Origin: an uncultured bacterium | GTDB lineage: Bacteria > Krumholzibacteriota > Krumholzibacteriia > LZORAL124-64-63 | Length of the DNA: 64,000 bases | NCBI GenBank assembly: GCA_963727525.1 | Contig: CAVSGO010000007.1 | Span: 1,056,001-1,120,000, forward strand | Direction: 5' to 3' | Shown here: piece after piece, positions 1 through 64,000 of the stretch | Numbering within the stretch: the first letter of the stretch is position 1 | Layout: the number at the start of each line of letters is the position of its first letter | Made by a program: the position numbers and the translations under genes | The notes under the pieces: model-generated | Told to the model about the DNA's origin: nothing | Database searches by the model: none | Seen by the model: only the letters and a program-made list of their open reading frames with translations

Positions 1-239
1 TCGAGCCACTCGTCGAGCGTCTGCCAGAACTGCAGGTGCCCCCGCCGCACGCGGGCGAACGTGCGCCCCTTGTCGATCACCACGGCCCACGACAGCACCG
101 ACAGCGCGGCGAGCGTGAGCATGATCGTCTTGCCCAGAAAGGTGGTCTCGGCCACCAGCCCGAGGATCTCGGCCGTCCCGAACGTGGCGAGCATCGGCGT
201 GGCGAGTATTGGCGTGGCGAGCATCGGCGCCATGAACAT
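1..239 (-). CDS. MotA/TolQ/ExbB proton channel family protein, 5' part (truncated by window edge)
   Basis: Not in the ORF track. Manual translation from ATG 239 (AGGAG RBS at 246-250): MFMAPMLATPILATPMLATFGTAEILGLVAETTFLGKTIMLTLAALSVLSWAVVIDKGRTF. The 'L...S..SW.V...K' first TM helix is typical of TolQ/ExbB. Confidence 0.7.
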   Translation of the reverse strand, partial: MFMAPMLATPILATPMLATFGTAEILGLVAETTFLGKTIMLTLAALSVLSWAVVIDKGRTFARVRRGHLQFWQTLDEWL

Positions 240-374
240 GCGCGACTCCTTGCGCTAGGGCTGGCCCTCCGTGGCCCGCCCGGCCCCGGCAGGTGGGGCC
301 TTGCCTCGCTGACGACCGTCTTCGCTAACGAAGACGGAACAGGAATGTTCCCGGCGGGGGCCGTCGAACGGCGA

Positions 375-752
375 TCAAGCGCGGCCCTGGAAGTACTCGA
401 CCTCGAAAACCTGGCGAAAATCGAACTTCTCGATGAAATCGCGGAGCGAGTCCTCATCGCGCTTGGCGAGCAGGCCCGCCGCCACCATCTGGAAGACGAT
501 ACGGCCGAAGTCGAGGGTCGAGTGCACCCCCCAGGCATGGAAGACATCGGTGGCCATGATGCCGTACCGATCCCTCCCGAGCATCTTGATGGCCTCGAGC
601 AGGTCGGCGCCGGACGCATGGGTGCGCTGGTCGGGCTGACCCGTGACATGATCGAGGGCCTCGAGGACGAACTCGTAGGCTTCTTCGCGAAACGTGCCGT
701 GCTTCGCGGCGAGTTCTTCAATCCAGCGGCCGATGGTGTTGCCGTCCGTCAA
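375..752 (-). CDS. Minf_1886-family conserved hypothetical protein
   Basis: Motifs 'EAYEFVLEAL', 'HASGADLL', 'VFHAWGVHSTLDFGRIVFQMV..GLLAK.DEDS..DF'. Confidence 0.8.
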   Translation of the reverse strand: MTDGNTIGRWIEELAAKHGTFREEAYEFVLEALDHVTGQPDQRTHASGADLLEAIKMLGRDRYGIMATDVFHAWGVHSTLDFGRIVFQMVAAGLLAKRDEDSLRDFIEKFDFRQVFEVEYFQGRA

Positions 753-800
753 GACGCACCCCGTAGTCTGGGGACACGATGTGAGCGCATCTGCTCTGAA

Positions 801-828
801 ATTGTACGTGCACTTCGGCGCGTGTCAA
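801..828 (-). promoter_or_regulatory. sigma70-type promoter for the Minf_1886-family gene (and possibly tolQ)
   Basis: Minus strand TTGACA (828-823), 16 nt spacer, TACAAT (806-801). Confidence 0.6.
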
Positions 829-847
829 CTGTGACGAATGAAACACC

Positions 848-1993
848 TCAACGCTCGCCCCCGGCCCCCAGCACGCGGTCGTACAGATCGATGTACTGTT
901 TCAAGACGCAGCGCGCCCCGAACGTGGCCACAGCGTCCCGTCGCGCCTCCTCGACGATCTGCCGCCTCAGGGGCTCATCGCGTAGCACGCGCAGGGCAGT
1001 CCCCACCATGCCATCGATGTCCTCGGGATCATGGCGGAACCCGTTGGCGCCGTGGTCGATGAACTCGTCGGTGCCGCCACGGTCCGTGGCGATGACACAC
1101 ACGCCACAGGCCATGGCCTCCAGGGCCACCAGACCGAAGCTCTCGTGCCAGGACGGCAACAGCAGCAGGTCGGCCAGCGGCATGAGCGACTCCAGGTTGT
1201 CCACGGTGCCCAGGCTGTGGACCCGGTCGGCGAGACCGCGCCGGCCGAGTTCGTCCAGCAGCGGACAGAGGTCCGGGCCGTCCCCGACGAGCAAGAGCCG
1301 GCACGGCACCTCGGCCGCCACCCGCGCGAACACGTCGCCCACGGCCGGCACGTTCTTCACTTTGCGGAAATTCGACGCATGCACGATGAGCTTCTCGTTC
1401 GGCGCCGCGAACTGCGCCCGCACGTCGGAGTCGTGGACCGGCGAGTAGCGGCGCGTATCGACGAAATTGGGGATAACGTCGATATGGCGCGTGACCCCGA
1501 AGACACGTGCCGTCTCGCGCGCGAGGAATGCGCTGACCGCCGTCACCGCATCGCTACGGTCGATGAGGAAACGCGTGATGGGAAAGAACGAGGGCTCCTG
1601 CCCCACGAGCGTGATGTCGGTGCCGTGCAGGGTGGTGATCACCTTGAGCCGCTCGGGACCCACCATCTGCTGGGCGAGGAACGCCGCCGCCGCATGCGGG
1701 ATGGCGTAGTGCACGTGCAGGATGTCCAGCTCGTGGCGTTGCGCCACCTCGCTCATCGCCGAGGCGAGGCTCAGGGTATAGGGCGGATAGAGAAACACCG
1801 GGTAGTTCACCACATCCACCTGGTGGTAGAACACATTGGCGCGAAACCGGCGTAGACGCAGCGGGACGCTGCTCGAGATGAAGTGCACGGCGTAGCCGCT
1901 GCGCGCCAGGTTCAGTCCCAGCTCGGTGGCGACGATCCCGCTGCCGCCCTGGCTCGCGTAGCAGGTGATGCCGATGGTGGGCAGGCGGCTCAT
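848..1993 (-). CDS. bshA: N-acetyl-alpha-D-glucosaminyl L-malate synthase (GT4)
   Basis: 'IGITCYASQGGSGIVATELG', 'YPVFLYPPYTLSLAS', 'LHVHYAIPHA', 'TTLHGTDITLVG', 'SNFRKVK', 'ESFGLVALEAMACG'. ATG 1993 overlaps the bshB1 stop. Confidence 0.95.
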   Translation of the reverse strand: MSRLPTIGITCYASQGGSGIVATELGLNLARSGYAVHFISSSVPLRLRRFRANVFYHQVDVVNYPVFLYPPYTLSLASAMSEVAQRHELDILHVHYAIPHAAAAFLAQQMVGPERLKVITTLHGTDITLVGQEPSFFPITRFLIDRSDAVTAVSAFLARETARVFGVTRHIDVIPNFVDTRRYSPVHDSDVRAQFAAPNEKLIVHASNFRKVKNVPAVGDVFARVAAEVPCRLLLVGDGPDLCPLLDELGRRGLADRVHSLGTVDNLESLMPLADLLLLPSWHESFGLVALEAMACGVCVIATDRGGTDEFIDHGANGFRHDPEDIDGMVGTALRVLRDEPLRRQIVEEARRDAVATFGARCVLKQYIDLYDRVLGAGGER

Positions 1994-2745
1994 GCCCAGC
2001 GCTCCTGCGGCAGGTCGACCAGCACCGGCACGGCCGCACTCCGCAGCGCCTCGCCATATTCCACACCGGCGCGGTGGCCCCACAGCCGTCCGCGCGACTC
2101 GATACGCTGCGAGAAACTCTCGGTATTGATGTACGTCGGGCGGCGGCCGGGAGCGGCGACGAACTGGGAGGCGTAGCAGTTCAGAGCATCGCGCTTGTCC
2201 TGCCACGTCTCCGACACGTCGAAGATCAGTGACGGCACAGCGAACTCAGGACAGGTCTCGAAGACGGCTTCCACACGCCAGGGTTCGTCGTCCGCCGTCG
2301 CGTCCACCGGCGCCATGGGCCACCAGTGCGCCGGGCCGAGCGACGGCCGGTAGGTCGCGAGATGCGCGAGGAAGACAGCCCGCGCCACGAGCGCCGGCGT
2401 CGCGACGTGGTCGGGGTGCCGTACCGGTTCCGGCGCCGTGGCCACGAACCGCGGCCTGAGCCGGCGGACGATCGCCGTCACTGCCGCGACCTGCGCGGGG
2501 TCGGCGGCGGCGATGAAACCGTCCGGCAATGCGAGTTGTACGCGGCCCGTGAGGCCGAGCACCTCCGACGCCCGCTGCGCCTCGCGCCAACGCTCGTCGG
2601 GCGTCGCGTTGGATGCCAGTTCGCCCCGGGTGAGATCGCACACCCACACCTGACGCCCGCGATCGACCAGACGGCGCAGTGTGCCGCCCAGCGCGATCTC
2701 CGCGTCGTCGCTGTGCGGACAGATGCACAGGAGATCGAGGGACAT
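1990..2745 (-). CDS. bshB1: bacillithiol biosynthesis deacetylase (PIG-L family)
   Basis: 'CPHSDDAEIALGGT', 'DLTRGELASN', 'RHPDH', 'CYASQF', 'GVEYGEA'. Lies between bshC and bshA; start reassigned to ATG 2745. Confidence 0.88.
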   Translation of the reverse strand: MSLDLLCICPHSDDAEIALGGTLRRLVDRGRQVWVCDLTRGELASNATPDERWREAQRASEVLGLTGRVQLALPDGFIAAADPAQVAAVTAIVRRLRPRFVATAPEPVRHPDHVATPALVARAVFLAHLATYRPSLGPAHWWPMAPVDATADDEPWRVEAVFETCPEFAVPSLIFDVSETWQDKRDALNCYASQFVAAPGRRPTYINTESFSQRIESRGRLWGHRAGVEYGEALRSAAVPVLVDLPQERWA

Positions 2746-2762
2746 GCTTCGGCTCCCCTCGC

Positions 2763-4334
2763 TCACGGTTGCGGCACCGCGAGCAGGAATTCGTGCCAGC
2801 GGCCGTCGAGCCCGGCGTCCCAGTGACGACGGCTCGCATGCAGGATGGCCGCGATGAGTTCGTCGCCCCACAGCGCCGCCGCTGCCACTGCGGCGAGCGC
2901 GCGCTCCTGGCGTTCGCCTTCGGGACGCACCCATGCCGGTTGCTCGGCGGCGTGCGCGGCGGCATTGCGCGCCTGCTCCCGTTCGAGCAGTCCGCGGACC
3001 TGGCGCGTCCACCGGCGGCCGAGCTGTTCGGCGATCCTGTCGGCCCGTCCAGGCATGAGGTCGGCTTGCTCCCGCAACGCCGACTGGAGCACCGGCCGCA
3101 CCGCAGCCACCACGCTCTCGGCCAACGGCACCAGCTCGTCACTCCCGGCCGGCGCCTGTACGCGGCCGGCGGTGGACCGCGCCCAGTCCGAGAAACCCGC
3201 GGCACCGGCGGGGCCGAGCTGCGCGAAGAGCCGCGGCATCAGGGGCGCCCGCGGCAGGTCGAGCACCGGATAGCCCCGCGCGAGCTGCGACAGGTAGGCG
3301 ATCTCACCAGGTCCACCCACGACACCGGCGGGACAGAAGAGCCAGTCCTGGACGGCCGAGCGCGCCGCCACGCCCGGGCGCAATCGCTCCGCATCCGGCA
3401 GCGGTCCCACGTGCTCCGCCGGCAGCGGTTGCCTTCGCCCTTCGAGTGCGAGGTAGAGAAAGCGCTCGACGCTGGATTCGGCGAGCGGCGCGCCGTATCC
3501 AGCCGCAGCCAGCTCGGCGCCCGCTTCACGCAACGCCTTGCGATAGGCCGCCCGCCGTTCCCAGAGACGGCGGTAGAACGGTTCCGCTGCGGCATGGAGC
3601 GCGGAATCGTTGCCGGAGACGACGAGCAGATCGCTTCCCCGGAACATCCGCAGCAGTGCCCGGCGTTGCAGGCGCGACCACGACCAGTCGCCGGCCACGG
3701 CGTCGTGCCAGATGCCAGCGAGGTCGCGCGACAGTCCGTGGCGGCCCTCCAGTTCGGCGAGCCAGCGCGCGGCTCCCGGCGCATGCGCCGCCGCGCCGAA
3801 CGTGCCGACCATGGCCGGCGCGCCGCCGGACGCGGACGGCGGCGCCGCGCGCACGAGGACGCCTCGCGCGGGATCATACGCGATGGCATGCAAAGCCTCG
3901 CGCAGATCGTCGTCGTCGTCGCCCGACCAGAACAGCGGCACGGTGTGACGCCCCGCGGCGGTACGCATCTCCGCCAGCACAATCGTGGCCGCAACCTTGT
4001 AGAGAGTGTAGAGCGGTCCGCCGAGAAAGCCCGGCTGCTGGCCCGTCACGACGACATCGGCCGCGCCCGCCACCAGGGCCGCGACCGCGGCCCGGGTCCG
4101 GGTCGCCGCCGCGTCGTCCGGCAGATCGGCGACCAGCTCCTGCAACCATGGTTCGCGCCAGGTGTCACTGGTCCAGATGACACCCGGGGCGCCCGCGGGC
4201 GACTGGAGATCGAAGTACCGCGCCAGTTCCGTCCGCGCCGAACCGACCGCCCCGTCTCCGCGTAACCACGCGCGCAGGAGCAGGGCCATATCGGCGTGGT
4301 CCGCCAGCAGGGATCCGTCCTGAACTCCGATCAC
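2763..4334 (-). CDS. bshC: bacillithiol biosynthesis cysteine-adding enzyme
   Basis: 'VVVTGQQPGFLGGPLYTLYK', 'VPLFWSGDDDDD', 'GGPGEIAYLSQL', 'RPEGERQER'. Confidence 0.88.
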   Translation of the reverse strand: MIGVQDGSLLADHADMALLLRAWLRGDGAVGSARTELARYFDLQSPAGAPGVIWTSDTWREPWLQELVADLPDDAAATRTRAAVAALVAGAADVVVTGQQPGFLGGPLYTLYKVAATIVLAEMRTAAGRHTVPLFWSGDDDDDLREALHAIAYDPARGVLVRAAPPSASGGAPAMVGTFGAAAHAPGAARWLAELEGRHGLSRDLAGIWHDAVAGDWSWSRLQRRALLRMFRGSDLLVVSGNDSALHAAAEPFYRRLWERRAAYRKALREAGAELAAAGYGAPLAESSVERFLYLALEGRRQPLPAEHVGPLPDAERLRPGVAARSAVQDWLFCPAGVVGGPGEIAYLSQLARGYPVLDLPRAPLMPRLFAQLGPAGAAGFSDWARSTAGRVQAPAGSDELVPLAESVVAAVRPVLQSALREQADLMPGRADRIAEQLGRRWTRQVRGLLEREQARNAAAHAAEQPAWVRPEGERQERALAAVAAAALWGDELIAAILHASRRHWDAGLDGRWHEFLLAVPQP

Positions 4335-5110
4335 GGCGTCTCCTTCGCCCGTTCGAACACGAGCAGCCAGCGCGGACTCGTCGGTGCGAGCGGGCCGCCG
4401 TCGTAGTCGCCAGCGGCGGCGACTCTCCTCAACCTCGCAGCATCGGCGAGCGCGTCGAGCTCGTCCAGGCGGAAGAGTTCGACCTCCTCGGCGTACCGCA
4501 ATCCCTCGCGGGGCACGCCGAGCGCGGCGGCAGCCTCGTCGTCACCGCGCACCGTCACTGTCACGTCCTTCACGGCCCGGCGCGGGTCAGCCGCCAGCCG
4601 CCGGTGCTCCCGTACCGTCACCGGTCCATCCTCGCGCACGGTCTCACGCGGGCCGGCGGCAAGCTCGAGCGCCACGCGTTCACTGTTGAGGAAATCGAGG
4701 AACCAGTGACCAGCCGGCGCGAGCACCCGCGCCACGTCGTGCACAACCGCCGCATGCTCGGTAGGCGTCCGGAAGTACCCGAAGGCGGTGAAGAGCGAGA
4801 GCACCGCCGTGCATGAACCCGTGGCGCACGGAATGGCACGCATGTCGCCGCGTACCAGCCGCTGCCCCGGGTCGGCCGCGCGCGCGAGCGCGAGAAGTTG
4901 CGGCGAGAGATCCAGCCCCACCGCCGGGAGCCCGCGTGTAGCGAGCAGCCCGAGGTGGCGCCCCTGCCCGCACCCGAGATCGAGCACCGGTCCCGCGCCC
5001 AGCGGCGCCAGTCGCGGCAGCAGATCGAGGCAGCGCGCCGCCTCGCGCGCATCCCGATGACGGTACAGCCACGGGTAGTGAGCGCCGAACGCCTGCGTGT
5101 ACCAGCTCAC
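4331..5110 (-). CDS. class I SAM-dependent methyltransferase (candidate bacillithiol N-methyltransferase)
   Basis: 'VLDLGCGQGRH', 'GLDLS', 'RGDMR', 'SLFTAFGYF', with N-terminal 'WY..AF...Y..LY.HRD..EA'. GTG 5110 overlaps the nadB stop. Confidence 0.85.
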   Translation of the reverse strand: MSWYTQAFGAHYPWLYRHRDAREAARCLDLLPRLAPLGAGPVLDLGCGQGRHLGLLATRGLPAVGLDLSPQLLALARAADPGQRLVRGDMRAIPCATGSCTAVLSLFTAFGYFRTPTEHAAVVHDVARVLAPAGHWFLDFLNSERVALELAAGPRETVREDGPVTVREHRRLAADPRRAVKDVTVTVRGDDEAAAALGVPREGLRYAEEVELFRLDELDALADAARLRRVAAAGDYDGGPLAPTSPRWLLVFERAKETP

Positions 5111-6789
5111 GATGGCGGCTCCACCGCCAGCCGCGGCTCCCACGCCATCTCTCCCTCGACCGGATGGGTGCGGCCCACGACCGTGTCCCACGGCGGACCA
5201 CCATCCTTGGCCGGATAGTCGACCATGGCGTGCAGCCCCCGGCTCTCGTGGCGGGCACGAGCGCAGAGCACGATGAGTTCGCCGAGCAGGGCGATGTTGC
5301 GCAGCTCCACGAGATGGGGCGTCACCTGGAACACCGCGAACTGCCGTTCCACCGTGCGGCGGATGTTGCGCATGCGGCTCAGAGCGATGGCGAGCCGCTC
5401 GTTGTCCCGCACGATACCCACGTAATCCCACATCACACGGCGCACCGTGTCCCAGTCGTGTTCGAGCACCATGACCTCCGGTCCCGTGCTCGCGCGCGCG
5501 AGCGGATCCTGCGGGTGCGGCACCGGCCCATCGGTAGGCACCACGTGCGGCTCGCCGGCGGCGGCCTGCGACGCAGTCTCGGCGAAGTACACGGCCTCGA
5601 GCAGGCTGTTGCTCGCAAGCCGATTGGCCCCGTGCACGCCGGTGCAGGCCGCCTCGCCGATCGCATAGAGACCGGGCAGCGAGCTGCGACCGTCGCCATC
5701 CACCTGCACGCCGCCGCACATGTAGTGCGCCGCCGGCACCACCGGCACCGGTTCGCCGGCGAGGTCGAGGCTGAAGAGTTTGCACGTGGCCACGAGGTGC
5801 GGAAAGCGCTCCTCCACCGTCGCCCGCTCGAGGTGACGCAGGTCGAGGAAGACGCAGTTGTCGCCGCTGAGCTTCATCTCCTGGTCGATGCTGCGGGCCA
5901 CTACGTCGCGCGGCGCCAGTTCGGCAAGGGAATGGTAGCGCGGCATGAAGCGTTCGCCGCGCCGGTTGATGAGGTACGCGCCCTCGCCGCGTACGGCCTC
6001 GCTGATCAGGAAGCTCTTGGCTTCCGGGTGGAAGAGGCAGGTGGGATGGAACTGCACGAACTCGAGGTTGGCCAGCAGCGCGCCCGCGCGGTAGGCCATG
6101 GCGAGTCCGTCCCCCGTCGCGATGTCGGGATTGCTAGTGTAGCTGTAGACCTTGCCGCAGCCGCCGGTGGCAAGCACCACGACGTCGGCGAGATAGGCGC
6201 GGCGATCGGCCGTCTGCTCGTCGAGCACCCAGCAGCCTGCGACTCGCTCGGCCGGTCCCGCGAGGCCCGGCACGTCGGCGACGCGGATGAGATCCACGGC
6301 CAGATGGTTCTCGTCGATGTGGATCTCGCGACGCTCATGGCACGCGCGCAGCAACGACTCCTCGAGCATGTGACCCGTGAGGTCCTTGCTGTGCAGGATG
6401 CGACGGCGCGAGTGGCCGCCCTCCCGTCCCAGCGAGAACGGCGCGCTCGGCCCGTCGCCTTCGCGCGTGAACTCGGCCCCCTGGACGAGGAGCCGCTCGA
6501 TCAGGTGCGGCGCCGCCTCCACCATGGCCCGCACGATCCCCTCGTCGCACAGCCCATCGCCGGCGGTGAGCGTGTCCTGGACGTGCAAATCGAAATCATC
6601 CAGGGGAGAAAGCACGGCCGCGATGCCGCCCTGGGCATAATTCGTGTTGCTCTCGCGCTTCGACTTCTTGGTGACGATGCTCACATCGCCGAATTCTGCC
6701 GCCAGCAGGGCAAATTGCAGTCCGGCGATGCCCGTACCCACGACGAGGAAGCGGCTTCGGCGCGGATCTTCGAGGCGATAGGCAGCCAT
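5107..6789 (-). CDS. nadB: L-aspartate oxidase
   Basis: 'VVGTGIAGL', 'SNTNYAQGGIA', 'REGGHSRRRILH', 'EFVQFHPT', 'ELAPRDVVAR', 'HYMCGG', 'GVHGANRLASNSLLE', 'ESRGLH'. Confidence 0.95.
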   Translation of the reverse strand: MAAYRLEDPRRSRFLVVGTGIAGLQFALLAAEFGDVSIVTKKSKRESNTNYAQGGIAAVLSPLDDFDLHVQDTLTAGDGLCDEGIVRAMVEAAPHLIERLLVQGAEFTREGDGPSAPFSLGREGGHSRRRILHSKDLTGHMLEESLLRACHERREIHIDENHLAVDLIRVADVPGLAGPAERVAGCWVLDEQTADRRAYLADVVVLATGGCGKVYSYTSNPDIATGDGLAMAYRAGALLANLEFVQFHPTCLFHPEAKSFLISEAVRGEGAYLINRRGERFMPRYHSLAELAPRDVVARSIDQEMKLSGDNCVFLDLRHLERATVEERFPHLVATCKLFSLDLAGEPVPVVPAAHYMCGGVQVDGDGRSSLPGLYAIGEAACTGVHGANRLASNSLLEAVYFAETASQAAAGEPHVVPTDGPVPHPQDPLARASTGPEVMVLEHDWDTVRRVMWDYVGIVRDNERLAIALSRMRNIRRTVERQFAVFQVTPHLVELRNIALLGELIVLCARARHESRGLHAMVDYPAKDGGPPWDTVVGRTHPVEGEMAWEPRLAVEPPS

Positions 6790-6964
6790 CGTGACTCCCG
6801 GTTAGGGCCGTCCCCACAATAAGCGCGGGTTCCAGGGGCGGGCAACGTCCGGTCGGGCATAGAAACTGCTCAAGGTCGCCCCGGATTGAGCGATGCAAAC
6901 CGCAGAGTCCGCGTATCGCCAGACGCGGCCCGGAAATCGATCCCCGACCGGAGGGTGTAACGTC

Positions 6965-7564
6965 ATGATCCGCAAGATGGTACGGCTCGCAACCGGCATC
7001 GTGGCCCTGGGCCTGATCCTGGGTGTCGCGGGCTGCAGCGAGGATGGCAACCAGTGGCAGCGCCTGGTGTGCGAGGTGGAGTCGGTCAACAGTGGCATGC
7101 CGCTCGTGTCGGCCTACCTGGATTCGGGCAGCGACAACATCGTCAACACCGACGACGACGTCCTGCCGATCGACTTCGTGTCCGTCACCTTCCACGCGCG
7201 GCCCTACAACGACGTGATCACGCTGCCGGAAGACGGGACGTACAGCTACTTCGATGTCGTGAGCTACGACCTGGTCTGGCACCCGGGTCCCGGGGCTCCC
7301 GCGGCGATGACGGATTTCAACATCCACGACGCGCCTTGCGCTACCCGCATCCCGGTGTACGGCGAGGGCAGCGTCGCCATCCTCGTCGCCGATCGGCAGA
7401 TGAAGGAGCAGCCCTGGTTCATCGCCCTCTACAACGACAACTCGCTGAGCTTCAGCGCCAACGCGGAATTGATCTTCCACGGACACGAGTCGGGCTCCGA
7501 CGAGATCGTGGACGTCCCCGCAGGGCTGCTGGTGACGTTCTTCGGCGTCGTCTCCACCAACTAG
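6965..7564 (+). CDS. hypothetical lipoprotein
   Basis: MIRKMVR, a hydrophobic stretch, then lipobox VAGC. GGAGG RBS upstream; acidic beta-rich mature part. Confidence 0.75.
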   Translation: MIRKMVRLATGIVALGLILGVAGCSEDGNQWQRLVCEVESVNSGMPLVSAYLDSGSDNIVNTDDDVLPIDFVSVTFHARPYNDVITLPEDGTYSYFDVVSYDLVWHPGPGAPAAMTDFNIHDAPCATRIPVYGEGSVAILVADRQMKEQPWFIALYNDNSLSFSANAELIFHGHESGSDEIVDVPAGLLVTFFGVVSTN

Positions 7565-7580
7565 GCGACGGCCGACGGGT

Positions 7581-8663
7581 CTAGCTCGCCCCCACCTGTG
7601 CGCGCCGGCGCTGCATCACGAATCGTGGCAGCGCCGGCGCGCCGTGCCAGGCGAGGTGGAGGTCCACCACCGCGACGGCGACCTCAGCCGGCCACAGCCC
7701 GCCCAGCTTCACCCAGTCCTTGGCCGTCGTCACCCAGGCCGTCACCCCACGGGCACGGCCCTGGGCGAGGATGCGCGCGAGCGTCCGCACGTCGTACCGC
7801 GCGTGGTCACGGCAGCGTACAGCCAGTCGCGGCGCCGCGTCGAGCAAACCAGCGGCGTGCCGCTCGAAACCTCCGGGCCGCGCCAACCCCGACAGCAGCG
7901 CGACCGGTCCCGACCCCCACGACGCCACGCCAACTGACCGTAGCCGGGCCTCCCGGGCGAATCCGAGCACCGTCACCCCCGGCATGCATGCGCGCAGATC
8001 GTCCGGCCAGGGCCCGGGGCGCTCGAGAAGCCATACGCCGGCCCGCCCGGCCGCCGCTGCGGGTTCACGATAGGGGCCCCACGGAAGTAGCCGGCCGGTA
8101 CGCGGCGTGACCACGTCACCCGCTTCCTCCCAGCGGTCGAGGATCAGGACATCGAGGTGGCGGCCCACGCCCGCGGTCTGGAAGCCGTCGTCCAGCAGGA
8201 CGATCTCCGGCGTCGGGCGAGCGGCCCGCGCGGCGTCCACGCCCTCGGACCGCCGCCGGGCCTGGATCACGCTCCAGCCGTCCGCGGCCAGCCTGGCCAG
8301 GAGGCGGGCCTCGTCGCCGGCCCGGGGGTCGTCCGGGGCCACGCGCAGAGGCCCGTGGGCCGCCCCACCGTGGCCGCGCGTGACGACGGCGCCGCCCAGG
8401 CCCAGATCGGCCAGGTCGCGCATCAGACGCGCCACCACCGGGGTCTTGCCCGTCCCCCCTGCCCGCAGGTTGCCCACCGCCACCACGAGGACCTCCCCCG
8501 GCGGTGGCGTGCGACGCGACGCGCGCACCACCGTGGCTGCCGCTAGCCCGGCGCTGGTCGCCCGGGCCAGAGCCGCTACCACCGGGCCCGGATGGCTGTC
8601 CCAGCGCCTCCAGAGGGCCTCCAGGCGCCGCTCGCCGGCCGGGCGGAGATCAAGCACGTCCAC
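7581..8663 (-). CDS. lpxK: tetraacyldisaccharide 4'-kinase
   Basis: 'VGNLRAGGTGKTP', 'TRGHG', 'GDEA', 'LLDDGFQ', 'LLPWGPYRE', 'TTAKDWVK'. Confidence 0.9.
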   Translation of the reverse strand: MDVLDLRPAGERRLEALWRRWDSHPGPVVAALARATSAGLAAATVVRASRRTPPPGEVLVVAVGNLRAGGTGKTPVVARLMRDLADLGLGGAVVTRGHGGAAHGPLRVAPDDPRAGDEARLLARLAADGWSVIQARRRSEGVDAARAARPTPEIVLLDDGFQTAGVGRHLDVLILDRWEEAGDVVTPRTGRLLPWGPYREPAAAAGRAGVWLLERPGPWPDDLRACMPGVTVLGFAREARLRSVGVASWGSGPVALLSGLARPGGFERHAAGLLDAAPRLAVRCRDHARYDVRTLARILAQGRARGVTAWVTTAKDWVKLGGLWPAEVAVAVVDLHLAWHGAPALPRFVMQRRRAQVGAS

Positions 8664-9282
8664 GGTTCGCCTCCTCGCCCACCGTCTGGAGCGCCACCGC
8701 GAGACGTGTCCGCGCGTCCGGCAGATCGCCCTCCGTCACCCGCAGAGGCGCGCCGGCCACCACGGTCACCCGCGACAGCGGGCGCGGCACGATCGTGCGA
8801 TCCCAGGTCCCCAGCACCATAGCCCGCCGGCAGGCCACTCGCAGGGGCACGATCGGCGCCCCGGCCCGCCAGGCGAGCTGCAACACCCCTTCGCGCACCA
8901 CCCCGGCCGGACCTCGCGGGCCATCCACCGCGAGTCCGAGGTGGTGCCCCTCGCGCAGGGCGCGCAGCAGGCCCACGAAGCCCTCGTATCCATCGTGGCC
9001 CGTGGACCCGCGCACGAAGCCGAATCCGTCGCGTGCGAGCGTACTGACCAGGATATCGCCATCGAGGCTCTTGCTGATCAGCAACCATGGCCGCGACGGA
9101 CGGCAGTAGGCGATGGCCGGCAGGATGTCGCGATGCCAGCAGGCGAAGATCACCGGTTCGGTTACCGGGCCGGGCGCGAGCGGCGACAGGTTGCCACGCC
9201 ACGAACCCGCGAGAAGCCGCCAGCCCGGCGGCGCCAGGGCGAGCTTGAGCTGCTGGATGAGCATGGCGCTCCCCGTCGTCAC
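8650..9282 (-). CDS. DUF374 / LpxJ-like lipid A late acyltransferase
   Basis: 'IFACWH', 'LISKSLDGD', 'VRGST', 'AVDGPRGP', 'TWDR..VPRP'. GTG 9282 overlaps the lpxB stop. Confidence 0.8.
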   Translation of the reverse strand: MTTGSAMLIQQLKLALAPPGWRLLAGSWRGNLSPLAPGPVTEPVIFACWHRDILPAIAYCRPSRPWLLISKSLDGDILVSTLARDGFGFVRGSTGHDGYEGFVGLLRALREGHHLGLAVDGPRGPAGVVREGVLQLAWRAGAPIVPLRVACRRAMVLGTWDRTIVPRPLSRVTVVAGAPLRVTEGDLPDARTRLAVALQTVGEEANRGRA

Positions 9283-10451
9283 GCTCCCGCCCGCTCGTCG
9301 AGAAAGGCGAGCAGGGCCGTGGCCGCACGCCGCCACACGCCGGCCCCTCCGCAGAGCAGACGCAGTCGGTGGCAATCGGCATAGAACTCGTCGCGTCGCC
9401 GGGCCTGGTTCAGGAACGCCAGCAAGGCATTGGCTAGGTGGGTGGGCGCAGCCTGGTCCTGGATCATTTCGGGCACCGCGGGCTTGTCGAGGATGAGGTT
9501 GGATAGCCCGATGTAGGGCACCCGCACGAGCGCCCGCCCGATGGCGTAATTGAAGCCGCTGGTCTGGTAGGCCACCGCGTGCGGCACGCCGGCCAGCGAG
9601 GCCTCGAGGCTCGCCGTGCCACTGCACACGAGGGCGAGGTCGAGGCGCTCCAGCAACAGCGGCAACGGTTCGTCCGTGATCTGGCCCATCTCGCCGACGA
9701 TGGCGGCCAGTTGCGCGCGATCACTGCCCGGCGCCGCGCTCACGAGCACCCGCACCCGACGCTGCCCGAGCCACGACTGGATCATGCCCGCCGCCACCTT
9801 GAAGCGCGGCAAAAGGCGCACGACCTCCTGCTGGCGACTGCCAGGCAACAGGCCCAGGGTGAGCGGCTTGCCGGGATCGTCGCGCCGTGCCTCGCGCTCC
9901 GCGCGCCGCTGGTCGAACGGGAAGCTCGCGTAGTCCTCCATCAGCGGGTGGCCGATGGGGACTACATCGAGACCGCGGGCGCGGAAGTACTCGGGCTCGA
10001 AAGGAAGGATCGTCGCCAACCGATCGACATTGCGACGGAACGCGGCCATCCGCCACGCGCCCCAGGCCCAGAGCTGCGGCGCCACGACGTAGAAGACCGG
10101 GATGCCCTGCCGATGCGCCCGGCCGGCGAGGCCGGTGTTGAAACCCGGGAAGTCGACGGGTACCACCGCGTCGAAATGCTCGCTCGCGAGGTGACGGAAC
10201 ACGCGGCGTCGCGCGCGCAGGATGGCCGGCAGATGCGTGGCCACCTCGCCGAAGCCCATGACTGTGATGTCCCGCGAGGACTGCACCACCGACACGCCGG
10301 CCATGGCGAGCGCCGTGCCGCCCAGCGCCGAGAACCGCAGGTCGGGCGCCTGCTCGCGAAGCGCCGCGACGAGGGCGGCTGCGTAGCGATCGCCGCTCGC
10401 TTCGCCGGTGGAGAGAAAGATGTGGCGCCCGCTGGCGGGGCTTGCGGTCAT
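9279..10451 (-). CDS. lpxB: lipid-A-disaccharide synthase
   Basis: 'STGEASGD', 'VDFPGFN', 'YVVAPQLWAW', 'ILPFE', 'LLPGSR', 'SGTASLE'. Confidence 0.93.
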   Translation of the reverse strand: MTASPASGRHIFLSTGEASGDRYAAALVAALREQAPDLRFSALGGTALAMAGVSVVQSSRDITVMGFGEVATHLPAILRARRRVFRHLASEHFDAVVPVDFPGFNTGLAGRAHRQGIPVFYVVAPQLWAWGAWRMAAFRRNVDRLATILPFEPEYFRARGLDVVPIGHPLMEDYASFPFDQRRAEREARRDDPGKPLTLGLLPGSRQQEVVRLLPRFKVAAGMIQSWLGQRRVRVLVSAAPGSDRAQLAAIVGEMGQITDEPLPLLLERLDLALVCSGTASLEASLAGVPHAVAYQTSGFNYAIGRALVRVPYIGLSNLILDKPAVPEMIQDQAAPTHLANALLAFLNQARRRDEFYADCHRLRLLCGGAGVWRRAATALLAFLDERAGA

Positions 10452-10480
10452 CGCGGCTTCACTCCCGCCGGGAACGCTCG

Positions 10481-11302
10481 TCACCGGACGATGCCGCGCT
10501 CCGAACGCCGGATGAAGGCCATCAGGTCCTCGATGTTCTTCGTCAGCTTGCACTCGCTCGCGATGCGCTCGAGGGCCTGGCTCACGTTGAGCGCCGAACG
10601 ATAAAGCAGCCGGTAGGCTTTCTTGAGGTTGTTGAGTTCCTCGTCCGAGAAGTTGTGGCGCTTCAGACCGATGCTGTTGACGCCCGCCACCTCGATCGGA
10701 TTGCCCGCCACCTTGATGAACGGCGGCACGTCCTGCGGCAGCCTGCTACCGCCACCGACGAAGGCGTAGGATCCGACACGCACGAACTGGTGCACCGGTG
10801 TCATGCCGCCGATGGTGGCGAAGCTCTCCACCTCGACGTGGCCGGCCAGGTTCACCGCGTTGGCGATGACGATGTTGCTGTGGATGTGGCAATTATGTGC
10901 GATGTGCACGTAGGCCATGAGCAGGTTGTGATCGCCCACACGAGTCTTCTCGCCCTCGCCAGTCGCCTGGTGGATCGTGCAGTACTCGCGAATGGTGTTG
11001 TAGTCGCCGATCTCGACGAACGACTCCTCGCCCGCGAACTTGAGATCCTGCGGCTCGCTACCGATGGCGGCGCCGTGGAAGACGCGGTTGCCGCGGCCGA
11101 GGATCGTATTGCCCTCGATCAGCACCGACGAACCAATCTCGCAATCCGGGCCGATCTCGACGTTGGGGCCGATGACCGCGTGTGGTCCGACCTGGACGTT
11201 GTGTTCCAGCTTGGCCTGCGGGTGCACGACCGCGGTCGGGTGGATCACCGCCGGGAGAACCGGACGCGGTCCGGACGTACGCTGGAAGTTCAAGGGCTCC
11301 AC
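10481..11302 (-). CDS. lpxA: acyl-ACP--UDP-N-acetylglucosamine O-acyltransferase
   Basis: Hexapeptide repeats, 'PQDLKF', 'MAYVHIAHNC', 'LAGHVEV', 'HQFVRVG'. GTG 11302 with AAGGAGG RBS. Confidence 0.95.
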   Translation of the reverse strand: MEPLNFQRTSGPRPVLPAVIHPTAVVHPQAKLEHNVQVGPHAVIGPNVEIGPDCEIGSSVLIEGNTILGRGNRVFHGAAIGSEPQDLKFAGEESFVEIGDYNTIREYCTIHQATGEGEKTRVGDHNLLMAYVHIAHNCHIHSNIVIANAVNLAGHVEVESFATIGGMTPVHQFVRVGSYAFVGGGSRLPQDVPPFIKVAGNPIEVAGVNSIGLKRHNFSDEELNNLKKAYRLLYRSALNVSQALERIASECKLTKNIEDLMAFIRRSERGIVR

Positions 11303-11327
11303 GCTGATTCCTCCTTGTCCTGGCAGA

Positions 11328-12641
11328 TCAGGAATCCACCAGGTTAGCCATGAGATCGGCCTCGGCAACCTTTTCGTCGCCGACCGTCGCCACGCCCCGC
11401 ATCTTGCAGATCGGCCCGCGCAGCTTCAGCAACTCCAGGGAGAGCGTGAGCTGATCGCCGGGTACGACCGGACGGCGGAAGCGGGCCCCATCGATGCCGC
11501 TGAAGTAGACCAGTTTGCCGTCGGGCTCATCGACGCTGGTGAGCAGCAACACGCCACCCGCCTGCGCCATGGCCTCGATGATCAGCACCCCGGGCATGAT
11601 GGGATGTCCCGGAAAGTGACCCTGGAAGAATGGCTCGTTGATCGTGACGTTCTTGAGCGCGCGGACACTCCGCTGCGGCACCAGTTCCTGTATCCGATCC
11701 ACGAGCAGGAGCGGATACCGGTGCGGCATGACGTTGAGGATGGATGCGATGTCGAAACCCAGCGGCTGGCGCGGCGGATAGATACGCGTGCTCGCGCGTT
11801 CGAGCTTGGCGAGCTTGCGCGTGAACATCGCGTTGGCCGCGTGGCCGGAACGCGTGGCATGCAGGTGTCCCTGGATTGGCATGCCCAGCAGGGCCACGTC
11901 ACCGAGCAAGTCGAGGATCTTGTGGCGTACGAATTCGTCGGGGAACCGCAGTTCCTGGCCGTCGGCGAGCTTGCCGTCGGCGATCACCAGCGCCGTCTCC
12001 AGGGTGCCGCCCTGGGCCAGCCCCATCTCGCGCAGCTTGTGCACGTCCTCGAGGAAGGCGAACGTGCGCGCCGGCGCAATCTCCTTCGCGAATACATCGG
12101 GACGGATCCGGAACGAGGCGGATTGCTTGCCGATGAACGCGTCCCCGTAGTCGACCGCGAAGGAGATGCGGAACTCGTCCGCCGGTTCCGCCACGACCTC
12201 GATGTCGCCCTGCTGGTAACGGACCGTTGCCGCCACGCGATAGTAGGACGCCGGCAAACCCTGCATGACGATGCCCGAGCTCTCGAGCAGGCGTAGGTAG
12301 GGCAACGCGCTGCCGCACCCGGTGACCGGCGGTTCTGGGCCCTCGAGGTCGAGGTAGCAGTTCGTCACGCCCATACCCATCAGGGCGGCGAGCACGTGTT
12401 CGACGGTGACGATCTTGACGTCGCCCTTGACGAGCGTGGTATTGCGCACGGCTGCATCGACGGTATCGACACTCTCGATGAGGGCCGGCACCTCGACGGA
12501 GCGGCCGTTCTGGCGCACGCGAAAAACGAGCCCCGTATTCGGCGGCGCCGGCGCGAAGGTAAGACGCGTGGTTTCGCCCGTGTGCAGGCCCACGCCCTCG
12601 ACGGACGCCGGCCTGCCGACGGTTCGCTGGAGCCAGATCAC
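11328..12641 (-). CDS. lpxC/fabZ: bifunctional UDP-3-O-acyl-GlcNAc deacetylase / 3-hydroxyacyl-ACP dehydratase
   Basis: LpxC motifs 'GVGLHTG', 'TVEHVLAAL', 'ARTF', 'RHKILDLLGD' followed by FabZ motifs 'PHRYPLLLVD', 'FQGHFPGHPIMPGVLIIEAMAQ'. Confidence 0.95.
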   Translation of the reverse strand: MIWLQRTVGRPASVEGVGLHTGETTRLTFAPAPPNTGLVFRVRQNGRSVEVPALIESVDTVDAAVRNTTLVKGDVKIVTVEHVLAALMGMGVTNCYLDLEGPEPPVTGCGSALPYLRLLESSGIVMQGLPASYYRVAATVRYQQGDIEVVAEPADEFRISFAVDYGDAFIGKQSASFRIRPDVFAKEIAPARTFAFLEDVHKLREMGLAQGGTLETALVIADGKLADGQELRFPDEFVRHKILDLLGDVALLGMPIQGHLHATRSGHAANAMFTRKLAKLERASTRIYPPRQPLGFDIASILNVMPHRYPLLLVDRIQELVPQRSVRALKNVTINEPFFQGHFPGHPIMPGVLIIEAMAQAGGVLLLTSVDEPDGKLVYFSGIDGARFRRPVVPGDQLTLSLELLKLRGPICKMRGVATVGDEKVAEADLMANLVDS

Positions 12642-12644
12642 CGA

Positions 12645-13730
12645 CTAGTCCTCCCGGCCACCGATATCGGCCTGGCCGTCGGCGAGTTCGCCGACCGTGC
12701 GCTGGAGTTGCGCCAAGGTGCGCACCATGTCCGGCAACTTGCGCAGAGCCCCCGCGATGCGGAACGACTCCCGCGCGTCGAGCGCCGGGTATCCGAAGAG
12801 TACGCTGCCGTCTGCCACATCCTTGTGCAGGCCCGACTTGGCACCAACCTTCACGTTGCTGCCGATGGTGAGGTGGTCGGCGATCCCCACCTGCCCACCC
12901 ATGGTCACCCGGTCGCCGATCCGGCAACTGCCGGAGATGCCGGTCTGGGCGCTGATGGCGCCATGCGCGCCGATACTCACGTTGTGTCCGATCTGGACGA
13001 GATTGTCCAGCTTCGAACCGCGACCGATCACGGTCTCGCCGATGGTCGCCCGATCGACGCAGGTGCCGGCCCCGAGTTCCACGTCGTCCTCCAGCACCAC
13101 GATGCCCACCTGCGGCACTTTCTGCAAGCCTTGCGGCCCGGCCAGGTAGCCGAACCCGTCGTTGCCCACGAGGCAGCCCGGCTGCAGGACCACCCGGTCG
13201 CCGACACGGCAGTATTCCCGGATACAGACCTGCGGATAGAAGCGGCAGTCACATCCCACCGTCACATCAGGCCCCAGGACGACGTGTGCCGCGAGCCGAC
13301 TGCCCCTGCCCACCACCGTGCCCGCGCCGATCACGCAGTACGGGCCGATCGCCGCCGCCTGCGCCACGTCGGCCGTGGGGTCGATCACGGCGGTCGGGTG
13401 GATGCCCCGAGGGAACACGCGATCGGGGTCGGCTTCCAGGCGTGCGAGCAACCGCGCGAAGACATGGTAGGGTTGATCCACGCGCAGGGCCGGCCGATCC
13501 GGCACGACGCCGGGCCCCACGATGACCGCCGTGGCCTGGCTCGTCGCGAGCTGAGCTGCGAGTTCCTTCTTGGCGAGGAACGTCAGATCGCCCGGACCCG
13601 CGGTATCCAGTCCCGCGAAGCCCGTGATCATGACGTCACCGTCACCCAGCAACTCGGCGCCGAGTTCCGCGGCCAGATCGCGCAAGCGCATCGACTCCAA
13701 ACGTCGCGACTCCGAGCGCACAGGCTCCAT
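12645..13730 (-). CDS. lpxD: UDP-3-O-(3-hydroxyacyl)glucosamine N-acyltransferase
   Basis: 'GNDGFGY', 'KVPQVG', 'DRATIG', 'KLDNLVQIGHNV'. Start may be ATG 13691. Confidence 0.95.
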   Translation of the reverse strand: MEPVRSESRRLESMRLRDLAAELGAELLGDGDVMITGFAGLDTAGPGDLTFLAKKELAAQLATSQATAVIVGPGVVPDRPALRVDQPYHVFARLLARLEADPDRVFPRGIHPTAVIDPTADVAQAAAIGPYCVIGAGTVVGRGSRLAAHVVLGPDVTVGCDCRFYPQVCIREYCRVGDRVVLQPGCLVGNDGFGYLAGPQGLQKVPQVGIVVLEDDVELGAGTCVDRATIGETVIGRGSKLDNLVQIGHNVSIGAHGAISAQTGISGSCRIGDRVTMGGQVGIADHLTIGSNVKVGAKSGLHKDVADGSVLFGYPALDARESFRIAGALRKLPDMVRTLAQLQRTVGELADGQADIGGRED

Positions 13731-13753
13731 GAGCGATCCCTTTTTTCAAGCAA

Positions 13754-13783
13754 GCCCCCCTTCACAGACCAGCGAAGGGGGGC
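13754..13783 (-). other. GC-rich stem-loop in the lpxD leader (terminator- or attenuator-like)
   Basis: Perfect 10-bp inverted repeat GCCCCCCTTC / GAAGGGGGGC with a 10-nt loop. Confidence 0.5.
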
Positions 13784-13810
13784 ATCTCATGCTGACCTTT
13801 GCGCGGCTTG

Positions 13811-13839
13811 AATTTCGCCGCCATTCTCGGTTTTGTCAA
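13811..13839 (-). promoter_or_regulatory. possible sigma70 promoter for the lpxD operon
   Basis: TTGACA (13839-13834), 17 nt spacer, GAAATT (weak -10). Confidence 0.35.
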
Positions 13840-13855
13840 CACCCGAAGCCGGAGC

Positions 13856-14398
13856 CTATTTCTCCTCGCCGCGCGCCAGAGCCGCCAGGACGTCGTTCGT
13901 GAGGTCGACATCGGGGTCGAGGTAGAGCACGGTAAAGGCCGCGGAATCGATGATGATCCCGAACCCCTTCTCCTTGCCGATACGCTCGGCGATGGTCTTC
14001 ACCTGGTCGATGATCGGACCGATCCTCTCCTTGTATTCCTGCTGGGCCCGCTGGTCGACCTGATCGCGGAACTTGAAGTAGTCGGCCTTCTGGTTCTCCA
14101 GGTCCTGCATCTTGGCATTCAACGCCTCTTCGCCAAGCAGCATCTTCTGGCTATCGATCTCCTCGACCAGGCGCTGCAGATCGCGTTCCTTGTCGCCGAT
14201 CTCCTTCTCGAGATCGCGCAGGAACTTCTGGTACTGCTCCTGCGCGTCACGGGCCGCCTCGTATTCCTCGACGATGCGTTGCGTATCGATGACGCCGAAG
14301 GGCTTGTCCTTGCCGGCCGCGAGCGCGGACGTCGCCGGACACAGGATGCTCACAACGAGTACCAGGGCCACCGCGGGCGCGATGGGGAATCTGCGCAT
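13856..14398 (-). CDS. skp: OmpH/Skp outer membrane chaperone
   Basis: Signal peptide, 'FGVIDTQRI', coiled coil, 'GFGIIID', 'VDLTNDVL'. Sits between bamA and lpxD. Confidence 0.9.
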   Translation of the reverse strand: MRRFPIAPAVALVLVVSILCPATSALAAGKDKPFGVIDTQRIVEEYEAARDAQEQYQKFLRDLEKEIGDKERDLQRLVEEIDSQKMLLGEEALNAKMQDLENQKADYFKFRDQVDQRAQQEYKERIGPIIDQVKTIAERIGKEKGFGIIIDSAAFTVLYLDPDVDLTNDVLAALARGEEK

Positions 14399-14420
14399 AT
14401 TCTCTCCTTCTCCCGTCGGA

Positions 14421-16784
14421 CTAGAACATCGTGCCGATGTTGAAATGGGGTTCCCAGCCGGGTCCCCCGACCTTGTCGAAACCATAACCATAGTCGAAGC
14501 CGATGGTACCCATCATGGGCACGTCGACCCGGATCCCGAAACCCGCCCCCTTGCGCAGGTTGGCGAAATTGGCTTCGGAGAAGCTGTTCCATGTGTCACC
14601 CATGTCCAGGAAGGTGAGCAACTGGACAGCCCGCGTCAACGGATAGAGCACCTCGGTGTTGAAGATCGTGTAGCAGCGGCCGCCGATGAAACTCGGGTTG
14701 CCGCGCGGTACGACCTCGAGATCCTGGTAGCCGCGCAGCGGATACAGACGGTTGCCGCCCAGACGGTACTTCTCGTAATCCGGCACGTTGTCGGCACTGC
14801 CCTTGATGCCGGTGATCAGCCCGAACATGCCCTGCAGGTGAAGGGCGAACCCTCCGGGCAGGCGCTGGTAATACGACTGCTTGAACTGCTGCTCGACGTA
14901 GTCGATCTCCCCGCCCAGGGGGCCGCCGGCCAGGTCGAAGCTGTAAGTGGTACGCGAGCCTCCCGTTGGGAAGAACGGGTTGTCGGTGGAATCGCGGCTG
15001 TACGTGAGGCGCACGCTGCTCTTGGTGCGCGGCCAGTCCACCTTGTCCAGACGCTCGAATGGAAGGTCGTTCACGCCGAGGCTGCTCTCGAGATTGTTCA
15101 GGTAGTTCACGTAGCTCGAGCTGAAGTTCGACAGCCGGGTCTGCGACAACTCGTAGCGCAGACCGACCCGACTGAACCGGGTACCCGGAATCCGCGTGCC
15201 GCCGCGCAAGCTGAAACCGCGGATCCGACTCTCGTAGTAGTCGTCGTAGTTGTACTGGTAGCGATCGAAGAGATCGGCGCCCACCAGGATGGGCTTGCCC
15301 ATGAACCAGGGCTCGGTGAAACTGAGGTCCACGTAGCGGCGGCGGCTGCCGAACTGCCACGTCACTCCGACGTTCTGCCCCTTGCCGCGGAAGTTGCTCT
15401 CCTGAACCTGGATGAAGCCACTCACGCTGGTCTCGGCACTATAGGCGGCGCCGAACATGAACTGGCCGGTCTGGCGTTCCTTCACGTCGAAGAGCAGATC
15501 GAGGTCGCCGCTGTTCGGCACCGACTGGAAGTCGGGACGCACCTCCTCGAAGAACCCCAGCGCCATGGCGTCGCGCACCGAGGCCTCGATGCGCTGGCGG
15601 CTGAAGACGTCGCCCGGGAAGATGCGCAGCTCGCGCAGCAACACCTCGTCGTAGGTCTTGGTGTTGCCCGTCACCCGGATATCGTGAACCTTGGCCGGCT
15701 CGCCCTCGGTGATGGAGAAGTCGACATTCACCTTGTCGCCATCGATCGCCCGCTGCGGCTCCACGGACACATAGATATACCCGCGGTCGGCGTAGAGCGA
15801 CTGCACGTCCTCGAGGGTGGCCAGGTATTCCTTCTCCTTGAACACCTCACCCTGCCGCAGGTCGATGCGCTGGGACACGGCCATGTCGTCGAAGACCTGG
15901 TTGCCATGCCAGTTGACGGTGCCCACGTAGTAGAGCTTGCCTTCCGTGATGTGGATCACGATGTCCAGGCGCTCGCGATTGGGCCGAAAATTCAGCTCGA
16001 TATCGTCCACCGTGGCGTCGAGATACCCGTTGTCCTTGCCGTAGGTGACGATGCGGTCCTTGTCGTCCTCGAACTGCTGCTTCTTGAAGGTGCCGCTCTT
16101 GAGGAAACCCGTGGTGCCCTGCTTCATGGCGCCCCGCAGCCCGCCGGCCGTGAGGTGTTCGTTGCCCACGAAGCTGATGCTCGACACCTTCACCTGCTTG
16201 CCCTCGTCGACGTGGATGACCAGGTCCTCCATGTTGCTGGCGTCGACAACGGTGGAGTCGGTGTTGACCTCGGCGTTGTAGTACCCCTTCTCGTAGTAGA
16301 GATCGCGCAGGGGCTGCAGGTCGCGGGTGATGGCCGCCGGATTGGCGAACTGGCCCACGCTCACGGGGAAAGCATCCCGCAGGTCCTTGTCCTTGATCTT
16401 CTTGTTGCCCTGGAAGCTGATGTCCCGGATGCGCGGAAACTCCCGGAGATTCAGCGTGACCTTCAGGCCGTCGGCCTGCGGCTGCACATACAGGTAGATC
16501 TCGGCGAACTTCTTGGTGGCGAAGAGCCGACGCACGGCCGCAGCGGCGAGGTCGCGCGTGAGCGTCTGCCCGGCGGACAGCCCCGCCCAGGCCTCCACCT
16601 GACTCGCGCCCACCGTGACGGTGCCGACGACCTCGATGGCTGCGATGGCCTGCCCGAGCACCGCGTCGTCGACAGCCGCATCCGCGGCGCTCGGCGGCGT
16701 CTGGGCAAGTGCCAGGGGCGCGACGGCCAGGGCGGCCAGGCAGGCCAGGCCGAGGATCCACGAACGGCAATTGGGCACGCGCAT
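14421..16784 (-). CDS. bamA: outer membrane protein assembly factor BamA
   Basis: POTRA repeats ('ISFQGNKKI', 'GNTKTYDEVLLRE'), 'NFRGKGQ', 'LSFTEPW', 'LRGY', C-terminal F. Confidence 0.95.
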   Translation of the reverse strand: MRVPNCRSWILGLACLAALAVAPLALAQTPPSAADAAVDDAVLGQAIAAIEVVGTVTVGASQVEAWAGLSAGQTLTRDLAAAAVRRLFATKKFAEIYLYVQPQADGLKVTLNLREFPRIRDISFQGNKKIKDKDLRDAFPVSVGQFANPAAITRDLQPLRDLYYEKGYYNAEVNTDSTVVDASNMEDLVIHVDEGKQVKVSSISFVGNEHLTAGGLRGAMKQGTTGFLKSGTFKKQQFEDDKDRIVTYGKDNGYLDATVDDIELNFRPNRERLDIVIHITEGKLYYVGTVNWHGNQVFDDMAVSQRIDLRQGEVFKEKEYLATLEDVQSLYADRGYIYVSVEPQRAIDGDKVNVDFSITEGEPAKVHDIRVTGNTKTYDEVLLRELRIFPGDVFSRQRIEASVRDAMALGFFEEVRPDFQSVPNSGDLDLLFDVKERQTGQFMFGAAYSAETSVSGFIQVQESNFRGKGQNVGVTWQFGSRRRYVDLSFTEPWFMGKPILVGADLFDRYQYNYDDYYESRIRGFSLRGGTRIPGTRFSRVGLRYELSQTRLSNFSSSYVNYLNNLESSLGVNDLPFERLDKVDWPRTKSSVRLTYSRDSTDNPFFPTGGSRTTYSFDLAGGPLGGEIDYVEQQFKQSYYQRLPGGFALHLQGMFGLITGIKGSADNVPDYEKYRLGGNRLYPLRGYQDLEVVPRGNPSFIGGRCYTIFNTEVLYPLTRAVQLLTFLDMGDTWNSFSEANFANLRKGAGFGIRVDVPMMGTIGFDYGYGFDKVGGPGWEPHFNIGTMF

Positions 16785-17019
16785 CGAGGCTTTGACTCCC
16801 CAGGGGTACAGGGTAACAGGTCGCAGCGCCGCAGGGTCGCAATGCTCGCTCGCGATACGGCGGCCGCGGCCACCGGGAGTGGCGCTTCAACGCCAGCAGC
16901 GGTCACGAGTTCCGGACAGCCCGGCGCAATATAAGGCATGGAAAGCATCGTGGGTAGCCCGGGTTGCGGCCCCACCCGCGGGGGCGGGGCCATCCGGGAT
17001 GGCGGGATCGCAGGAGGTC

Positions 17020-19467
17020 CTAGACCTCAGCGCCTTCCTTCGGCATCACCGTGAAGGTGAGTTGCTCGTTCAAGGCGTCGATGCGCAGCCGGCAGTTGTT
17101 GCCCACTTCGCCGCGCAGGAGCTTCTCGCTGAGCGGGTCTTCCAGATGCCGCTGGATGGCCCGGCGCAACGGACGCGCACCCTGTTCAGGGTTGAAACCC
17201 ACCTCGCAGAGCAGTTCCTTGGCCGCTTCGGTGAACTCGAAGTCGATGTGCAAGTTGACCAGGCGCTTGACGACGTCGCGCAGCAGGATATCCACGATGG
17301 TGTAGATGTGATCCCGGGACAGCGCGTCGAAGATGATCAGCTCGTCGATCCGGTTGAGGAACTCGGGGCTGAACGTCTTCTTGAGATCCTGGTTGATGTT
17401 CGCCTGATTGCGCTGGGTCGCGTGGTCATCCTCGTCGCTGCCGAAGCCCACGCCGCGACTGACGTGCGTCTTGCGGTTGCCCACGTTGCTGGTCATGATC
17501 AGCACGGTGTTGCGGAAGTCGACGGTACGGCCGAACGAATCGGTGAGATTGCCGTCCTCCAGCACCTGCAGCAGGATGTTGAACACATCCGGGTGCGCCT
17601 TCTCGATCTCGTCGAGCAGGATCACGGAATAGGGATGCCGGCGCACCTTCTCGGTGAGCATGCCGCCCTCGTCATAGCCCACGTAGCCCGGAGGCGCGCC
17701 CACCAGGCGGGACACCGAGTGCTTCTCCATGTACTCGGACATGTCCACGCGGATCATCGAGGTCTGATCGCCGAAGAGAAACTCCGTCAGGCGACGGGCC
17801 ACCTCGGTCTTGCCCACGCCCGTGGGGCCTAGGAAGATGAACGAGCCGATGGGCCGCTTCGGGTCACGCAAGCCCGCGCGATTGCGCCGGATCGACTTGG
17901 AGACCGCCTCGAGCGCCGCGTCCTGGCCGACGATCCACTGGCGCAGTTCGTCTTCCATGCGCAGCAGCTTGAGGGTCTCCTCCTCCTCCACATCGGTGAC
18001 GGGGATCCCCGTGATGTCGGAGATGACCGTGCAGATGAGGCGCTGATCCACCACCGGGCGCTGCTCGCCGTGGTGATCCTGCCAGCTCTGCTTCATCTCC
18101 ATCAGCTCACGTTTCAGCTCCTTCTCCTTGTCGCGGAAGCCGGCCGCCATCTCGAACTGCTGGGCCTGGATCGCGCTCTCCTTCTCCTTCACGCAATCCT
18201 CGATCTGATCCTCGGTCTTGCGCAGATCGGGTGGCATCTCGGAAGCGTTCAGCCGGGCACGGCTACCGGCCTCGTCGATCACGTCGATCGCCTTGTCGGG
18301 CAGGGAGCGGCCGCTGATGTAGCGGTTCGACAGGAAGACGGCCGACGAGAGCGCCTCCTCATCATAGCTCACGCGGTGGTGAGCCTCGTACTTGTCGCGC
18401 AGGCCAGCCAGGATGCGCACCGTCTCGTCCTCGCTGGGCGGATTCACGGTCACCGGCTGGAAGCGCCGCTCCAGCGCGCCGTCCTTCTCGATGAACTTGC
18501 GGTACTCGTCCATCGTGGTGGCGCCGATGCACTGGATCTCGCCGCGGCTGAGGGCAGGCTTCAGCATGTTCGACGCGTCGATCGCACCCTCGGCGCCGCC
18601 GGCGCCGACGATGGTATGCAACTCGTCGATGAAGATGATGATGTCCGGATTCTCGCGAATCTCGGCCATGATCTGCTTAAGGCGCTCCTCGAACTGGCCA
18701 CGGTATTTCGTCCCCGCCACGACACTTGCGAGGTCGAGCGTGATGATTTCTTTTTCACGCAGCAGGCTCGGCACCTTGTTCTGCACGATGCGCGAGGCGA
18801 AGCCCTCCACGATGGCTGTCTTCCCCACGCCCGGTTCGCCGATGAGCACGGGGTTGTTCTTCTTGCGCCGGCTGAGGATCTGGATCACCCGTTCGATCTC
18901 ACGTTCGCGACCGATCGTGGGGTCGAGCTGATTCTGGCGCGCCATCTCGGTCATGTTGCGGCCGAACTGCTCGAGGACCGGACTCTCCTTCTTTTCCTTC
19001 TTCTTCGACTGCGCGCTGCCCCGCGCCCCCGCGCTGCCGAGGGCCTTCATGACCTCGCGCTTCACCGTCTCGTGGTCGGCGCCCAGGCGGGTGAGCACGT
19101 CAGCGGCGATGCCCTCGCCCTCCCGGATCAGAGCCAGCAGGAGGTGCTCCGTGCCCACGTAGTTGTGGTTGTGCAGGCGGGCCTCGTCGATCGACAGCTC
19201 GAGCACCTTCTTGGCCCGCGGCGTGAACGGAATCTCGCCGATGTTCACAGGTCCGTTCATGGGCGCCACGGTGGCCTCGATCTCCTTCTGGATCCGCTCC
19301 AGATCGATGCCCAGGCGGCGCAGCACGTTGGCCGCAATCCCTTCACCCTCGCGGATGATGCCCAGCAGAAGGTGTTCGGTGCCGATGTATTCGTGTTGTA
19401 GCCGGCTCGCCTCGTCGCGGGCCAGGAACAGGACCTTGCGGACCCTCTGCGTGAACCGGTCGTTCAT
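17020..19467 (-). CDS. clpC: ATP-dependent Clp protease ATP-binding subunit ClpC
   Basis: Two Clp-N repeats (GTEHLLL), 'GEPGVGKT', UVR middle domain, 'GPTGVGKT', 'GAPPGYVGY', 'VGF' ClpP-binding loop. Confidence 0.95.
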
Positions 19468-19591
19468 CCCTCGCGCCTCCGTTCGCCCAGCGTTCGACTA
19501 CTCAGTTGCAATATACCCCGGCGCGCAAAGCCGCGCCAGCCTACGGCCTTCGTTGATGTTCGGCTCTCGCGGACGGTGCTTGAGCGCCCAG

Positions 19592-20644
19592 CTAGACGGA
19601 TTGCATGAGGTGCCGGACGAAGTCGGCGCGCATCCGCGCCCGCTCGACAGGTTTTGCCGCACGGCCGGCCAGGAGTTGCAGGTGGGCCGCCTGCTGTTGC
19701 ACCAGGACGCGGTTCAGCAGGCCCAGGGGAAGCGGAGGCAGCAGATCGAGCATGATGCCCATTCTCACGTGTGAGAGGCGGTCGAAGGCCTCCTGGACCG
19801 TCATCACCCGCGCGTTGCGCAGGATGGCCAGCGAGCGATGCACCAGATCCTCCACCGCCGCTGGATCGCGCTCGTACAGCTTGATCTGGGCCATGCGCTC
19901 GAACTGCACGACCCGGGTGACGTGACGCGCGAATTCGGCCGCCAGTTCCAGCTCCGCCCGGCCCAGGGTGGCCAGGTTGCCGATCTGGAAGAGTGAACCG
20001 CGCACCGTGCTGCCCTCCCCGAAGAGCCCCCGTACCGCGAATTGGAGCTGCCGCAGCGAGTTGAGAATTTTCTCGATCTCCCCCGTGAGCACCAGGGCGG
20101 GCAGGTGGATGAGCACCGACAGGCGGCAGCCCGTGCCCACGTTGGTGGGGCAGGTGGTGAGATATCCGAACTCCTCGCTGAAGGCGAACTCGAACGCCTC
20201 CTCCAGCTCCGCGTCAAGCGCGAGGGCGTCGCGCGCGGCCGCCATCGCCTCGAAGCCGGCGCGGAACACCTGCACGCGCAGATGGTCCTCCTCGTTGACC
20301 ATCACTGCTCGCGACAGGTCGCGCGTGACCACGAGCCCGCGCCCCACCGGGTTGCGCACCAGATCGGGGCTGACGAGGTGCATCTCCAGAAGCACCTTGC
20401 GCTCGAGGGGCTCGCAAAGCTCCAGGTTGACGTCCCAGGCCTCGGCGAACGTCGGGCAGGACCGCAGGCCGCGCGCCAGCTCCCGCCCGCGACCCCGGAG
20501 CGCGCCATCATCGCAGAGGTGCCCGAAGGTCGTGCCGGCGAGATTGCGGGCCAGGCGCACGCGCGTGGAGATGACGACGTCTGATGCCTCGCCGTTTCCG
20601 TCGAGCCAGCTCGCGGGCTGCTTCCAGGCCTCGGCCGCAAACAT
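19592..20644 (-). CDS. mcsB: protein arginine kinase
   Basis: 'VISTRVRLARN', 'MVNEEDHLR', 'GYLTTCPTNVGTG', 'VRGLFGEG'. Confidence 0.92.
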   Translation of the reverse strand: MFAAEAWKQPASWLDGNGEASDVVISTRVRLARNLAGTTFGHLCDDGALRGRGRELARGLRSCPTFAEAWDVNLELCEPLERKVLLEMHLVSPDLVRNPVGRGLVVTRDLSRAVMVNEEDHLRVQVFRAGFEAMAAARDALALDAELEEAFEFAFSEEFGYLTTCPTNVGTGCRLSVLIHLPALVLTGEIEKILNSLRQLQFAVRGLFGEGSTVRGSLFQIGNLATLGRAELELAAEFARHVTRVVQFERMAQIKLYERDPAAVEDLVHRSLAILRNARVMTVQEAFDRLSHVRMGIMLDLLPPLPLGLLNRVLVQQQAAHLQLLAGRAAKPVERARMRADFVRHLMQSV

Positions 20645-20646
20645 CG

Positions 20647-21195
20647 TCAATACTCCTGCGTCCGACCGTCGTCACGATCGGCTTCGCGCTCATGGATCCG
20701 GTCGCGCAGACGCGCGGCTTCCTCGTAGTTCTCCGCCGCCACCGCAGCTTCGAGCGCGTTGCGCAGACGCGCGATCTCGAGGCGGCGCTCCGCACGCGGT
20801 CCGCGCGCGCGCGGCGCCTTGCCCAGATGGGTGGTCGCGCGATGGTACCGACGCAGGATCGGTAGCAAGTGCTCGCGGAACACGAGGTAGCACTCCGGGC
20901 ATCCCAGCAACCCGGTTTCCTGGAGCTGTTTGAAGGTGTAGCGGCAGACCGGACACGCCAGGTCGGGCGCCGGCGTTTCCTCTGCCGCGTCCTCCCCGCC
21001 GCCAGCCACCATGTCGCTGAGGAAGACCTCGAAGCCGCTCGACTTGGTCGGCGGGAGGTCATCGGCCTCGTGTCCGGGCAGATCGAGCCCCACGTCGCTT
21101 GCGCAGTCCTCGCACAGCCACTGCGAGTGCTTCACGCCGTCCTCGATATCGATGTAGTTGACCACGGCCTCGCGCTGGCCGCAACGCTCGCACAT
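20647..21195 (-). CDS. mcsA: protein-arginine kinase activator McsA
   Basis: Four CxxC motifs (CERC, CEDC, CPVC, CPEC), 'HLGKAP', C-terminal UVR 'AVAAENYEEAARLRDRI'. Confidence 0.9.
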   Translation of the reverse strand: MCERCGQREAVVNYIDIEDGVKHSQWLCEDCASDVGLDLPGHEADDLPPTKSSGFEVFLSDMVAGGGEDAAEETPAPDLACPVCRYTFKQLQETGLLGCPECYLVFREHLLPILRRYHRATTHLGKAPRARGPRAERRLEIARLRNALEAAVAAENYEEAARLRDRIHEREADRDDGRTQEY

Positions 21196-21884
21196 CAAGA
21201 CGTCACCTCCGCGAGCACGAGCCGGCCGTCGTCGAGACGCAGCACGCGGTCGGCGCGGTCGGCCAGGGAAAGATCGTGCGTCACGATGACGAGCGCCACG
21301 TGCTCGCGCTGCCGAAGCCGGAAGAGCAGGTCGCCGAGCTGGCGGCCCTTCTCGCGATCGAGATTGCCGAAGGGCTCATCCGCGAGCACGATCTGCGGCC
21401 GGTTCATGAAGGCGCGGGCCACGGCCACGCGCTGCTGCTCGCCGCCCGACAGCTCTCCCGGCAGGTGATCCATGCGCTCGCTCAGGCCGAGCGCCTCGAG
21501 CAGGTCCCGGGCACGCGCTTCGTCCTGTGACGTGGGCAGGTGGTCCATGTGCACCGGAATCAGCAGGTTCTCCAGGGCCGTGAAGTCGGGCAGCAGGAAG
21601 TGGAACTGGAAGACGAAGCCCACGGTCTGGTTGCGCCAGCGGGTCATGGTCTTCACGTCATCGGCGTGCAACACCGTATCGCGAAACCGCAGCTCGCCGC
21701 CGTCGGCGCGGTCGAGCCCACCGATGAGGTTGAGGAAGGTGCTCTTGCCGGCCCCGCTCGGCCCGATGACGGCCACGGCCTCGCCCTCGTCGAGGGTGAA
21801 GTCGATCTCGCGCAACACGGACACCGGCCCCGACGCCTTGGGATAGGTCTTCGCGAGCTGACGGGCGGTGAGTAGGCGCACCAT
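21195..21884 (-). CDS. lolD: lipoprotein-releasing ABC transporter ATP-binding protein
   Basis: 'GPSGAGKST', 'GFVFQFHFLLPDFTALEN', 'LSGGEQQRVAVARA'. Directly follows the lolC/E-like gene. Confidence 0.85.
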   Translation of the reverse strand: MVRLLTARQLAKTYPKASGPVSVLREIDFTLDEGEAVAVIGPSGAGKSTFLNLIGGLDRADGGELRFRDTVLHADDVKTMTRWRNQTVGFVFQFHFLLPDFTALENLLIPVHMDHLPTSQDEARARDLLEALGLSERMDHLPGELSGGEQQRVAVARAFMNRPQIVLADEPFGNLDREKGRQLGDLLFRLRQREHVALVIVTHDLSLADRADRVLRLDDGRLVLAEVTS

Positions 21885-21892
21885 GAAGGCTC

Positions 21893-23143
21893 CTAGGTGT
21901 AGCGGATGATCTCCATCGGGTCGAGCCGCGACGCCTCGCGGCTCGGCATGATCGTGGCCAGCAGGGTGATCGCCAGCGCGGCGCCGGCCACGATCAGGAA
22001 ATCGCTCCACTGCGCAATGCACGGCACGTGGTCGACGAAGTACACATCGGCCGGCAGCGGCAGCCCCCAGCGCATGAGGTACTGCGCCCCCAGCCAGCCC
22101 AGCAGGCTGCCCAGCAGCGTACCCAGGCCGCCCAGCCACAGGCCGTTGATCACGAAGATACCCTGGATCTGCCCACGCGACGCGCCCATCGACAGCAGGA
22201 TGCCGATCTCGCGGCGCCGCTCGCCCACCATCATCGTGAGGATGCCGATGATGTTGAATGCCGCCACCAGCACGATCATGCCCAGCAGCAGGAACATGAC
22301 CACCTTCTCCAGCTTCACCCAGCGAAAGAGGTTCTGGTTCAGGGCCATCCAGTCGACGGCGTGGAAGTCCTGCCCGAGCTTGTCCTCGAGGCGCGCCGCC
22401 ACCGTGGCCGCCGTCATCATGTCCTTCACGCGCACGCCCACGAGCCCGGCGTTCTGCGGATCGTAGCCGAAGAACTCGCGCGCCACCCTGATGTCGACGT
22501 AGGAGAAGCGGCTGTCGAATTCGTACATGCCCGACTCGAGGTAGCCGACCACCACGAAACGGCGGCTCTCGGCCTCCACGTGCGTCAGGCTGATCTCGCC
22601 GGTAGGCGCGGTGACGATGATGGTATCGCCGATGGCCGCGTAGAGCGACGTGGCCAGCTCCGAACCCAGGATGATGCGCGGCGTCTCGCCGCGCATGGTG
22701 CGCAACCGGTCGAGCACGTGCGGCCCCGGCCGGAGCTGTTCCGCGAACGGCTGCACCGTGTCGATGAGATCGGGATCGATGCCCCAGGCTATGGCGCCCC
22801 TGTTGCGCGCCGGCCCCAGCACGCGGGGCTTGGTGACGATGACCTCCTGCCGGATGTAGGGCGCGCTGCCGGTGACGTCGATGTCGTCGTCGATGGCGTG
22901 CAACGTTCCGGCGAGATCGGCGAAGCCCTCGGGCGCGCTGCTGCCGATGGTGATCATGGGCATGGTCTCGACGAACGTCCGCCGCAGCTCGGCGTGGAAG
23001 CCGTTCATGATCGCCAGCGTGAGATCCAGCACCATCACGCCCAGCACGATGCCCACCACCGCCGTCACCGACACCCGGCTCAGCAAGCGGCTGCGCCGGC
23101 GACTGCGCATGTACCTGCGCGCGATGTACAGAGCGAAACGCAT
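21893..23143 (-). CDS. lolC: lipoprotein-releasing ABC transporter permease (LolC/LolE family)
   Basis: 'IARRYMRSRR', 'AIMNGF', 'GMYEFD', 'VAAFNII', 'RREIGILLSMGA', 'LDPMEIIRY'. Confidence 0.85.
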   Translation of the reverse strand: MRFALYIARRYMRSRRRSRLLSRVSVTAVVGIVLGVMVLDLTLAIMNGFHAELRRTFVETMPMITIGSSAPEGFADLAGTLHAIDDDIDVTGSAPYIRQEVIVTKPRVLGPARNRGAIAWGIDPDLIDTVQPFAEQLRPGPHVLDRLRTMRGETPRIILGSELATSLYAAIGDTIIVTAPTGEISLTHVEAESRRFVVVGYLESGMYEFDSRFSYVDIRVAREFFGYDPQNAGLVGVRVKDMMTAATVAARLEDKLGQDFHAVDWMALNQNLFRWVKLEKVVMFLLLGMIVLVAAFNIIGILTMMVGERRREIGILLSMGASRGQIQGIFVINGLWLGGLGTLLGSLLGWLGAQYLMRWGLPLPADVYFVDHVPCIAQWSDFLIVAGAALAITLLATIMPSREASRLDPMEIIRYT

Positions 23144-24669
23144 CACTCGGCCTTGCGTTGCCATTCGGCGCTCAGGCCGGGCCGCTCCTGCCGCCCCTCG
23201 GGCCGCATGTGCGGGAAGAGCAGCACGTCGCGAATGCTGTGGCTGTCGGTGAGCAGCATGACGACGCGGTCGACGCCGATGCCCAGGCCACCGGTGGGCG
23301 GCATGCCGGTCTCGAGGGCCTGCAGGAACTCGTCGTCGAGTTGCTGGGCCTCCTCGTCGCCGGCGGCGAGCAGGCGAGCCTGGTCCTCGAAGCGGCGGCG
23401 CTGCTCGCGCGGGTCGTTCAGCTCGCTGAAGCTGTTGGCCAGCTCGAAACCGCTGGCGAATAGCTCGAAGCGTTCCACCAGACCCGGCTCGCTGCGGTGG
23501 GCCTTGGCCAGGGGCGACAGCTCCTGCGGGTGGTCCATCACGAAGGTGGGCTGGACCAGCGTGGGTTCCACGAGCAGGCTGAACATCTCGTCGAGGATCT
23601 TGTCGCGCCCCATCCCCTTCTTGAGGTCCACGCCCACCTCGCGGGCTTTCGCGGTCACCTGGGCGTCGTCGAGTGCGCGCAGGTCGGTGCCCGTCTTCTC
23701 GGCCAGGGCGTCCATGAAGCGCACGCGCGCGAAGGGCTGGCTGAAATCGAGCGCGTGCTCGCCGAAGGCGACCTTGCCGGTGTCGCCGAACTGAATGGCC
23801 AGCGTCCTCAGCAGGCGCTCGGTGAGGTCGAGCATGTCGTGGTAGTCCCGGTACGCCGCGTAGCACTCGAGCATGGTGAACTCGGGGTTGTGCGTGCGGT
23901 CCATGCCCTCGTTGCGGAAGTCCTTGCTGATCTCGTACACGCGGTCGAGTCCCCCCACGATGCAGCGCTTGAGGTAGAGCTCGTCGGCGATGCGCAGGTA
24001 CAGCGGCATGTCCAGTGCGTTGTGGTGCGTCACGAAGGGCCGCGCCGTGGCCCCGCCATAGAGCGGTTGCAGCACGGGCGTCTCCACCTCGAGGAAGTCC
24101 TCGTCGTCGAGGAAGCGGCGCATGGCCGAGATGATCCGCGAGCGCGTGCGGAAGCGCGCTCGCGACTCCTGGTTCATGGCCAGGTCGAGGTGGCGCTTGC
24201 GGCTCTTCAGCTCCAGGCTCATGTCGTGGTACTTCTCGGGCAGCGGCCGCAGCGCCTTCGCCAGGAAAACGAACGCTCGCACATGTACCGTCAGCTCGCC
24301 AGTACGCGTGACGAACAGCTCCCCCTCCACACCCAGGAAATCACCGATGTCGAGCAGCTTCTGGGCCTGCTCGAAGGCCTCGTCGCCCAGATCGTCCTTC
24401 TTAAAGTACACCTGCAGGCGCCCCCACTCGTCATCCACCGGCACGAACATGGTCTTGCCCATGCCGCGCTTGGTCATCACCCGGCCGGCGTAGCGGATGC
24501 GGGTGCCGGACGCCATGAGCGCCTCCTGCTGCGACCGCGCCTCGGCGCTGGTGTGCGAGCGGTCGAAGCGGTAGGGATAGGGTTCGGCAAGCTGTGTCAG
24601 CTTCTCCTCGCGGGTGGCGATGAGATTGCGCAGACCCTCGGGTTCGGCCGGGAGGTTCTGGTCGCTCAC
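23143..24669 (-). CDS. lysS: lysine--tRNA ligase (class II)
   Basis: 'PLPEKYH', 'EVETPVL', 'ARPFVTHHN', 'FRNEG', 'HNPEFTMLE', 'GMPPTGGLGIGVDR'. Confidence 0.96.
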   Translation of the reverse strand: MSDQNLPAEPEGLRNLIATREEKLTQLAEPYPYRFDRSHTSAEARSQQEALMASGTRIRYAGRVMTKRGMGKTMFVPVDDEWGRLQVYFKKDDLGDEAFEQAQKLLDIGDFLGVEGELFVTRTGELTVHVRAFVFLAKALRPLPEKYHDMSLELKSRKRHLDLAMNQESRARFRTRSRIISAMRRFLDDEDFLEVETPVLQPLYGGATARPFVTHHNALDMPLYLRIADELYLKRCIVGGLDRVYEISKDFRNEGMDRTHNPEFTMLECYAAYRDYHDMLDLTERLLRTLAIQFGDTGKVAFGEHALDFSQPFARVRFMDALAEKTGTDLRALDDAQVTAKAREVGVDLKKGMGRDKILDEMFSLLVEPTLVQPTFVMDHPQELSPLAKAHRSEPGLVERFELFASGFELANSFSELNDPREQRRRFEDQARLLAAGDEEAQQLDDEFLQALETGMPPTGGLGIGVDRVVMLLTDSHSIRDVLLFPHMRPEGRQERPGLSAEWQRKAE

Positions 24670-25788
24670 GAGTCGCTCCTCTGACGCACGCCCTCGCCGC
24701 TCTTGGAGCGCAGGTACGCGTCGATGAAACCGTCGATCTCGCCGTCGAGGACGGCCTGCGTGTTGCCCGTCTCCCACTCGGTGCGCACGTCCTTGACCTT
24801 GGTGTACGGCTGTAGCACGTAGTTGCGGATCTGGCTGCCCCAGGCGATCTCCATCTTGGCGTCCTCGGCCGCCTGTCGCCCCTTCATGCGCTCCTCGAGG
24901 GCGCGCATGTAGAGCTTGGTGCGCAGCATGGTCATGGCCATTTCACGGTTGCGGTGCTGGCTGCGCTCCTGCTGACACGACACCACGATGCCCGTGGGCT
25001 CGTGGACGATGCGGATGGCCGAGTCGGTCTTGTTGACGTGCTGTCCGCCGGCGCCCTGGGCCCGGAAAGTGTCGACGCGCAGGTCGGCCGGATTGATCTC
25101 CACCTCCACGTCGTCCTGCACGAGCGGGAACACGAAGACGCTGGCGAACGACGTATGCCGCCGCTTCTGCGCGTCGTACGGCGAGATGCGCACCAGCCGG
25201 TGCACGCCGGTCTCGCTCTTGAGATATCCGTAGGCGAAAGCGTCCTCGATCTCCAGCGTGACGCTCTTGATGCCCGCCTCCTCGCCCGGCTGCAGGTCCA
25301 TCACGGTGAACTTCATCTCGTGGCGCTCGAGATATCGGGTGTACATGCGCAGCAGCATCTCGGCCCAGTCCTGGCTTTCCACCCCGCCGGCACCTGGGTG
25401 GATCTCCAGGATCGCACCACGGCCATCCTCGGGACCGTTGAGCAGGAACTGGAAATCGAGCTGCGCGACGAGTTCCTCGAGCCTGGTGACGCCCGCCTTG
25501 ACGTCGGCCGCGGTGGCCTCGTCCTCCTCCTCGTCGGCAAGCTGACCCAGGACATCGAGGTCTTCGGCCTTGGCCTCGGCCGCCGCGATGGGATCGAGCC
25601 AGCCGTTCAGCAGCCGCAGCTGGCGCAGCACGCCGCCGGCCTTGTCGCGGTCGGACCAGAACTCGGGATCGGACTGCTTGGCCTCGAGTTGTGCGTGCTC
25701 GGCCACCAGGGAGGGATAGTCAAAGACCCTCCTTGAGCTCGCCGAGCCGCTCCTTGAGGGCGGCCAGCCTGTCAAGCGCTTCCTTCAT
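24666..25788 (-). CDS. prfB: peptide chain release factor 2 with programmed +1 frameshift after codon 22
   Basis: ATG 25788 gives MKEALDRLAALKERLGELKEGL, then CTT TGA C (25725-25719) with internal SD AGGAGG upstream. The +1 frame carries 'SPY', 'RRHTSF' and 'GAGGQHVN'. Confidence 0.95.
25719..25733 (-). promoter_or_regulatory. prfB frameshift cassette (SD plus CTT-TGA-C slippery site)
   Basis: Minus strand AGGAGGGTCTTTGAC. Confidence 0.92.
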
Positions 25789-26357
25789 GACGTCCCTCCC
25801 AGGACCCGGGCGGCGTCGGCCAGCACGGCGACGTCACCCTCGTTGTGGATGATGAGATCGGCCCGGGACCACGTGGGTTCCAGATGGGCCTGCGCGGCAA
25901 TGCGGGCCCGGGCTTGTCCCGGCGCCAGTCCCGCGGCCAGGAGCCGCTGCTCCCGGATCGCGGCGCTCGCGACCACCGCCACCACCCGATCCACGGGCGG
26001 CGGCCCGGGAAGCAGAAAATACACTGCCGCCTCCAGGATGACCAGCCGCGCCTTCGCTTTGTCGAGCCGGGCGCAGAGAGCGGCTGCGAGCGGCGGGTGC
26101 GTGATGGCGTCGAGGCGCGCACGGGCCTCGGTCGCGGCGAAGACACGCGGACCGAGGATCTTGCGATCGATGCGGCCGTCGGTGCCGAGGATGTCGGCGC
26201 CGAAGGCGGCGACGACCTGGGCCGTCACCGCAGGCAGCTCGAGGACCTCGTGACCCACGCGATCGGCCTCGATGACCTCGGCTCCGCGCTCGGCCAGCAA
26301 CGCGCACAGCCGGCTCTTGCCTGATGCCGTGGGTCCGACAATGGCGAGGCGTGTCAT
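25785..26357 (-). CDS. coaE: dephospho-CoA kinase
   Basis: 'GPTASGKS', 'ADRVGH', 'IDRKILG..VF', 'LDAITHP', 'ARIAAQ', 'ADLIIHNEG'. Confidence 0.9.
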   Translation of the reverse strand: MTRLAIVGPTASGKSRLCALLAERGAEVIEADRVGHEVLELPAVTAQVVAAFGADILGTDGRIDRKILGPRVFAATEARARLDAITHPPLAAALCARLDKAKARLVILEAAVYFLLPGPPPVDRVVAVVASAAIREQRLLAAGLAPGQARARIAAQAHLEPTWSRADLIIHNEGDVAVLADAARVLGGTS

Positions 26358-26604
26358 GAGGGCCTCCGTGCGCACGGGCGCGTGTCAACTGCGGGCGACA
26401 GTTTCGCACTGGCGAGAGGAAATGGGAAGGGACGATACGTCGAGGACCCGCCGCTAGCCTGGCGATGGCAACAGTCGACCGGGTTCGGCGCACGGATGAT
26501 CGCGCCCGACTTGGCAATCGCGCTTCTGCTCGCCCAGAGGTGACCAGCGATCAATGGCGCCGGCGCCATTGTGGATATTATTTTATTACAATGACTTACG
26601 TTAT

Positions 26605-29442
26605 CTATCCGTGCGCCTCGGCCCAGTTCGCCCCCGTGTGCACGTCGACGACGAGCGGCACGGTCAGCTCCAGCGCGTGGCTCATCGCGTCCACCACCAG
26701 CGCCGTCACGTCCTCGATCTCCTTCTCCGGCAGCTCGAGCACCAGCTCGTCGTGCACCTGCAACAGCATCAGCGCGGGCGACCTTGCCATCGTCAGCGTC
26801 GCGTCGAGGCGCAGCATCGCCAGCTTGATCAGATCCGCCGCGGTGCCCTGGATCGGGGTGTTGACGGCGATGCGTTCCTGGAAGCTGCGGAGGCGGTGGT
26901 TGTCGGAGTGGATGTCGGGCAGGAGGCGGCGGCGGCCGAGCATGGTCTCGACGTAGCCGTCGCGGCGGGCTTGCTCCTGGGTGTGCTTGATGAACGTCTG
27001 CACGCCGGGGTAGGTGGCGAAGTAGGCGTCGATGAAGTCTTTCGCCTCGCTGGTGCTGACGTGGATCTGGCGGGCGAGCGACCTCGCCCCCATGCCGTAG
27101 ATGACGCCGAAGTTGATGGCCTTGGCGCGGGAGCGCATCTCGGGAGTCACGTCGTCCTCGGCGACCTTTGCCACCAGGGCCGCCGTGCGACGATGCACGT
27201 CCACGCCGTCCTCGAAGGCGCCGCGCAGCGCCTCGTCGCCCGTCAGGTGGGCGAGCAACCGCAATTCGACCTGGCTGTAGTCGGCGGAGAGGAACACGTG
27301 GCCCTTCGCGCGCGGAATGAAGGCGCGGCGGATCTGGCGGCCCAGCGCCGTGCGGATGGGGATGTTCTGCAGGTTGGGGTCGCTCGACGACAGGCGACCG
27401 GTCGCGGCCACGGCCTGGTTGTAGCTCGTGTGGATGAGATCCGTGCCTGGAGCGGCGAGCTGGGGCAGCATCTCGACATAGGTGCTCTGCAGCTTGGCGA
27501 TCTGGCGGTGCTCGAGAATGAGTGCAGGCAGTGCGTGGTCGTCGGCGAGCTGGGTGAGCACCGAAACGTCGGTGCTCCAGCCGGTGCTCGTTTTCTTGAT
27601 GGGTTTGAGACCCAGCTTGTCGAAGAGGATGTGGGCGAGTTGCTGGGGGCTCTGGACGTTGAAGTCCTCGCCGGCGGCAGCGTGGATGCGCTGTTCGAGG
27701 TCGGTGAGTTCGGCGGCGAAGGTGTCGCGCAGCTCCGCCATGAAGGCTCGGTCGAGCTTGATGCCGTTCTGCTCCATGCGCAGGAGGACCTGCGAGAGGG
27801 GCAGCTCGATATCGGTCAGCAACTTCGCCAGGCCCTGGTCCTCCACCATGGGCGCGAGGACCTCGTAGAGGCGCAGGGTCACGTCGGCGTCCTCGGCGGC
27901 ATATTCAGCCAGGCGCGGCAAAGGGACGCTGAGAATGTCCTTGCGGCGGTCGCCGCGGCTGAAGAGTTCGTCGTACGGGATGGGGCGCTCCCGCAGGAAG
28001 ACGGCGGCCAGTTCGTCCATGCCGTGGCTGCGGCGGCCGGGGTCGAGCACGTAGCTGGCGAGCATGGTGTCGTAGCGCGGACCGGCCAGGGGCAATTCGT
28101 GACGGCCGAGGATCCACTCGTCGAACTTCAGGTTCTGGCCCACTTTCAGGCGCTTCGCCTCCGCGAGCAGGGGCGCGAGGAGCTTGCGCACCTCGGACAG
28201 GCGGTTCACCTCGTGGCCGGTGGCGAAGAGATTGCCGCTCTCGCCGTCGGCGGACTCGGCGTCGCCGCCCACACGGGTGAGCACGGGGACGTAGGCGGCG
28301 GGTCGGCCAATGGCCGCCAGGCTGATGCCCACGAGGCGGGCGCGGTCAGGCTGCAGGGCGTCGGTCTCGGTGTCGACGGCAAGGGGCACGTCGGCGGGCA
28401 GCATCGCGATCCAGTCGCGCAGGGCCGTGTCCGTGTCGAGCAGGACGTAGCCGCGCCGCTGGAGACTTGCCCGGTCGTCGGCAGGCGCGGCCTCGCTCTC
28501 GCCGACGGCAGGCTCCGCCTCCGGTGCCGGCGCCGGTGCCGGTTTTTCGACCGCGTCCTCCGGCAGCTCGCGCGCGAGTCTGGTCGCCCACTTCTGCACG
28601 CGTTGCAGGCCGAGCCGGTCGAGCAGGCGCGTAGCGGCCGTACTGGTGGGCAGGACGGGCTGGAACGCGTCCCAGGCGATCTCCAGGGGCACGTCACGAT
28701 CGATGGTGAAGAGCTGGCGCGAGAGGAACACCTGTTCGCGGTTCTCGGTGAGGACACGTTTGAGGCGTGGCGTGAGCTTGCTCGTCTCGAGCTGCGCGTA
28801 GAGGTTCTCGAGGGTGCCGAAGTCGTGGATGAGCTTGAGGGCCGTCTTGTCGCCCACGCCGGGGGCGCCGGGAATGTTGTCGCTCTTGTCGCCGGAGAGG
28901 GCAAAGACATCGATGAGGCCCTCGGGCGTGACGCCAAACTCCTTCTCGAGCGTGGCGAGGGTGGCCTCGGTGATGTCGTCGCCGCGGCGACCGGGGCGCA
29001 GCAGGCCGGTTCGCTCGTCGACGAGCTGCCAGAAGTCCTTGTCGCCGGTGTAGTGCCAGGCCTGATCGGTGACGTCGCGCGAGCGCACGCCGAGGGTGGC
29101 CATGATGTCGTCGGCCTCGTAGCCCCCCTTTTCGAGCACCGGTACGCCCCAGGCGTCGAGCAACTCGCGCAGGCGCGGCAACTGCTCGGCGAGGTCGTCG
29201 GGCATGGGCTTGCGGGTGGCCTTGTACGCGGCGTAGAGGGCATGCCGGAACGTGGGTTCGCGGCGGTCGAAGACGACGGCCAGATGCGACGGGCGGTAAT
29301 CCTCGATGAGCTTCAGCAACGCGTTGCTGAAGCCGAAGGCCACCGACGTCACCTCGCCCGAGGGCGCGGTGAGGGGCCGGTTGATGAAGGCGAAGTGGGC
29401 GCGGTAGACGAGGGCGGAGCCGTCGACGAGGATCAGGCTCAT
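26605..29442 (-). CDS. polA: DNA polymerase I
   Basis: 5'-3' exonuclease 'LVDGSALVYRA' and 'GDKSDNIPG', 3'-5' exonuclease 'VDTET', polymerase 'TGRLSSSDPNLQNIP', 'ADYSQVELR', 'AKAINFG', 'QVHDEL'. Confidence 0.97.
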   Translation of the reverse strand: MSLILVDGSALVYRAHFAFINRPLTAPSGEVTSVAFGFSNALLKLIEDYRPSHLAVVFDRREPTFRHALYAAYKATRKPMPDDLAEQLPRLRELLDAWGVPVLEKGGYEADDIMATLGVRSRDVTDQAWHYTGDKDFWQLVDERTGLLRPGRRGDDITEATLATLEKEFGVTPEGLIDVFALSGDKSDNIPGAPGVGDKTALKLIHDFGTLENLYAQLETSKLTPRLKRVLTENREQVFLSRQLFTIDRDVPLEIAWDAFQPVLPTSTAATRLLDRLGLQRVQKWATRLARELPEDAVEKPAPAPAPEAEPAVGESEAAPADDRASLQRRGYVLLDTDTALRDWIAMLPADVPLAVDTETDALQPDRARLVGISLAAIGRPAAYVPVLTRVGGDAESADGESGNLFATGHEVNRLSEVRKLLAPLLAEAKRLKVGQNLKFDEWILGRHELPLAGPRYDTMLASYVLDPGRRSHGMDELAAVFLRERPIPYDELFSRGDRRKDILSVPLPRLAEYAAEDADVTLRLYEVLAPMVEDQGLAKLLTDIELPLSQVLLRMEQNGIKLDRAFMAELRDTFAAELTDLEQRIHAAAGEDFNVQSPQQLAHILFDKLGLKPIKKTSTGWSTDVSVLTQLADDHALPALILEHRQIAKLQSTYVEMLPQLAAPGTDLIHTSYNQAVAATGRLSSSDPNLQNIPIRTALGRQIRRAFIPRAKGHVFLSADYSQVELRLLAHLTGDEALRGAFEDGVDVHRRTAALVAKVAEDDVTPEMRSRAKAINFGVIYGMGARSLARQIHVSTSEAKDFIDAYFATYPGVQTFIKHTQEQARRDGYVETMLGRRRLLPDIHSDNHRLRSFQERIAVNTPIQGTAADLIKLAMLRLDATLTMARSPALMLLQVHDELVLELPEKEIEDVTALVVDAMSHALELTVPLVVDVHTGANWAEAHG

Positions 29443-29478
29443 GGGCAAGTCACTTTCGTCACGTGGTCAAGACGTCGG

Positions 29479-30060
29479 TCATCGCCCCAGACCGTAGAGC
29501 GCGTGCGCCACGATGTAGTCCGCCACGGACGGCGGCAACACGTCGCGTGGCACGTGGCCGCGCGCGAGGTCGCGGCGGATGTCCGTGGCCGAGGCGGGAT
29601 GGGCGAAGTCCCGCACCACGGTGGCGCGTCCGGCCACGAGCGGCGGCAACGCACCGTCCCAGTCCCCGCGCGCGAAGACGAGCAACTTGGCGTCACGCAG
29701 CAGGCGTTCGACCTCCTGCCAGCGGTCGAACGCGGCGAGGTGGTCGGCGCCCACCACGAGACGCCACGTGTCGTCGGGGTGGCGTGCCGCAAGTGCGGTG
29801 AGCGTGTCGATGGTGTAGCTCGGCGCTGGGCGCGCGATCTCGCAGTCCTCGACAGTCACGTGCGGATCGTCCGGCACCGCCAGGCACACCATGGCGAGGC
29901 GGTCGGCGGCGGCCGCACGGGTGCCATCCTTGAACGGCGACTGCGCCGCCGGTACCAGGTGCACATGGTCGGCGAGCCCGTCGCCGAGGATGCGCGCGAT
30001 CAGAGCCACGTGACCGTCGTGGATGGGATCGAAGCTGCCGCCCAGGAGGGCGCGGATCAT
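29479..30060 (-). CDS. nadD: nicotinate-nucleotide adenylyltransferase
   Basis: 'LLGGSFDPIHDGH', 'SPFK', 'SYTIDTL', 'VGAD', 'SATDIR'. Confidence 0.92.
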   Translation of the reverse strand: MIRALLGGSFDPIHDGHVALIARILGDGLADHVHLVPAAQSPFKDGTRAAAADRLAMVCLAVPDDPHVTVEDCEIARPAPSYTIDTLTALAARHPDDTWRLVVGADHLAAFDRWQEVERLLRDAKLLVFARGDWDGALPPLVAGRATVVRDFAHPASATDIRRDLARGHVPRDVLPPSVADYIVAHALYGLGR

Positions 30061-30854
30061 GAGTTGTCGATGTCGCCGGGCGGGGGCGTCCGACCATCGA
30101 GCGCGGCCAGCTCGCTGCGAGCGCGCGATGCGAGCATGCTGTCGGGGTATTCGTCGAGCAGGCGCTGGTACATGGTGCGCGCGGTGGCGTCGTCGTCGAG
30201 GTGGTGGGCCACCTCGGCACGCCGCAGCAGGACCTGGTCGATCAGGGTGCTGCCCGGCTCCTCGTCGAGGATGTAGTCGAGCGTGATGGCCACGGCCTGC
30301 CAGTGGCCGAGCTGTCGGTACACGTTGACGGCGCGCAAGCGCTTGCGCACGAGGAGATCGGAGATCTCGGCAAGCTTGGCCTTCGCATCCGAGGCATACT
30401 GCGAGTCCGGGTAGTTGCGCAGGAATTTCTGGAGCTGTGCGCGCGCGTCGTAAGCGCCGGAGACGTCGCGCTCCACGCGGCCGATCTCGTCGAGGTAGGC
30501 CACGCCCTCCTGGTACATGGCGTCCTCCACGCGCGGGCTCGTGGGATAGTCTTTCTGCAGGATCTGTAGCTCGACCGCGGCCAGCGGGTACTCCTTGACC
30601 TTCATGTACTCGATGCCCTTGCGGTACTGGGCCTCGGCGGCCAGACTGTCGGCGGGATTGTGCCGCACGAAGAGGCCGAAAGCGTCGGCGGCCTCCTGGG
30701 GCCGGTCGTGGTCGGAATAGAACTCCGCACGCTGAAAGCTGCCCACGCTGTAGGGATTGGAGGCGGCACAGCCGAGGAACACGCCGAGACCGACCACGAC
30801 TATGGCGGCCGCCGTCTGGCGGCCTGCACAGCGAACACCCACGAGCGCCTCCAA
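30057..30854 (-). CDS. bamD: outer membrane protein assembly factor BamD (TPR lipoprotein)
   Basis: Lipobox 'FLGC', TPR repeats, 'ERDVS', 'FLRNYPDSQY'. Confidence 0.8.
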   Translation of the reverse strand: MEALVGVRCAGRQTAAAIVVVGLGVFLGCAASNPYSVGSFQRAEFYSDHDRPQEAADAFGLFVRHNPADSLAAEAQYRKGIEYMKVKEYPLAAVELQILQKDYPTSPRVEDAMYQEGVAYLDEIGRVERDVSGAYDARAQLQKFLRNYPDSQYASDAKAKLAEISDLLVRKRLRAVNVYRQLGHWQAVAITLDYILDEEPGSTLIDQVLLRRAEVAHHLDDDATARTMYQRLLDEYPDSMLASRARSELAALDGRTPPPGDIDNS

Positions 30855-30871
30855 GATCCTTTGTGACCGGA

Positions 30872-31537
30872 TCAGTTTGTATTCTGGAAGTACACCGCCA
30901 CCAGGCCCGCCAGGGCTCCGAGCACGACCACCTGCTCGAGTCGGCGATGCCAGCCGCTATCCTGCGCCTGGGCCATGGTGAACGGAAACGCCGCATCCTG
31001 CACGCCCGCGAGATCGTCCGACGACACGCGGTCCCGATAGCTGCGACGCACGTGCTCATTGTACACCACGCGGCCGCCCGGAGTTTCGACGAGCATGAAC
31101 GACCCGCCGAACACGAGGCTGCGCCCCACCCACTGCCGCCAGATGCCCAGCCGGCGTCCGGTCTCGGGATAGGCGACCGCGAGGTCGAGCACCTCGTAGC
31201 GCAGCTCGTAGGCGGGGCTGTCGGACGTGCCCTTCACAGCTTCGACGTGGACCTCGTACCCGGCGCGCTGCAGGCGACTCGTGAGCACGGTGGTGAGCAG
31301 GCCCGTGCCCTTCTCCCGGTCGGCCGGCACGAGGGAGACGACGGCCGGAGCCGGCGGCATTGCCGCGATCACGGGCTCGGACGCCTCGGCCATGAGTGCC
31401 TCGGTCAGCCAGAGGTTCGTGCGCACGGTATCGGCCGCGGTGAGCTGGAAGCCCTCGGCCACCGTGTCGGCCTCGGACGTCCGCGGCGCGAGAAGGAGCA
31501 GACCTGCCAGAGCGAAGAGGACGCTGCGTCGGATCAT
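30872..31537 (-). CDS. hypothetical exported protein with C-terminal TM anchor
   Basis: N-terminal signal peptide (MIRRSVLFALAGLLLLAP) and C-terminal hydrophobic helix 'LEQVVVLGALAGLVAVYF'. ATG overlaps the rimO stop. Confidence 0.7.
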   Translation of the reverse strand: MIRRSVLFALAGLLLLAPRTSEADTVAEGFQLTAADTVRTNLWLTEALMAEASEPVIAAMPPAPAVVSLVPADREKGTGLLTTVLTSRLQRAGYEVHVEAVKGTSDSPAYELRYEVLDLAVAYPETGRRLGIWRQWVGRSLVFGGSFMLVETPGGRVVYNEHVRRSYRDRVSSDDLAGVQDAAFPFTMAQAQDSGWHRRLEQVVVLGALAGLVAVYFQNTN

Positions 31538-32961
31538 GCGGTCTCCCTCCCGGTACCGGACACCGGTTCGGCCCAGACATCGTAGGGCGTGACGCCGGTG
31601 AAGCGGGCCCGTACCCACTCGCCCGGCTCGTAGCGGCGGTCGCCGGCGGCCAGCACGACGACACCGTCGAGATCGTAACCGAAGTGCTGGCTGCGGCCAA
31701 GGACCACGGCGGGGCGGCCCTGCGTCCGGGCCCCGTCCGCGTTCTCCAGCCAGACACCGTCGGCCAGGGCGCCACGCAGCTCCCGCACCCGGTCCGGCTC
31801 GGGCGACGCATCGTCGACGACGACGTCGTGCACCTCGCCCAGGCGCGCAGCCATGCGGCGACCGGCGATCTCTGCGTGCAGATCGAGGATGCGGGCCTCG
31901 CGGTCAGCCACCTCCTCGTCGGCCACGCGGCCCGGCATGGTGGCCGCCGGCGTGCCGGCCTCCGGAGAATAACGGTACGTGCCGAGGTGGTCAAATTCCA
32001 CGGCGGCGAGGAAGTCCGCGAGAAGCTCGACGTCTTCCTCCTCCTCGCCGGGGAAGCCCAGCAGCGCCGTCGTGCGCAGCACGACGTCAGGACGCTCGCG
32101 ACGCAGCGTGGCGAAGAAAGCCGCCGCCTTCTGCGGATCGCCTGGGCGTTTCATGGCTTTCAGCAGCCGGGGCGACGCGTGCTGGATAGGCAGGTCGAGA
32201 TAGGGCGCCACCTTCGGCAGCGCGAGGATGCGCAGGGCGCGCTCGGCCGGGAAGAGTCCGGCGTAGAGGTAGAGCATGCGGATGCGGCGCAGGCCGTCGA
32301 TGCCGCCCAGCGCCTCGAGCAGCCCTTCCAGGTCCTCGCCCGTGCCGCGGCCGAAGTCGCTCGTGTTCTGGGATACGAGCTGCACCTCGCTCACGCCTTG
32401 CGCGGCGAGGTAACGCACCTCCTGCACAATCTCGGCCACCGGCCGACTGCGCAGGGTGCCGCGGATGAGCGGGATGCGGCAGAACGTGCACTTCTGGTTG
32501 CAGCCCTCGCCGATCTTCACGAAGGCCACGTGGCCCGGCGTGAGCAGGGTGCGCTTGACGAGGCCGGTGTACCGCGCCTCCACCGCGGGCACCCGCAGCC
32601 ACTCGGCGAATCCGGCCACTGCCGCCTCGACCACGCGGTCGAACTCACCCACGCCGCCCACCACGTCGACCTCGGGGTGACGGCGGGCTATGGCGTCGCC
32701 GTGCTCCTGGGCCAGGCAACCCGTGACAACGAGGGTGCGCCCCGCCTTCTCGCGCGCGAAGGTGGCGATGGCCTCCTCGCTGTCACGCCGGGCAGCCTCG
32801 ATGAAGCCGCAGGTGTTGAGCACCCAGATGTCGGCGTCGCCGGGTTCGCGCGCGGCCACGATACCGCGATCGGCGAAGCGTCCCAGCAGGGCCTCGGAGT
32901 CCACCAGGTTCTTGTCGCAACCCAGGGTGTGGACGTACACCCGGCGCGGGGAGTCGTTCAT
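31534..32961 (-). CDS. rimO: ribosomal protein S12 methylthiotransferase
   Basis: 'TLGCDKNLVDSE', 'NTCGFIEAA', radical SAM motif 'GCNQKCTFCRIP', 'GFPGE', TRAM-like C-terminus. Confidence 0.93.
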   Translation of the reverse strand: MNDSPRRVYVHTLGCDKNLVDSEALLGRFADRGIVAAREPGDADIWVLNTCGFIEAARRDSEEAIATFAREKAGRTLVVTGCLAQEHGDAIARRHPEVDVVGGVGEFDRVVEAAVAGFAEWLRVPAVEARYTGLVKRTLLTPGHVAFVKIGEGCNQKCTFCRIPLIRGTLRSRPVAEIVQEVRYLAAQGVSEVQLVSQNTSDFGRGTGEDLEGLLEALGGIDGLRRIRMLYLYAGLFPAERALRILALPKVAPYLDLPIQHASPRLLKAMKRPGDPQKAAAFFATLRRERPDVVLRTTALLGFPGEEEEDVELLADFLAAVEFDHLGTYRYSPEAGTPAATMPGRVADEEVADREARILDLHAEIAGRRMAARLGEVHDVVVDDASPEPDRVRELRGALADGVWLENADGARTQGRPAVVLGRSQHFGYDLDGVVVLAAGDRRYEPGEWVRARFTGVTPYDVWAEPVSGTGRETA

Positions 32962-32977
32962 GCGGGCACCTCTATGG

Positions 32978-35327
32978 TCAATCATCGAGATCCGGTAGGT
33001 CATCCCCGAAAAGATCGGGCAAGTCGGCCGGTTTGACGAGCACGTCGCGCGCCTTGCTGCCGGTGAACGGCCCCACGATACCCGCCTCCTCCATCATGTC
33101 CATGAGTCGACCGGCCCGGGTATAGCCGATCCGCAGGCGCCGCTGCAGGAGCGACGTGGAGCCACTCTGGTGCGTCACGACGACACGGACGGCGTCGTTG
33201 AAGAGATCATCGTCGCCGGTGTGCACGCCCGCGGAGCCGTCGGCGCCGCCGGCGGTGAGGGAGATCTCCTCGGCCACGTGGGAGTACTCGCGCCAGTGCG
33301 CCGCCACGGCCTCGCACTCCTCCACCTCGACCAGCGCCCCATGCACGCGCACGGGCAGGGCGCGGCCGGGCTGCAGGTAAAGCATGTCGCCCTTGCCGAG
33401 CAAGGCCTCAGCGCCATTCATGTCGAGGATCGTGCGCGAGTCGTTCTTCTGGATCACTCGGAAGGCGATGCGGCAGGGGATGTTGGCCTTGATCACGCCG
33501 GTGAGCACGTCCACGCTGGGACGCTGCGTGGCCAGGATGAGGTGGATGCCCACGGCGCGCGCCTTCTGGGCGAGGCGGGTTACGGGGATCTCGAATTCCT
33601 GGCCGAGCTGCATCATGAGGTCGGCCAGCTCGTCGACGATGGTCAGGTAGTAGGGCATGGGCTCGGTGATGGGATCGCCGTCGGGCCTGGTGACCTCGCC
33701 GCGCGCCACCTTGGCGTTGTACTGCTCGATGTTGCGCACCGAACACTTGGCGAGCTGGCGATAGCGCAGGTCCATCTGCGCCGTCATCCATTTCATCGCT
33801 CGCAGGGCCTCCTTGGGATCCGTGACGACCGGCAGCAGGAGGTGCGGGATGCCGTTGTACACGTTCAGTTCGAGCATCTTGGGATCGATGAGCAGCAGCC
33901 GTAGCAGCGACGGGTCGTTGTAGAGCAGCAGGTTGGTGACCATGGCATTGATGCAAACCGATTTCCCGCTGCCCGTGGAGCCGGCCACCAGCAGATGCGG
34001 CTGTGCCGCGAGGTCGATGGCCACCGGCTGCCCCTCGACGTCCTTGCCCAGCACCACGGTGAGCGGATGGCGCGGCTGGGTGCGCGTGGCCTCGACCACC
34101 TCGCGCAGGCGCACGATCTGCGCCTTGCTGTTGGGGATCTCGATCCCCACGGCGGCCTTGCCCGGAATAGGCGCCTCCATGCGCAGCGAGCGCGCCTTCA
34201 TGGCCAGCGCGAGATCGTCGGACCGCTGCACGATCTGACTGACGCGGATACCCGCCGCCGGCTGGTACTCGAAGGTGGTGACCACCGGCCCCGGTCGCAC
34301 GTCCTTCACTTCGCCCTGTACGCCGAAGGAGCGCAGGGTGTCCTCGAGCAGGTCGGCCTCGGCGTCGAGCTCGGCAGGGCTCAGCTCGAGCTCCTCCTCC
34401 TCGGGCTCGCGCAGCAGATCGAGATCCGGCAGCTCCACCGGACCCTCGGGGTTGAACGCGGGCGCGAAGCCCAGTTCCGCGTCGGCCGCGCCGATTGCGG
34501 CCGCGACCGGTTGCAGTACGCGCTCGTCGGGTTCGGGCGGCAGGTGCAGGCGGCGCTGCTTGGGCGGAGGCGGCAGGGCGTTGGTATCCTCCTCCTCGTC
34601 CTCCTCGTCGTCTTCCGGCGCCGGCGCCCCCCCGCGCGCGGACGGGGCGCGGCGCCCCCGCGAGGGCTTCGGCTCCGACGTCGCCGACCGCGGCCACAGG
34701 CTGGCCAGGCCGCGCCACATGCTGCGTCCCAGCGCCGCCAGACCGCGGCCGATCCCGGTCAGCAAGACTCCCAGGCCACGGCCCAGCAGCTCGAGAACGG
34801 CTCGCAGGGGCGGCAACCAGGGGCGCAGGATCACGAGCACGACGACCAGGACCGCGAGGCCCGTGAAGAGGCGCCCTCCGCCCAGGCCAAAGACCGCGGT
34901 GAGGCCGCGGGCGATCCACACGCCCGACGCACCGGCCCAGCGCGCGGACACGTCGGGCCCCCAGGACCACCCGGGCAACCCGGCCATGGCCACGGTGGCC
35001 AGCCATAGCGGCGCGAGGCGCGCGAGCAACCAGCGCAGCAAGGCCGTACGATTGATCAGGCCCCCCACGCCCACGAGCGCCAGAACCACCGGCACCCCCC
35101 AGCACCAGGCGGCCCCGAAGAGGGCGTTCAGGGCGACATCGAGCACGGCGCCCACGGGCCCGCCCGGATGGCCGGGAGTGAGCAGAGTCGGCAGGTGCTC
35201 GCCCCGTAGCAGGCGCCACCAGGGCACCGTGGGGCCGGTGAGGGACAGACCGATGTACGCCGCCAGCGCCAGCAGGCACAGGCCCATCAACCAGGACGAT
35301 TCGTACCAGGGACGATGACTCGGGGCG

Positions 35328-35356
<29 letters not shown>
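32978..35356 (-). CDS. ftsK: DNA translocase FtsK/SpoIIIE
   Basis: N-terminal TM domain, 'PGPVVT', '[14 protein letters not shown]', 'IDPKMLE', 'ATQRPSVDV', gamma domain '[14 protein letters not shown]'. Confidence 0.95.
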
Positions 35357-36710
<1,354 letters not shown>

Positions 36711-36821
36711 GCGACGCATCCTCGCTGCGGGCCCATCGTTTACGCACGCCGGAGTCCACCGCCGACGGGTGGCCGACCCCGGCCCATGGTCGGGCATGGC
36801 GGCCGTGTTGGCAAGGGGTGC

Positions 36822-38047
36822 GTTGTACCCGCGAAATTGTGCATGCCTGGTTCCACGGTCGGAATTCATTGACCGCCGCGCCCGCTTCTAGAACGCGTAC
36901 TTCAGCTCGTGCCGCCGATTCACCCCCAGTACCGGCGTCTCCACCAGACCCCAGTAGTACTCCCGCCACCTCTCAGGCAACCCGATCCGCCCTGGAAACA
37001 ACCGTATCTCCAGGATGTCTGCCACCGTCAACCGCCGCGCCACCAGCCCCCGCAACATCGCCGGCGTCGACCAGCACCGCTTCTCCCAGCGCTTCTTCAC
37101 GAAGTTCTTCCACACCACGAACACCGCGAATCGCTCCGCCGCGGCCTGACGGCGCCGTGCGAATGCGATCGTCTCCCGCCGATGATCCGCCCGACTGTGC
37201 CGGATGAATGCATCCAGCGCGTTGATCTCGAACAGCGGATTGCGAGTATCCCGCTTCGCCCGCGAACTGATCGTCTGGTGGTCGATTTCAACGGCCAGTC
37301 CCCGCATCGCCCGCGGATAGGCCTGATGCTCGTCGCTATGCACCGTCGCCACGGTGGCCCCGGCCAGGGTGACCTCGAGCACCTCGCGCATCCCTTGCTC
37401 GACAGCTTTCGGGTCAGGCGTCCCGAACGCGGCTTCGAGCGCTGCTCGACGCATCTTCTGGGCCTCGCTCATCCGGCCGCTTCGCCGCTGCGGCGCCTCG
37501 GTGAAGTGCTCGACGAAGCTGTTGTCCCGGTTGACGGCGACCAGGAACTCGAACGGGTAGTCCTGGCTGTACTCGAAGGTGACGAAGCCATCGATGGCGA
37601 TGTCAGCGGGAGGAGACGCTCCGGTGAGCATGTGTCGCTGAAAGAGCAGGCAGTGGCGGCCGAGGCGGGCGAGCTGGAGATCGGCGGTCGCGGGAGCACA
37701 TTTGAGCGTCCGGGCCGCCTGGCGGTTGGCCATGGCGTTGACGGAGAGATCGAGGATCAGGGGCAGCAGAAGCGGCTTCTTGAGCCAGTAGGTGGTGGAG
37801 AAGGTCTGTTTGGAGAAGGATCGGCCGCAGTGTCGGCACTGGAAGCGGGGGACGAGGTGGGGCGGGTTGAGTCGTCGGAAGTACCCGCGCCTGAGGAAGG
37901 GCCAGGGGCCGTGCATGTGGTGGTGGTGGTGGCAGTTGGGGTTGGGGCAGTGAGGCGGGGACCAGGGTTGAGCTGAGGGCGAAGTCGGTGAGCACATGGC
38001 CTCGGGTCAGGCAAGCACCGGGCCATGCACAATTTCGCAGGTACAAC
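36822..38047. mobile_element. insertion-sequence-like element (1226 bp) with 24-bp terminal inverted repeats
   Basis: Left end GTTGTACCCGCGAAATTGTGCATG (36822-36845). Right end (38024-38047) reverse complement GTTGTACCTGCGAAATTGTGCATG. 23/24 identity, enclosing one transposase-like ORF. Confidence 0.85.
36888..37997 (-). CDS. putative IS1/IS1595-like transposase
   Basis: Zinc ribbon CPNPNC...CRHC, HTH-like 'ANRQAARTLKC', acidic motifs 'IAIDG' and 'VHSDEHQAY', C-terminal 'STPAMLRGL..RRLT'. Confidence 0.75.
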   Translation of the reverse strand: MCSPTSPSAQPWSPPHCPNPNCHHHHHMHGPWPFLRRGYFRRLNPPHLVPRFQCRHCGRSFSKQTFSTTYWLKKPLLLPLILDLSVNAMANRQAARTLKCAPATADLQLARLGRHCLLFQRHMLTGASPPADIAIDGFVTFEYSQDYPFEFLVAVNRDNSFVEHFTEAPQRRSGRMSEAQKMRRAALEAAFGTPDPKAVEQGMREVLEVTLAGATVATVHSDEHQAYPRAMRGLAVEIDHQTISSRAKRDTRNPLFEINALDAFIRHSRADHRRETIAFARRRQAAAERFAVFVVWKNFVKKRWEKRCWSTPAMLRGLVARRLTVADILEIRLFPGRIGLPERWREYYWGLVETPVLGVNRRHELKYAF

Positions 38048-38098
38048 CCAACGCAAGCGGGGAGCCCGGAAAGGCCCCCCGCCTCGACCGGCCCCCGC

Positions 38099-39244
38099 TC
38101 AGGAGCGAGAGGGTTCGGCCTGGGGAATCGACGGCGTGGCTTCGAAGCGGTCCCATGTGGTGTCGCTGCTACCCTGGATACCCTTGACACGCAGCGCGAA
38201 CTCGTGCGGGTTGCTCGAGGCGTGCATGGCTGCATCGAGGGTGATCTTGTTCTGCTTGAAGAGCTGCATGAGCGACTGATCGAAGGTCTGCATCTGATAC
38301 TGCACGAAGCCTTCCTGGATCGCCTGGCGAATGAGCACCGTCTTCTCCGGGTCGCGGATGTAGTCGCGGATGGTGCTGGTGGCGATCATGATCTCGGCGG
38401 CCGGGTACCGGCGCTCGCCCGCCGGATCAGCGACCAGGCGCTGGGAGATGACGGCCTGCATCGTGGAAGCGAGCAGGAAACGGATTTCTTGATGCTGGTG
38501 CGGCGGGAAAAACGAGATGATGCGGCTGATCGTCTGCGTGGCGTCGATGGTGTGCATGGTGCTCAGCACGAGGTGGCCCGTGTCGGCCGCCGTGAGGGCG
38601 ACGCGCATCGACTCGGTGTCGCGGATCTCGCCGATGAGGATGGTGTCGGGATCCTGACGCAGGATGTGCTTGAGCGCCTCGGGATAGCCGCCGGTGTCGG
38701 CGCCGATCTCGCGCTGGCTGATGATGCTCTTCTTGTCCCGGTGCAGGAACTCGATCGGGTCCTCGATGGTGATCACGTGGCACGAGCACTCGGTGTTGAT
38801 GATGTCGACCATCGAGGCAAGGGTCGTGGACTTGCCGCTGCCGACGGTGCCGGTGACCAGGATCATGCCGCGCGGTTTGATGGCGAGGTCGCGAATCACG
38901 GCGGGCAACTGCAGTTCCTCGAGAGTCTTGATCTGCACGGGCACGTGACGGAAGACCATGGCGATGGAGCCGCGCTGCACGTAGAAATTGGCGCGGAAAC
39001 GGGCCACGCCGGGCACGCCGAAGGCGAAGTCGATCTCGCGCGTCTTCTCGAACTGCTCGCGCTGAGTGGCCGTGAGGATCTGCTGGGCGATCGCCACCAT
39101 GTCCTGCACGGCGGGCGCGCCATGGGACATGAAGACGAGATGCCCGTTGATACGCAGGACGGGCGGCGAGGCGACCTTGAGATGCAGATCGCTGGCCCCC
39201 CGCTCGATCATTTCTTTCAGGATACGCTTGATGTCCAGAGCCAC
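38099..39244 (-). CDS. PilT/PilU-family type IV pilus retraction ATPase
   Basis: 'GASDLHL', 'RFRANFY.QRG', 'GTVGSGKSTT', 'TIEDPIEF', 'QREIG', 'LRQDPD.ILIGEIRD', 'TGHLVLSTMH', 'MQTFDQSL'. Confidence 0.92.
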   Translation of the reverse strand: MALDIKRILKEMIERGASDLHLKVASPPVLRINGHLVFMSHGAPAVQDMVAIAQQILTATQREQFEKTREIDFAFGVPGVARFRANFYVQRGSIAMVFRHVPVQIKTLEELQLPAVIRDLAIKPRGMILVTGTVGSGKSTTLASMVDIINTECSCHVITIEDPIEFLHRDKKSIISQREIGADTGGYPEALKHILRQDPDTILIGEIRDTESMRVALTAADTGHLVLSTMHTIDATQTISRIISFFPPHQHQEIRFLLASTMQAVISQRLVADPAGERRYPAAEIMIATSTIRDYIRDPEKTVLIRQAIQEGFVQYQMQTFDQSLMQLFKQNKITLDAAMHASSNPHEFALRVKGIQGSSDTTWDRFEATPSIPQAEPSRS

Positions 39245-39383
39245 GAGGACGCTCCTTGCTGGCATACGCGAACCGGCCGTCGCGGACGGCGGAGGGGCGG
39301 ACGAGCCCCCTTCACCTGCGATGATCGGCCGGGGCGCGTCGAACTTGAGCCAGGGAGCGCGGAGCCATCTGGCGAGACCCCGG

Positions 39384-39821
39384 TCAGGGTTCGATGCGGA
39401 ACAGCACGGCCTCGGCCTCCACCGGGCCGCCGTCGACAGCCAGGATCTCCCTCACCGTGCCGCCGAATTCCGCCTCGATCTCGTTCATCACCTTCATGGC
39501 CTCGATGATGCAGAGGGTCTGTCCCGCCGTCACCCGGGAGCCCACCGACACGAAGGCCTCCGACCCGGGGGCCGGAGAACGATAGAACGTGCCCACGATG
39601 GGAGAGGTCACGTCGCGCCAGCCCGGTGTGGGCGTGGCCGGTGGCGGCGGAGCCGCGTTCGGCGTCACAGCGGCCATGGGCGGCGGTGCCGGCGGGGCGA
39701 CCGGGGCGGCCGCACCCGTCTTGCAGATGCGCACGGTGGTCTCGCCGTTCGTCACCTCCAGCTCGGCGATGCCGCTCTCCTCGACCAGCTTGACCAGTTC
39801 TCGCACCTTTTCGATATCCAT
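39384..39821 (-). CDS. accB: acetyl-CoA carboxylase biotin carboxyl carrier protein
   Basis: Pro/Ala linker, 'SPIVGTFYRSP', 'IIEAMKVMNEI'. Confidence 0.95.
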   Translation of the reverse strand: MDIEKVRELVKLVEESGIAELEVTNGETTVRICKTGAAAPVAPPAPPPMAAVTPNAAPPPPATPTPGWRDVTSPIVGTFYRSPAPGSEAFVSVGSRVTAGQTLCIIEAMKVMNEIEAEFGGTVREILAVDGGPVEAEAVLFRIEP

Positions 39822-39846
39822 GCGTGTCCTTCCCGTTCGGACCGGC

Positions 39847-40404
39847 TCAGACCCGCCCGAGATACTTGCCCGTCCGCGTGTCGATCTTGAGGACCTCGCC
39901 CTCCTCGATGAAGAGCGGCACCTGTACCACGAGCCCCGTCTCCAGAGTGGCCGGCTTGGAGCCGCCCTGCGCGGTATCGCCGCGCAGGCCGGGATCAGTC
40001 GACGCCACTTCCAGTTCCACGGTCACCGGCGCCTCGACGCTCAGCGGCTTGTCATCGAGCAGGAGGGCGTTGCAGATGACGCTTTCCTTGACGTACAGCG
40101 GCAGGTCGCCGAGGGAATCCTGCGGCAGCATGATCTGTTCGTACGTCTCCATGTTCATGAACGTATAGAACTCACCGTCGTTGTAGAGGTACTGGTAGTC
40201 GCGCCGCTCGAGGCGTACTTCCTCCACCTTCTCACCCGCACGGAACGTCTCTTCTATGACCTTGCCGCTCGTGACGCCCTTGAGGCGCGTCCGCACGAAA
40301 GCCCCGCCCTTGCCCGGCTTGATGTGCTGGAACTCGACGATGGTCCACAGGTCGCCCCTGTGCCGGATGGTGTAGCCGGTGCGAAAGTTGGTTGTATCCG
40401 CCAC
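39847..40404 (-). CDS. efp: elongation factor P
   Basis: 'HIKPGKGGAFVR', 'GLRGDTA', 'KPATLETG', 'VPLFI', 'DTRTGKY'. GTG start at 40404. Confidence 0.95.
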   Translation of the reverse strand: MADTTNFRTGYTIRHRGDLWTIVEFQHIKPGKGGAFVRTRLKGVTSGKVIEETFRAGEKVEEVRLERRDYQYLYNDGEFYTFMNMETYEQIMLPQDSLGDLPLYVKESVICNALLLDDKPLSVEAPVTVELEVASTDPGLRGDTAQGGSKPATLETGLVVQVPLFIEEGEVLKIDTRTGKYLGRV

Positions 40405-40497
40405 GGTCGCCTGCCTTTCTTTTGAGACAGCGATCAAGGTGTTTTGCCTGCCAATGGATAGCATCCGCCTCGCGGCTTGGCAACGAGGATACCGCGA

Positions 40498-41289
40498 TCA
40501 GTGCCCGGATTCCTCCGAACGGGCGCGTTCCAGCCACGCTTTGAAACGTTCGTGGTCGGCCTGGCGGTCCGCGGCCGTCCGCCGCCGGATCCGCTCCCGG
40601 GGCACGGCGCTGGCGGCCGCCGGTGGCGGAACGGCGGGCGCCGGAGCCTCCTCTTCCGCCTTCTCCAGGGCGGCCAGGCGCTCCTGCACGTCGGGCCTGC
40701 CCGGCGTCGCCGCGGCGAGTTGCAGGAGGATGCGCCGTGCCTGGTCGCGATGCCCCTGGCGCAGGAACAGGTCGGCCAGCGTGAGCGTGGCCAGGCCATT
40801 GCCAGCCGCCTCGGCCAACTGAGACTCGGGTGCCGGCGCCGCAAGCGGCGCCGGCGGCACGGTGTCCGCCAGGTGCCGGCGGGCATCGCGCAAGCGATCA
40901 TGGATCACCAGATCGTCGGGCTCCAGTCGCGACAGTCGTTCAAGTCGTGGCACGGCGGCCACCCAGTCGCCGCGTCCCTCGGCATCGGCGGCGAGGAGGC
41001 GCAGAGCCACCAGGTTGTCCGGATCGCGGGCGAGTGCGCGGCCGAGCATGTCCCGCGCGCCGTCGGCATCGGCCAGCTCATCGCGGAGCTGTCCGAGGGC
41101 GACCAGCGCCGACACGTACTGCGGATGTTGCGCGATACCCGCCTCGAGCACGCGGCACGCGTCGTCGATGCGGCCGTTCTGGCGATAGAGATCGGCAAGA
41201 GGTACGAAGCACCGCGACAGCGGATCGCGCGCGAGGCGCGACTCGAAATGCGTCAGCAGGCGTTCGCGATCGACGGCCTCATGCCCCAT
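40498..41289 (-). CDS. tetratricopeptide repeat protein
   Basis: 'DPLSRCFVPLADLYR', 'GIAQHPQYVSA', 'DPDNLVAL', C-terminal 'TLTLADLFLRQGH..QA' and 'F..WL'. ATG 41289 with GAGG RBS. Confidence 0.8.
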   Translation of the reverse strand: MGHEAVDRERLLTHFESRLARDPLSRCFVPLADLYRQNGRIDDACRVLEAGIAQHPQYVSALVALGQLRDELADADGARDMLGRALARDPDNLVALRLLAADAEGRGDWVAAVPRLERLSRLEPDDLVIHDRLRDARRHLADTVPPAPLAAPAPESQLAEAAGNGLATLTLADLFLRQGHRDQARRILLQLAAATPGRPDVQERLAALEKAEEEAPAPAVPPPAAASAVPRERIRRRTAADRQADHERFKAWLERARSEESGH

Positions 41290-41449
41290 GAAGATTCCTC
41301 GCGTTGGTTGGGCGAGCGACGATACGCCATCGAATAGACGAGTCAGCGATTCGACGCGCATGCGATCAGGAGCGCATGCGATCCGACCTGCCTGCGAATC
41401 GCCGTGCTCGTGATTCGGCACCTGCCCCCGAGCGATACGGTGAGGAGGA

Positions 41450-41478
41450 ATTGTAAGCGTAGCGTTGTCGTCGGGCAA
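41450..41478 (-). promoter_or_regulatory. sigma70-type promoter ahead of the TPR-efp-accB genes
   Basis: TTGCCC (41478-41473), 17 nt spacer, TACAAT (41455-41450). Confidence 0.5.
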
Positions 41479-41531
41479 GCGTCTCGTGAACGCATATCTC
41501 GCGAAACTGCGCGACGCCGACGCGCCGTCCT

Positions 41532-42206
41532 CTACCCGAGTCCAAGCCAGTCGCCCAGCAGAAACCGCAGGCGACCGACGAGAAGAGTCACGCGCCCCAT
41601 CACCGCAGACGCGAAGGTCGCGCCGAAGGCCGCCATCAGAAACATCAGGCCGACCCGTGCCACGCGGTTGCGTGTGGCATGGCTGCGTCGCGTGTACGTG
41701 AAGTAGACGAGGCCGCAGATGGTGCCGATCACGACGAGCCACTGGTTGACGGTCGCGGCCCAGTCGACACCCGCCACGCCGCGCACGAGCACGCCCGGCG
41801 TGACCGTGGCCGCGATCTGGTTGAGAAAATCCGAACGCAGATAACGCACGAGGTTGTAGCCGAGCGTGGTGCCGACGGCGAATGCGGTGGGCCAGCGCGC
41901 GATCCAGGCGTAGCGCGGCCAGAGCCGTAGGAGCATGAACAGACCGAGCACGATCGGCACCAGCACCATGGGATCGGCGGGCGGCAACGCCGCGCGCGGA
42001 TGCGTGACGTGCACGGCAGCCGGGACGAGCTTGCACACCCCGTTCGGCCAGAGTGTCGACCAGAAGCCGACCACCATCCAGTAGGCCGCCGAGACGCCCA
42101 CGAAGAGATGCTCGGCGAACTTGTAGAACGAATTGTCGCGCCACAGGAAGCTGAAGACCATCAGCGTGAGTGCGGCGGCGATCCAGGTCTCGAGTTGCGT
42201 GCTCAC
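41532..42206 (-). CDS. hypothetical polytopic membrane protein (GlmL-like/DUF6754 cluster)
   Basis: About 6 hydrophobic segments; 'LTLMVFSFLWRDNSFYKFAEHLFVG', 'LVYFTY', 'MAAFGATFASAVMGR'. GTG overlaps the upstream stop. Confidence 0.8.
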   Translation of the reverse strand: MSTQLETWIAAALTLMVFSFLWRDNSFYKFAEHLFVGVSAAYWMVVGFWSTLWPNGVCKLVPAAVHVTHPRAALPPADPMVLVPIVLGLFMLLRLWPRYAWIARWPTAFAVGTTLGYNLVRYLRSDFLNQIAATVTPGVLVRGVAGVDWAATVNQWLVVIGTICGLVYFTYTRRSHATRNRVARVGLMFLMAAFGATFASAVMGRVTLLVGRLRFLLGDWLGLG

Positions 42207-43069
42207 GTGCCCCTCCCCCGTCGCCGCTGCCACCAGTGTGCCACCAGCCCCACGTTGCCGAGCGCGAGATACAGGAGGATGAGGGCGTGCGCCACCGCCT
42301 GCGGCCCCATGCCCACCGTCGCCGGACGAGGTGGATGTCGCTGCGGATACTCCTCGGCCAGCGCACCCTCATACTCAGCCGCGCCTTTGAGTCCCCCGAC
42401 CAGCCCCACGAGCTGCCGCGGAAAGTATGCGAGGTACTCCGGCATGCCGATGGCCGTGCAGCCGCCGGCCACGGGCACGCCCGCCGCATCGCCGCCGTAA
42501 AGGATCCACTCCTTCAGGCCGGGCGTGCCGGCGGTGAGTCCGATGATGAGCGGAAAATCGGCGAGGCGCGTGATGCCGTGCAGCGCCGGACACGAGTCGA
42601 GCGACGTGCCCGCCAGGTCGGTGCTATAAATCGCCCGCAGGTCCTGGCGCAGCGTGTTGATCACCATCGTGCCGCCAGCCTTGTAGCCGAGCGCCACCCA
42701 GTCGCGCCCCGCGCGCCGGTCGGCGAACTCCCGGGCCAGAACGTCGGTACGCAGTTGCTGGAACATCGCGTTACCCTCAGGGAAGAGCGACACGTACACC
42801 GGTCGCAGGCCGCGCCAGAGCAGGTGGCGAGTGATCGCCTGCGCCATGGGCTCGATCTCCGGCGAGGAACCGGGGCTGTAGTCGAGAGAGACCAGCACCG
42901 GCGACCCGGGCGGCAGCGCCTCGATCGCGGCGAAGACGGGCGCCGTGAAGCACGACGGATGATCAGGGAACACCGGACGCACCAGCAGCGTCACGATTAG
43001 CGCCACCAGCAGCAGCAGGTAGAGCCAGCGGCGGTCGATGCGGCCGAGGGCGTCGAGCGTGCGGATCAC
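42203..43069 (-). CDS. hypothetical membrane-anchored alpha/beta protein (GlmL-like/DUF6754 cluster)
   Basis: N-terminal TM 'IDRRWLYLLLLVALIV', soluble domain 'VLVSLDYSPGSSPEIEPM' and 'GGLKGAAEYE', C-terminal TM. Confidence 0.8.
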   Translation of the reverse strand: MIRTLDALGRIDRRWLYLLLLVALIVTLLVRPVFPDHPSCFTAPVFAAIEALPPGSPVLVSLDYSPGSSPEIEPMAQAITRHLLWRGLRPVYVSLFPEGNAMFQQLRTDVLAREFADRRAGRDWVALGYKAGGTMVINTLRQDLRAIYSTDLAGTSLDSCPALHGITRLADFPLIIGLTAGTPGLKEWILYGGDAAGVPVAGGCTAIGMPEYLAYFPRQLVGLVGGLKGAAEYEGALAEEYPQRHPPRPATVGMGPQAVAHALILLYLALGNVGLVAHWWQRRRGRGT

Positions 43070-43773
43070 CGGCCACCTCCCCCGTCGCGCCCGGGACTCA
43101 GCAGGATCCTCAACGTCATCGCCGCCACGCCCAGCGCGATGCCGATCAGGATCGCACGTTGGCCCGCCACGTTGGGTACACTCATGATCCAGATGCTCAG
43201 CGTGTCGATCCGCAGGAATCCCAGCCACGTGGGCAGCGGATCGCTCAGCCAGGTTCCCAGGGGTGTTCGCCCGAGCAGCACGATCGCAGCCGACACGAGC
43301 AACACCGCGGCTTCCGGCGAGCGCAGGCGAAAGGCACGGTAGGCGGCCGAGGCCACGAAGAATGCGAGCAACGAGTAGAGCGTGGCCATGAGGGGCCTGT
43401 ACACGGCTGCGAAGATCAGCGAGAAGAGCGTGCCGGGATCGGTGACCTCGCCCTGCAAACCGGGTGCACCGCCGATCTTGGCAAGCCCGACGACGAGCAC
43501 GACCGTGAACGACACCAGCGTCACCACAGAGTAAGCCCAGTCCTCGCGCTGCCGCAGGATGCGTGTCACGTGATGCTTCAGAAGATTTGCACCGCCCAGG
43601 ATGAAGGCGAATACCGCGAGGATGTCGAACCACAGGGAGAAGTGGCGGTCGATGTAGTCGAAGGCCCGCGGGACCCACGCCGCCCGACCGGCGCCAGGCA
43701 GCGCGACGAACGACGTCAGGATCAGCAGGATCCCGACGACGGACGTGATCAACCGTGGCAACTGGCGCTTCAC
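43066..43773 (-). CDS. hypothetical polytopic membrane protein (GlmL-like/DUF6754 cluster)
   Basis: About 6 TM segments; 'ATLYSLLAFFVASAAYRAFR', 'WIMSVPNVAGQRAILIG'. Confidence 0.8.
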   Translation of the reverse strand: MKRQLPRLITSVVGILLILTSFVALPGAGRAAWVPRAFDYIDRHFSLWFDILAVFAFILGGANLLKHHVTRILRQREDWAYSVVTLVSFTVVLVVGLAKIGGAPGLQGEVTDPGTLFSLIFAAVYRPLMATLYSLLAFFVASAAYRAFRLRSPEAAVLLVSAAIVLLGRTPLGTWLSDPLPTWLGFLRIDTLSIWIMSVPNVAGQRAILIGIALGVAAMTLRILLSPGRDGGGGR

Positions 43774-43783
43774 CGACGTCTCC

Positions 43784-44593
43784 CTATCCGGCTTGCAGTA
43801 GCCGCAGGATCGCGCGCTGCGCGGCGAGCAGCGGCGGCCAATGCGTGGTGGCGGCCAGCGTTATCACGAACGGCACCGTGACGAGCAGACCGATCACGAC
43901 GACCTTGACGAGGTCCTGGCCGCGCAGGCTTCCCAGCTTGTCGGGATCGCCGGTGACGTAGGCCTCGGCGGCGAAGAATTCCTCGCCGATGAGCACGTGG
44001 TCGCACGCGGCCACGAGGAACGGCAACTGGTGCGCCGCCGCCGTGCCCGCCACCATCACGCTGCCGGCCTGCGCGCCGCCCTCGGCGATGAGGAGCGACT
44101 CGGCGAAGAAGCCGCCCAGCAGGAAGCAGGCGGCCGGGCGCCGACGCGCGATGAGGCCGTCGACCCGCGCGGCGAATCCGAACTGGTCGTCGGTGACGTA
44201 GCTCACGATCTCGGGGTTGTAGCTGTCGGGCCGGCCCGCCGCCGTGTAGCTCTCTCGCAGCACCTCGCGCGCAGCCGCCAGCACGAGACTGCGGTCGGTG
44301 GGCATCACGAGCTCGCAGCCATGCCGCGCCGTCATGCGGCCAACCGCGCCGAGGATGCCCAGGCTCGCCACGGTCTGCACGTCATCGAGGTCCTGCACGC
44401 CGGCGATGTAGAAGACGGGGCGTCCCATCTCGGTGGCGCGGCCAACGGCGTCCTCCATCGCCGCGACGCCGGCGATCCGTCGCACCGCCGGCAGATCGCC
44501 GCGCCGCGCGCGCCGGATACTGAGGAAGACGGCGGCGACGATCCCGACGATCACCACGGCCAGCGGCCAGCTCCCGGGCTGTATCCCGCTCAT
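43784..44593 (-). CDS. DUF6754-like membrane-anchored protein
   Basis: 'VRRIAGV..MEDAVGRATEMGRP', 'AGRPDSY', 'DQF', 'FAESLLIAE', 'QLPFLVAACDHVLIGEEFFAA.AY', 'LGSLRGQD'. Family recalled from motifs, not searched. Confidence 0.75.
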   Translation of the reverse strand: MSGIQPGSWPLAVVIVGIVAAVFLSIRRARRGDLPAVRRIAGVAAMEDAVGRATEMGRPVFYIAGVQDLDDVQTVASLGILGAVGRMTARHGCELVMPTDRSLVLAAAREVLRESYTAAGRPDSYNPEIVSYVTDDQFGFAARVDGLIARRRPAACFLLGGFFAESLLIAEGGAQAGSVMVAGTAAAHQLPFLVAACDHVLIGEEFFAAEAYVTGDPDKLGSLRGQDLVKVVVIGLLVTVPFVITLAATTHWPPLLAAQRAILRLLQAG

Positions 44594-45735
44594 CTCGGCC
44601 CCCCCTCGGCCGGTGTGTCGCCCATCAGCTCGAGATTCGCACGTGGCACGAGCACCGCGCTGCCGCCGTCGAGATCGACCTCGGCGACCAGACAGCGGGC
44701 CTCGTTGGGCAGAGCCGCGAGCGCCGCGGGCAGCCGGGCCACGCGCCCACACTGGCCGAACCACGGCTCACGCACGACCATGACCCGGCAACCCGGTTCC
44801 AGGGCGCCAGGACGCACCGCTTCCGCGGCCGCGGCATCCACGGGCGTCGCCAGCGGTATGATGATTTCCGGACGCACGGCGCCGGCGCGCACGCGGGTCG
44901 TGCCCGCCAGGCAGGCTTGGCGCCCCTCGCTCGCCAGCAGCAACGCGAAGGCGCGGCGATCCACGGGCATGCGCCCGAACCCCCCCAGCACCACGAGGGT
45001 GAGGGACGCTGCGATCTCGGTGGTGTCGGCCACGCAGAGTTCGCGACCGAGCCACATGTCGAGATCGGTCGCCGCGACGCCGCCCGTGATCACACCCACG
45101 GCGCCAGACGCCGCGGCGCGACGCAGCGCGTCACAGGTCACCAGTCCGCCGGCCACGAGGATGCGTCCCGTGAGATCGCCGTCGATCATCTCGCCGGTGA
45201 GGGTCGCGTCAGGTCGGCGGACTGCGAGCGTCAACTCGCCTACCGCCTCGCCCCCCACGCCGAACACGCCGGGAAGCTGGGCACCCCATCCCATGACCGC
45301 CACGCCCCGCCGCGCCTTGACCTCGGTGACAATGCCCGGCAGGAACGCGCACACCTCCCGCGGCAGCGCGCTTCGGGCCAGCAGCACCTGACCCGTGTGC
45401 CGGGATACGGCCACGACGGTCCCGTCGTTCGGGGCAGGGCAGGTCGTTGCGAGCCAGCCCCACAGTCCCCGGGTGCGCGCAAGGGCGTCGCCGGCCAGCA
45501 CCGCCTCCCCGACCGCCTTCACCATGGCGCCCGGCACCTCGGCAGGGCGCAGGTCGAGCTGCTGAGCCACGTTCACAGTGAACATGGCCCCCTGCCCCGC
45601 CGCGCGCGCCACAACCGTGTCGGGGCGCACGCGATCGCCGACGCCTAGCAGCACCTCGCCGTCGACGGGCATCAGTCGCCAGCGACGCAGCACGGTGCGC
45701 GGACGGGGCGCCAGGCTGAAATGGGGCGTCGTCAC
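44590..45735 (-). CDS. hypothetical protein with barrel-sandwich-hybrid-like repeats and C-terminal KOW/SH3-like domain
   Basis: 'GEVLLGVGDRVRPDTVVA', 'VKAVGEAVLAGDALA', 'APNDGTVVAV', 'GFGRMP', C-terminal 'LEPGCRVMVVREPWFG..G.V...VPRANLE'. Confidence 0.75.
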   Translation of the reverse strand: MTTPHFSLAPRPRTVLRRWRLMPVDGEVLLGVGDRVRPDTVVARAAGQGAMFTVNVAQQLDLRPAEVPGAMVKAVGEAVLAGDALARTRGLWGWLATTCPAPNDGTVVAVSRHTGQVLLARSALPREVCAFLPGIVTEVKARRGVAVMGWGAQLPGVFGVGGEAVGELTLAVRRPDATLTGEMIDGDLTGRILVAGGLVTCDALRRAAASGAVGVITGGVAATDLDMWLGRELCVADTTEIAASLTLVVLGGFGRMPVDRRAFALLLASEGRQACLAGTTRVRAGAVRPEIIIPLATPVDAAAAEAVRPGALEPGCRVMVVREPWFGQCGRVARLPAALAALPNEARCLVAEVDLDGGSAVLVPRANLELMGDTPAEGGPR

Positions 45736-47867
45736 GGCCACACCTCCGGGATCGCATCCAGGGCGCGCCACCATCCGCGCACCACCTTGCGCCGCGACAG
45801 TTCCGCGCTGGGCCACACGATGGCGCGCCCACGGCCGTCGAGCACCACGCCCGCCGGGCCTCCGCACACCCAGGCCGCCACAGGCTGCCCGGGGCCGGCG
45901 CCGAAGTCCACACGTTCCTGCGGCTCGATGCTCAGATGCGCCTCCTGCCCGGCAGCCAGCGGCAGCCGCCGCAACTCGCCGGCGACGAAGAGCACCGACG
46001 ACGCGGCGTCATCGTCGCCTCGCGGATCGCGCAGGCGCACCTGCGCCAGCGGTTGCCCGGGCGCCACCGGCGCGGCGACCGGCGCCACGCAGGCGCCGAG
46101 CGTCACGATCGCATCGCGTTGCAGCACTGCGGCCGCGGCGTCCGCGTCGACACCGCGCAGCACGCCGAGATGGGGCAGCACGAAGACCGAGTCCACCGCG
46201 AGCTCGGTCACGCCCACCGGCCGGCAGGCGTCGACGAGCATGAGCGCCGCCTGCGTGCGCCGCGGTGCGTTGGCCAGGGGGCCGCCCGAGCCGAGCAACA
46301 GACGCACGCGCGGCCAGTCGATCGCCGGCGGCGGCACGTCTGAAACCAGGTCGAACGCGAGACGTCCGCCGGCCGTCACGGCGTCGCGTCCGCCGCGCAG
46401 AGGCTGCATCGCAGCCTCGTGATCGACGAGTGCCAGGCGCAGCGCCTCGCGAGCCGCCGCCTGTTCGAAACAGAGGTCGTCCCAGGTCACCGGGAGGGTG
46501 GTCGGACGCACCATCTTGTTGCGTGCGCGATCGCGCAGACTGTCGAGGTCGCCCGGCCCCGGCAGCCAGCGTGCGATCGTCTCCCACCCGGCGCGCGCGC
46601 CCACGCTGCCGAGGCTATAGCTGAGGCCGAGGTTCGCGCTCACGCTGCGGCGCACCACGCCGTCGCGCACGCTGAAGACGTCCGTGGTCGCCCCGCCGAG
46701 ATCCACGGCCACGACATCGCCGTCGGCCTGCTGCGCGAGCAGATCGAGCGCCACGCCGAAGGCCGCGGGCGTAGGCAACACCGGCGCGTGGCACAGCGTC
46801 TGCAGACCCGGGTAGCCGGGCGCGCGCGCCATCACGTGACGCAGGAAGACATCGTGGATGCAGGCGCGCACCGGCTGCACTCGCTCCTGCTCGAGGGTGG
46901 GGCGCACATTGGGGGCCACCACGACCTCGGCGACGGCGGCGAGCGCCGTGGTCACTCCTTCCGCTGCCTGCGGGTTGCCGGCGAAGACGACGGGCAGGCG
47001 TCCCTCCCCGTAGCGCGGGCGGATGCCGGCGGCGGCCACCAGCTCGGCAAGCCCCACGACCGGCGCCACGGCTCCTTCGTCGGTGCCACCGCTGATCAGC
47101 ACGATGTCGGGCCGACAGAGGCGCAGGCGTTCGAGCCGGGTCACGGTGTCATCGGGGTCGTTGTGCGCGAACACGGCCGTTATGATGGCGCCCGCCCCCA
47201 GCGCGGCACGCGCCGCGCTCTCCGCGGTCATCGCGCGCACCAGGCCGACCACCACCATCTGCAGCCCGCCACCTGCGCTGCTCGTCGCCAGGCAGGCGCG
47301 GACGCCATGGTGCGCGTCGGTCGCGGGCAGGATGCGGTTCCCGTCGTCGGCCAGGAACGGATGGCCCGTCAGCTCCTGCAGCAGGGTGAGGGCGCTGCGC
47401 ACGCCGCAGAGCACGTCTTCTACCGGCGCCTCCACCGTGGTGGGCGACTCGGCGCGACCGGCCAGACGGTAGCAGCCACCATGGTGCACGAGGAGCACGG
47501 CCTTCGTGGTGGTGGACCCGCAATCGGTGATGACGTAAGCACCGTCAGGTGGTCCCGCGAGCCGCCGCGTTTGCGCCTCGGGAGCGGTGGCCGCATCCAG
47601 GTGAGCCAGCAGCCGATCGATCTGCGGCCGCTGCTCCAGCAGGTCGGCCAGACGTTGCCAGTCTCCCCCTGCCTCGGTGAGCGATACGAAGGGCGCCAGC
47701 GCCTGCATGAGCTGGCTTCCCACGAAACTCAGCGGACGCAACCATTCGAGTCCCAGCAACGCGGGACCGGCGAGGCCGCGGCGCGCGATGGCCGCAGCCA
47801 CGCCCGCCAGGAATCGATCGTCGCTCGCGTCGAGGCCGGCGCGCCGGCGTCTCGGATCGCTGCGCAT
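45732..47867 (-). CDS. GlmL/MutL (glutamate mutase L)-like ASKHA/actin-fold ATPase with an extra ~100-aa N-terminal domain
   Basis: 'ITDCGSTTTK', 'PTTVE', 'ATSSAGGGLQM', 'ISGGTDEG', 'FAGN', 'NVRP', 'LPTPAA', 'VDLGGATTDVFS', 'GSGG'. Confidence 0.82.
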   Translation of the reverse strand: MRSDPRRRRAGLDASDDRFLAGVAAAIARRGLAGPALLGLEWLRPLSFVGSQLMQALAPFVSLTEAGGDWQRLADLLEQRPQIDRLLAHLDAATAPEAQTRRLAGPPDGAYVITDCGSTTTKAVLLVHHGGCYRLAGRAESPTTVEAPVEDVLCGVRSALTLLQELTGHPFLADDGNRILPATDAHHGVRACLATSSAGGGLQMVVVGLVRAMTAESAARAALGAGAIITAVFAHNDPDDTVTRLERLRLCRPDIVLISGGTDEGAVAPVVGLAELVAAAGIRPRYGEGRLPVVFAGNPQAAEGVTTALAAVAEVVVAPNVRPTLEQERVQPVRACIHDVFLRHVMARAPGYPGLQTLCHAPVLPTPAAFGVALDLLAQQADGDVVAVDLGGATTDVFSVRDGVVRRSVSANLGLSYSLGSVGARAGWETIARWLPGPGDLDSLRDRARNKMVRPTTLPVTWDDLCFEQAAAREALRLALVDHEAAMQPLRGGRDAVTAGGRLAFDLVSDVPPPAIDWPRVRLLLGSGGPLANAPRRTQAALMLVDACRPVGVTELAVDSVFVLPHLGVLRGVDADAAAAVLQRDAIVTLGACVAPVAAPVAPGQPLAQVRLRDPRGDDDAASSVLFVAGELRRLPLAAGQEAHLSIEPQERVDFGAGPGQPVAAWVCGGPAGVVLDGRGRAIVWPSAELSRRKVVRGWWRALDAIPEVWP

Positions 47868-47874
47868 CGTCGGG

Positions 47875-49533
47875 TCAATCCCGGGCCTTGAGGAACTCTC
47901 CGACGGCAATCAGATCGCGGCCCTCGCCGGCCAGCGCCTCGGGCGCACAGCGGGCGGTGATCTTCGCCGCGAGCTGCGCACCGGCGGCGACGGCCTCGGC
48001 CCCGCCGTCCTCGACGAAGCCCGGCACGAGCGAGACCGCCCCCAGCACCACCGCCTGCACGGCCTGCCGGGCGAAGACGCGACTCGCCGCGGCGTGCATG
48101 TCGGCCAGGGCGCTCCCCTCTGCGGCGAGCGACGCAGCCTTGCGTGCGCAGGCACCCGCCACCTCGCAGCGCGCCATGAGATCGGCGAGCCGGAAGAGCG
48201 CGAGCTGGTGGCGCGTGATCTTCGCCGCATGCCCGGCCAGGATCACATCGTTCAATCCGCGCAACGCGGCCGCAGCGAGACCGGCGCCCACGTGGCCCGC
48301 CTCGGCGTGGGTGGCGTCGAGAGCCTCGGCAAGGCGGTTGTAAACCTCACCCTTGCCCCGCACTGTGTCCTTCCAGCGATACAGGCCGATGATGCTCTGC
48401 TGGATCTCGCTGGTACCCTCGTAGATCGACGTGATGCGCACGTCGCGGCGATACTTCTCCACCATGTACTCGCGGCTGTATCCATAGCCGCCGAGAGCCT
48501 GCAGCGCGCAGTCGGCCGCACGGTTGCCGGCCTCGGTGCACCACAGCTTGGCCACCGAGCCCTCGACCTGGAGGTCCGTCTCGCCGCCGTCGATGCGCAG
48601 CGCGGTGTCCTCCACGTAGTCGCGGCCCGCGAGCATGTCGATCCACGGCTGCACGATGAGCTTGAGCAGGTAGCCTTCCTTGTCCACGAGCGGCGCGCCG
48701 AACTGGATGCGCTGCTTGCCGTAGGCGAGCGCGCGGTCGAGGGCGCCTTGCCCTGCGCCGAGCCCGAAAGCGCCTACCATGAGGCGCGTGTAGCCGAAGA
48801 CTGCGTTGGCCTGCTTCAGCCCCTGCCCTTCCACGCCACCCACGAGCTGGGACGCTGGCACCTCGACGTCCTCGAGCAGCACGGCCGCGGTATTAGAGGC
48901 GCGGATGCCATGTTTATCCTCTTGCTTGCCCAGCACGAGGCCCGCGGCGCCGCGCTCGACGATGAAGAATGTGGGACCGGCAGGCGCCTTGGCCAGGATC
49001 GTGTAGAGATCGGCGACCCCACCGTTGGTGATGAATTGCTTGGCGCCGGCGAGGCGGTAGCCGGTGACGGCGCCGCTCGCATCGGTGATGGGCGTGGCCG
49101 TGGTCTTGAGCGAGGCCACATTGCTACCGGCCTCGGGCTCGGTGACACCGTAAGCCACCACCATGCCCTCGCCGGCGATGCGGCTCAGCCAGTGCTGCTT
49201 CTGTTCCGGCGTACCCCCCACCACGATGGGATCGGTGCCCAGGCAAATGGCGAGGAACGCCGTGGCCACGCCAAGGTCATGTGCGGCCATGACCTCGGAC
49301 ACGCGGCAGATGTCGCGCGCGCCACCGCCGAGGCCGCCCACCTCCTCGGGCAGGAAGATCAGGTGCAGGCCGACATCCGGGGAGAGCAGCTTGCGGATGA
49401 CGTCGGTGGGGAAGATGTCCTTCTCGTCGAGTTCGAGCAACTTGCTATCGGGCAACTCGCGCGCGACGACCTGCAGCAGCGTCTGCACCACCATGTCGGT
49501 CATCTCGGGAGCCAGGCCGGCCGGTCGATTCAT
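47875..49533 (-). CDS. acyl-CoA dehydrogenase family protein (long form)
   Basis: 'GTPEQKQHWL', 'YGVTEPEAGSNV', 'GAKQFITNG', 'KHGIRASNT', 'QALGGYGY', 'RDVRITSIYEGTSEIQ'. ATG 49533 with AGGAGG RBS. Confidence 0.92.
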   Translation of the reverse strand: MNRPAGLAPEMTDMVVQTLLQVVARELPDSKLLELDEKDIFPTDVIRKLLSPDVGLHLIFLPEEVGGLGGGARDICRVSEVMAAHDLGVATAFLAICLGTDPIVVGGTPEQKQHWLSRIAGEGMVVAYGVTEPEAGSNVASLKTTATPITDASGAVTGYRLAGAKQFITNGGVADLYTILAKAPAGPTFFIVERGAAGLVLGKQEDKHGIRASNTAAVLLEDVEVPASQLVGGVEGQGLKQANAVFGYTRLMVGAFGLGAGQGALDRALAYGKQRIQFGAPLVDKEGYLLKLIVQPWIDMLAGRDYVEDTALRIDGGETDLQVEGSVAKLWCTEAGNRAADCALQALGGYGYSREYMVEKYRRDVRITSIYEGTSEIQQSIIGLYRWKDTVRGKGEVYNRLAEALDATHAEAGHVGAGLAAAALRGLNDVILAGHAAKITRHQLALFRLADLMARCEVAGACARKAASLAAEGSALADMHAAASRVFARQAVQAVVLGAVSLVPGFVEDGGAEAVAAGAQLAAKITARCAPEALAGEGRDLIAVGEFLKARD

Positions 49534-49558
49534 GACGTTCCTCCTGAACGAATCGCCC

Positions 49559-50473
49559 TCAGGGCAGTGTGATGGTCCCTTTGCCCACCAGCGCGCAGCG
49601 ACCGCCCACCCGGATGTCGGTGGCGTGCCCGCTGCGCACCGTCGCCTCGACGAACAGGCGGCTGGGACGGCCCATCTCGAGACCCTGTTCACTGACGAAG
49701 GAGACCCGGTCGGCCCAGCGGACCAGCCGGTGCTTGACGAGATAGGCCGCGAGCGCGCCGTGAGCGGCCCCGCTGGCCGGGTCTTCGGGAATGCCGTACA
49801 TCGGCGCGAACATACGGCAGTGCACCGACGCGTCGGGATCCACGGTCTCACAGGTGAACACGAAGAGATCGCCGAAGCCGAGGTCGCGCGCGATCTTGTC
49901 GGCCTCCCGCCGGCGCAGCGTGGCCGCGCGTACGGCCGCCAGGCTGCCCACGGGGACGACATGGATCGGCAGACCGGTGGCGATCACCTCGCACGGCAGG
50001 CCCGTGATCGCGATCTCGCTCTCTTCCAGCCCCAGTGCCTGCGCCACCTTGCCGCGGTGGAAGTACTGGCCCAGAAAATTCGGCGCGTCCAGCAGCAGGC
50101 TGTAGATGGCCGCGTCGCCGTGGCCAGCCGTGATGACGGTGGCTCGGCTCGACTCGAGAGCCCAGGTGAACGGCACCGGCTTCTTTCCGGCCGCGCGCCG
50201 GCCCAGGACATCGAGACCGAAGGTGGCGCCGATTGTCGAGTGCCCCGCGAACGGCAGCTCCACCTGGGGAGTGAAGACTCGCAGCACGCCCTCGTGACCT
50301 CCGGCTCGCGGGCGCTCCACCACGAATGCTGTCTCCCCGCACCCCATCTCGCGCGCGAGCTTGAGCATGATGTCCGGTGGCACACTGCCGGCATCGGGGA
50401 ACAGCGTCAGGCGACTGCCCCCGAGGGCCTCGTCGCAGAACACGTCGATCAGCAGGAATTCCAGCTGGAGCAA
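49559..50473 (-). CDS. PhzF/DapF-like isomerase family protein
   Basis: 'IDVF', 'ETAF', 'RVFTPQVELPFAGHSTIG', 'RMFAP..GIPEDPASGAA', 'EQGLEMGRPS', 'VGG'. Start uncertain (TTG 50473 or GTG 50485). Confidence 0.88.
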   Translation of the reverse strand: MLQLEFLLIDVFCDEALGGSRLTLFPDAGSVPPDIMLKLAREMGCGETAFVVERPRAGGHEGVLRVFTPQVELPFAGHSTIGATFGLDVLGRRAAGKKPVPFTWALESSRATVITAGHGDAAIYSLLLDAPNFLGQYFHRGKVAQALGLEESEIAITGLPCEVIATGLPIHVVPVGSLAAVRAATLRRREADKIARDLGFGDLFVFTCETVDPDASVHCRMFAPMYGIPEDPASGAAHGALAAYLVKHRLVRWADRVSFVSEQGLEMGRPSRLFVEATVRSGHATDIRVGGRCALVGKGTITLP

Positions 50474-50588
50474 GGCCGTGGCCACCTCGTGGAAGACGGG
50501 ACATACGCGCGCCACGCGCGCTGCCGAAGCATAGGACAGGGGCGCAACCAAGGCAACCCTGGCGCGCCGGCAGATCGAACTGGGCGTC

Positions 50589-50966
50589 TCAGACCAGGAT
50601 CACGGTGGCCACGGCATGGTCCCGCTCGTGGCTGAGCGTGACCAGGCTGCGATCGGCACCCGCCGCCGCGAACGCCCGGGCCGCCGACCCGTGGAGCGCG
50701 AGGGTCGGCGCCCCATCCGCCGCCCGCACGACCTCGACATCCCGGTAGACCACGCCCCGGCCGTGGGCACCGAGCGCCTTGATGAAGGCCTCCTTCGCCG
50801 CCCACCGCGCCGCCAGGGCCGCCGCGCCCGCCGCGCCGGGCCGAGCCAGCACGGCCTGCTCGCGCGGACGGAAGCAGCGATCGAGGAAGCGCGCACCGTG
50901 GCGGGCGACCAGGTCGCCGATGCGCGCCACCGACACGATGTCGGTGCCCAGACCGCGGATGCTCAA
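50589..50966 (-). CDS. acpS: holo-ACP synthase
   Basis: 'GLGTDIV', 'LAARWAAKEAFIKA', 'GAP', 'VTLSHE'. Confidence 0.9.
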   Translation of the reverse strand: MSIRGLGTDIVSVARIGDLVARHGARFLDRCFRPREQAVLARPGAAGAAALAARWAAKEAFIKALGAHGRGVVYRDVEVVRAADGAPTLALHGSAARAFAAAGADRSLVTLSHERDHAVATVILV

Positions 50967-51652
50967 TACGCCCCCTTCCGCTGGATCACGGCGGGCAACG
51001 TGCGCAGCAGCATGGACAGATCGTAGCCCAGACTGCGACGCCTCACGTACTCCCGATCGAGGGCCATCCACTCGCTGAAGTCGAGATGGCTGCGCCCGGA
51101 CACCTGCCAGAGACAGGTGAGCCCCGGTCGCACGAGCAAGCGCAGCGCGTCCTCCGGCGAGTACTCGGCCACCTCGCTGGGGATCTGCGGACGCGGCCCG
51201 ACCATGGACATCTCGCCGCGCAACACGTTCCAGAGCTGTGGAAACTCATCGAGACTGCTGCGGCGCAGGAAGCGACCGACCCCGGTGATGCGGGGATCGT
51301 CCTTGATCTTGAACGCGGCGCCCGTGGCCTCGTTCAGATGCTGCAGCTCGCGCTTGCGGGCCTCCGCGTCGACACTCATCGAGCGGAACTTGTAGCATCG
51401 GAAGATGCGCCCATGGCGCCCCACACGATCCTGGCAGAAGAAGATGGCTCCCGAACTCTCGAGCAGGATCAGCGCCACGATGAAGGGGAATAGCGGCAAC
51501 ACCAGCAGCAGACCCGCGAGCGCCGCGACCACGTCGATCAGGCGGCGCAGGACCCGGTACCACCACGCATCGGCCCGATCGTATCCCTCGCGGACCGCCG
51601 CGATGGTGGCGTCATATCCGGCCTCGTCGCCGTAGAACCAGCAGTCGCTCAC
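50963..51652 (-). CDS. bacterial sugar transferase (small phosphoglycosyl transferase)
   Basis: 'RRLIDV', 'FCQDRVG', 'YKFRSM', 'DDPRITGVGRFLRRSSLDEFPQLWNVLRGEMSMVGPRP', 'PGLTCLWQVSGR'. Confidence 0.92.
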   Translation of the reverse strand: MSDCWFYGDEAGYDATIAAVREGYDRADAWWYRVLRRLIDVVAALAGLLLVLPLFPFIVALILLESSGAIFFCQDRVGRHGRIFRCYKFRSMSVDAEARKRELQHLNEATGAAFKIKDDPRITGVGRFLRRSSLDEFPQLWNVLRGEMSMVGPRPQIPSEVAEYSPEDALRLLVRPGLTCLWQVSGRSHLDFSEWMALDREYVRRRSLGYDLSMLLRTLPAVIQRKGAY

Positions 51653-53223
51653 GGCGCCATCCCGGTCGGCTGCCGTTGCCAGAGGTCGACCGTGACGCCC
51701 GGACCGGAGTAGACCCGGTCGAGGCGACCACACGCGGCGAGAGCCGACGGGAGATGATCGTGAGGATCGAGGTACCAGGTCTGTGCCCACACGACCCAGG
51801 CGGCGTCGTGCGTCCCGAGTTGCCGCTGCACCAGCGCCTCGGCATCGGCGATGGTCTTCACCGTGGGTTCGCGTCCGCAGCGCAGCACATCGTCGCCCTC
51901 ACGCGCATAGAAGCGCACGGACGCCGTGACGCTCGGTGCGAGGATCGGCAGGTGCCGCGCGTCGTCCGCGGCGATGGCGGCCACGGCACCCCTGATGTCG
52001 GGCTTGGCGAACCGCGGATTGTGGTAGTAACCCACGAGCGACGCCACGAAGAGCAGGCAGAGCGCCACGCTCAGGGCGAGGTTGCCCGGCCGGCGCAGAC
52101 GCGCCGCACCGGCCGCGGTCACCAGCAGGATCCACGGGAAGGCCGGCGCCACGTAACGCACGTTGAACGGCTTGATGTTGCGGACGGCCAGCAGCGTGAC
52201 CGCGAGCACCGGGATGCCGATCCACAGCAGCAGGGCCCAGCGCTTGCGCTGCAGGCGGAAGAGCCCCAGCGTGAACGCCGCGCCCGCCACGAGCGCGGCC
52301 GGCGCGACGATCGGCGCGTACTGTCTCAGGACCGCGAGCCGATCCGGAGCATGCAGTTCCGCCAGCGACGGCCCCAGGCTGAACCCGAAAAAGAGCGAGA
52401 ACATCGCGAAGGGCAGAGCCCAGGGCGTGAACGTGGTGGCGCCGCGTAACGCCTCCCCCATCTCCGCGCCCGGAAGCACGCGATCGACCTCCCAGATGCC
52501 CGCGGCCCGCAGCAACCATGGCAGCGTCAGCACCACGCCGCCTCCGAGGGCGACGATCCACACGCCCCAGGCCCGAGCACTGCGCAGCGGCGTCGTCAAT
52601 AGCAGCGTCACCCCGTACGCGACGAGCAGGAAGAGAAACGCCAGATTGCTCGCCAGACCGCCCGCCACCAGGACCGCCATCGCGACGGCACGGCCCCAGT
52701 TCGGCTCGCCTTCGCGCAACCGCACGAACATGAGTCCGCTCGCCACGACGAAGAGCATGAGACAGGCATAGCCCCGTGCCTCCTGGCTATACCAGAGGTG
52801 GAACGGGCTGAGCGCCAGCAACAGGGCCGCCAGCCTGCCGACATTGCGGCCGAAGAGCCGGCCACTGATCAGGCCGAAGAGGGGCACGGTGAGCGCGCCG
52901 GCGATCACCGAGGGCAGACGCAACGCTCCTGCCGTGGGCGCGACGCGCACGGCGAGCCAGGCCAGGGCATGGTAGAGAGGGCTCTGGTACGCCTGGAAAA
53001 TCTGATGCCAGAAGTGGAAGCCCCGGTCGGGCGCCACCTCCAGCCACGTCTGCGCCTCGTCCACCCATACCGACTGGTCGCCCAGCCGGTAAAGACGCAG
53101 GATCACCGCCAGGATCGTGACCACCGTGAGATAGCGCGACCCCACGCGACGTATCGCATCGGGCGGCGGTCCGAGCCAGCCCGCCGGAGGCACGAGCGTG
53201 CCGCGGTCGGTCGCATCAATCAT
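51649..53223 (-). CDS. GT-C fold glycosyltransferase (GT39/ArnT-like)
   Basis: 'LRLYRLGDQSVWVDE', 'SPLYH', 'LRLPSV', 'SPFHLWYSQEARGY', many TM segments. Confidence 0.85.
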   Translation of the reverse strand: MIDATDRGTLVPPAGWLGPPPDAIRRVGSRYLTVVTILAVILRLYRLGDQSVWVDEAQTWLEVAPDRGFHFWHQIFQAYQSPLYHALAWLAVRVAPTAGALRLPSVIAGALTVPLFGLISGRLFGRNVGRLAALLLALSPFHLWYSQEARGYACLMLFVVASGLMFVRLREGEPNWGRAVAMAVLVAGGLASNLAFLFLLVAYGVTLLLTTPLRSARAWGVWIVALGGGVVLTLPWLLRAAGIWEVDRVLPGAEMGEALRGATTFTPWALPFAMFSLFFGFSLGPSLAELHAPDRLAVLRQYAPIVAPAALVAGAAFTLGLFRLQRKRWALLLWIGIPVLAVTLLAVRNIKPFNVRYVAPAFPWILLVTAAGAARLRRPGNLALSVALCLLFVASLVGYYHNPRFAKPDIRGAVAAIAADDARHLPILAPSVTASVRFYAREGDDVLRCGREPTVKTIADAEALVQRQLGTHDAAWVVWAQTWYLDPHDHLPSALAACGRLDRVYSGPGVTVDLWQRQPTGMAP

Positions 53224-54046
53224 GGGTACCCCCGGCCGGCGGGGCCAGCGTGTATTCCTTGAGGTTTGCGGCGATCGATCCCACCGGCAGCTTCGTCTTC
53301 ATCAGCACCGGCATGCGCCGGTCGTCGGCTGTGAGGTAGATGACCAGATCGCCCTCCTGCTTGAAGAGCCCCTCGCCAATCATGATCGGCTGCACGACGA
53401 AGCAGTCGAACGTCCCGAGGTCGGTCTTCACTTCTTCACGCCCCAGCACGATCACGCGCATGTCGTAGGTCTTCTTCGAACTGTGCGCCGAAAAGAATAC
53501 GTCGTGACCGACGGCCAAGTCCAGCGTCCGGACGTAGTAAAAGGCCGAAAGCACGTCCTGCACGCCACGGACGATGTCGAAGCTGCGGCCCCCGTCGTAC
53601 ACCGCCTTGCCGGCGTCCTGGTCGAAACGCACCTCCACCGTCTTCTTGTAGTCGCCCTCGCGCAATCGTTTCTGGAAGTAACGGCTGAACAGACCCTCGG
53701 CGTCCATGTGGCTGATGACGCGGTCGCGCACCTTGTAGAAGCTCGAGAAAAATCCATTGCTGCGCGCCGTGCTCTCGATCTCGTAGCAGCGATGGCCGTC
53801 GTCGTCCACCATGCCGAGTACCGAGAGCACTCCCTCGCCGGCGTTGATGAAGCCGTAATCGATCGAGAAGACGAAGCGTTCGCCCGGACCGAAGGGGACA
53901 CGCACCGTCTGCGCGGTGGTCGTGTCGGGAGCCGCCGTCGTGTCGGCGTCGGTCTGGGCCGACGCGATCGGGACAGCCGAGCCGACGGCCAAGAGCGCCA
54001 CGAGGCTCAGCGGGGACAGGTTGGAGCGCAACGTCGTGGTGCGCAT
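53216..54046 (-). CDS. DUF3108 domain exported protein
   Basis: Signal peptide, 'PFGPGE', 'YGFINAG', 'FYKVRD', 'D.LSAFYY.R', 'G.FDC', 'T.DDRRMPV'. Confidence 0.8.
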   Translation of the reverse strand: MRTTTLRSNLSPLSLVALLAVGSAVPIASAQTDADTTAAPDTTTAQTVRVPFGPGERFVFSIDYGFINAGEGVLSVLGMVDDDGHRCYEIESTARSNGFFSSFYKVRDRVISHMDAEGLFSRYFQKRLREGDYKKTVEVRFDQDAGKAVYDGGRSFDIVRGVQDVLSAFYYVRTLDLAVGHDVFFSAHSSKKTYDMRVIVLGREEVKTDLGTFDCFVVQPIMIGEGLFKQEGDLVIYLTADDRRMPVLMKTKLPVGSIAANLKEYTLAPPAGGTHD

Positions 54047-54062
54047 GGCATCGTCCTTTTCT

Positions 54063-55130
54063 TCAGACCGGGGCGGTAGCCGACAGGCGCCCCAGCAGCG
54101 CGAGCACGGCTGCCGTCACGGTCGCGGGCGCCAGCGCATCCAGGCAGGGATGACCCGGCACGGGACACGCCGTCAGGTTGCAAGGGGCACAGGGCACCGG
54201 ATGCCGCAGGGCAACGTGTCGCGGATCGGCCGGGTTCCACCCGCGCGTGTCCGTCGGACCGAAGAGCGTCACCGTCGGGACGCCCAGGCAGGTGGCCAGG
54301 TGCCGGGAACCGTTGTCCGTGCCGACGCAAACGTCGCAGCGCGCCAGCAGATCCGCCAGTTCGAGAAGCGTGGTCGGCGGCGCCACCTCGGCCGCCGGGA
54401 GCACCTCGCGCATGGCCGCCACGTACGGCTCGTCGCCGGGCCCGGGGACCAGGAGCGCCATCACGCCGGCATGGGTGAGCTGGTCGGCGAGGCGCGCGGC
54501 CGCGGCCGCCGGCCAGGCTTTGGCCGACCAGCTCGCGCTGAAGATCATGGCGGCGCGGGGTCGCGGCGTGGCTTCCCAGGTCGCGATCCAGTCGCGGTAG
54601 CGTGGCGAGAGCGCCGCCGCCGACACGGTGAGCGCCCCCTCGCCCGCCGCCCGCCACGGCGAGGGATCCAGACCGAGAGCGCGCAACGGATCGAGGAAGG
54701 CCTCGCCCGCGAAGGCCGCCACCTCCGCGCCGGCCACCCGATTGCGCGGCACGCGTACGTTGTAGGCCCAGCGCCGGCGCGGCAGATCGTATCCCACGCG
54801 CAGCGGCGCCGCCGTGAGCGCGGTCCACAGCGCGGTGCGCGGGCTGCCGAGGTAGTCCACGACCAGGTCGTACCGCGCGGTTCGCAGCTGGCGCAGCCAG
54901 CCACCCTCGCGCGGCGGCCAGGCTACCACATGCAGATCGCTCGCGAGCGCCGCGAGCAGGGGCGCGAAGGGACGATCGACCACGAGGTCGATCGTGGCTC
55001 CCGGCAACGCCGCCGCCAGTTCCAGCACGGCCGGCAGCGTCACGAGCGCGTCGCCCAGCGCCTTGCGCCGCAGTACGAGCACCCGCCGAACAGTGCGCAG
55101 ACACACCGCCAGTGACATCGCGCGCGTCAT
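54063..55130 (-). CDS. glycosyltransferase family 9 (LPS heptosyltransferase-like)
   Basis: 'ALGDALVTLP', 'AKAWP', 'VGTDNGSRHLA', 'LFGPTD', 'CAPC...C'. Confidence 0.88.
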   Translation of the reverse strand: MTRAMSLAVCLRTVRRVLVLRRKALGDALVTLPAVLELAAALPGATIDLVVDRPFAPLLAALASDLHVVAWPPREGGWLRQLRTARYDLVVDYLGSPRTALWTALTAAPLRVGYDLPRRRWAYNVRVPRNRVAGAEVAAFAGEAFLDPLRALGLDPSPWRAAGEGALTVSAAALSPRYRDWIATWEATPRPRAAMIFSASWSAKAWPAAAAARLADQLTHAGVMALLVPGPGDEPYVAAMREVLPAAEVAPPTTLLELADLLARCDVCVGTDNGSRHLATCLGVPTVTLFGPTDTRGWNPADPRHVALRHPVPCAPCNLTACPVPGHPCLDALAPATVTAAVLALLGRLSATAPV

Positions 55131-56251
55131 GGCGCCCCACCCCGCGCCGGCAGGGCCGCCAGAGCGTCGGCGACACGATCCGGTGCGAGATCCGGCAGAC
55201 AGATGAATGCGTCGCAGGTATGCCGGTCGCAGGGGAAGCAGGCCGGGCGAGTGGCAAGCACGCGGTATGGCCCGATATCCTCGTAGGGGAACCAGATGCG
55301 CGGATCGGTGGGACCGAAGAGCGCCAGCGTCGGCACGCCCATCGCCACGGCCGCGTGCATGATGCCACCGTCCACGCTCACCAGGCGAGCCGCGGCACCG
55401 ACCACCTCGAGCGCCTCCGCCAGCGGCAACGGGGGAAGCAGTCCCGGAAGACCGGCGTACGTGTCCGCATCACCGGGCGGCGCCAGCACGACGAGGGGAC
55501 CGGCGCCCGTCGCCTGCAGACGCCGCGCCAGTGCGTGCCAGTGCGCGGCGGGCCAGGCCTTGGTGGGCCACGTGGCCGCGGGCGCGAGGAGCGTGAAGGC
55601 CCCGGGCGCCGCGCCCAGGCGCGCGAGGGCTCCGATCACCGCGGGCGTGGGCGGCGGGATCGCGACGCGGGGATGCAATGTGCGCGGCGCGACGTGCGCG
55701 CGTATCCAGGCGAGGGCGTCCAGGCCCGACTCGCGCTGCTGCAGAGGTGCCAGGCGCGCGAGGTGGTCGCCGAGCCCGCCCGCGACGACGCCGGCAAGCG
55801 CCGACGCCGGTGCCGGTGCCGCATGAGTGTAGAGTCGCCGCCGACTGCCGGTCGCCCCACCGACGCGCGCCGGTACGCCAGCCAGCGCGAGGAGCCAGGC
55901 GCTGCGCGGATTGAAGAAGAGATCGATGGCCGCGTCGTAATGCCCCCGGCGCAACGCCGCGATCGTGGCGAGCGTGCCGCCTCCCATCGTCGCCGACCGC
56001 CCCGGCATGGCATGCCGGGCCCGCGCATCACCCCCACGCCGGCGCGTCCGCAACGGGTGCACCCGCGTCAGGAGCGGATGGGCAGAGAGGACGGGCGCGT
56101 ACGTGTCCTCGCAGAGGAACGCGAGCGTGAGGTCGGGGTCGCCACGGCGCAACACGTCGAGCACGACGGTGGCCATCGCGATGTCCCCGAGATAGCGCAG
56201 GCGCGTGACGAGGATCCGCCGCAGCGGGCGACCGTCGAGCTCCCAGGTCAT
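55127..56251 (-). CDS. glycosyltransferase family 9 (LPS heptosyltransferase-like)
   Basis: 'RLRYLGDI', 'TKAWP', 'SVDGGIMHAA', 'LFGPTDP', 'CFPC'. Confidence 0.88.
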   Translation of the reverse strand: MTWELDGRPLRRILVTRLRYLGDIAMATVVLDVLRRGDPDLTLAFLCEDTYAPVLSAHPLLTRVHPLRTRRRGGDARARHAMPGRSATMGGGTLATIAALRRGHYDAAIDLFFNPRSAWLLALAGVPARVGGATGSRRRLYTHAAPAPASALAGVVAGGLGDHLARLAPLQQRESGLDALAWIRAHVAPRTLHPRVAIPPPTPAVIGALARLGAAPGAFTLLAPAATWPTKAWPAAHWHALARRLQATGAGPLVVLAPPGDADTYAGLPGLLPPLPLAEALEVVGAAARLVSVDGGIMHAAVAMGVPTLALFGPTDPRIWFPYEDIGPYRVLATRPACFPCDRHTCDAFICLPDLAPDRVADALAALPARGGAP

Positions 56252-56832
56252 GCCCCTCCCACGATCGCCGCCACGGCCGCGAGCACGTCGTCGGCCACGA
56301 GCACGCCGCGGCGATCACCGAGCCGATGTTCCTGCTGAGCGCCATAGCCGGTGCGCACGAGGCAGGGGCGCAGACCGTTCTCGAGCGCCAGATCGACATC
56401 GGAGAGCTTGTCGCCGATCACCCAGGACCGCGCGGGTTCCCAGGCCAGTGCCGCCGCGGTCTCCTCCAGCAGACCCGGCGCCGGCTTGCGGCAATGGCAA
56501 CCGGCCTCGGGCGCGTGCGGACAGTAGAAGAAGGCGTCCAGCGGCGTACCCGCCGCGGCGAGCAAGGCGTCGAACTGCCGCATCACCGAGGCGAAATCAT
56601 CGTGAGTGAACTTGCCACGCCCCAGGCCCGACTGATTCGACACGCCCACCAGCCGGTACCCCGCGGCGCGCGCCCGGCGTAGCGCCTCGGGCACGCCCGG
56701 GAAGAACTCCACATGCTCGGCGTCGCGCAGGTAGTCTTTCTCCAGGACCAGGACACCGTCGCGGTCGAGGAAGAGCGTCGGCGCCGCCGTGACCACGGGC
56801 GCACGCGCAACTTCGGCAGGCCAGCGGCTCAC
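56248..56832 (-). CDS. gmhB: D-glycero-D-manno-heptose 1,7-bisphosphate phosphatase
   Basis: 'FLDRDGVL', 'SNQSGLGRG', 'CPH....CHCRKPAPGL', 'IGDKLSD'. Confidence 0.92.
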   Translation of the reverse strand: MSRWPAEVARAPVVTAAPTLFLDRDGVLVLEKDYLRDAEHVEFFPGVPEALRRARAAGYRLVGVSNQSGLGRGKFTHDDFASVMRQFDALLAAAGTPLDAFFYCPHAPEAGCHCRKPAPGLLEETAAALAWEPARSWVIGDKLSDVDLALENGLRPCLVRTGYGAQQEHRLGDRRGVLVADDVLAAVAAIVGGA

Positions 56833-57920
56833 GGGGCATCCTTTCGCTCGGTGTCCACGGCGTCGTTCACAGCGGCCAGCACGGTCCCGGCCGTCACCGT
56901 ATCAAGGCAGAAGCGCGGCTGGTTGCAGGTCTTGCGAAAGCAAGGCTGGCACGGAAAGCCGACAGCCGTCAACGCCCGCGCGTTCGCGCCGCGGGGAGCG
57001 GTCCAGGCGGGACTCGACGAGCCGAAGATTCCCACCGTGGGCACCCCGAGCGCCGCGGCAACGTGCATGAGTCCGCTGTCGTTGCCCACGAAGACCTCCG
57101 CCGACCGCAGGATGTCGACCACGGCGAGCAGGTCCGTGCGGCCCACGCGATCGATCGCCGCGGCCGGTCCAGCGGTCTCGTCGCGCCAGGACACGGAAGC
57201 CGCGTCGCGGATCGCGCAGGCCAGACTGCGCGTGCTCGCATCTCCCAGCAGCAGCACGCGCACGCCCCGCGCACGCACGGCCTCGGTGACGAATGCCGCC
57301 ATGTGCAGCACCGGCCACGTCTTGGCCGGCCCGTAGGTGGTGCCCGGGGCCAGCACCCACACGGGTGGACCCGCGCCGAGATCGGCGGCCGGACGTGCGG
57401 CAAGCCCCGGCAAGCTCGGCACGGCCGCGGTATCCGGCTCCTGATCCCGCAGATCGCACGCCGCGAGGGCGGCACGCGCCAGGTCGCTCATCTCGTCGCC
57501 GTAATGCCGACGACCGCGCGGTCGGCCCGGCGCCACCGCGTGCGTCAGCAGGAATCGGCGCCCGTCGGTCGACTGGCCCACGCGAATGGGAATCCGCGCC
57601 AGCGCCGCGGCCGCCGCCATGCGCAGCGACGGGGGCGTGATCACGGCAGCGGCGGCCGGTGCAGCGCGCCAGCAGCTTGCGAGGCGTCCGACACCGAGCC
57701 AGCCCGCGTGCCGACCGGTGCGCTCGTAGAGGATACAACCGTCGATGCGCGGATCAGCCTGCAACAGCGGCGCCCAGCGCCGCCGCACCGACACGTCCAC
57801 GCCCATGCCCGCGGCGTGGGCAGCCGCCGCGAGGCGATCGAGCGCGGGCAAGGTCATCACGAGGTCGCCGAGCCAGTTGGGCAGGACCAGCAACAGCCGC
57901 CGAGCGCGGGTGTCGGGCAT
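56829..57920 (-). CDS. waaF: lipopolysaccharide heptosyltransferase II-like (GT9)
   Basis: 'LPNWLGDLVM', 'APGTTYGPAKTWP', 'GNDSGLMHVAAA', 'CQPCF'. Confidence 0.82.
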   Translation of the reverse strand: MPDTRARRLLLVLPNWLGDLVMTLPALDRLAAAAHAAGMGVDVSVRRRWAPLLQADPRIDGCILYERTGRHAGWLGVGRLASCWRAAPAAAAVITPPSLRMAAAAALARIPIRVGQSTDGRRFLLTHAVAPGRPRGRRHYGDEMSDLARAALAACDLRDQEPDTAAVPSLPGLAARPAADLGAGPPVWVLAPGTTYGPAKTWPVLHMAAFVTEAVRARGVRVLLLGDASTRSLACAIRDAASVSWRDETAGPAAAIDRVGRTDLLAVVDILRSAEVFVGNDSGLMHVAAALGVPTVGIFGSSSPAWTAPRGANARALTAVGFPCQPCFRKTCNQPRFCLDTVTAGTVLAAVNDAVDTERKDAP

Positions 57921-57925
57921 GATGC

Positions 57926-59050
57926 TCAGGCCCCGGCAGGCGGCGGCGTCGCGGGCGCGGCCGACGCCGGCACGAGCGTCACGTTGCGCGCCCGGGCGCC
58001 GCGACCTTCCGTGACGGTTTCGATGGCCGCCAGCAGCGTGGCAACGTCCACCTTCTCGCCCTTGGCCACCTGTAACACCTGCACGTGCCCGGGCGATTGG
58101 GGCAGCCAGCGTTCGCCGTCGCTACTGGTGAAGAGCCCCACCGTGGGCACCCCCTGCGCCACCGCCACGTGGAAGAGACTCGTGTTGCCGGCCAGGAAGA
58201 GATCACATTGGCAGAGCAACAGGACGGTCTCCAGCATCGTGTCGCGTTTCAACCCGATGGGCACGTTGGCGAGCTGCGCCTCGAACTTCTGGAGGCGTTC
58301 CTGATTTGCGGCGTCCGTCAGCGGCAGCACGCGGCACGAGACGTGGCCCGTGACCTGGCGCGCGAGATAGAGAAGATTGTCGATGGCGAGACCGTGCCCC
58401 GTCATGCCGAGGCCCGGATCCATGCCCACGAGGAGCTGTTCCTTGTTCGGCTTGTGGAAATGCACGAGTTGAGCCATCTGCCGCAGCTTGTCGGCCGGCA
58501 GCGGCCAGCCCCGCGGCACATCGTCCGGCGCCAGACCCAGGTAGGGAGCGAGCTGCTGCGGCAGATCGCCGGCGTACCCCGACGCGGGCTCGGTGCGGCG
58601 CAGCTCCATGTTGATCGCCGGGTAGTTGTCCTTGTGGCTGGGGCCGATGCGCAGCGGTGCGCCGCTCGCGAGGGCCAGCCCTTCCAGCGGCGGTTGCGGC
58701 GCCACGGACATGACGAGGGCCACGTCGTAACCGGTCTTGCCCAGGGAGCGCAGAAGCGCGGCATAGGCCGGACGCCAGGGATTGAGCTGCTTCTCGGTGT
58801 AGATGAGCACCTGGCGCGCGACGCCGCTGGGCACCACGAGGGGAGCAAAGGGTTCGGGCAAGAGCACGTCGATACTCGCCCCCGGCCAGCGTTTGCGGAT
58901 CCCGGCCAGCAGTGGCACGTGGAAGAGGAAGTCGACGAGATCGGCGGTGGCGACGGCCAGGATGCGGGCGCCATCGTTGATGGCGCCGGGCAGGCAGAAG
59001 GGCCCGCTTTCCTTGCGGCCGAAGAGATTCTTGAGCACCTGGTCGAGCAT
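57926..59050 (-). CDS. divergent GT9-like protein
   Basis: GT9 scaffold ('ILAV...LVDFLFHVPLL', 'CDLFLAGNTSLFHVAVAQGVPTVGLF') with degenerate signature motifs. Confidence 0.75.
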   Translation of the reverse strand: MLDQVLKNLFGRKESGPFCLPGAINDGARILAVATADLVDFLFHVPLLAGIRKRWPGASIDVLLPEPFAPLVVPSGVARQVLIYTEKQLNPWRPAYAALLRSLGKTGYDVALVMSVAPQPPLEGLALASGAPLRIGPSHKDNYPAINMELRRTEPASGYAGDLPQQLAPYLGLAPDDVPRGWPLPADKLRQMAQLVHFHKPNKEQLLVGMDPGLGMTGHGLAIDNLLYLARQVTGHVSCRVLPLTDAANQERLQKFEAQLANVPIGLKRDTMLETVLLLCQCDLFLAGNTSLFHVAVAQGVPTVGLFTSSDGERWLPQSPGHVQVLQVAKGEKVDVATLLAAIETVTEGRGARARNVTLVPASAAPATPPPAGA

Positions 59051-59060
59051 CCGTCGCCTT

Positions 59061-61439
59061 CTAGTCGAGGCCGGGGAAGATCACCTTCCACACCTCGTCG
59101 ATGTGAGCGGCCGGTACGAACGTCACTGCCGCGCGCACCTCGTCGGGAATGTCCTCCAGATCGGGTACGTTGGCCTGCGGCATGATCACGCGCCGGATCC
59201 CGACGCGGTGCGCCGCCAGCACCTTCTCCAGCAGACCGCCGATCGGGAGCACCTCGCCGATGAGCGTGAGCTCCCCGGTCATGGCCGTGCGCCGGTCGAC
59301 GGGCTTGCCGAGCATCAGCGATAGCAATACGGAGGCCATCGCGATCCCGGCACTCGGGCCGTCCTTGGGAATGGCCCCCGCCGGCACGTGGATATGGATG
59401 TCTTGCCGGAAGAAGTGCTGATATTCCTTGAGGTTACCGAATCGACTGCGCAGGTAGCTATGAGCTGCCACCACCGATTCCTGCATTACACTGCCCAGCT
59501 GTCCCGTGAGTTTGAGCTGCCCGCTCCCCCCGGGCAGGACCACACCCTCGATGTACAGGATCTTGCCGCCCACGGGCGTCCAGGCCAGACCGGTGACCAC
59601 GCCGACACGGGCGCGCTTGCGCAGGCGGTCGCCCAGGTAGGACGCCTGACCGAGGTAATCCTCGAGGTTCGTGGCGTTGATCGCGTGAGCCTTGCGCCGC
59701 CCGCGCGCGACATCGCGCGCCACCTTACGACAGACTGCGCCGATCTTGCGTTCGAGCTCGCGCACGCCGGCCTCCCGCGTGTGCTCCTCGATGATGTGCA
59801 TGAGCCCCGCGTTCGTGAACCGGATCTTCCTGCGCGTGAGGCCGTTCTCGATCACCTGACGCGGCACCAGATAGCGCCTGGCGATCTGCAGCTTCTCGAG
59901 GTTCGTGTAGCCGGCGATCTGGATGATCTCCATGCGATCGAGCAGCGGTCGCGGGATCGTGTCGAGCATGTTGGCCGTGGTGATGAACAGCACCTTCGAG
60001 AGATCGAAGGGTACGGCCAGATAGTGATCCGTGAAGCTGAAATTCTGCTCGGGATCGAGCACCTCGAGCAGGGCGCTCGCCGGGTCGCCTCGGAAGTCCT
60101 GCCCCAGCTTGTCGATCTCGTCGAGCATGATCAGCGGGTTGTACGTGCCGCACTCCTTGATCCCCGCGATGATGCGTCCCGGCATGGCGCCCACGTACGT
60201 GCGCCGGTGGCCACGGATCTCCGCCTCGTCGCGCATGCCGCCGAGGGAGAACCGGAAGAACTTACGACCGACCGCCTCGGCGATGCTGCGCCCGAGCGAC
60301 GTCTTGCCCACGCCCGGCGGACCGACCAGGCACAGGATGGGCCCGCGGTTGTCCTGCTTGAGCTTACGCACGGCAAGGAACTCGAGGATGCGTTCCTTCA
60401 CGTCCTCCAGGCCGTAGTGGTCGCGCTCGAGCATTTCCTCGGCCGTCTTCATATCGAGCTTGTCATCGCTGCCCACGAGCCACGGCAGGTCGAGCAGCCA
60501 GTCGAGGTAGGTCTTGCTCACCGTGTACTCGCTGGCGCCTGGCGACATGCGTGTGAGCCGGTCGAACTCGCGCTCCACCGTCGCCGCCACGGGAACCGGG
60601 AGCTTGGCGTCGTCGATGCGCTTGCGCAGTTCATCGAGTTCCACCGACCCCTCGTCGGCGTCGCCGAGTTCACGCTGAATCGCCTTCATCTGCTGGCGCA
60701 GGTAATACTCGCGCTGATCCTTGTCGATCGACTTGCGTACACGGCTCTGCAGCTTCTGTCCCAGTTCGAGCACGTCGAGTTCCCGCATGACCAGCTTGGC
60801 GAGCATCTGCAGGCGACGCCGCGGCGAGACCTCCTCGAGCACCTGCTGCTTCTCCTCCACCTCGATGTCGAGATTCGTGGCGATGAGATCGGCCAAGCGG
60901 CCGGGATCATCGATGTTCATGACGACGACCTTCAACTCGTCGCTGAGATTCTCGCTCGCATCGATGATCTTCAGGAAATTGTTCGCGACCCCGCGCATGT
61001 AGGCGAGGGTGCGCGAGTCGTCGTCGGCTTTCTCCTCGACCATCTCCACGGACGCACGGATATAAGGTTCCACCTGCTCGACCCCGGTGATGCGGCAACG
61101 CGCGACGCCCTGGCCGAGCAGGCGCATCGTGCCGTCGGGGAAGCGCAGCATCTTCTGGATGCGCACCGCCGTGCCGAAATCGTAGATGCGTTCGATGTCG
61201 GTGGATTCGTCGTCTTCCTCGTCGTCCGGCAGCTCGCGTTGCGCGAAGGCGCCGAGCACCTTGTCGCCGGCGAGACACTCGTCGGCCAGCTTGATGAGGT
61301 TGGGATCGCTCAGCACGAGCGGGACCATCATGTACGGAAAGATGACGGCCTCGCTGATCGGCAAGATCGGCAAGCTACCCGGCAACGTCCGCTCGTTGCT
61401 GATCTCGCTCACGGAGCGCTCTTTCACGTTGTCGGGCAT
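59061..61439 (-). CDS. lon: ATP-dependent protease La
   Basis: 'DHYGLEDVKERILE', 'GPPGVGKTS', 'GHRRTYVGAMPG', 'GLAWT', 'HVPAGAIPKDGPSAG', 'IGGLLEK'. Confidence 0.97.
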   Translation of the reverse strand: MPDNVKERSVSEISNERTLPGSLPILPISEAVIFPYMMVPLVLSDPNLIKLADECLAGDKVLGAFAQRELPDDEEDDESTDIERIYDFGTAVRIQKMLRFPDGTMRLLGQGVARCRITGVEQVEPYIRASVEMVEEKADDDSRTLAYMRGVANNFLKIIDASENLSDELKVVVMNIDDPGRLADLIATNLDIEVEEKQQVLEEVSPRRRLQMLAKLVMRELDVLELGQKLQSRVRKSIDKDQREYYLRQQMKAIQRELGDADEGSVELDELRKRIDDAKLPVPVAATVEREFDRLTRMSPGASEYTVSKTYLDWLLDLPWLVGSDDKLDMKTAEEMLERDHYGLEDVKERILEFLAVRKLKQDNRGPILCLVGPPGVGKTSLGRSIAEAVGRKFFRFSLGGMRDEAEIRGHRRTYVGAMPGRIIAGIKECGTYNPLIMLDEIDKLGQDFRGDPASALLEVLDPEQNFSFTDHYLAVPFDLSKVLFITTANMLDTIPRPLLDRMEIIQIAGYTNLEKLQIARRYLVPRQVIENGLTRRKIRFTNAGLMHIIEEHTREAGVRELERKIGAVCRKVARDVARGRRKAHAINATNLEDYLGQASYLGDRLRKRARVGVVTGLAWTPVGGKILYIEGVVLPGGSGQLKLTGQLGSVMQESVVAAHSYLRSRFGNLKEYQHFFRQDIHIHVPAGAIPKDGPSAGIAMASVLLSLMLGKPVDRRTAMTGELTLIGEVLPIGGLLEKVLAAHRVGIRRVIMPQANVPDLEDIPDEVRAAVTFVPAAHIDEVWKVIFPGLD

Positions 61440-61485
61440 ATGGGCCGGCTCCTTGTGCGCATTGCGCCCTGCAGGTCCGCTCGAA

Positions 61486-61920
61486 CTAGAGATTCACGAC
61501 GATCTGCCGGCGCTGGCCTGTGCGCCGCTCGCCCTTGCTGAACGTCACGTAGAGGAAACCGTTGCGGTAGCGGGCCGCGGCCGATTCCGGATCCACGCTG
61601 GCCGTGATCGGGATCCGGCGCACGAACGGGCCGACATTGATCTCCATCTTGTGAAAATGCTTCTTGCCCGGACCCGCGTGCTCGCTGCGAATGCCGCGCA
61701 CGATCAGATTGGACTCGTCGCAGATCACCTCGACCTGCGCGGGCTCCATCCCCGCCAGGTCCATCTGGACGACGAAGCTGTCGTCCGTCTCGTAGACGTC
61801 GGTGGCCGGGCGCCAGCAGAGATCGCCCTCGGTGGGGATCGCTCCACCCTTCTGCCCATAGGACGTCACGAGGATCTCGAAGATCTCCTCGAGATCGCCT
61901 ATGCGGTCGGGTTTCTTCAT
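61486..61920 (-). CDS. Hsp20/alpha-crystallin small heat shock protein
   Basis: 'WRPATDVYET', 'MDLAG', 'GPFVR', 'A.YRNGFL'. Confidence 0.9.
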   Translation of the reverse strand: MKKPDRIGDLEEIFEILVTSYGQKGGAIPTEGDLCWRPATDVYETDDSFVVQMDLAGMEPAQVEVICDESNLIVRGIRSEHAGPGKKHFHKMEINVGPFVRRIPITASVDPESAAARYRNGFLYVTFSKGERRTGQRRQIVVNL

Positions 61921-61982
61921 GACACCTCTCTCGCCTGTGGCGGACAGCGTGCCGCAGCGCGTGGCGCCGAGCGACGCTCGAT

Positions 61983-62011
61983 ATGCTAACCAGTGGCTGC
62001 GAGAGCGTCAA
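61983..62011 (-). promoter_or_regulatory. sigma70-type promoter for hsp20-lon
   Basis: TTGACG (62011-62006), 17 nt spacer, TAGCAT (61988-61983). Confidence 0.6.
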
Positions 62012-62035
62012 CGCGAACCCGGAGGCCGGCGCGGC

Positions 62036-62644
62036 TCAGAACCGCCTCAGCACGCCCACGACCACACCCTGCACGCGGACGCGGTCTTCGGGGAATTCGA
62101 GAATGGGCACCTGGGGATTGGCGGGAATGAGGCGAATGACGGCGCCCTGACGCTGATATTGCTTCACGGTCACGCCCTCGCCATCGACCAGCGCGATCAC
62201 CGTCTCGCCGTTGCGGGCCGTTTCGCGCTCCTCCACGACGACGACATCGCCGCTGCGAATCTGCTCGTCGATCATCGAATCGCCCCTCACACGCAGGGCA
62301 TAGGTGCGTCCGCGGCCAAGCCACTGCTCGGGGAGCACGATCTCCTCCGCCTCGGGCAGGGCCTCGATGGGCAGGCCAGCCGCGACATCGCCCAGCAACG
62401 GAATGGTACACACGCCGTCGCCCACCCCGTGGCCGCGGATGACCTCCAGATCACGGCTCGCATTCTTGCGGCCGCGACGCAGATATCCCTTGGCGACGAG
62501 TTGGCTCACATGCTTGTGGACAGTGGCGACCGACGAGAGGTCGAAGCGATGCCCGATCTCCTGGAGGGTCGGGGCGAACCCATGGGTTTCGCTGTACTCG
62601 GTGACGAAGGCCAGGATCTCGGCCTGGCGACGGGTCAAGGGCAT
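62036..62644 (-). CDS. lexA: SOS transcriptional repressor LexA
   Basis: 'LTRRQ.EIL', 'PTLQEIG', 'SVATVHKHV', cleavage site 'VAAG', catalytic 'GDSM' and 'TVK'. Confidence 0.95.
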   Translation of the reverse strand: MPLTRRQAEILAFVTEYSETHGFAPTLQEIGHRFDLSSVATVHKHVSQLVAKGYLRRGRKNASRDLEVIRGHGVGDGVCTIPLLGDVAAGLPIEALPEAEEIVLPEQWLGRGRTYALRVRGDSMIDEQIRSGDVVVVEERETARNGETVIALVDGEGVTVKQYQRQGAVIRLIPANPQVPILEFPEDRVRVQGVVVGVLRRF

Positions 62645-62698
62645 GACGGCCTCCTCGGCGCGGCCGCGCGGGCGGCGGTGGTCGCGGTTGATGCCGTC

Positions 62699-62722
62699 AG
62701 TTTAGGCGAAAACAAGGCAAAA
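62699..62722 (-). promoter_or_regulatory. lexA promoter region with candidate direct-repeat LexA operator
   Basis: Minus strand TTTTGCCTTGTTTTCGCCTAAACT: TT(T/C)GCCT repeated with an 11-bp period, abutting a TAAACT -10 element. Confidence 0.5.
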
Positions 62723-62740
62723 TTCCACAAAAAAGTGTGA

Positions 62741-63658
62741 TCATCCCGGCCGGTCGGCCCGGCGGGCGCCATCTCGCAGCAGCGCCTCGATCTCCGCGAG
62801 GGTCGGCAAGCCGCGCCGCCCGCCCCAGTCCCGGCACTTGAGCGCCGCCGCGGCGCTCGCGAACGCTAGCGAGCCGAGGAAGTCCCGCCCCTGCAGGAGC
62901 GCATACGCATACCCCGCGTGGAAGACGTCGCCCGCGCCCGTCGTATCGCGCACCGGCACGGCGAAGGCCGGGACGTGAACGAGAGCGTCGTCCACCAGCG
63001 CGAGGCACCCCGCTTCACCGGCCGTGAGCGCCACCCGCCGCGGACCACGCTCCCGCAACGCGCGCAGCGCCGCGAGGGGTTCATCCTGACCCGTGAGCGC
63101 GGGCGCAAACGTCCGCGAGGAGATCACGTCGCTGCAGCGGGCCACGAGGGTCTCGGCGCCAGCCCGGACCGAGCCGCCATCGAGCACCACCGGGATACCC
63201 CGCCCGCCCGCCCAGCCCGCGAGACGGGAGGCCGCGGCGCACTCGTGCCCATCGCAGTACAGAAGGTCGACGCCGTCCAGCCACTCTCGCGCCACCGCAT
63301 CGGCCGGCAGCATGGGCAGCGTGCCGCGCGTCCAGAAGATCGTACGATGCCCCCGTCGAGGATCGACGAGGATCACGGCGCGGGGACTCGCCCGCCCCAC
63401 CGCCCGGCGGCACCACGAAAGATCGATGCCGGCATCCCGCAATTCCGCCTGGTGACGCCGCGACGGCTCGTCGTCGCCGAACACGGTGATCAGACGCACC
63501 GCAGCACCGAGGCGCGCCAGCGCGACCGCCGCCGTCGCCGCGGGACCGCCGCCGCTCTCGCAGATGAGCGAGACCTCCGTCTTGGTGTCGGAATCGGGCA
63601 AGCCGGACATGGCCACCGTGACGTCGTGGGCATTGTACCCGACCACCAGGATCGTCAC
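62741..63658 (-). CDS. PfkB family carbohydrate kinase
   Basis: 'GGGPAATAAVALARLG', 'GDD', 'DTTGAGDVFHAGY'. GTG 63658 with AAGGAGG RBS. Confidence 0.9.
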   Translation of the reverse strand: MTILVVGYNAHDVTVAMSGLPDSDTKTEVSLICESGGGPAATAAVALARLGAAVRLITVFGDDEPSRRHQAELRDAGIDLSWCRRAVGRASPRAVILVDPRRGHRTIFWTRGTLPMLPADAVAREWLDGVDLLYCDGHECAAASRLAGWAGGRGIPVVLDGGSVRAGAETLVARCSDVISSRTFAPALTGQDEPLAALRALRERGPRRVALTAGEAGCLALVDDALVHVPAFAVPVRDTTGAGDVFHAGYAYALLQGRDFLGSLAFASAAAALKCRDWGGRRGLPTLAEIEALLRDGARRADRPG

Positions 63659-63742
63659 CGGCCCCTCCTTGCCGAGCACGGGTCGACCATGTTAGCCTGT
63701 CGACTCCCGCGGCGACGACCACCGCGAACGAAAGGTCCGGCC

Positions 63743-64000
63743 ATGACTCCGTGCATCTTTTGCAAGATCGCTGCCGGCGAGATCGCCAGCCGGCAGGTGT
63801 ACCGAGACGACGCGATCGTCGCCTTCCACGATGTCAATCCCCAGGCGCCGGTGCATATCCTCGTCATCCCGCACAAGCACGTGGCTTCGCTCGCCGACCT
63901 CACCGAGGCGGATACCGAACTCGCGGGACGTCTGCAACTCGTGGCCACCCAGGTCGCCGCCGAAGCCGGACTCGCCGGGAGCGGGTACCGTGTCGTCGTG
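63743..64000 (+). CDS. histidine triad (HIT) nucleotide-binding protein, truncated by window edge
   Basis: Manual translation MTPCIFCKIAAGEIASRQVYRDDAIVAFHDVNPQAPVHILVIPHKH...GYRVVV. Confidence 0.9.
   Translation, partial: MTPCIFCKIAAGEIASRQVYRDDAIVAFHDVNPQAPVHILVIPHKHVASLADLTEADTELAGRLQLVATQVAAEAGLAGSGYRVVV

Follow-up and report, generated by a model that had tools for sequence, protein, structure and literature searches.

Six genes on the minus strand raise the question of what an ATPase of the MutL/GlmL family does beside a set of membrane proteins. They lie at positions 41532-47867 of the window, i.e., the whole stretch of 64,000 nucleotides that was analysed, and are here called P0001 to P0006. 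They encode an ASKHA ATPase of the MutL/GlmL family, a soluble protein of three domains, a protein of the DUF6754 family and three further membrane proteins, none of which matches a Pfam family. A sequence-only reading of the window had described six same-strand genes joined by four 4-bp overlaps and one 10-bp gap, and direct reading of the letters, with the same ORF coordinates, bears this out. Stop and start codons overlap as GTGA at 45732-45735, ATGA at 44590-44593, GTGA at 43066-43069 and GTGA at 42203-42206, and the P0003/P0004 junction reads TAG, a 10-nt spacer GGAGACGTCG and then GTG. A GGAG/GGAGG-like stretch is located 5-12 nt 5' of each of the five downstream starts. The six-gene block is a genuine operon, common to many bacterial phyla. 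No paper on this cluster was found in the literature, and no characterised complex was found that matches the product set.

P0001 (45732-47867, minus strand) is an ATPase of 711 aa that is extended at both ends of its core; a TTG at 47909 offers an alternative start. It is a single-copy gene in its own genome. The ASKHA core, residues 111-585 (46113-47537, minus strand), matches Pfam MutL (PF13941) with an E-value of 3.1e-107 and 359.6 bits, versus a gathering score of 27, and covers model positions 1-449 of 450. The sole other Pfam match is Hydantoinase_A (E 6e-4). Both phosphate motifs are intact, as first noted from the letters: DCGSTTTK at residues 115-122 and DLGGATTD at residues 389-396. 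They are mostly invariant across 36 relatives, with T120, L390 and T395 nearly invariant or variable, and from these conserved motifs P0001 is predicted to be ATPase-competent. The N-terminal part, about residues 6-101 (47565-47852, minus strand), corresponds to a domain, c0, that in most other genomes is encoded by a separate small gene immediately 5' of the ATPase gene. An HMM made from these separate ORFs finds the window ORF with an E-value of 2.9e-23 (1.4e-22 against the whole genome). c0 is present in 33/41 MutL-bearing loci and in 0/40 loci without MutL; Pfam gives no match for it, and none of its segments exceeds the hydropathy threshold. The C-terminal extension, residues 586-711 (45735-46112, minus strand), is not covered by the Pfam MutL model and likewise lacks any Pfam match; it is conserved in the relatives, where G656, G673, D677 and R679 are invariant (alignment A7).

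PMC4682846 describes MutL/GlmL as a chaperone that serves to reactivate glutamate mutase. The glutamate mutase E subunit (PF06368) is absent from the own genome, which is 96.67% complete, and it is found in none of the 41 relatives (own genome included) and in none of the five distant carriers, i.e., in 0/46 together. The own genome contains six B12-binding matches (PF02310), none inside the window, so the initial statement that the window holds no mutase or B12-binding gene stands. The ATPase follows P0002 and the membrane genes rather than glutamate mutase, and it is no glutamate mutase accessory. An identity as GlmL was rejected on the same PF06368 count and on three NCBIfam cut-offs, below which P0001 falls: GlmL (NF040745, 189.6 bits vs 475), Or-4 (NF040744, 176 bits vs 600) and glmL_fam (TIGR01319, 127.4 bits vs 204.05).

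The second protein, P0002 (44590-45735, minus strand; 381 aa), is soluble and multidomain, as had been proposed. Its AF2 model (pLDDT 89.1) suggests a barrel-sandwich hybrid at ~46-124, a swivelling beta/beta/alpha domain at ~130-300 and a KOW/SH3-like domain at ~311-375. In structural searches with VIA-align it matches Enzyme I (2wqd; Z 9.4, rmsd 2.6, 107 aligned), RraA (Z 8.8), RnfC (8ahx_C; Z 7.4), NqrA (4u9o; Z 7.2) and the KOW domains of NusG/Spt5 (Z 7-8.6); DdrA and EutA are absent among the listed matches. Pfam searches with 38 family members give Biotin_lipoyl in 29, RnfC_N in 20, KOW in 10 and NQRA_N in 8, and neither P0002 nor its 37 relatives match Complex1_51K, SLBB or Fer4. A role as biotinyl or lipoyl carrier was rejected, as none of the columns that are invariant or nearly so in the 38-sequence alignment is a lysine. 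In the window protein, the hairpin of the barrel-sandwich hybrid reads ARTRG, which we take to be the position where a modifiable lysine would be expected in a carrier domain.

P0003 (43784-44593, minus strand; 269 aa) belongs to DUF6754 (PF20539; E 4.6e-94, 314.8 bits vs a gathering score of 27). Its AF2 model (pLDDT 93.3) consists of a TM helix, a six-stranded Rossmann-like domain and another TM helix, and the predicted topology is an N-out TM helix, a strongly conserved cytoplasmic Rossmann-like domain and a C-terminal TM helix. An alignment of 60 sequences has 47 invariant columns, and in the model the invariant polar residues sit after the beta-strands, where Rossmann-like folds bind ligands. 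The fold matches are of a generic Rossmann-like kind, the best being PGK (Z 10.7), followed by sirtuins (about 10), transhydrogenase dIII (9.7 and 9.5), GT-B halves (9-10) and KTN/RCK domains (8.8-9.8). No known nucleotide-binding motif was recognised in DUF6754, and hhalign gives a probability below 1% against five B12-binding domains of the own genome.

The other three proteins, like c0, were judged for membrane segments by hydropathy with a threshold. P0004 (43066-43773, minus strand; 235 aa) has six predicted TM segments, with the conserved motifs SAAYRAFR and AGQRA on the predicted cytoplasmic side. P0005 (42203-43069, minus strand; 288 aa) has hydrophobic segments at 16-34 and about 252-280; the predicted order is an N-in TM helix, a ~215-aa periplasmic domain and a C-terminal TM helix with a basic tail. 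At E <= 1e-3, its family numbers 5166 representatives, and no Pfam match (45 family members) or PDB sequence match was found. P0006 (41532-42206, minus strand; 224 aa) is a polytopic membrane protein with 4-6 TM segments and the conserved motif FSFLYxDNPFYKFAEH; natural P0005-P0006 fusions occur in 3 of the 150 listed P0005 representatives. Of the two doubly anchored and two ~6-TM proteins announced by the sequence-only reading, the former agree with the model of P0003 and with the hydrophobic segment near each end of P0005, and P0004 has its six segments, but P0006 shows only four or five above the threshold. Together, the model and hydropathy make DUF6754 the sole large cytoplasmic domain of these four proteins. 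On the extracytoplasmic side, DUF6754 and P0005 carry extra domains that vary (PQQ-like propeller, FN3, CARDB).

Among species-representative genomes, at least 597 contig stretches contain DUF6754 relatives, and they cover more than ten phyla. Of the 80 best loci, 72 have the four membrane genes in the order seen here (P0003 to P0006); among the other eight, seven stop at a contig end and one is followed by unrelated downstream ORFs (L037). The genes co-occur as a strongly conserved block elsewhere, far beyond what chance would give. The sequence-only reading placed similar clusters in uncultured anaerobic bacteria and archaea. This holds only in part: all 80 best loci are bacterial by title, in a search that was not archaea-specific, and some come from aerobic lineages labelled Gimesia.

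The co-occurrence patterns divide the operon into two parts. MutL and P0002 are found in the same 14/41 relatives, always adjacent, and P0002 and DUF6754 in the same 51/61 genomes of one planctomycete order. The co-occurrence of ATPase and P0002 is exact (14/14 relatives and 51/51 genomes, the planctomycete order being counted via P0002 and DUF6754), and in two natural cases, L090 and P0396 (911 aa), MutL and P0002 are fused. However, a complete four-gene core without MutL or P0002 is present in 4/18 DUF6754-bearing relatives, which are draft genomes of 92-97% completeness. Where the pair is missing beside a sampled core, exactly one P0002 gene is found elsewhere in the genome (5/5). Some genomes have two to five DUF6754 copies and a single ATPase pair, and two loci, L046 and L052, have three tandem complete cores beside one pair. 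Overall, the pair is retained in 70 of the 74 core-bearing genomes checked for it. We conclude that the four membrane proteins form the core and that the ATPase and P0002 are a near-obligatory accessory rather than an obligatory motor, since the core can stand alone and several cores can share one pair. In the planctomycete order, every genome with the core also has the pair (51/51), a pattern that fits an obligatory motor equally well.

We suggest that the four membrane proteins, with their usual ATPase pair, form an undescribed inner-membrane complex of two layers. The first would be the autonomous core of DUF6754, the 6-TM protein, the doubly anchored periplasmic-domain protein and the second polytopic protein. 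The second would be a cytoplasmic accessory, made of the ASKHA ATPase (fused here to c0) and its barrel-sandwich/swivelling/KOW partner. The pair would dock as a single unit on the Rossmann-like domain of DUF6754. This site is proposed because DUF6754 is the sole large cytoplasmic core domain and its ligand-side residues are conserved, because its start overlaps the P0002 stop, and because of a distance correlation. Among 24 loci, pairwise distances of DUF6754 correlate best with those of P0002 (r 0.87 vs 0.78-0.81 for the other membrane proteins), and DUF6754 alone among the core proteins shows a positive partial correlation with the pair; these values are confounded by phylogeny and only weakly support the link. 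Once docked, the pair might spend ATP to remodel the DUF6754 domain, to load or unload its ligand, or to regulate it, and in this way would control a membrane complex working at the cell envelope. The model for this is the action of reactivase-type ASKHA chaperones (GlmL, DdrA, EutA) on Rossmann-like cofactor-binding subunits. The idea of DUF6754 as a client domain rests on this analogy, given that it has no B12-binding similarity and only generic fold matches. We give this reading, a reactivase-like ATP-driven chaperone or regulator pair acting on DUF6754 in a two-layer complex, a probability of about 45%.

It was originally proposed that the ATPase powers or gates the membrane complex. In its full form, the ASKHA ATPase would serve as motor for a new primary transporter or ion pump driven by ATP, with the two polytopic proteins as the pathway. 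The subunits are of a suitable kind, with two different polytopic proteins, one periplasmic-domain protein and one cytoplasmic nucleotide-type domain, and the conserved cytoplasmic Arg motifs of P0004 could be coupling elements. The overlaps at four of the five junctions and the strict occurrence of pair and core together in the planctomycete order (51/51 genomes) also agree with it. However, the proposal is weakened by the complete cores without any pair in 4/18 relatives and by the sharing of one pair among up to three tandem cores per locus and five DUF6754 per genome. Nor do the families of P0004 (42 members), P0005 (45) or P0006 (45) consistently match any transporter family; for P0004 and P0006 there is no consistent Pfam match at all. 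None of the six products matches the ABC ATPase family ABC_tran in Pfam, and we know of no ASKHA-driven transporter. We regard such a motor as unlikely.

The same autonomy of the core in 4/18 relatives could instead mean that it is self-sufficient: a secondary transporter, an ion-coupled enzyme or a sensor, in which DUF6754 binds a nucleotide or cofactor and the pair is an assembly or quality-control factor. The fold matches of DUF6754 to transhydrogenase dIII and KTN/RCK would agree with this, and the variable extracytoplasmic domains suggest different outside partners. However, these Z values are tied with those of many unrelated Rossmann-like folds, DUF6754 lacks a recognised nucleotide-binding motif, and the pair is kept in nearly all core-bearing genomes (70/74), which makes this explanation quite unlikely.

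The neighbourhood of the pair points to an envelope role, in line with the extra domains on the outer side of DUF6754 and P0005. MotA/ExbB and ExbD genes lie within ~3.5 kb of the pair in 13/50 pair-bearing loci and in 0/40 loci without it, the 13 loci representing three lineages (phyla) and only about three independent events. Carrier genomes have only 3-8 MotA/ExbB and ExbD genes each. In L079 and L095, the pair is directly upstream of tolQ-tolR-tolA-like-tolB. As ~500 nt without a convincing ORF separate the Tol/Exb genes from P0002 in L095, co-transcription is only putative, and in the window itself no Tol/Exb genes were found beside the cluster. Extending the two-layer reading in this direction, the reactivase-type ATPase and its adaptor could cyclically remodel the ligand-binding Rossmann domain of DUF6754 between its two TM helices and so drive or gate a four-subunit complex that cooperates with proton-motive systems of the Tol/Ton type in outer-membrane maintenance or constriction. 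We consider this extension decidedly doubtful. If true, the operon would encode a new class of bacterial envelope machine, and in Planctomycetes, for example, this would be a candidate for a missing factor of the envelope or of division.

The Tol link could also be read through the ASKHA fold itself, with the ATPase as an actin-like membrane-attached scaffold of the FtsA, MreB or PilM type around which a trans-envelope complex is organised that works with Tol/Ton systems, for example in envelope constriction. The small membrane-associated partner genes c0 and c4 upstream of the ATPase (33/41 and 17/41 loci), the tol genes downstream of the pair in L079 and L095, and the presence of the system in 51/61 genomes of the planctomycete order would suit such a scaffold; to our knowledge, such planctomycete lineages lack FtsZ. 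However, the relatives of the MutL family are reactivases and ATPases of the hydantoinase type rather than polymerising actins, and only part of the carriers have the Tol link, so that a scaffold is highly unlikely. Finally, a very divergent Rnf/Nqr-like redox-driven ion pump is barely credible: the N-terminal domain of P0002 does match the RnfC and NqrA barrel-sandwich hybrids (Z 7.4 and 7.2; RnfC_N in 20/38 and NQRA_N in 8/38 family members), and two small polytopic proteins with a periplasmic-domain protein form a loosely similar pattern, but no Rnf-Nqr family is among the listed matches at E <= 1 for P0006 (45 members) or P0004 (42 members; 25 of 37 families listed), these two proteins are unrelated (hhalign probability 0.1%), unlike NqrD and NqrE, and none of the six proteins matches an Fe-S, flavin or NADH-binding family in Pfam or NCBIfam.

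The two-layer complex can be compared with several known systems. With Rnf/Nqr it shares a peripheral subunit with an N-terminal barrel-sandwich hybrid and several small membrane subunits, one with a periplasmic domain; however, the membrane subunits here have no sequence relation to Rnf/Nqr, and cofactor motifs are lacking. Tol-Pal and TonB-ExbBD are likewise inner-membrane complexes with periplasmic parts, and in three lineages their genes lie near the ATPase pair, but none of the six proteins was found to be homologous to them. In PntB domain III and KTN/RCK, too, a Rossmann-like domain is tethered to a membrane complex on the cytoplasmic side; DUF6754 has no motif in common with them and carries a TM helix both before and after this domain. 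Compared with GlmL/MutL, P0001 matches the Pfam family end to end, with the ASKHA fold and both phosphate motifs. It differs in its c0 domain and 126-aa C-terminal extension, in its scores under the cut-offs, and in accompanying P0002 and membrane genes instead of mutase E. In the B12-enzyme reactivases (DdrAB, EutA), an ASKHA ATPase and a swivelling beta/beta/alpha domain act on a Rossmann-like partner, and DdrA contains the swivelling domain as a part of itself. No B12 enzyme is encoded near the cluster, DUF6754 is without B12-binding similarity, and neither reactivase is among the listed P0002 fold matches. The same kinds of domain recur here, but on separate polypeptides: the swivelling domain is in P0002 and the Rossmann-like domain in DUF6754, a putative client that is membrane-anchored.

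The six-gene block is a conserved two-layer system whose parts have assigned folds and topology, in which the ATPase and its partner P0002 form one unit, and which is independent of glutamate mutase. The window is GC-rich (62–74% in 2-kb bins). All six genes are on the minus strand, as the sequence-only reading had them. They encode a MutL/GlmL-family ATPase of the ASKHA fold (P0001, 45732–47867), a barrel-sandwich/swivelling/KOW protein (P0002, 44590–45735) and four membrane proteins, i.e., the DUF6754 protein (P0003, 43784–44593), P0004 (43066–43773), P0005 (42203–43069) and P0006 (41532–42206). Direct reading of the junctions also bears out the four 4-bp start/stop overlaps (GTGA, ATGA, GTGA and GTGA) and the single 10-nt gap, the spacer between P0003 and P0004, which contains GGAG. 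A GGAG/GGAGG-like stretch precedes all five internal starts. In a scan of 40400–50200 there is no terminator-like site within or after the block, and the sole promoter-like site (sigma-70-like, 41478–41450) is downstream of the operon. Each of the six families is single-copy in the window's own genome.

This promoter-like site precedes a gene for a TPR-like protein (40498–41400, minus strand), located about 130 nt downstream of P0006, and a homologue of that gene is also found 3' of the cluster in six related loci. It is followed by ORFs that, read by eye, are EF-P-like, AccB-like and PilT-like. On the other side, an ORF at 47875–49962 (minus strand, 695 aa from the first ATG) reads by eye like an acyl-CoA dehydrogenase, and a homologue has the equivalent upstream position in six close loci (L014–L018 and L039). 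Co-transcription with the block is possible, as its stop codon and the P0001 ATG are separated by 7 nt.

A DUF6754 profile search of a one-genome-per-species collection gives at least 597 contig stretches, and the best 80 loci were examined. These are labelled Krumholzibacteriota, Planctomycetota (including Gimesia and Phycisphaerae), Zixiibacteriota, Gemmatimonadota, Acidobacteriota, Ignavibacteria, Fermentibacteria, Cloacimonadota, Eisenbacteria and others. Similar clusters, which the sequence-only reading expected in uncultured anaerobic bacteria and archaea, are found here in loci with bacterial labels: when the six window proteins are compared by phmmer with all ORFs of these 80 loci, the core proteins match in 72–80 of them (P0003 in 80, P0004 in 77, P0005 in 74 and P0006 in 72), while P0001 matches in 40 and P0002 in 44. 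One or more core genes are missing in eight of the 80 loci, seven of which run into a contig end. In the remaining one, L037 (10798–12185), three small ORFs unrelated to the cluster come after a 510-aa DUF6754 protein, where P0004–P0006 are expected; by eye, the first of these looks like a nucleotidyltransferase-type toxin-antitoxin component, and the contig ends 1.4 kb downstream. The system is thus not rare, given the 597 or more stretches and the 5166 representatives (50%-identity level, E <= 1e-3) of the P0005 family in a library of 1.84 billion proteins.

The relationship between the pair and the membrane proteins is evident from their distribution. Of 41 relatives, counting the own genome, 18 have DUF6754, 14 the P0002 family and 14 MutL above the cut-off. 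MutL and P0002 occur in the identical 14 genomes, where their genes are adjacent, and all 14 are among the 18 DUF6754 carriers. Similarly, among 61 sampled genomes from the order of a Gimesia-labelled carrier, DUF6754 and P0002 are found in the identical 51, with the system in single copy, and both are missing in the identical 10. Five further genomes have no pair beside the sampled DUF6754 locus, and each contains exactly one P0002 homologue elsewhere, two in a second complete six-gene cluster and three in a lone MutL-P0002 pair. In total, the pair is present in 70 of the 74 core-bearing genomes checked for it (14/18, 51/51 and 5/5). Two natural MutL-P0002 fusions exist, one ORF in locus L090 and the 911-aa protein P0396. 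At L080 (7434–9950) the C-terminal region of MutL and P0002 share one stop-free frame; the roughly 140 residues in between look out-of-frame, which may indicate a frameshift or assembly error rather than a true fusion. A single in-frame TGA lies inside the MutL match at G012:C50:5736-7136 and another inside the P0002 match at G003:C499:4197-5333, both in genomes of relatives, and each could be a sequencing error or a decaying copy.

Four relatives (G007, G010, G013 and G021, 92–97% complete) contain an intact four-gene core, with no MutL or P0002 in the assembly. Further, L046 (5809–16876) and L052 (5927–17193) have three tandem complete cores divergent from one MutL-P0002 pair, and in several relatives a single pair accompanies two to five copies of DUF6754. 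From the pair-less cores and the multiple cores with a single pair, it follows that the four membrane proteins are the core and the pair an accessory, present in most cases. The DUF6754 copies of the four pair-less relatives (L099–L102) score 227–305 bits in Pfam, compared with 306–340 bits for the pair-adjacent copies of the other relatives; in this small sample of related genomes, the lower scores could mean that constraint on DUF6754 changed once the pair was lost.

These distributions bear on two rival explanations. The sequence-only reading proposed that the ATPase powers or gates a new transporter or ion-translocating complex. In favour of such an ATP-driven transporter, the pair is never missing in the planctomycetes where the core is present (51/51); against it are the intact cores of the four pair-less relatives and the three tandem cores beside one pair. 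The core could instead be a transporter or sensor that is regulated by a nucleotide and self-sufficient, with the pair as an assembly factor; this is in line with the four pair-less genomes, and the presence of the pair in nearly all core-bearing genomes speaks against it.

P0001 is a MutL protein (PF13941, E 3.1e-107, residues 111–585) with a weak additional Pfam match to Hydantoinase_A (E 6e-4). It falls under every curated NCBIfam cut-off (GlmL 189.6 against 475, Or-4 176 against 600, and glmL_fam 127.4 against 204), and is therefore not GlmL. According to PMC4682846, MutL/GlmL is a chaperone in the reactivation of glutamate mutase. Here, the glutamate mutase E subunit is detected neither in the 41 relatives, the own genome among them, nor in five distant carriers. 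Since it co-occurs with P0002 and the membrane genes and the mutase is missing, the MutL-like protein works with P0002, unrelated to glutamate mutase. A small gene directly upstream of MutL, c0 (about 100–145 aa), has an HMM that matches 33 of 41 loci with MutL and none of 40 without it; the window has it as a fusion, as residues ~6–101 of the ATPase. A second small gene, c4, encodes two hydrophobic helices and a soluble part; it occurs in 17 of 41 loci and is absent from the own genome. Neither c0, c4 nor the extensions of P0001 have a Pfam match.

P0003 matches DUF6754 (PF20539, E 4.6e-94), with nothing meaningful in NCBIfam. Its AlphaFold2 model (pLDDT 93.3) consists of a TM helix, a six-stranded Rossmann-like domain, placed in the cytoplasm by hydropathy and charge distribution, and a long C-terminal TM helix. 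Foldseek against the PDB gives no match at E <= 0.001; LOG/Moco-carrier-like chains have probability 1.0, with a target-normalised TM-score of only ~0.5. The VIA-align matches form a flat list of Rossmann-like folds, including PGK (Z 10.7), sirtuins (~10), transhydrogenase dIII (9.7), KTN/RCK (8.8–9.8) and GT-B halves (9–10). An alignment of 60 sequences drawn from many phyla has 47 invariant columns, many of them polar and following beta-strands, for example R52, E55, D68, S166, E171, T184, Q189, C197, D198, E204, E205, Q226, D227 and K230, while R101, S102 and E165 are nearly invariant. Where DUF6754 proteins are longer, PQQ-like beta-propeller or FN3 domains are added at the N-terminus. A B12-binding domain was considered and rejected, as hhalign gives less than 1% probability against five PF02310 domains from the own genome.

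Pairwise distances among the 24 loci with all six genes adjacent, which are confounded by phylogeny, show P0001-P0002 as one co-varying block (r 0.91) and P0004, P0005 and P0006 as another (r 0.94–0.95). In this same phylogeny-confounded comparison, DUF6754 is between the two, with r 0.87 to P0002 compared with 0.78–0.81 for the other three core proteins, and it alone in the core has a positive partial correlation to the pair (0.21–0.22, compared with -0.25 to -0.43). This hints that DUF6754 may be the core protein that meets the pair.

The other three core proteins have no Pfam and no meaningful NCBIfam match, and single scans of 42–45 relatives per family reveal no consistent Pfam family. 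From hydropathy and charges, P0004 is predicted to have six TM segments with basic cytoplasmic loops, and P0005 a periplasmic domain of about 215 aa with both ends inside the cell; hydropathy gives four to six TM segments for P0006. The nearest ESM Atlas clusters of P0005 are all unnamed hypothetical proteins. Three natural P0005-P0006 fusions (P0136, P0138 and P0149, about 580–600 aa) are found among the 150 matches listed. Insertions in P0005 are concentrated near residue 112, where some members (P0204, P0225) carry HEAT or CARDB inserts, the only inserts that Pfam detects in the long forms. Planctomycete P0004 proteins are 605–618 aa long (L069 4167–6017, L072 10797–12668 and L093 2925–4748) and owe this length to about 380 inserted residues in the TM3-TM4 loop, a stretch that is predicted periplasmic, looks helical and has no Pfam match. 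As judged from these predictions, the conserved face is the cytoplasmic one and the extracytoplasmic side is variable. An internal duplication was also considered and rejected, as all 15 family pairs give a profile-profile probability of at most 4.1% (P0003 against P0005 4.1%, P0004 against P0006 0.1%). The six families are mutually unrelated, so neither the two anchored proteins nor the two polytopic ones are duplicates.

Of 50 loci with the pair, 13 have MotA/ExbB and ExbD genes no further than about 3.5 kb from it; of 40 loci without the pair, none has them. Six of the loci belong to a Zixibacteria/Ignavibacteria-type lineage (L046, L052, L079, L095, L097 and L098). In five of these, including L046 and L052 with their tandem cores, the pair is directly upstream of the MotA/ExbB-ExbD genes in the same direction, while in L097 these are divergent, upstream of MutL. 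A complete tolQ-tolR-tolA-like-tolB run is confirmed in L079 and L095, the latter with a gap of ~500 nt between P0002 and tolQ. In Gimesia-labelled loci exbB-exbD-exbD-tatD is upstream, and in Fermentibacteria-type loci a TonB-dependent receptor gene and then exbB-exbD-exbD-tonB are downstream. As the 13 loci fall in three lineages, they represent about three events, not 13. Carrier genomes have only 3–8 MotA/ExbB genes, and we roughly estimate a chance adjacency of ~1% per lineage. The window itself has no MotA/ExbB-ExbD neighbour; a MotA/ExbB-family gene (G000:C7:1055595-1055909), one of eight in the own genome, is ~90 bases before the window start and ~42 kb from the cluster. The recurrent neighbourhood points to a class of candidate phenotypes, namely envelope integrity, outer-membrane constriction or uptake. 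It is also part of the evidence for an actin-like scaffold tied to Tol/Ton, a rival explanation that has the ASKHA fold on its side; against it, only some of the carriers show the Tol link.

The AlphaFold2 model of P0002 (pLDDT 89.1) has three parts. Residues ~46–124 form a barrel-sandwich hybrid domain matching RnfC (8ahx_C, Z 7.4) and NqrA (4u9o, Z 7.2). Residues ~130–300 form a swivelling beta/beta/alpha domain with matches to Enzyme I (2wqd, Z 9.4, rmsd 2.6, 107 aligned), RraA (Z 8.8) and rifampin phosphotransferase (Z 8.6), and residues ~311–375 a KOW/SH3-like domain with many matches at Z 7–8.6. Foldseek against the PDB gives one match at E <= 0.001, NusG, with a low TM-score. PDB searches with profiles of the P0002, P0005 and DUF6754 families and with P0001 alone reveal nothing significant, the best match being the NusG KOW (E 0.0094). 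Among 38 family members scanned one by one in Pfam, 29 match Biotin_lipoyl, 20 RnfC_N and 10 KOW. P0002 itself has no NCBIfam match. The family has no invariant histidine or lysine, so a phospho-histidine or biotinyl/lipoyl role appears unlikely. A search for longer relatives gave only the P0396 fusion, and is otherwise weak evidence. The only Pfam match of P0002 itself is RnfC_N at E 0.075. A divergent Rnf/Nqr-like pump, a further rival, could be read from the RnfC and NqrA matches but appears very unlikely, as P0004 and P0006 are unrelated to each other and none of the six proteins matches an Fe-S, flavin or NADH-binding family in Pfam or NCBIfam.

A full-text search, supplements and most subscription journals apart, gave no paper on DUF6754, on PF13941/PF20539 or on this cluster. 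Pfam lacks a model for four of the six families, and by sequence no solved relative is detectable for any of the six. With no literature, four families outside Pfam and no known machine of this composition, we rate the system as one of a new kind, a rating that draws on the absence of matches. It sets a large MutL/GlmL branch apart from B12 enzymology and gives this branch a testable partner, P0002, which co-occurs with it and is fused to it twice, and a candidate client, DUF6754. Some of the carriers are from cultured lineages of planctomycetes, which should make knock-outs and pull-downs feasible.

We suggest that the pair docks on the Rossmann-like domain of DUF6754 and that the complex has its role at the envelope. 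Against DUF6754 as a client domain, it is not detectably B12-binding and its fold matches are generic. The DdrAB architecture is the model for a reactivase-type analogy. By analogy with such ASKHA chaperones, the pair would use ATP to remodel or regulate the DUF6754 domain.
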